Source: Pontibacterium sp. (GTDB lineage Bacteria; Pseudomonadota; Gammaproteobacteria; Pseudomonadales; Balneatricaceae). From it: DNA of 24,000 bases. The translations under genes and the position numbers were made by a program. Within the stretch, counting starts at the first letter, position 1. Each line of letters begins with the position of its first letter. Below are positions 1 through 24,000 of this stretch, in pieces. The stretch lies in assembly GCA_049603715.1 (NCBI GenBank), contig JBMYSW010000013.1, positions 66,217-90,216 on the forward strand. The letters are read 5' to 3'. Under the pieces are notes generated by a model, which was not told where the DNA came from, ran no database searches, and was given only the letters and a program-made list of their open reading frames with translations.

Positions 1-98
1 GTGGCTTCACTCACTTCGTCCGTTGAAACGGTGGTTTCAACGGGAGTGTCGACACTGGCATTAGTGATTGCTTCTTCTTTTACGTTTAATTCAGCCAT
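1..98 (-). CDS. 5' end of an unidentified gene that runs off the left edge of the window
   Basis: The reverse complement of 96-98 is ATG, preceded on the minus strand by GAGGG 5 nt upstream. It translates as MAELNVKEEAITNASVDTPVETTVSTDEVSEA and stays open to position 1. No family is recognisable from 32 aa. Confidence 0.35.
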   Translation of the reverse strand, partial: MAELNVKEEAITNASVDTPVETTVSTDEVSEA

Positions 99-235
99 AC
101 GGCCCTCGTACGATGCTCGGCGTTACGCCCTGTGAGGGCTGGATACTTTACAAGTTAGACCTAGTTATTCTATTCAGCCAATTTTTTAGCGAATTTTAAC
201 GGCATATAAAAAGATCATTTTTGACAAGGGAGAAG

Positions 236-263
236 TTGAAACATGCCTTCCTTGTGCTATACC
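236..263 (+). promoter_or_regulatory. candidate sigma70 promoter for the signalling operon
   Basis: TTGAAA (236-241), a 16-nt spacer, then an extended -10 TGcTATACC (255-263), about 65 nt upstream of the ATG at 328. A second TTGACA lies at 221-226. Motif match only. Confidence 0.3.
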
Positions 264-327
264 TCAGTAAGAACGGTCAATAATCAGCCGAGATATAGAG
301 TGCAGCCTAACCGATGTAAAGGGGCGT

Positions 328-2319
328 ATGGAAAAGATTCTGTTATTAGTGGATGACGAGCAGCCAGTATTAAAGTCGCTAAAACGACTCCTTCGAAGAG
401 AGCCTTATACCATCTTAACGGCAAGCGATGGTTTTGAGGCGCTCGAGGTTTTGGCTGAAAACGAAGTGCAAGTCGTTTTATCCGACTTCCGTATGCCGGG
501 GATGACCGGTGGAGAGCTTCTGAAAAAGGCGGTAGACCTCAAGCCCAGCATCGTAGGCATGCTTCTCAGTGGTCATGCTGATTTAGATCTGGTGATTGAC
601 TCGCTAAACAGTGGGGCTGTTCATCGCTTTATGTCGAAACCTTGGCAGGGGCCAGAGCTGCTTGAAGCGCTAGAGAATGCTTTTTTGCGTTGGCAGGATC
701 AACAGCACAGTATGAAAATGGCTCGAATGTCCGAGGCCATTCAAGACCCCTACATAGAAATTGATCAACTTGGTCATATCTATGCGTTTAATACGGCTGC
801 CACAAAGCTTCTTAGTGAGTTCGATAATGGAGAGCCCTTCGACAATATCACAGACTACTTCCCTGACTTGTCTGAACCTAAAGTAAAGCTTTTGTGCGGT
901 ATTGATGAAGTGCACCTTGAGTCGGTTATGGGTGAACAGCAAGAACGCTATGAAATTTACAGTAAGCACATTGAGTCATCTAGGTGGATGCTCCGTATTC
1001 GTCAGGTTTCTCAAATGGCGAAAGCCGGCGATGGAAACGAGCTTGATTCACTTGCGCTTAATCGTTCTCAAGTTTTGAATATGTTGTCCCGGTGGGGTAG
1101 TGGTGGCCGCCTAGAGAGTACGACAGTCATTTACATCGATTTGGTTAAGTTTCATGTAATCAACGACGGGTTGGGCTATCGCCTCGCTGACAAGCTATTA
1201 GCGGAAGCTGCGAAGCGTATGAGTGCGGTGTTGCCAGTTGAAGCGCGACTCGGGCACATGAACGCGGATGAGTTTGTCGTTTTGTTTCCTAATCGACTGG
1301 ACTTTGATGCGTGTAAGGGGTTTACGCAGTCATTGAAAGATGCATTTTGTGAGCCATTTAAGGTGGGTGGCCGAGAGCTTCGAATATCATTTAAAGCGGG
1401 CGTCGCTTGGGGTGATGAAAAAGCGGTGCCGGAAGACATTCTGCAGCAAGCGCATGTTGCGGTCACTAATGCCAAAACCGACAGTAACTCTGAAGCGATA
1501 ACAGCTTATCAAGTGCATATGAGTAAGCACCTTGATCAGGTTGTGTCTTTACAGTCAGACCTTTACTTGGCACTTGAGCGTAACGAGCTATCAGTCCACT
1601 ACCAGCCTAAAGTCGCAGCCAAAGATCACATGATCTGTGGAGCAGAGGCGCTTGTTCGTTGGCATCATCCTACCCATGGCTGGATTAGCCCCGGCGTTTT
1701 TATTCCCGTGGCAGAGGCTAGCGGATTAATTGATGTGATAGGGGAATGGGTGTTGCTCACGGCGTGCACACAGGCAAAAGTGTGGGAGCTGCAAGGCGTA
1801 CCCAGTGTTCCAATCTCGGTGAACTTGTCGGGCTATCAGCTCAGCCGAGACAACTTAGTTGCGCGCGTTAACCATATTCTGGGCTCGGCTGATTATGACC
1901 CATTGGCGATTCAGTTTGAGGTGACAGAAACCTTTTTAATGCAAGACCTCGATAAGAGTGAGCGTTTGTTACGTGGTTTGCGTGAACAAGGGATGAAAAT
2001 TGCTCTTGACGACTTTGGTACCGGTTACTCGTCACTCAACTACTTGAGTCGCTTGCCGATTGATACCTTAAAGATTGATAAGTCTTTCGTCGACAATATT
2101 GCTAAAAATGAGCAAGACAGTGCGTTAATCAAGCACATTATCGATATGTCCCACAGCTTGAATATTGATGTTGTGGCCGAAGGGGTAGAACAATCCGAGC
2201 AAGTTAACCTACTGACTCAACACGGGTGTGACTTGCTACAAGGTTTTCACTTTAGTAAGGCCGTGCCTGCGGATGAATTCAAACGTTTGCTCGTAGAGCA
2301 GCCGTTCACAAAAAAATAA
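328..2319 (+). CDS. response regulator with REC-PAS-GGDEF(degenerate)-EAL architecture; predicted c-di-GMP phosphodiesterase
   Basis: The N-terminal REC has VDDE, acceptor LSDFRMPG, LLSG and SKP. A PAS-like segment follows (IEIDQLGHIYAFNTAATKLL). The GGDEF position reads NADEF with no RxxD I-site. The EAL signatures are intact: EALVRW, SVNLS, EVTE, DDFGTGYSSL, KIDKSF, EGVE, QGF. The RBS is AAGGGG. Confidence 0.9.
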   Translation: MEKILLLVDDEQPVLKSLKRLLRREPYTILTASDGFEALEVLAENEVQVVLSDFRMPGMTGGELLKKAVDLKPSIVGMLLSGHADLDLVIDSLNSGAVHRFMSKPWQGPELLEALENAFLRWQDQQHSMKMARMSEAIQDPYIEIDQLGHIYAFNTAATKLLSEFDNGEPFDNITDYFPDLSEPKVKLLCGIDEVHLESVMGEQQERYEIYSKHIESSRWMLRIRQVSQMAKAGDGNELDSLALNRSQVLNMLSRWGSGGRLESTTVIYIDLVKFHVINDGLGYRLADKLLAEAAKRMSAVLPVEARLGHMNADEFVVLFPNRLDFDACKGFTQSLKDAFCEPFKVGGRELRISFKAGVAWGDEKAVPEDILQQAHVAVTNAKTDSNSEAITAYQVHMSKHLDQVVSLQSDLYLALERNELSVHYQPKVAAKDHMICGAEALVRWHHPTHGWISPGVFIPVAEASGLIDVIGEWVLLTACTQAKVWELQGVPSVPISVNLSGYQLSRDNLVARVNHILGSADYDPLAIQFEVTETFLMQDLDKSERLLRGLREQGMKIALDDFGTGYSSLNYLSRLPIDTLKIDKSFVDNIAKNEQDSALIKHIIDMSHSLNIDVVAEGVEQSEQVNLLTQHGCDLLQGFHFSKAVPADEFKRLLVEQPFTKK

Positions 2320-2352
2320 ATACAGTTTGCATGGCAAACATCTGGAGTACCT

Positions 2353-3489
2353 ATGGATGTGCCTAGGGTGTTGTTCATCGATGATGAACACAATGTACTA
2401 AATTCGCTCAGAAGGAGTTTGCGAAAAAACTATCGAGATTGGGATATTCGATACCTATCTGACGTGGGTGAAGTCAAACAGGCTCTGCAGCAGTTTGACC
2501 CTTGGATTGTGGTGAGTGAGTGGCACTTACCTGGTGATCCTAGCACCGCACTGCTTTCGCTTGCGGCCACCTATTGCCCTCAGTCTGTGCGAGTGCTGCT
2601 TTCCGGTGAAAGCTCTCAAACTATGGCGCTTGACTCAGTTAATACCGCTCATTTGATGATCCCAAAGCCTTACGAGCTAGATGTGATTTGTGAGGTGCTT
2701 GACCGTGCCCATAGCTTGCGCATGTTGCCCTTACCCGACGCCGTCCGTGCTTACATTGGCCAAATCACCAGCTTACCTTCCTTGCCTTCTAGCTATCAGG
2801 CGTTATCGAAAGAACTTGATAAAGAAGAGCCTGATATTACCCGCGTGAGCGAAATTATTAATGCAGATCCCGGCGTGCTCACCAAGGTGCTGCAAATCGC
2901 TAATTCAGCTTATTTTGGCTCGGTGAAAAAGATTTGTCGGGCGGAAGAAGCGGTGGTGCGCTTAGGGCTAGAAATGGTTAAGGGCATGGTATTAGTGGCA
3001 GGGCTTTTTCACTCCGTAAGCGAAGACCGGTCAGAGGCGTACAAGCGAATGCTGCTTGATGCGGTGAGTGTTGCGGGCGAATCCGCCAAGGCGGCCAAGC
3101 TATTGGGCGCGACGCGGGAGCGTGTAGAAGAAGCCTATCTTTGTGGCTTGCTGCATAACGTCGGGCGTTTGGTGTCGATGGAGTGTGAAGTTATCGACTG
3201 TGATGACCGGCCTGAGAACGAGTCCATGGATAGCTGTTGTGCTATTGGCGCTTATCTGCTGCAGCTGTGGTACTTTGATACCCCTATAATCAATGCGGTT
3301 TTATATTATAAACGCCCCTCGCGAGCGGCCGAAGGGGAGCTGCTTATTAGTAGTTTGCACCTAGGTTATGCAGCCACTCAGGTTGTTAAGCAAGGCGCTG
3401 ATTATAAAAGCGTTTTTGACCTTTCCTACCTTCAAAAAAATCAAATTAATGTAGAAATCTTAAAGCGAATCACTAGCCAAATGGCTTAG
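2353..3489 (+). CDS. receiver-like (Asp->Glu at the acceptor position) plus HDOD domain protein
   Basis: The REC-like N-terminus (FIDDEH, LLSGES, IPKP) aligns with the REC of the upstream gene, but the acceptor position reads VVSEWHLPG. The HDOD-type region reads LPSLPSSYQALSKELDKEEPDITRVSEIINADPGVLTKVLQIANSAYFG. The RBS TGGAG lies 6 nt upstream. Confidence 0.85.
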   Translation: MDVPRVLFIDDEHNVLNSLRRSLRKNYRDWDIRYLSDVGEVKQALQQFDPWIVVSEWHLPGDPSTALLSLAATYCPQSVRVLLSGESSQTMALDSVNTAHLMIPKPYELDVICEVLDRAHSLRMLPLPDAVRAYIGQITSLPSLPSSYQALSKELDKEEPDITRVSEIINADPGVLTKVLQIANSAYFGSVKKICRAEEAVVRLGLEMVKGMVLVAGLFHSVSEDRSEAYKRMLLDAVSVAGESAKAAKLLGATRERVEEAYLCGLLHNVGRLVSMECEVIDCDDRPENESMDSCCAIGAYLLQLWYFDTPIINAVLYYKRPSRAAEGELLISSLHLGYAATQVVKQGADYKSVFDLSYLQKNQINVEILKRITSQMA

Positions 3490-3607
3490 GCCTACTATGC
3501 TAAAGAGAAGCTTAGTGAGCAGGGGCCTAAACCAATGATTCTAAGGCGCACGAGTTGCTCTATTTTAAGCGATACAAGAATGTTCGATATGCACTTTGGA
3601 GGTATAA

Positions 3608-3973
3608 ATGCCAGTCGCGTTAACCGTATGTGATGACTCCGTAATGTCACGCAAGGGCGTTATGCGAGCCATTCCCAGTGAGTGGGATGTAACAATAACT
3701 CAAGCTGCTAATGGCTTAGAGGCGCTTGAAGCTGTTGCCCAAGGTAAAGCTGAAGTGCTGTTTTTAGATCTAACAATGCCAATTATGGACGGCTTGGAGG
3801 TGCTAGAGCGTCTACATAAAAATCAGTCGCCGACCAAGGTGATTGTAATTAGTGCAGATTTTCAGCCAGAGGTTTCTGAACGAGTGATAGAGCTGGGTGC
3901 CCTTGCTTTTATTCAGAAGCCAGTGAACGGCGATAAACTTCGCGAGGTGCTTGCGGCGGAGGGCTATCTATGA
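3608..3973 (+). CDS. CheY-like single-domain response regulator
   Basis: 121 aa with CDDS, acceptor FLDLTMPIMDG, VIVISAD and IQKP. The RBS GGAGG lies 5 nt upstream. The stop overlaps the next start (ATGA at 3970-3973). Confidence 0.9.
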   Translation: MPVALTVCDDSVMSRKGVMRAIPSEWDVTITQAANGLEALEAVAQGKAEVLFLDLTMPIMDGLEVLERLHKNQSPTKVIVISADFQPEVSERVIELGALAFIQKPVNGDKLREVLAAEGYL

Positions 3974-4596
3974 GCAGCGTTTCTGATAACGAAAAACAAG
4001 AACTCATTCAGGATGCGCTTCAAGAAATCCTCAATATTTCCATGGGGCAAGCAGCCAACAACTTGGCAAAGCTCATTGATACGCGGGTAGTTATTTCTAT
4101 CCCGAAGTTGCATTGGGTGAAGTACCGCCGTAACAGATTAGAGCCAAGTGCTATTGGTACCAATGAGCAGGGCACGTTGGCCCGTCAGTCATTTTTGGGT
4201 GGTGTTTCGGGTGAAATCATCGTGTGTTTTAAAGAAGACTCGCGACATCACCTATTAGCTGAAAGCTTGGGATATTCTGATAAGTTAAGCCGTGAGGAGC
4301 GCCAAGAGCTCACGCTTGAAATCACCAATATCTTGTGTGGAGCGTGCTTGAGGGGTTTGGCTGAACAGCTAGAAATAGACCTGAGCTTTGGTGCGCCCTC
4401 GATGCTAAGCCAAAACTCGACCGTGGCCGATTTTTTAAATAAACAAGAGCTCGTTTGGTCTGACGCTTTGTTTATGGAAATTCGCTTTGCGGTGGAAAGC
4501 ATTTCAATGAACACCGGCTTGTTAATCTGCATGTCTTCAGAGAACACCGATAAGCTTTTCGGAAAAATTGAAGAACTGTTCGGAGACGATCTATGA
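3970..4596 (+). CDS. CheC/CheX/FliY-family aspartyl-phosphate phosphatase (two-site, CheC-like)
   Basis: Two copies of the family motif D/S-X3-E-X2-N-X22-P can be counted directly. The first is D-ALQ-E-IL-N followed by 22 residues then P (DALQEILNISMGQAANNLAKLIDTRVVISIP). The second is E-LTL-E-IT-N followed by 22 residues then P (ELTLEITNILCGACLRGLAEQLEIDLSFGAP). There are ATGA overlaps with both neighbours. Confidence 0.8.
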   Translation: MSSVSDNEKQELIQDALQEILNISMGQAANNLAKLIDTRVVISIPKLHWVKYRRNRLEPSAIGTNEQGTLARQSFLGGVSGEIIVCFKEDSRHHLLAESLGYSDKLSREERQELTLEITNILCGACLRGLAEQLEIDLSFGAPSMLSQNSTVADFLNKQELVWSDALFMEIRFAVESISMNTGLLICMSSENTDKLFGKIEELFGDDL

Positions 4597-5888
4597 ATTC
4601 CATTTTCGAGCAAGTTGTTAGCCAAGTCAGTATGGGGGTATTGGTTATCGATACTGACTATGTGGTGGAATATGCGAACCAGTTCATGGTTGATAATCGT
4701 CATGGTGACGACGTCAACTTGGTGGGTAGCAACTTGTTTGAAGTCTTTCCTGAGCTTCCACGAAAGTGGTTGGAATCTCGGGTTAACTCTGTGGTCACAC
4801 TGGGCAATACCTCTTTTACTAGCTGGCAGCAGCGCCCTCACTTATTTAAGTTTGCCAATAGTCGCCCTATTACCGGCGCGGCAGACGAAATGTACCAGAG
4901 CTGCATGTTGTTTGCGCTGAAGCAATCGTCCAGCGATAAACCTCTCGTTTGCATCACCGTATCTGACACCACAGCAACGGCACTGATGCAGCAAAAGCTT
5001 GAAAAAGCGTTAGTCAGAATTGAGCGTGAAAAGCTCCACCAAAAAAAGCTAAATCGAAAGTTAGAAGAAGCGCAAAGCCAGCTTGTACAGTCAGAAAAAT
5101 TGGCGTCGGTGGGGCAGTTGGCAGCAGGCGTTGCACACGAAATCAACAACCCTGTTTGTTTTATCAAAGCTAACTTTTCTGCCTTAAAGGGCTACTTTGA
5201 CGACATGCTTGAAGTGTTAGAAGGCTACTCTGAAATCATAGAAAACACCGATGACCCGCGGCTAACCGAAGCCAAAAAAGAAATTTACGAGCGCTGTGAT
5301 ATGGCGTTTATTTTAGAAGAGCTGCCAGACATCGTAACTGAAACCTTTGAAGGCATTCAGCGAATAGAGGGGATTGTGGGCTCCCTAAAAGACTTCTCAC
5401 GTGTTGATAGCGACGAGTGGCAGTGGGCCGACCTAAATCACGGGATTGAAAGCACCCTCAAAATAGCGGCGCACGAGATTAAGTATGTTGTTAAAGAAGT
5501 AGATAAACGCTTTGGTGATTTACCAAAAGTGCATTGTTTGCAGGCGCAGCTTAATCAAGTATTTATGAACCTGATTGTTAACGCATGCCAAGCCATTGAA
5601 GCGGATGGGGTGATTCGTATTACCACTCGTTACGATGAACAAGGTAAGTGTGTCATCATTATTTTTGAAGACAATGGCTGCGGCATTTCAGAGAAAGATC
5701 AAGGCAAAATTTTTGATCCTTTCTTTACCACTAAAGACGTGGGTAAAGGGACAGGACTTGGGCTTTCGGTTTCATATGGAATTGTGCAAGCTCATCATGG
5801 TGATATATCAGTGGTGTCAAAACCTGGTGTGGGCACGCGCTTTACCGTGGTGTTGCCTGTTGACCCGAAAGAGGGCGAAGCGCCCTAA
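4593..5888 (+). CDS. cytoplasmic PAS-domain sensor histidine kinase
   Basis: N-terminal PAS (GVLVIDTDYVVEYANQF), a coiled linker, the H-box AAGVAHEINNPV, the N-box NLIVNACQA, G1 DNGCGI and G2 GKGTGLGLS. No hydrophobic TM segment and no receiver domain. Confidence 0.9.
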   Translation: MNSIFEQVVSQVSMGVLVIDTDYVVEYANQFMVDNRHGDDVNLVGSNLFEVFPELPRKWLESRVNSVVTLGNTSFTSWQQRPHLFKFANSRPITGAADEMYQSCMLFALKQSSSDKPLVCITVSDTTATALMQQKLEKALVRIEREKLHQKKLNRKLEEAQSQLVQSEKLASVGQLAAGVAHEINNPVCFIKANFSALKGYFDDMLEVLEGYSEIIENTDDPRLTEAKKEIYERCDMAFILEELPDIVTETFEGIQRIEGIVGSLKDFSRVDSDEWQWADLNHGIESTLKIAAHEIKYVVKEVDKRFGDLPKVHCLQAQLNQVFMNLIVNACQAIEADGVIRITTRYDEQGKCVIIIFEDNGCGISEKDQGKIFDPFFTTKDVGKGTGLGLSVSYGIVQAHHGDISVVSKPGVGTRFTVVLPVDPKEGEAP

Positions 5889-5940
5889 CATAACAACCTT
5901 TATGCAGTTATTTGCAGGGGCAATGTCTCAGTGTATTAAT

Positions 5941-5965
5941 AAAAGGCCGATAAGGCCTTTTTTTA
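5941..5965 (+). terminator. putative intrinsic terminator after the kinase gene
   Basis: AAAAGGCC / GATAA loop / GGCCTTTT followed by further Ts. The GC core is short (4 bp), so the call is modest. Confidence 0.45.
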
Positions 5966-6170
5966 TGTTATTTCAATATGCTAGGTGTATAAATCTGCAT
6001 TTAGGTACTACTGTTAAGGTAACACATGATGTAACAGTGGCAATGTGAGGTGGGCTCATGGCGCTGGTGTTACGAGGTGGTCCGCATAATAACAACAGTG
6101 TGCTCAAGTGCTTTCCATGATCCGAACAGGGGGAGAGAGCCCAAGGGTACAGCCCTGGAGGCCAAGGCAT

Positions 6171-9100
6171 ATGTTAGATCTCATTACGCTCACTAAATCG
6201 CAAATTATTGACCTTATCGCTGAGAAGCTGATCGACCGTGCTGGCGAAAGTCATGCAGAAGCCATGCGGGTGTTTGTAGATCAGTTTTTTTGTGTTAGCG
6301 CGCCCGACGAGCTGCGCCAATCTGACTTAGAATACCTCTGTGATAGTGCTTACTCATACTGGCAAGTCCAGTTTGATTTTGATGCGACAAAGCCAGATAT
6401 TCGGGTATTTAATCCAGACTTTGCAGAGCATGGCTGGCATTCAAAGCACACCATCGTGCAAGTACATATGGCTGATATGCCGTTTTTGGTTGATTCCATT
6501 CGTATGGAGCTGAACCGTCGTAACATCGGTATCTTTAGTATCAATAACTGTGTATTAGCCGTTGAGCGTCAAGGTACACAGTTAGTGAACCTGAGCCGAG
6601 CCAAAGACAAAACCAAAAATCAGAGCCTAGAGTCGATTATTCATATTGAGGTTGATCGACAAACCAAAGGTGAGCCTTTGGTAGACTTGGCCGATAGCCT
6701 TAAGGATATTTTGGCCGAGGTGGAAGACAGCGTTGGCGATTTTAAAGCCATGCTGAGCAAAGTCGAAACCGCAAAAGCTGACTTGGCCGGTGCCCGTAAA
6801 CAATTTGACGATGTTGACGAGCACAACGCCTTAATTGACTGGCTAGTAGATGATCACTTTATCTTTTTAGGTTACGAGTTTTTAACCAACGAAGGTGATA
6901 ACGACAAGCCAGCATTGAAGTGTGTGCCTGAGTCGCGCCTTGGCTTGCAAAAGCGCTATTACGAAACCCCCGACAGCTTGCAAGCAGAGCAAGACGCAGG
7001 GTTGCTAGATGAAGTATGTGTCTGTCGCTTTGGTAAAGACCGCTTTAAGTCGAGGGTTCACCGCCCAGCTTACCGTGACCTGATTGCTTTGAAAGCCTTC
7101 GACAAAAAAGGCAACTTTATCGGTAAGCATCGTTTTTACGGCCTATACACTTCTCCGGTCTTTGTAACACCGCCCCGTAAAATTCCAGTGATTCGAGAAA
7201 AAATCAAACAGATTTTGGATGATTGTGAGTTTGAGGTAGGCGGTCACAGTTATAAGGCTTTAGCACAAATTTTGACCGATATTCCTCGTGAAGAGTTGAT
7301 TCTTGCTAGTGTTGAAAAGCTAGAGGCAACCAGCCTAGGCATTTTTAACATGCAAGAGCGTCGTCAGGCCGGCTTATTTGTGCGTAAGGACTCAAGTAAG
7401 CGCTATTACTCCTGCTTGTACTACATTCCAACTGACCTTTACACCACTGAGCTTCGTAATCGTGTAGAGCATATTTTAAAGCAAGGCTTTGGTGCTCACG
7501 ACGTAGAAGCCACCGCGCAAATATCGCAAACCCTGCTGTCTCGAACACACTTCGTGTTGTATGTTGACCCAAGCAATCAAGGTGAGGTCGACCCTGCTCC
7601 TGTTGAAGCACGAGTGCTCGAGATTTCTCGCTCTTGGGAGGACGAACTGCAAAGCAGTTTAGCCGAAGCCTTGGGTGAAGAGCAGGGCAGTGTAGCGTAT
7701 CAAAATTACCGTGGTGGTTTTTCTGCGGCATACCAAGAGGCTTTCTCGCCGGGTAATGCAGTGACAGACATCCAACACTGCGAACAAGTCGATCATGAAT
7801 CGGGCTTGTTGATGCGTTTTTACATCAACCCCGACAACCAGAGCCAGACCCTGCGTTTTAAACTTTATAACCCTGTGGGTGCACTGGTGCTGTCTGATGC
7901 GATTCCGGTGCTTGAGAACTTTGGTTTGCGTGTGCTCTCAGAACATCCATTTGTGGTTCATACCCGTAGTGGAGAAACCTGCTGGATTAGCGACTTTGAA
8001 GTGACTCACAATCACGGTGACGCGTTGAACCTGGCGCAGTTTAAAAAGCCAATTGAAGACGCCTTTACTCAAATCTGGGCGGGTCGTGCGGTGAGCGACA
8101 AGTTTAATCGCTTGATCTTAAGTGCGCAGCTACATTGGCGTGATGCCGCCATGTTGCGGGCGATTAGTCGTTACATTAAACAGCTCAAGTTTGGTTACAG
8201 CCAGCCCTTTATGGCCGATGTGTTAGAGCGTAATGGCGATATTACCAAGGCCTTGGTTGCGCTATTTAAATGTCGTTTTGACCCAGCGGGTGACCAAAGT
8301 GAAACCCGTGCGGATGAGCTGCGCGCTCAGATTAGCGAAGCGCTCGATCAAGTGGCGAGCCTTGATGACGATAAGATTTTACGTCGTTTTGTCGATGTTA
8401 TTTCAGCGGTATCGCGAACTAACTTCTATCAAGTGGATGAGGACGGAGAGTACAAAGACTACTTCTCGTTTAAGGTCCACACCCAGTCTTTGGCAGACAT
8501 TCCTAAGCCTAAACCTAAATTTGAGATTTACGTTTATGCCCCTTGGATGGAAGGTGTTCACCTTCGTGCAGGTTCAGTTGCCCGAGGCGGCTTGCGTTGG
8601 TCGGACCGCGTCGAAGACTACCGCACCGAGGTGCTTGGCCTTGTTAAAGCACAGCAAGTAAAAAACTCGGTGATTGTGCCAACGGGCGCAAAAGGCTGCT
8701 TCATTTGTAAACAAATGCCAAGCAATGCCAGCCGTGAGGAAATGCAAGCGGAAGGCATTCGTTGTTATAAAACCTTTATTCGCGGCTTGTTGGATATTAC
8801 AGATAACCGCCGCGGCGACGAAATTATTCCACCGCAAAACGTGGTGCGCCACGACGGTGACGACCCATACCTAGTAGTTGCAGCCGATAAGGGCACGGCA
8901 ACCTTTTCAGACATTGCTAACGGCTTGGCCGAAGAGTATGGCTTTTGGTTGGGTGACGCTTTTGCCTCGGGTGGTAGCCAAGGTTACGACCACAAAGGCA
9001 TGGGTATTACGGCTAAAGGTGCTTGGGAATCGGTTAAACGCCACTTCCGTGAGTTTGGCGTTAATACTCAAACCGACGAATTTACCGTGGTGGGCATTGG

Positions 9101-10967
9101 CGATATGTCTGGCGATGTATTTGGTAACGGCATGTTGCTGTCCGAGACCATTCAGCTGGTTGCGGCCTTTAACCACTTACATATCTTTGTGGATCCAAAC
9201 CCTGATGCGGCTAAGTCCTTCAAAGAGCGTGAGCGCATGTTTGCCTTACCACGTTCGACTTGGGCGGACTATGACACCAAACTCATGAGCAAAGGCGGCG
9301 GTATCTTCTCTCGTAGTGCTAAGTCCATTGATATTAGCCCTGAGATCGCTAAACGCTTTGATATCACTGAAAAACGCTTGTCGCCTAACGAGTTATTGGG
9401 TTACATCTTGCGTGCTCGTGTTGATATGGTTTGGAACGGCGGTATCGGTACTTATGTTAAAAGTACGGCGGAAAGTCATGCCGATGTGGGCGATAAAGCC
9501 AACGATGCGATTCGTATTAATGGTAACCAGCTGCGCTGCAAAGTGTTGGGTGAGGGCGGTAACCTAGGTTTCACACAATTGGGTCGTGTGGAGTTTGCCA
9601 AAACCGGCGGTGCCGCAAACACCGACTTTATCGACAACGCAGGTGGCGTAGACTGTTCTGACCACGAGGTTAACATCAAAATCCTGTTGAACTCGGTTGT
9701 TGAGCAGGGCGACCTGACGGTTAAGCAGCGTAACCAAATTCTAGAGGACATGACCGACGAAGTGTCTGATTTGGTGCTCACCAATAACTACCGTCAGGCG
9801 CAAGCTTTGAGTATTGCCAAGGTGCATGCGCAAGAGTCCCTCGATGACTACATTCGCTTGATGAACAGCTTGGAGAAACAAGGCAAGCTTGACCCAGCGC
9901 TTGAGTACCTGCCAACCGAGGGCGACCTTCGCAGTCGAGTGAAAGACGGTGGCCAACTCACGCGCCCTGAGCTGTCGGTATTGATCTCTTACGCCAAAAT
10001 CGACATCAAGCAGGCCCTAGTGGACAGCTGGTTGACGGAAGATAAAACCATTCAATACGAGATGACAGGCGCCTTTCCTGCATCCTTGGTTGAAAAATAC
10101 CCTGCAGGTGTATTCGAACACCGCATGCGCAAAGAAATCGTTGCGAACCAAATTGCTAACGACATTGCTAACCGCATGGGTATTACCTTTGCCTTTAACC
10201 TGAAATCAGTGACTGGCTTGGGTTACACCGAGATTGCAGCGGCTTACCTCTGTGCCCGTACCATCTTTGATGTCAAAGCCCAGTGGCGTGCCATTGAGGG
10301 GCTAGACAATCAGGTGCCAAATGCCGTGCAGGTGGAGATGATGCGCGATGTAATTCGCTTGCTGACCCGCACCACCTACTGGTTGTTGCGTAATCACGGT
10401 GATGCACTGGCCTCTGAAACCTTGATGAGCGGCTACCAAGAAGAGATCAACGGCTTAATCCACAACGCTGAAGCCTTGGGCGAGGTAGTACCTGATAGTC
10501 GCTGGCGTACCAAGTTCGACCGCTACGTTGAGGCGGGTGTGCCGAACGACCTTGCTGCCTACTGTGCCGCGTCAGAAAGCCTCTACTGGATGCTTGATAT
10601 CGTTGATATCGCTGGTGAACAGGGTGCCGCCATTGATGTGGTGGCTAATTGCTACTTTGGTTTGGGCAGTCAGCTTGACCTTATTTGGCTGGACGACCAG
10701 TTGCGTGAGTATGCACCCGCAAGCCATTGGCAGGCACGTGCGGCCGTGGGCTATCGCGTAGAGCTTGATGGCGAACAGCATCGCTTGTGTAAAGGTATTC
10801 TCGCGGCCTCAGGCAGCAGCGCGATAGAGAAGCTGGATGCCTGGATGGCAGACCGTGAAGGCCCAATTGAGCGTTGGCAGTCTAACTTGGTCGATATCAA
10901 AGCCTCAAGCCTAGACGACAGTGCCATTTTTGCTGTGGCCTTGTCTGCTTTGTCTGAGTTGCGTTAG
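6171..10967 (+). CDS. gdhB: NAD-specific glutamate dehydrogenase, large (about 180 kDa) class
   Basis: A single ORF of about 1600 aa with the central GDH catalytic core (VPTGAKGCF, VVAADKGTATFSD, GITAKGAWESV, GIGDMSGDVFGNGML, EGGNLGFTQLGR). The preferred start is the ATG at 6171 (MLDLITL), with GGAGG 10 nt upstream. The track start at 6108 adds 21 aa and has no SD. Confidence 0.9.
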   Translation: MLDLITLTKSQIIDLIAEKLIDRAGESHAEAMRVFVDQFFCVSAPDELRQSDLEYLCDSAYSYWQVQFDFDATKPDIRVFNPDFAEHGWHSKHTIVQVHMADMPFLVDSIRMELNRRNIGIFSINNCVLAVERQGTQLVNLSRAKDKTKNQSLESIIHIEVDRQTKGEPLVDLADSLKDILAEVEDSVGDFKAMLSKVETAKADLAGARKQFDDVDEHNALIDWLVDDHFIFLGYEFLTNEGDNDKPALKCVPESRLGLQKRYYETPDSLQAEQDAGLLDEVCVCRFGKDRFKSRVHRPAYRDLIALKAFDKKGNFIGKHRFYGLYTSPVFVTPPRKIPVIREKIKQILDDCEFEVGGHSYKALAQILTDIPREELILASVEKLEATSLGIFNMQERRQAGLFVRKDSSKRYYSCLYYIPTDLYTTELRNRVEHILKQGFGAHDVEATAQISQTLLSRTHFVLYVDPSNQGEVDPAPVEARVLEISRSWEDELQSSLAEALGEEQGSVAYQNYRGGFSAAYQEAFSPGNAVTDIQHCEQVDHESGLLMRFYINPDNQSQTLRFKLYNPVGALVLSDAIPVLENFGLRVLSEHPFVVHTRSGETCWISDFEVTHNHGDALNLAQFKKPIEDAFTQIWAGRAVSDKFNRLILSAQLHWRDAAMLRAISRYIKQLKFGYSQPFMADVLERNGDITKALVALFKCRFDPAGDQSETRADELRAQISEALDQVASLDDDKILRRFVDVISAVSRTNFYQVDEDGEYKDYFSFKVHTQSLADIPKPKPKFEIYVYAPWMEGVHLRAGSVARGGLRWSDRVEDYRTEVLGLVKAQQVKNSVIVPTGAKGCFICKQMPSNASREEMQAEGIRCYKTFIRGLLDITDNRRGDEIIPPQNVVRHDGDDPYLVVAADKGTATFSDIANGLAEEYGFWLGDAFASGGSQGYDHKGMGITAKGAWESVKRHFREFGVNTQTDEFTVVGIGDMSGDVFGNGMLLSETIQLVAAFNHLHIFVDPNPDAAKSFKERERMFALPRSTWADYDTKLMSKGGGIFSRSAKSIDISPEIAKRFDITEKRLSPNELLGYILRARVDMVWNGGIGTYVKSTAESHADVGDKANDAIRINGNQLRCKVLGEGGNLGFTQLGRVEFAKTGGAANTDFIDNAGGVDCSDHEVNIKILLNSVVEQGDLTVKQRNQILEDMTDEVSDLVLTNNYRQAQALSIAKVHAQESLDDYIRLMNSLEKQGKLDPALEYLPTEGDLRSRVKDGGQLTRPELSVLISYAKIDIKQALVDSWLTEDKTIQYEMTGAFPASLVEKYPAGVFEHRMRKEIVANQIANDIANRMGITFAFNLKSVTGLGYTEIAAAYLCARTIFDVKAQWRAIEGLDNQVPNAVQVEMMRDVIRLLTRTTYWLLRNHGDALASETLMSGYQEEINGLIHNAEALGEVVPDSRWRTKFDRYVEAGVPNDLAAYCAASESLYWMLDIVDIAGEQGAAIDVVANCYFGLGSQLDLIWLDDQLREYAPASHWQARAAVGYRVELDGEQHRLCKGILAASGSSAIEKLDAWMADREGPIERWQSNLVDIKASSLDDSAIFAVALSALSELR

Positions 10968-11003
10968 GTCTAGCTAGCGTTAAACGCTGTTTAATCAGCT
11001 CTA

Positions 11004-11038
11004 AGCCCCTTTTCTTGGTTAAGAGGAGGGGCTTTTTA
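11004..11038 (+). terminator. intrinsic terminator of the glutamate dehydrogenase gene
   Basis: AGCCCCTTTTCTT / GGTT / AAGAGGAGGGGCT forms a 13-bp stem (two G-U pairs) followed by TTTTTATT. Confidence 0.7.
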
Positions 11039-11349
11039 TTGTGCTTTATGCGGACGGTGAAAAGAGGTAGTGGCAAACTCCTCATAAGAAGACGCGATAA
11101 ACCCTAACAATAAGCGTATGATCGGTTTATGTGCACATTATTAGCCTTTTAAAAGGTCTTGTGCTTTTTTATGGTGCGTTATTGTTTGTCTGATTAAAGA
11201 GTTATGGGGATATAAGCTAATTATTTACGTGATAAATGGATTTTTATATCTTGGCCTTTTTATTGCTTATATTAATTGTGTCTAAGTTGGTATTGGCTCT
11301 TAGCCGTTTTAATGGCGTTTTATTATCTGGCTTTTATGGCGTAATAAAA

Positions 11350-11378
11350 TTGAAGCCGGTAAAACCATGTGCTAATTT
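11350..11378 (+). promoter_or_regulatory. candidate tna operon promoter
   Basis: TTGAAG (11350-11355), a 17-nt spacer, then TAATTT (11373-11378) with TG at the extended -10 position (11370-11371). This is about 55 nt upstream of tnaC. I could not find a convincing CRP half-site pair upstream. Confidence 0.3.
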
Positions 11379-11433
11379 GGATTTTCGAATTAACTCTAAC
11401 CTCTATTCCTGACTAAGTTGAAGGATGTTTATT

Positions 11434-11505
11434 ATGATTTATACAAACGATATAAGTCATTGGATAACCCAAGATTTCAAAATCGCCTTCTTTTTCCCTG
11501 CCTAG
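11434..11505 (+). CDS. tnaC: TnaC-type tryptophan-sensing leader peptide (23 aa, not in the ORF track)
   Basis: ATG ATT TAT ACA AAC GAT ATA AGT CAT TGG ATA ACC CAA GAT TTC AAA ATC GCC TTC TTT TTC CCT GCC TAG translates to MIYTNDISHWITQDFKIAFFFPA. The W10-x3-D14-x-K-I-x4-P22 pattern reproduces the spacing of E. coli TnaC W12/D16/K18-I19/P24. AAGGA lies 8 nt upstream. An in-frame ATG at 11425 would add MFI. Confidence 0.7.
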   Translation: MIYTNDISHWITQDFKIAFFFPA

Positions 11506-11874
11506 TTTCCCTTTGGTGGCGCGGTCTTGCGCGCAATAGGGGTGCTGCACTTGCTCTCTGAGCTCATGGCCCACTTGGCCATGCCAAAGATAGCTGGCCC
11601 ACGGTTAGCTGCATCACTTCTCACCATATAAATGCACATACAAAATTACTGTTTGCACCCTCAAAGGTTTTAGGGCTAATGCGTGTCGCATCAGCTTTGA
11701 GCTTTGAATTTAGTTTGGCTTTTGATTTGGTTTTTAAATTGGCTGAACTGCTTATTCAAAAAGGGCGTTTGCTTTTTTATGGGTTTTAAAATAAACCCAG
11801 GGGCACACTTATGCCTAAATTTTTTGTATGCGCTTAAAAACAATTAACAACCTTTGTTTTTAACGGAACCTATA
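11506..11874 (+). promoter_or_regulatory. tnaC-tnaA leader/spacer; presumed transcription-attenuation region
   Basis: A 369-nt untranslated spacer. A C-rich, G-poor tract straddles the tnaC stop (TCGCCTTCTTTTTCCCTGCCTAGTTTCCCTTT), which is rut-like. Small hairpins occur at 11519-11534 (GCGCG/CGCGC) and 11565-11583 (CATGGCC/GGCCATG). No hairpin-plus-T-run terminator is seen. Confidence 0.4.
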
Positions 11875-13335
11875 ATGGAAAACTTTAAACACCTACCTGA
11901 ACCTTTTCGTATCCGAGTCATTGAGCCTGTTAAACGCACAACCCGTGCTCACCGCGAACAGGCCATTATCAACGCGGGCATGAACCCATTTTTGCTTGAT
12001 AGCGAAGATGTATTCGTGGACTTGCTCACCGATAGCGGAACAGGGGCGATTACCCAAGAGATGCAGGCGGCGATGTTTCGTGGCGACGAGGCGTACAGTG
12101 GAAGTCGAAGCTACCATGCATTGCAGCAGGCGGTTGACGATATCTTTGGTTACCAATACACCATACCTACGCACCAAGGGCGAGGTGCCGAGCAAATCTA
12201 CATTCCGGTGCTGATTAAAAAGCGCGAACAGGAAAAAGGGCTGGATCGGAGCAAAATGGTGGCGCTATCTAACTATTTTTTTGATACCACCCAAGGTCAT
12301 ACCCAACTGAACTGCTGTGTCGCGAAAAACGTTTACACCAACGAAGCCTTCGACACCTCTATTGATGCCGACTTTAAAGGAAACTTTGATCTTGAAAAGC
12401 TAGAGGCAGCTATCTTAGAAGTGGGCGCGGCCAATGTGCCTTACATCGTCAGCACCATTACCTGTAACTCGGCCGGTGGTCAGCCAGTATCGTTGGCAAA
12501 CCTTAAAGGGGTTTATGAAATTGCTCGCCGTTATGATATCCCCGTCGTGATGGACTCAGCGCGTTTCGCTGAAAATGCGTTTTTTATTCAGCAACGCGAG
12601 CCTGAATATGCTAGTTGGTCGATTCAAGAAATTACCAAAGAAAGCTACAAATACGCGGATGCCTTGGCGATGTCGGCAAAAAAAGACGCCATGGTGCAAA
12701 TGGGCGGCTTGTTATGCTTTAAAGACGACTCTCTGTTTGATGTGTATACCGAGTGTCGCACCCTGTGTGTGGTGCAAGAGGGGTTTCCCACCTATGGTGG
12801 GTTAGAAGGCGGTGCAATGGAGCGCTTGGCCGTAGGCTTGTATGAAGGCATGCGCCAAGATTGGTTGGCTTATCGCGTCGGGCAAATTCAGTACTTGGTG
12901 GACAAACTAGAAAATATTGGCATTATCTGCCAGCAAGCGGGGGGCCATGCCGCGTTTGTTGATGCGGGTAAACTTTTGCCACATATTCCGTCGGAGCAGT
13001 TTCCGGCACATGCGCTAGCTTGTGAACTCTATAAAGTGGCGGGTATTCGCGCTGTAGAGATCGGCTCGTTACTGCTAGGGCGCGACCCTGTAACGGGCAA
13101 GCAGCACCCATGCCCGGCTGAGCTATTGCGTTTGACCATTCCGCGAGCAACCTACACGCAAACGCATATGGACTTTATTGTTGAAGCGTTTGAGGCGGTT
13201 AAGGCAAATGCGGCCAATGTGAAGGGACTAACCTTTACCTACGAACCACCAGTTTTGCGACACTTTACTGCACGCTTGCAAGAAGTAGAACCGGTTCAAA
13301 AAGCCCATGCAGAAAAGGTCGCTGAGCTTGTTTAA
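11875..13335 (+). CDS. tnaA: tryptophanase (tryptophan indole-lyase)
   Basis: The N-terminus [25 protein letters not shown] is identical to my recollection of E. coli TnaA. Similarity stays high throughout, including the PLP-lysine context [10 protein letters not shown]. The real start is the ATG at 11875; the track's TTG at 11854 adds 7 aa. Confidence 0.95.
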
Positions 13336-13346
13336 ATAACGTTTGA

Positions 13347-13371
13347 GCGCAACCCACGGGTTGCGCTTTTT
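13347..13371 (+). terminator. intra-operon hairpin plus T-run between tnaA and tnaB
   Basis: GCGCAACC / CACG / GGTTGCGC (8-bp GC-rich stem) followed by TTTTT, located 12 nt after the tnaA stop and 36 nt before the tnaB start. Confidence 0.55.
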
Positions 13372-13406
13372 ATTGATGTAAAAGATGTATAAAAAGGAAT
13401 AAAACA

Positions 13407-14630
13407 ATGGAAAAGAATCCGTCGTTATTAGGTGGCGCCTGTATAGTCGCGAGTGTTTGTGTTGGGGCGGGTATGCTTGGTTTGCCCAGCGCAGGGGCCG
13501 GTACATGGACAATCGGCTCTATACTGGCCATTTTGATTACCATGGCGGTGATGACTGTATCTGGCTGGATGCTGTTAGAGGCTTTTAAAAACTACGATTT
13601 AAAAGTGTCGTTTAATACGGTGACTGCTGACCTATTGGGTAAAAAAGTTAACTTTGTTAATAACCTTGCGGTGTACTTTGTGGGAGGCATTTTACTCTAT
13701 GCCTACATCACCTCGTCGGGCCTGATTATTAACGACCTACTCGATATTAATAGCAAAGTTGCATCGGTCGTATTTGTAGCGGTGTTTTCGGCACTGGTAT
13801 GGCATTCAACTCGTGCTGTAGATCGGATCTCGGTGTTGCTAATTATCTTTATGGTATTGAGCTTTACCTTTGGTATCTCTGGCCTTGCGATCAACATCGA
13901 TGTTGCCACGCTCTTTGATACGGCAAGCGTTGAGTCCGAATACGCGCCTTACCTTTTAGCCATGTTTCCGGTTGCGCTTACATCATTTGGCTATCATCAC
14001 TCAGTAACGACCATGCGTGCTTACTATGGTGAAGAGCAAAAAGCCAAGTACGCCATTTTGGGTGGAACGGTGATCGCTTCTGTTCTTTATTTACTCTGGT
14101 TAGTGAGCATCTTTGGCAACTTGCCGCGAGTAGATTTTGGCCCCGTGATTGCGCAGGGCGGTAACGTGGATGTGCTGTTAAATGCATTAGGATCTGTGAT
14201 TGAGTCAGACAAAGTCAGCCAAGCCATTAATGCTTTTTCGATGGCTGCTATTTTGTCCTCGTTTATTGGCGTTGGGTTGGGCGTGTTTGACTTTATGGCC
14301 GACCTCTTTAAGTTTGACGATACGCGCAAGGGCCGCGCGAAGACATGGGGTGTTACTTTTTTACCCCCGCTGGTTTTGTCGGTGCTGTTTCCGTTTGGCT
14401 TTGTTACGGCCATTGGTTACGCAGGTGCGGTTGCGACTATTTGGACTTGTATCATTCCGGCACTGTTGGTGATGCAGGCACGAAAAAAATCGTCAGATAC
14501 CTCAAATAATAACGGATTTCGTGCGCCAGGTGGGCAGCCTATGCTCATCGCTGTGTTAGTATTCGGCGTTTTGACGGCTGCCTTCCATTTTATGTCGATG
14601 ATGGGGCTGCTTCCGATGTATACCGGCTAA
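13407..14630 (+). CDS. tnaB: aromatic amino acid (tryptophan) permease, TnaB/Mtr/TyrP (HAAAP) family
   Basis: 407 aa and polytopic. The N-terminus [23 protein letters not shown] is typical of Mtr/TnaB. It lies immediately downstream of tnaA, with the RBS AAGGA. Confidence 0.85.
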
Positions 14631-14650
14631 TTGGCCGAAAAGGTAAAGCG

Positions 14651-14998
14651 ATGACAGTTGAACGAATTGAATCTACAGAGCGAATGAGTCGCATTGTTAA
14701 GCACAACGGCACCATTTATTTATGTGGCCAAACCGCAGGTGATGCAGCGTGGGATATCACTGAGCAAACTGAGCGTTGCTTGGCCAAGATTGACGACCTG
14801 CTTGCCAAAGCGGGCTCGCACCGCGACAAGCTGTTGTCGGTAACGATTTACCTTCGTGATATGAAGGACTTTCAAGCGATGAACAAGGTGTGGGATGCAT
14901 GGGTGGCTGATGGCGAAAAACCCGCTCGCGCTTGTGTTGAAGCCCGCATGGCGCGAGATGTGATTTTGGTTGAAATGACCGTAACGGCTGCACAATAA
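14651..14998 (+). CDS. YjgF/RidA-family protein, YoaB-like
   Basis: 115 aa resembling E. coli YoaB ([24 protein letters not shown]). It retains the Arg in PARACVEA that corresponds to the RidA imine-binding Arg (PARSCVEV). It starts 20 nt after tnaB, and a strong terminator follows it. Confidence 0.85.
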
Positions 14999-15025
14999 GC
15001 CTTTGCTTGTATGGCGACATATAAA

Positions 15026-15054
15026 CGCTGCTCAGTGATGAGCAGCGTTTTTTT
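15026..15054 (+). terminator. intrinsic terminator closing the tna-rid operon
   Basis: CGCTGCTCA / GTGA / TGAGCAGCG forms a perfect 9-bp stem followed by seven Ts. Confidence 0.8.
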
Positions 15055-15084
15055 ATGCCTTAGTGTTGTTAATAGCTTTATAAA

Positions 15085-16008
15085 CTACTTTGCTTTAACG
15101 GGAGACGCATCCAGTCGCTTGTTGGCTTCAAACCAAGGTTGGGCGTTTAAATATTCCGTTAAGCTCGCTTCAAAGGCAAGACACCGTGCGGATCGTGCGT
15201 GTCGCGTAGGCCAAACGTAAAAGACATCCCTTGATGCGCCACGCCAATCGGGTATTAGCTCCACGAGTTTACCGTCGTTGAGCTGCTGCTGAATTTGGCT
15301 AATGGGAAGCATGGCCATGGCTTGGCCGCTCACTGCAAACGTCGTTAATAGGTTCAGGTCATTGGCGACATACTGGTGGTGTTTATTTAGTGTATAGGTC
15401 GCTTGGTCGTTATGGAGTGTCCATGCTTACGACAAAAGCAATGAAGCCGAAGGCAGTGCTGCTAGGTCTTTGGGGTGGTTTACTTTTGTAAAGCGCTCAA
15501 TAAATGCTGGGCTCGCCACTAAGCGGGTTTGTATTTTTCCAACCCGCCGCTGAATCAGGGATTCGTCAGTTACCTTTCCTACGCGAATGGCGATTTCGGC
15601 CTGCGATGCCCTTAAGTCAATGGTTTGGTTTTGGGCGTCAATACGCAAATCAATATCAGGGTATTGCTGAGCAAATAGCGGCCAGAAAGGCGCAAGAGGC
15701 GTGGTGGCAAGGTTACCCGGCATAAGGACTCGCAAGCTGCCTGTATATTGATTGTGGGTTTGATCGAGGTCTTGAATCACTTCGCTAAGGGCCTCGATGT
15801 GCTGTTGGCAGCGGTGATAATATGCTTCGCCTTCCAAGGTGAGCTGCAGTCCTCGCGACGATCGGTGGAGTAGGGAGCGACCTAGCTGTTTTTCAAGCCC
15901 ATCGAGGCGCCGTGAAACCGTCGCGGTTGTGCTGCCCAGTTGCTCCGCCGCTTTTGTTAAGCTTCCGGCGTTTACGCAAGTAATAAACCATTTTAAGTCG
16001 TCTAGCAT
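15085..16008 (-). pseudogene. LysR-family transcriptional regulator interrupted by one in-frame TAA
   Basis: The 193-aa ORF carries the HTH (SLTKAAEQLGSTTATVSRRLDGLEKQLG) and the start of the effector domain. It ends at a TAA (15427-15429). The same frame continues as AWTLHNDQATYTLNKHHQYVANDLNLLTTFAVSGQAMAMLPI into the 82-aa ORF, and 15429-15333 = 96 nt, a multiple of 3. Together they give a normal LysR of about 307 aa. Confidence 0.8.
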
Positions 16009-16168
16009 TGGGCATCCTTAGCAGTTAAGTGGAATGTGATCGTTACACAATTGTAATCATAGCTCTTAATTTTTAGTATTCTTACAAAAACATAACGCTC
16101 TTAGACTTGGTAGGGTGAATAAGGCATTCGTCCGAACAAAATGCCTTGCCAACCAAGAGGAGTTTAAA

Positions 16169-16456
16169 ATGAGTGATGTACCTTACTTTCATGTGGCTGA
16201 AATCAAAGCAACCCATGACGATTTAGTAGCGATTCGCACCGCATTAGCGGCGCTTATCCCACCGACGTTAAAGGAGGAAGGGTGTTTGGCGTTTGATATT
16301 CGAGAGAGTGACGAAAAAGAAGGGCACTTTATTCTTTGGGAAGCGTGGACTACCAAAGAGGCTTTAAACCGACACTTTGAAGAGCCCCATACTTCTGCCT
16401 ATATTGCAAAAGGTTGGACAGAACTAGTGTCGTTGACGGAGCTAAAGAGCCTATAA
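16169..16456 (+). CDS. antibiotic-biosynthesis-monooxygenase (ABM) domain protein, YgiN-like
   Basis: TLKEEGCLAF and HFEEPHTSAY resemble YgiN VLKEEGCHGY and HLQTPHMKAY. The preferred start is the ATG at 16169, with GAGGAG 7 nt upstream. The gene is divergent from the LysR gene. Confidence 0.8.
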   Translation: MSDVPYFHVAEIKATHDDLVAIRTALAALIPPTLKEEGCLAFDIRESDEKEGHFILWEAWTTKEALNRHFEEPHTSAYIAKGWTELVSLTELKSL

Positions 16457-16511
16457 GCTCCCAGAGGGTATTGGTGGTTTAACTCGCTCAAATCCCTATC
16501 AAAAAGTTAGC

Positions 16512-16536
16512 CGCCAGCCATGCTGGCGCTTTTTAT
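16512..16536 (+). terminator. intrinsic terminator after the ABM gene
   Basis: CGCCAGC / CAT / GCTGGCG followed by CTTTTTATTT. Confidence 0.6.
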
Positions 16537-16569
16537 TTGTTTAGTAACTTAATGCTTTTGGAAGAGAAT

Positions 16570-16791
16570 ATGATCGACAAAAAATACACTAAGTATGTGT
16601 TTATGTTTTTAATGGCGTTGATTATGTCGTGTGTGATGTCGCTGGTCATTACCTTGTTTAGTATGGGCTTGGTAGAAGGTGTTTTTGTTCAGTGGTTTAA
16701 GGCTTGGCTGTTTGCGTTTGTAGTGGCCTTGCCTACCTTGTTAGTGGTGGTGCCTTTGGTAAACCGCTTGGTTGCTAAGGTGGTGGTTTAA
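16570..16791 (+). CDS. DUF2798-type small membrane protein (paralog 1)
   Basis: 73 aa, MIDKKYTKYVFMFLMALIMSCVMSLVITL...WFKAWLFAFVVALP, with two hydrophobic helices. It aligns end to end with 18567-18797. The track's TTG start at 16537 lies in the upstream terminator T-run. The ATG at 16570 has GGAAGAG upstream. Confidence 0.7.
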   Translation: MIDKKYTKYVFMFLMALIMSCVMSLVITLFSMGLVEGVFVQWFKAWLFAFVVALPTLLVVVPLVNRLVAKVVV

Positions 16792-16987
16792 AGCTTTAAG
16801 TTAACTGTAAACGCTGTGCTCAAACGGCTACGTAATAGGTATTTGGAGCACGGGCTGGCTTAATCCTTATGGTCAAAAATACGTTTGTTTGTAGGCGTAT
16901 TTGCTATGAATCGTCATGTTTTACCGATAGTCTACTAAAGTCTAATTCGTGATTAGGCGTGCAGTGAATGGGTAAAAGGAGAGCGAA

Positions 16988-18088
16988 ATGCGTAGACCGA
17001 TTCGGGTTGCAATTACAGGTGCTGCTGGCAGCATAGCGAGTTACTTACTACTAAAAATTGCCGCGGGCGAGATGTTTGGTAAAGACCAGCCGGTGATTTT
17101 GCAGTTAATAGAAATTCCCCAAGCAATGGATGCCTTAATGGGCATGGCGATGGAGCTGGAAGACTGTGCGTTTCCGCTCTTGCACACCATCACCCTGCAC
17201 GACAATGTGGAGGAAGGGTTTAACAACGTTCACTACGCTTTGTTAATTGGTGCCACACCACGTCGCCCAGGTATGGAGCGAAGTGACTTGCTTGAGAAAA
17301 ATGCAGCGATTTTTGCCAAACAAGGCAAGGCGCTTAACGATTTTGCTAACCGCGATGTAAAAGCCCTGATTGTTGGCAACCCTGCCAATACTAATGCGCT
17401 GGTGGCGGCACGCAATGCACCGAACCTTAGCCCTTCTCAATTTACAACGCTTACGCGTTTAGACCAAAATCGTGCCATTGGCATTTTGGCCAACCATACG
17501 GGTATTAACCCCAAAGACATTGATGGCGTAATTATTTGGGGCAACCACAGTAAAACCCAATTCCCAGACTTGCACCAAGCAACGTTATACGGCCAACCTG
17601 CCATGCCGGCGATTCCTATGGATTGGTACACCGAAACCTATATGCCTGCGATTCAGGAGCGGGGTGCGGCGATTTTAGACAAGCGCGGTGTTTCAAGTGC
17701 GCCTTCGGCAGCACAGGCGATTGTCGATCATATGCGTGATTGGGCGTTGGGTACTGGGCCTGGCAAAATTGTAAGTATGGGTATCGCCAGTGATGGTAGT
17801 TACGGCGTAGCAAAGGGAATTTATTACTCCTTCCCTGTACGTTGTGATTACGGACGTTATCAAATCGTTCAGGGGCTGGAGCTAAATGCTTTTCAAAAAG
17901 ACATGCTTAAAGCCACAGAAACAGAGCTGCTTGAAGAAAAAGCCGATGTTGAAAAGCTGTTGCCGAGCGAAACGGCACAACGACATGAGCAGCTAAGTAT
18001 TTGCTTGAAGTCTGGTGTTACCCTGTATGCAGACGATACCGGCCCAGAAGAGTCGCGTAAGTATTTACGAATGAACCGAGTGATGTAG
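16988..18088 (+). CDS. mdh: malate dehydrogenase, long 'LDH-like/cytosolic-type' family, with a C-terminal extension
   Basis: [55 protein letters not shown] (both substrate Arg residues present) and IWGNHS (catalytic His). The canonical fold ends near VEKLL (about residue 325), and 41 further residues follow. Confidence 0.9.
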
Positions 18089-18117
18089 ATAGCCATAACC
18101 AAGGCTGCACATTAAAG

Positions 18118-18144
18118 GCGAGGGCAAATGCTCTCGCTTTTTTT
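18118..18144 (+). terminator. putative intrinsic terminator after mdh
   Basis: GCGAG (18118-18122) pairs with CTCGC (18133-18137), followed by seven Ts. The stem is short. Confidence 0.5.
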
Positions 18145-18166
18145 ATGGGCCGATGGGCGGGGGGAG

Positions 18167-18346
18167 CTATTTACCCGCGTTGGCTTTTGCTTCTTCGAGT
18201 TTTTTGTAAACGGCTTGTGCTTGTGCTGTAAGCTCGCCATACCCCTCAATGTCGCCGTTGCGTTGGGCATTCATGGCTAGGGTCAATAAGGCGTTATATT
18301 CCTTATCAAGTGCTTTTATTGGGTCTTTTTTAAAGAGTGAAAACAT
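18167..18346 (-). CDS. small DUF6435 / Lacal_2735-like protein (59 aa, below the ORF-track cutoff)
   Basis: The reverse-strand translation is MFSLFKKDPIKALDKEYNALLTLAMNAQRNGDIEGYGELTAQAQAVYKKLEEAKANAGK. The MFS-FKKDP...AQRNGDI.GY pattern matches my memory of that small-protein family. Confidence 0.6.
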   Translation of the reverse strand: MFSLFKKDPIKALDKEYNALLTLAMNAQRNGDIEGYGELTAQAQAVYKKLEEAKANAGK

Positions 18347-18566
18347 AGTGTCATAGCGCCCTTGTATACATTAAGCATGGATGCTGTTGTTGTACGGAGC
18401 TGAGCGAGGCCAGATCATCATCGCTTGGGTTTGTTAGGCAGTAAAAAATATTTTAACTTTTGGAAACACGGCCGTTATATTTAAACTGTTGTTTAAATTT
18501 TCTCACCATTTTGAAATGAGTGGCGGATATAGGTTTCCGCAGTTAATCGTAAAATAGGACTTTCCG

Positions 18567-18797
18567 ATGATCCCTGCAAAATTTACCCCGTACGTATTCT
18601 CTTTGTTGATGGCGTTTTTTATGTCGAGCATTATGTCGTTTGTGGTAACGACATGTAACGTAGGCTTTGTGCCTGAGTTGCTCGATATTTGGTTTGATGC
18701 GTGGCAGTTTGCCATTGCAGTGGCGATACCAACCATTTTTGTTGTGTCGCCTTGTGTACGCAAATTAGTAGGCGTGTTAACCGAACAGCCTGCTTGA
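18567..18797 (+). CDS. DUF2798-type small membrane protein (paralog 2)
   Basis: 76 aa, MIPAKFTPYVFSLLMAFFMSSIMSFVVTT...WFDAWQFAIAVAIP. It is collinear with paralog 1, at roughly 40-50% identity by eye. Confidence 0.7.
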   Translation: MIPAKFTPYVFSLLMAFFMSSIMSFVVTTCNVGFVPELLDIWFDAWQFAIAVAIPTIFVVSPCVRKLVGVLTEQPA

Positions 18798-18807
18798 GTC
18801 CTCAAAA

Positions 18808-18837
18808 TACCCATTCGCACCTGATGGCGAATGGGTA
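18808..18837. terminator. hairpin between convergent genes (DUF2798 paralog 2 and cry)
   Basis: TACCCATTCGC / 8-nt loop / GCGAATGGGTA forms an 11-bp stem. Flanking U-runs are weak on both strands. Confidence 0.45.
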
Positions 18838-18844
18838 GGCTCGG

Positions 18845-20206
18845 CTAGATTGGCCAGTCTGCGGCGTCTACCGTATCAATAGACGCTCGCCCTTGTGCGG
18901 TTTGTTGGTAGGAAGGACCTAACCAACGCCGCTGAAACTCGCCCTCTGGGTCGTGTTCTTTGGTTTGTTTTTCGATGTTAAAGTGCCTGCCCCCGCGCGG
19001 GTCTGCGCCAACACCCGCAATGTACTGCCAGTTTCCCCAGTTACTTCCCACTTCGTAATCCAGCAACTGCTGCTCAAAATAAGCAGCACCACAGCGCCAA
19101 TCCAGCTGTAGCTCATTGATAAGGCAACTTGCGACGATTTGTCGGCCACGGTTGGACATAAAGCCTGTGGCATTTAGCTCCTTCATGCAGGCATTCACTA
19201 ATGGCCATGGCGTCTCGCCGGCGCACCATTGTTTGAATCGTTGCGGGTAAAAGCTCGTGAGGAGCTTTTTGTTTTGCTCACCACCGAATAAAAACAGGCT
19301 GGCCTGCTGGTGACGAGCTAACCAAAAAAAGTACTCCCGCCATAACAGCTCAAAGTAAATCCATTCGGTCGAGTCGTTTGCGCCGTGTAGTTGCTCGTAG
19401 TGTTTGAGTGCATCGTAGGTTTTTCGCACCGACAAGCTACCATTGGCTAACCAAATAGATAGCTTGGTGGACTGGCTCCAGCCTTGAAGCGCATTGCGGG
19501 TTTGTTTGTAGCTGCTGGGAGCGTCGCTGGCAAAGTAGTCGGCCAAGTGGGCTAGCCCTGCGGCTTCTCCGCCTTCAATCTGGCCTTGGGTGTGTGTGGC
19601 AGGTGTATATTCCTGCAACAGGGTATTAGCCAGTGCGCCTATCTCGATCTCTGTAGGCGCAGGGAGGTACAGGGGCTTTTGCTCAGGCGCAACAGGTAAC
19701 AAGTGGCTAACCTGTTTACGAAATTTTGAAAAGCTTTGCGGAAACGGCGAGAAGTCTGGCAGCTGTGCCAGGTTAAATAAGGTATGGCTGTCTTCTTCCT
19801 CAAAGCTCAAGTTGGGGCGATGCGGCTCAACCGCTTGCTGAATCTTTTGCCAAGCTTGCTGCTCATAAAGGCCTGACCTGCGGCTGCGAACGACGCGATC
19901 AAATTTGTTATTTAAGAGCAATGTGGTGATGGCTTGGCTGGCCGGGCCGGTAATAAGCTGTAAGCGTTGACCAAAGCCTCGGAGTTGTTGGCTTAGCCTG
20001 TGAAGCGTGGCGAGCATAAATTCATGTCGCTTTTTACTCATGGCGGTGGTGCCAAAGGCATTGGCTTTGTCCCACCTTGGCTCTACGCAGAAAACGCAGG
20101 TGAGCGTTTTAGAGGTCTGCGCTGCCTTTAACAAGGCGGGGTTGTCGTGTACGCGTAAATCGTCGGTAAACCAAAAAAGTGTATTTGCCATAATCGCCTT
20201 ACCCAT
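18845..20206 (-). CDS. cryptochrome-DASH / deoxyribodipyrimidine photolyase family protein
   Basis: N-terminal LFWFTDDLRVHDNPAL. C-terminal FAD-binding signatures GFMSNRGRQIVASCL, DYEVGSNWGNWQYIAGVGADPRGGRHFNIEKQ and HDPEGEFQRRWL. The alternative start at 20191 (MANTLFWF) has AAGG upstream and may be the true start. Confidence 0.85.
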   Translation of the reverse strand: MGKAIMANTLFWFTDDLRVHDNPALLKAAQTSKTLTCVFCVEPRWDKANAFGTTAMSKKRHEFMLATLHRLSQQLRGFGQRLQLITGPASQAITTLLLNNKFDRVVRSRRSGLYEQQAWQKIQQAVEPHRPNLSFEEEDSHTLFNLAQLPDFSPFPQSFSKFRKQVSHLLPVAPEQKPLYLPAPTEIEIGALANTLLQEYTPATHTQGQIEGGEAAGLAHLADYFASDAPSSYKQTRNALQGWSQSTKLSIWLANGSLSVRKTYDALKHYEQLHGANDSTEWIYFELLWREYFFWLARHQQASLFLFGGEQNKKLLTSFYPQRFKQWCAGETPWPLVNACMKELNATGFMSNRGRQIVASCLINELQLDWRCGAAYFEQQLLDYEVGSNWGNWQYIAGVGADPRGGRHFNIEKQTKEHDPEGEFQRRWLGPSYQQTAQGRASIDTVDAADWPI

Positions 20207-20491
20207 ATTCGCTTAATGGGGCTGAATTGAATCTATATTCGTTTAACATGCAAATATTAGTTGCACAGTTACTGAGGTTATTTTATTGCTCTAAAACTCG
20301 CGTTTTACGGATTTTTTTAATGATTGGTTTTTTATAGTAGTATTTATTTTTTTAGCCGTATTTAGAGGAGTTAAACGAGATATTGGCATGGTTTTTTGAA
20401 ACTCATGCAATGGTACTAGGCTCTGATATTAAACTTGAGGTGTAATGATTAATTCGTTTTACTGTTTGTAACGTAACTGATGGAGAAACGC

Positions 20492-21991
20492 ATGAATCGT
20501 GCTTTTTTAAAACAGGTTAACGATCCTTTCCTTTTAAGATTTATATCTACTCCTCGATTTTTACAGCTCTCTTTTTATACCGATTTATTAGTGACCCTTG
20601 CCTTCGTGGCTGTAATTGCCTTTACCAGTTTGAGCAGCCTGTCGGCGCATGCGGTAGAAGAGGGTAGTGCTACTGCGGCAGTGACTGAAACCTCAGTTAA
20701 TCCAGCGCAAAGCGCTGCTACTCCCTCGCCTGAAGGCGAGGGTAATATGAGTAATGCAGTCCTCGACGTCGCCGAGGCTTTTGCGATTGATGATGACCTC
20801 AAGGCCCTGACGGATCAATATGATGCTTTTTTAGCCAATATTGGCTTGAGCGATAATGTGTTTGGTGCGCTGGTTGCGACATTGGCTTTTGTCGTTGCGT
20901 TTCTTGTAGCACGACTTTTTATTGCGTTTTCGTTACGTTCATTAAAGAAATGGGTGTTGGGGTTTAAACATCGTTTACAGCTGAGCGAAGGACGCATTGA
21001 TTTTTATTACTCAGCATTAACGTTGGTTTCTAGCTTAATTTTATTTTGTTTAATGCTCGTTAGTGTTTTGAATGTATGGGATGTAGATCTGTCATTTCTA
21101 TCGTCCGATAGTATTCAGAATATTACCGCAGGCCTCGTATCAATATTATTTATTATTGCCCTAGGTATTGTGGCGGTTGAGGTGGCCAGCGGCCTTATCA
21201 ATATTTATTTTGATAAGCAGCCGTTGAGTGAGTCGCGTATTAGTACGCTTAAGCCTATCGCTAAAAACACCATATTGGCCCTAATCTTTTTCACCTTTGG
21301 TATGGCTGCACTTTCGCAGTTGGGTATCGACATTCTGCCGCTATTGGCGGGTGCTGGTGTATTAGGTATCGCCATTGGTTTTGGTGCACAGTCGTTAGTT
21401 AGCGACATCATCACGGGTTTTATCATCATTCTTGAAGACTTAATCCAAGTGGGCGATGTGGTTACGCTTAATGACCGAACAGGTGCCATTGAGCGCATTA
21501 CGGTACGTAAAGTTCAAATGCGGGCCTTTGACGGTACGGTCTTTACCATTCCGTTTGGCCAAATCAGCATTGTCGAAAACCATACCAAGCTATTCAGCTA
21601 TTACGTGTTTGAAGTAGGCGTGGCGTACCGCGAAGACGTAAACGAAGTCATGGCGCTGCTTAAAGACCTCGGTAAAGCCTTGCGTGCAGACGATGAGTTC
21701 AGCGATGCGATTATGGACGACCTTGAAGTATTTGGTGTCGACCAACTGGCCGACAGTGCCGTGGTCATTAAGGCGCGTATCAAAACCAAAGCGAAGCAGC
21801 AGTGGAGTGTGGGCCGAGAATTTAACCGTCGTATGAAGATGGCCTTTGATGAGCACAACATCGAGATCCCATTCCCACACCAAACCATTTACATGGGCGA
21901 GCCCAAGTTGGGCAAAGCGCCTGCACTTAATGTGGATGTTTCGGGTACGCCAACCACCAAGGTTGAAGCTAAACCAACGAATATTCAGTAA
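20492..21991 (+). CDS. MscS-family mechanosensitive ion channel protein
   Basis: The pore and beta-domain signature is GAGVLGIAIGFGAQSLVSDIITGFIIILEDLIQVGDVVTLNDRTGAIERITVRKVQMRAFDGTVFTIPFG. There are several upstream TM helices and an N-terminal signal-like segment. The ATG at 20492 has GGAG 6 nt upstream, whereas the track start at 20480 has no SD. Confidence 0.85.
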   Translation: MNRAFLKQVNDPFLLRFISTPRFLQLSFYTDLLVTLAFVAVIAFTSLSSLSAHAVEEGSATAAVTETSVNPAQSAATPSPEGEGNMSNAVLDVAEAFAIDDDLKALTDQYDAFLANIGLSDNVFGALVATLAFVVAFLVARLFIAFSLRSLKKWVLGFKHRLQLSEGRIDFYYSALTLVSSLILFCLMLVSVLNVWDVDLSFLSSDSIQNITAGLVSILFIIALGIVAVEVASGLINIYFDKQPLSESRISTLKPIAKNTILALIFFTFGMAALSQLGIDILPLLAGAGVLGIAIGFGAQSLVSDIITGFIIILEDLIQVGDVVTLNDRTGAIERITVRKVQMRAFDGTVFTIPFGQISIVENHTKLFSYYVFEVGVAYREDVNEVMALLKDLGKALRADDEFSDAIMDDLEVFGVDQLADSAVVIKARIKTKAKQQWSVGREFNRRMKMAFDEHNIEIPFPHQTIYMGEPKLGKAPALNVDVSGTPTTKVEAKPTNIQ

Positions 21992-22079
21992 CCCAACCCC
22001 TAGCTCCAGGTAAGCCATGCGCTTATCTGGGATGCCTTGTTCCACTTATTAACTTGAGCTCTGCTCAAAGGAGACAACC

Positions 22080-22331
22080 ATGGACATTTCAGGCTTAATC
22101 GGATTTTTAATTATTGGTGCAATTGCCGGCTGGTTAGCCGGTAAAATTATGAAAGGCGATGGCTTTGGCCTACTCGGCAACATGGGTGTCGGTATTGTCG
22201 GTGCGGTGATTGGCGGCTTTGTGTTTGGCTTGGTGGGCCTTACTGCGGGTGGTTTTGTTGGCTCGCTGGTGACCGCAACTGTGGGTGCGGTGATTCTGCT
22301 CTACTTAGTAGGCGTGTTAAAACGAGCGTAA
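22080..22331 (+). CDS. GlsB/YeaQ/YmgE (transglycosylase-associated) family small membrane protein
   Basis: 83 aa, Gly-rich and hydrophobic: GFLIIGAIAGWLAGKIMKGDGFGLLGNMGVGIVGAVIGGFVFG. The RBS AAGGAG is present. Confidence 0.8.
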   Translation: MDISGLIGFLIIGAIAGWLAGKIMKGDGFGLLGNMGVGIVGAVIGGFVFGLVGLTAGGFVGSLVTATVGAVILLYLVGVLKRA

Positions 22332-22351
22332 TTTACAAAGTATTCCTAATT

Positions 22352-22389
22352 AAAACCGCCACGTGTATTAACTTACACGTGGCGGTTTT
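22352..22389. terminator. bidirectional intrinsic terminator between the glsB-like gene and intI
   Basis: AAAACCGCCACGTGTA / TTAACT / TACACGTGGCGGTTTT forms a 12-bp GC-rich core, with an A-run on the left and a T-run on the right. Confidence 0.75.
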
Positions 22390-23355
22390 TTATAAATCAG
22401 ATAGCGGGCTTACCACCACTCGACCGTGCCCCTTGAGTACATGAGTATAAATTTGGGTGGTTTTTACATCAGTATGGCCCAGCTGAGCTTGTACGGTACG
22501 AATGTCGGCACCGCGCTCAAGTAGGTGAGTGGCAAAGCTATGCCGTAAGCTATGGCAAGAGGCCGCTTTGTGGATGTTGGCTCGTTGCACTGCCTTTTTA
22601 ACGGCACGCTGAACACTTTGCTCTGATATGTGATGGCGTCGCTCGACACTACCTTCACGGTGATCGATAGAGCGTAAATGTGCCGGAAAGAGATATTGCC
22701 ATGCCAAGGCTTTCGGCGCACTTTGGTATTTTTTAGCCAAGGCCGTGGGCATATATACACCTTGCCAACCTTCAAAATTTAGGTCGTCTTGCCAATACAG
22801 CCTAACTTGCTCTAACTGTTGCTCTATCAACGGCACACAAGACTCAGCCAAGGTCGTCACTCGGTGCTTGCCACCTTTCCCTTCGTAAACATTAACCGAT
22901 AGCTGCTCCAAGTCGACATCTTTTACCCGTAGTCGACAAGCTTCCATTAAGCGCAAGCCCGAGCCATACATGAGTAGGGCACATAATCGCTGTACACCTT
23001 GCATTTCGTCGAGCAGAGCACGAACCTCACGTCGCGTAAGCACCACGGGGAGTTTGGCCTGCCGTTTAGAGCGGGTAAAGTTGGGTAGCTCGAAGGCGTC
23101 GTGGCCAAAGTAATTTTTATAAAGGTACGCTAGGGCATTAAGCGCCGTTTTTTGTGTAGAGGGTGAGACGTCTCGTTTTACCGCCAAATACTCTAAGTAG
23201 GTAACCACGTGCTTAGGCGTAAGTTGCGCGGGGTGTTGGCGCTGGTGGAAGCGAATGAAATCGAGTATCCAATAGATGTAGGTTTGCTCGGTACGTTTTG
23301 CATAGTTACGCGCGCGCAGATGATCGCGCACCGACTGAATGAAAGGAGAGGCCAT
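22390..23355 (-). CDS. intI: integron integrase (IntI-type tyrosine recombinase)
   Basis: 321 aa. The tyrosine-recombinase catalytic set is present: GLRLMEACRLR, HSLRHSFATHLL, LGHTDVKTT and IYTHV. It also has the IntI-specific extra segment between them (PTALAKKYQSAPKALAWQYLFPAHLRSIDHREGSVERRHHISEQSVQRAVKKAV). The ORF appears intact. Confidence 0.9.
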   Translation of the reverse strand: MASPFIQSVRDHLRARNYAKRTEQTYIYWILDFIRFHQRQHPAQLTPKHVVTYLEYLAVKRDVSPSTQKTALNALAYLYKNYFGHDAFELPNFTRSKRQAKLPVVLTRREVRALLDEMQGVQRLCALLMYGSGLRLMEACRLRVKDVDLEQLSVNVYEGKGGKHRVTTLAESCVPLIEQQLEQVRLYWQDDLNFEGWQGVYMPTALAKKYQSAPKALAWQYLFPAHLRSIDHREGSVERRHHISEQSVQRAVKKAVQRANIHKAASCHSLRHSFATHLLERGADIRTVQAQLGHTDVKTTQIYTHVLKGHGRVVVSPLSDL

Positions 23356-23534
23356 CCGTAGTGTCTCCGTTGCTTTGTGGTAGAGGGTTGGATAAAGTTT
23401 GACCTATTGCTACCGCTGATCGCAATTGGGAAAAGGGAGTTTTACAGGTTGTTGCAGCGGGTATTTCCCCATGCCGTATGTCGTTACTCTGTTTAGAATT
23501 TGTTTAAAGTGCAAAAAAGGTATACTTTTTACAT
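23356..23534. other. intI-cassette intergenic region expected to hold attI, PintI and Pc
   Basis: The call is positional, based on the divergent intI and first cassette-like genes. One GTTRRRY match is present (GTTGGAT, 23387-23393), along with weaker GTT cores at 23483, 23491 and 23502. The exact crossover point cannot be fixed by eye. Confidence 0.4.
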
Positions 23535-23804
23535 ATGATCTTTGAGTTCGATGAAGCTAAAAGTCATGTAAACCTAAACAAACACGGTATCGACTTTCTG
23601 CAAGCCCAAAGGCTCTGGCGCGATGAACGGCTGCTAGAGATTCCTGCTAAAACAGAAGATGAGCCTCGATTTGTGGTTATTGGAAAGATAGGCGTTAAGC
23701 ATTGGACGGCCGTGATTACGTATCGCGGAGTAAATGTTCGGCTTATTTCTGTAAGGCGTTCGAGAAAAGCGGAGGTAGCTCTGTATGAAAGCGAAAGCAT
23801 TTGA
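23535..23804 (+). CDS. brnT: BrnT-family (DUF497) ribonuclease toxin
   Basis: 89 aa, FEFDEAKSHVNLNKHGIDFLQAQRLW...EPRFVVIGKI...VRLISVRRSRKAEVALYE, which matches the DUF497 pattern (F.WD..K...N..KHG..F..A...F, iR.IS.R.a...E...Y). It overlaps the next gene by 20 nt. Confidence 0.8.
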   Translation: MIFEFDEAKSHVNLNKHGIDFLQAQRLWRDERLLEIPAKTEDEPRFVVIGKIGVKHWTAVITYRGVNVRLISVRRSRKAEVALYESESI

Positions 23805-24000
23805 TAAAGCTTTTGATGATGGTGAAGACATTACCGAACACTTGGATTTGGCTGCAAGCAAGCGCCCTCAGCAAAAGCAAAAGCACGTTAATGTCGACTT
23901 TCCTACTTGGATGATAGAGTCGCTTGATCGCGAAGCCCAACGAGTGGGTGTTACCCGCCAATCGATCATCAAAGTATGGTTAGCTGAGCGGCTAGAGCAG
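23785..24000 (+). CDS. brnA: BrnA/CopG-like antitoxin, 3'-truncated by the window edge (not in the ORF track)
   Basis: The ATG at 23785 translates as MKAKAFDKAFDDGEDITEHLDLAASKRPQQKQKHVNVDFPTWMIESLDREAQRVGVTRQSIIKVWLAERLEQ and is open to position 24000. This is the typical DUF497 partner pattern (FD.GEDI...LD, VNVDFP.WM...LD.EA.R.GV.RQS.IK.WL). Confidence 0.7.
   Translation, partial: MKAKAFDKAFDDGEDITEHLDLAASKRPQQKQKHVNVDFPTWMIESLDREAQRVGVTRQSIIKVWLAERLEQ

Follow-up and report, generated by a model that had tools for sequence, protein, structure and literature searches.

At its right end, the 24,000-nt stretch of Pontibacterium DNA analyzed here (the window) reaches a chromosomal integron platform, genuine and intact, of this marine genus, whose family assignment is Oceanospirillaceae. 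Core genome of an ordinary kind lies to the left of the platform, which itself opens with a minus-strand integrase gene (intI), continues through a short intI-proximal spacer, and reaches the window edge inside a divergent brnT/brnA toxin-antitoxin pair. Everything to the right of position 24000 was read from a metagenomic contig, L082, and not from the source genome, and is given in window-equivalent coordinates (L082 position p corresponding to window position p+21951). The features of the locus are listed below, with a slash marking a crossover or boundary position.

18845..20206, a photolyase-like ORF in the left flank
20480..21991, an MscS-type channel in the left flank
22080..22331, a GlsB/YeaQ-like protein of 83 aa, identical to MGB0663986.1
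22352..22389, no strand assigned, an inverted repeat (aaaaccgccacgtgt...acacgtggcggtttt) separating the glsB/yeaQ-like gene from the stop codon of intI
22390..23355, minus strand, intI, encoding an integron integrase of 321 aa, with an ATG start, intact
23356..23482, no strand assigned, the intI-proximal platform (Pint region), ~127 nt, with partial homology to what relatives carry there
23370..23385, no strand assigned, a degenerate form of the LexA box, TTG-N10-GAG, in place of the CTG-N10-CAG of relatives
23483..23489, plus strand, GTTACTC (context GTCG/TTACTC), 52 nt upstream of the brnT ATG
23521..23526, plus strand, TATACT, a -10-like hexamer in GGTATACTTTTT, putative brnTA promoter
23535..23804, plus strand, brnT, encoding a toxin of 89 aa (PF04365, 83.8 bits, profile 1-77/77)
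23791..24000, plus strand, brnA, encoding an antitoxin, first 70 of 90 codons (NF047399, 120.3 bits, cutoff 60)
24067-24112 (equivalent, from L082), the putative attI palindrome, 46 nt, ATATACGTCAcacTGACGTatttaatcACGTCAcatTGACGTATAT, 9 bases after the brnA stop
24119/24120 (equivalent, from L082), the putative attI crossover G/TT, ~120 bases past the window end

The sequence-only reading of this DNA had taken the minus-strand ORF for an intact integron integrase, endowed with all the catalytic residues of tyrosine recombinases and with the extra segment that separates IntI proteins from enzymes of the XerC/D type, and every part of that description stands. The protein matches the NCBIfam model TIGR02249 ("integron integrase") over the entire profile (1-315/315) with 412.7 bits against a cutoff of 265, whereas the XerA, XerC, and XerD models yield 144-185 bits, far under their cutoffs, and Pfam recognizes in it a SAM-like N-terminal domain and a catalytic domain. 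Its closest solved structure is VchIntIA/IntI4 (PDB 2A3V), which aligns from end to end (residues 1-320 vs. 1-319, E=4e-96) and places the catalytic set at R135 (GSGLRLME), K160 (GKGGK), H268 and R271 (CHSLRH), H294 (LGHTD), and Y303 (QIYTH). An extra segment in the vicinity of patch III is a hallmark of IntI proteins, and XerC/D enzymes are without it. In the window protein this segment contains ALAWQYLFPA at 216 and RRHHISE at 239, and two-block alignments with XerA and XerD skip residues 188-238, whereas 2A3V aligns straight through them. The surface involved in attC recognition retains the W219 equivalent and H240/H241, and the residue corresponding to W157 of VchIntIA is Tyr. Furthermore, the protein is 100% identical to NCBI entry MGB0663987.1, annotated as "MAG: integron integrase [Pontibacterium sp.]" and encoded on a contig of 90,218 bp, and among its best 120 database relatives (P0001 at 98% identity, P0002 at 85%, and the remainder at 54-68%) the named ones are integron integrases. 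The gene is uninterrupted in the window and in three further loci (L082, L083, and L087). The integron as such is routine, and its integrase is annotated at NCBI already.

On the left, the inverted repeat at 22352..22389, detected as a reverse self-match of 40 nt at 90%, is probably a bidirectional terminator that bounds the platform on its left. The sedentary chromosomal integron would have its stable platform inserted beside the glsB/yeaQ-like gene. A scan of the window against Rfam at gathering thresholds gave zero matches.

On the other side of intI, a brnT/brnA pair had been placed about 180 bp upstream of the integrase and divergent from it; the spacer between the intI start codon and brnT measures 179 nt, and the PF04365 and NF047399 matches bear out the identity of both genes. 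The brnA start lies 14 nt inside the end of brnT, and the window edge truncates brnA 57 nt before its stop, which falls in L082 at the equivalent of 24055-24057 and completes there a full-length BrnA of 90 aa. The pair is predicted to constitute a toxin-first type II toxin-antitoxin (TA) module, oriented toward attI, in which the toxicity of a ribonuclease would be neutralized by BrnA and the operon would be autoregulated. Among 93 loci, brnTA is found beside intI in L082 and L087 only, and a metagenome scan with a 44-nt brnA pattern gave no match. Scanning for consensus promoters gave no complete sigma-70 match, and the motif GGTATAYTTTT occurs just 5' of the ATG, in the same place, at brnT genes of 75-77% identity located in unrelated contexts (L094 and L095), which suggests that brnTA has a promoter of its own. 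L095 is a true brnTA cassette: its BrnT is 77% identical, the R' box precedes the ATG by 58 nt, and an attC of its own lies downstream. In L094 a GTTAGCT stands 73 nt before the brnT ATG. Since the -10-like motif is kept in distant homologues, and since one of these homologues exists in cassette form, the brnTA module probably originated as a cassette that brought its own promoter with it.

The sequence to the right of the window was reached through the exact 83-aa GlsB/YeaQ-like protein, which was located in short metagenomic contigs. One of these, L082 (2,235 bp), is 97.2% identical to window positions 21954-24000 without a gap and runs 186 bp farther to the right. Downstream of the palindrome it carries TTAGCT and GTTAGCG, with the boundary at TATATTTAGCTG/TTA, and an ORF begins 16 nt beyond the crossover (ATGAATATTATAGCAAGAGCC...), so that the recombination site expected to the right of the window is indeed found there, with a new ORF just after it. 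The same sample yielded another contig, L087, which encodes an IntI (P0002) that is 85% identical and presents the same intI-brnTA arrangement; two deletions (11 bp and 228 bp) and a premature stop mark the decay of its brnTA, and its attI is intact. L082 and L087 are alike up to the palindrome and TATATTTAGCTGTTA and wholly different thereafter (GTTA/GCGGACTC vs. GTTA/TGTGTCTT), the ORF behind the crossover in L087 being another than that of L082, and a divergence right after GTTA is what an integron crossover at G/TT leaves behind. A second discontinuity is apparent when the window is compared with L087. Across most of intI, its body, identity per 100 nt is only ~63-81%, and to the right of ~23240 it rises to 92-100%, over a stretch that takes in the 5' end of intI, the spacer, brnT, and attI. 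This step implies that the ancestor of the brnTA-attI module is much younger than that of the intI body, and it suggests a tract of homologous recombination. The finding of unlike sequences after G/TTA behind near-identical brnTA-attI modules (92-96%) also argues that the attI of the window lineage has recombined recently.

Gapless alignments link the element downstream of brnA in L082 and L087 to sequences from L091, L093, L001, L002, L088, and L090, and a variant of it is seen in Zooshikella (L045). In the complete genomes of Neptuniibacter (L001 and L002, IntI 64-65% identical) the region upstream of intI ends in GGAGATATATATCAAATTGACGCGTTTAATCACGTCAATTTGATATATATTTAGCTGTTATG and then diverges, and both in these genomes and in two metagenomic loci (L091 and L093) the GTTA and the intI ATG are 223-226 nt apart, and the interval contains no gene. 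Three related pairs (L082/L087, L001/L002, and L088/L090) lose their similarity right behind GTTA. Canonical attCs (xxTAACAAG...GGCGTTAxxx, 55-142 nt) appear one cassette-length after the element and are then repeated, with four beyond it in L091, seven in L093, seven in L001, ten in L002, and three in L045, and further canonical attCs were found by eye after the element-bearing stretch in L088 and L089. In addition, the core of the element ends in GTT, which is common to all integron att sites (PMC2811028). The homology of the element, its fixed distance from intI, the divergence at GTTA, and the attC arrays that follow jointly identify the palindrome, TTAGCT, and G/TTA as the putative attI, ~60 bp in length, of this marine IntI clade, and a homologue of this attI adjoins intI in L082, with its crossover at the equivalent of 24119/24120.

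The palindrome of the putative attI has the consensus ATATAYRTCA-N3-TGACGY...RCGTCA-N3-TGAYRTATAT and spans 46 nt. Across eight sequences, 92% of the 19 possible pairs are kept, and four positions are altered on both arms; in so few related sequences this pattern is only suggestive, and it would suit a hairpin and symmetric protein-binding sites alike. A metagenome scan with the attI core returned three short contigs, and the same core had no match in viral contigs. The element may also exist in an orphan state, as in L090, where intI is absent within 1 kb and attC is absent as well. A 31-codon ORF spans the attI of L088, L090, L091, and possibly L093, ending at the TAG of TTTAGCTG; its start codon is missing in L001 and L002.

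The position of this element bears directly on the status of brnTA, which the sequence-only reading had likened to the stabilizing cassettes of chromosomal integrons. That part of the reading has to be abandoned, as the pair is followed by an attI homologue and by no attC, and stays at intI in two lineages. A cassette captured at the integron would accord with the frequency of TA pairs, including BrnT/BrnA, among integron cassettes (PMC7370490, PMC13108822), with the 77%-identical BrnT that occupies a real cassette with its attC in L095, with the cassette-like orientation of brnTA away from intI, with the GTTACTC 52 nt 5' of brnT, and with the G/TTA boundary found after brnA. It is nonetheless very unlikely, because what follows brnA is a homologue of the attI that relatives carry close to intI, with no gene separating the two, because the interval between intI and brnT is without a palindrome/TAGCTGTTA element, and because attI is the entry point of new cassettes and yet L082 and L087 differ downstream of brnTA, not upstream. 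The element was also considered as an attC and rejected, on the basis of this homology and of its structure. In L082 and L087, no R'' AAC is found within 170 nt upstream of GTTA, the sole one at <=200 nt being located at 171-180, inside brnA; furthermore, the 5' flank AAAGGAAAGGG is unable to pair with TTAGCTGTTA, and the fold yields an internal hairpin alone, leaving the flanks and R' unpaired. A home-made attC finder, combining an R''/R' pattern with a fold, returned nothing on L082 and L087; it recovered the Vibrio VCRs and the L081 attC, and missed the genuine attCs of L088 and L089. In its relaxed, noisy mode the finder matches 22072-22139, 22175-22229, and 22317-22466, and these matches were discarded as lying in coding sequence or terminator.

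When held against the usual definition of a cassette, brnTA has no 3' attC of its own with paired R''/R' and L''/L'', and it is not distal to attI behind a 5' crossover, the lone GTTACTC at 23483 being all that stands upstream. Without an attC, brnTA should not be excisable by IntI, and its occurrence next to intI in two lineages with unlike downstream sequence points to a fixed part of the platform. The comparison hence favors a location of brnTA inside the platform, between intI and attI. A different objection would be that the palindrome-GTTA element is a regulatory or terminator element, with no recombination site in it, and that the divergence beyond it is coincidental. A palindrome could certainly serve as the site of a dimeric regulator or as a hairpin, but three independent pairs break at the same GTTA, the element keeps a constant distance from intI, attC arrays begin one cassette-length beyond it, and its core ends in the GTT of integron att sites, all of which makes such a coincidence barely credible.

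The first part of the spacer between intI and brnT shows homology with the platforms of relatives. In the window and in L087 the Pint region has a ~29-nt deletion relative to relatives; the spacer alignment reveals a weakly conserved ACAGGnnGTTA at 23440-23455, and homology to relatives fades further right, around 23483. The GTTACTC at 23483 could conceivably preserve the 5' boundary of a former cassette and mark where the brnTA insertion joins the platform on the left; at the right junction, neither a GTT nor an attC relic was found. A GTTGGAT at ~23386 was discounted as an attI crossover, since it falls in a stretch with a homologous counterpart in the intI-proximal platform of relatives and lies only 31 nt from the intI ATG, and the search for a palindrome/TAGCTGTTA element covered the whole interval up to brnT without success.

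Where intI is under SOS control, a LexA box (CTG-N10-CAG) overlaps Pint. Such a box is present 18-45 nt from the intI ATG in L093, L001, L002, L045, and L092, and L091 shows CTG-N11-CAG. On both strands of the window, CTG-N10-CAG is absent from 23301-23560, and the LexA-box position is occupied by TTG-N10-GAG, a form shared with L087. Since the box is degenerate in both, SOS control of intI by LexA has probably been lost in the window lineage. The earlier suggestion that the platform may be active is thus upheld as far as the intact IntI is concerned, and has to be qualified in that the LexA box that relatives carry upstream of intI is missing here.

Two lines of evidence speak to the array that the platform should serve. 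On the one hand, 3-10 canonical attCs are present in five of the five relatives that combine this attI type with a visible intI and a readable flank. On the other hand, L081, from the same sample, has a glsB-like gene that is 93% identical, with the same downstream terminator region as L087, and carries at the intI position a RelE/Xre pair, a canonical 93-nt attC (ACATAACAAGTTGCCAA...TTGGCAAGGCGTTAGGC), and a further ORF, with the cassettes oriented as they would be in an array extending rightward from the window. An attC beside the same core gene indicates that the population does harbor integron cassettes at this chromosomal site and, together with the attC arrays of the relatives, makes an array past ~24120 likely; a cassette array in the source genome beyond ~24120 can accordingly be expected with good confidence. 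A relic platform, in which intI, brnTA, and attI would be followed by no array or by one or two decayed cassettes, in an In0-like or eroding state, is the less probable outcome, and we consider it unlikely. It would account for the LexA box lost in the window lineage, for the decay of brnTA in the sister lineage L087, for the orphan attI-like element of L090, without intI or attC, and for the missing intI at the same locus in L081, and attC has not been seen in the window lineage, where the contigs reach 64 nt (L082) and 44 nt (L087) past the crossover. Against it stand the intact intI of the window, L082, L083, and L087, the differences between L082 and L087 from G/TTA on despite a 92-96% identical brnTA-attI module, which imply recent recombination at attI, the 3-10 attCs of all five readable relatives with this attI type and intI, and the canonical attC beside the same core gene in L081.

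The explanation that we favor, and hold to be highly probable as a whole, is a stable platform in the order intI, degenerate Pint region, brnTA, attI, and cassettes. A ~580-nt brnT-brnA operon with its own promoter would have been inserted just upstream of the attI palindrome, and the array of the source genome would start at ~24120. As set out in two earlier accounts (PMC13108822; PMC3948777), cassettes are integrated at attI by IntI through their folded attCs, and Pc, beside attI, drives expression of the first ones. Transcription of brnTA would pass through attI and aid the expression of the first cassette, and it could add to Pc or replace it. Presumably un-excisable, brnTA may act as an addiction module that stabilizes the platform and the adjacent array, in a genome where intI would no longer be controlled by LexA. 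It is a possible but decidedly more doubtful extension of this model that brnTA has become a working part of the platform, such that loss of the platform would be lethal, the autoregulated promoter running through attI would be Pc or reinforce it, and TA-coupled control would replace the lost LexA/SOS link. If this were true, a stress-responsive brnTA promoter would govern the expression of the first cassette in place of the SOS response.

What is new at this locus is the TA module embedded in the platform, a modest variant of an integron type that is itself known. A search of the literature collection at hand turned up no account of a TA module, or indeed of any other gene, lying between intI and attI, which is weak negative evidence. 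The locus is a natural example of a TA module held fast within a platform, and it bears on the upkeep of sedentary integrons and on what drives expression at attI once the SOS box has been lost. Defining a conserved palindromic attI type for this marine IntI clade furthermore allows attI to be predicted in such genomes and supplies a testable recombination substrate. There is also a practical consequence for annotation. For IntegronFinder, any CDS that lies between intI and the final attC is a cassette (PMC4889954), and under this definition brnTA would be mislabelled as the first cassette.

The platform has its closest counterparts in the chromosomal integrons of marine Gammaproteobacteria, such as the IntIA/attIA superintegron of V. 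cholerae and the integrons of Neptuniibacter, Alteromonas, and Pseudoalteromonas, whose integrases are 49-65% identical to that of the window. As in these systems, IntI possesses the IntI-specific domain and aligns over its full length with VchIntIA, intI points away from attI and the array, and the whole is chromosomal and adjacent to core genes; relatives of the window lineage also share with marine integrons the attC type xxTAACAAG...GCGTTAxxx. Unlike in these systems, a TA operon splits intI from attI in the window lineage, which puts attI ~765 nt instead of ~225 nt from the ATG, and the LexA box carried by some of the marine relatives is absent. With the TA cassettes of the V. cholerae SCI and with metagenomic BrnT/BrnA cassettes, brnTA shares the kind of gene pair, an apparent promoter of its own, and a cassette-like orientation, and stabilization is the likely role of both (PMC13108822, PMC7370490); it differs from them in having no attC, in lying on the intI side of attI and outside the variable array, and, presumably, in not being mobilizable by IntI. 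Lastly, the attI of the window clade resembles the attI1 of class 1 integrons, which consists of a simple site plus DR1/DR2, in that it is ~60 bp long, lies by intI, ends in G/TTA, and presents two repeated units 5' of the core that may, by analogy, be accessory IntI-binding sites. The two have no sequence likeness past GTTA, and the units of the window clade, unlike those of attI1, are inverted repeats that form a 46-nt palindrome.

Comparison of the loci revealed that the attI common to a marine IntI clade, whose members include Pontibacterium, Neptuniibacter and Zooshikella as well as several metagenomic lineages, consists of a 46-nt palindrome followed by TATATTTAGCTG and TTA, with the crossover between these last two elements. 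The element lies at the following positions, the last entry being an attI-like element:

2116-2171 of L082, a metagenomic contig matching the right end of the window (window-equivalent 24067-24122), palindromic attI
9763-9866 of L001 and L002 (Neptuniibacter), palindromic attI
3131-3234 of L091, palindromic attI
9763-9866 of L093, palindromic attI
9706-9809 of L045 (Zooshikella), palindromic attI
971-1074 of L090, attI-like element

The arms of the palindrome covary across lineages, as in ACGTCAaagTGACG/CGTCActtTGACGT versus ATATCAaatTGACG/CGTCAattTGATAT, and the palindrome may be an accessory site for IntI, a regulator site or a hairpin. The element in L090 appears to be an orphan attI: no intI was found within 1 kb upstream, where an alpha/beta-hydrolase-like ORF lies instead, and no attC was seen past the 218-aa ORF that comes after it.

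Window and L087, a contig from the same sample as L082, are approximately 72% identical in the intI body; from about 23240 rightward, across the 5' end of intI, the spacer, brnT and attI, identity rises to 92-100%. The jump looks like the product of a recombination tract that transferred the brnTA-attI module from one Pontibacterium lineage to another. Within the module, a GGTATAYTTTT motif preceding the brnT ATG by 9-14 nt is preserved among brnT genes that are 75-77% identical and reside in unrelated contexts:

23515-23534 of the window
approximately 3980-4000 of L094
approximately 3895-3913 of L095

The motif is probably the -10 element or an operator of the brnTA module, and it implies that the leader is very short or absent.

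Upstream of intI, a LexA-box-like CTG-N10-CAG is present in L093, L001, L002, L045 and L092. In the window (23370-23385) and L087, the equivalent position is degenerate (TTG-N10-GAG) and adjoins a deletion of about 29 nt; intI in the window lineage may have become free of SOS control. Several ORFs of 40-150 aa opposite the MscS and intI genes, such as 21590-22045 (minus strand) of the window, look like non-coding shadows.

L081, another contig from the sample of L082, carries in positions 1-2333 the glsB-like gene and terminator of the window locus, and intI, brnTA and attI are all absent from this segment. Their place is taken by a TA pair (RelE/Xre), an attC of canonical form (1698-1790) and a 145-aa ORF, together with a 75-nt repeat (420-493 and 1461-1535, 79% identical) whose copies end in R'-like but decayed sequences (GGCTTAGGA and GGCGTAAGGA). 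L081 could be a CALIN at the chromosomal locus of the window, or a chimeric assembly.

Position 157, a Trp in V. cholerae VchIntIA that contacts an extrahelical attC base, is Tyr in the window IntI (22390-23355), which retains W219 and H240/H241, and Asn in the Neptuniibacter integrases. In L088, L090, L091 and possibly L093, the attI palindrome is crossed by an ORF of 31 codons that has an SD-like sequence and ends at the TAG of TTTAGCTG, with the crossover 4 nt further on. Neither L001 nor L002 has a start codon for it, and brnA replaces its 5' half in the window lineage. This ORF is reminiscent of ORF-11 of attI1.
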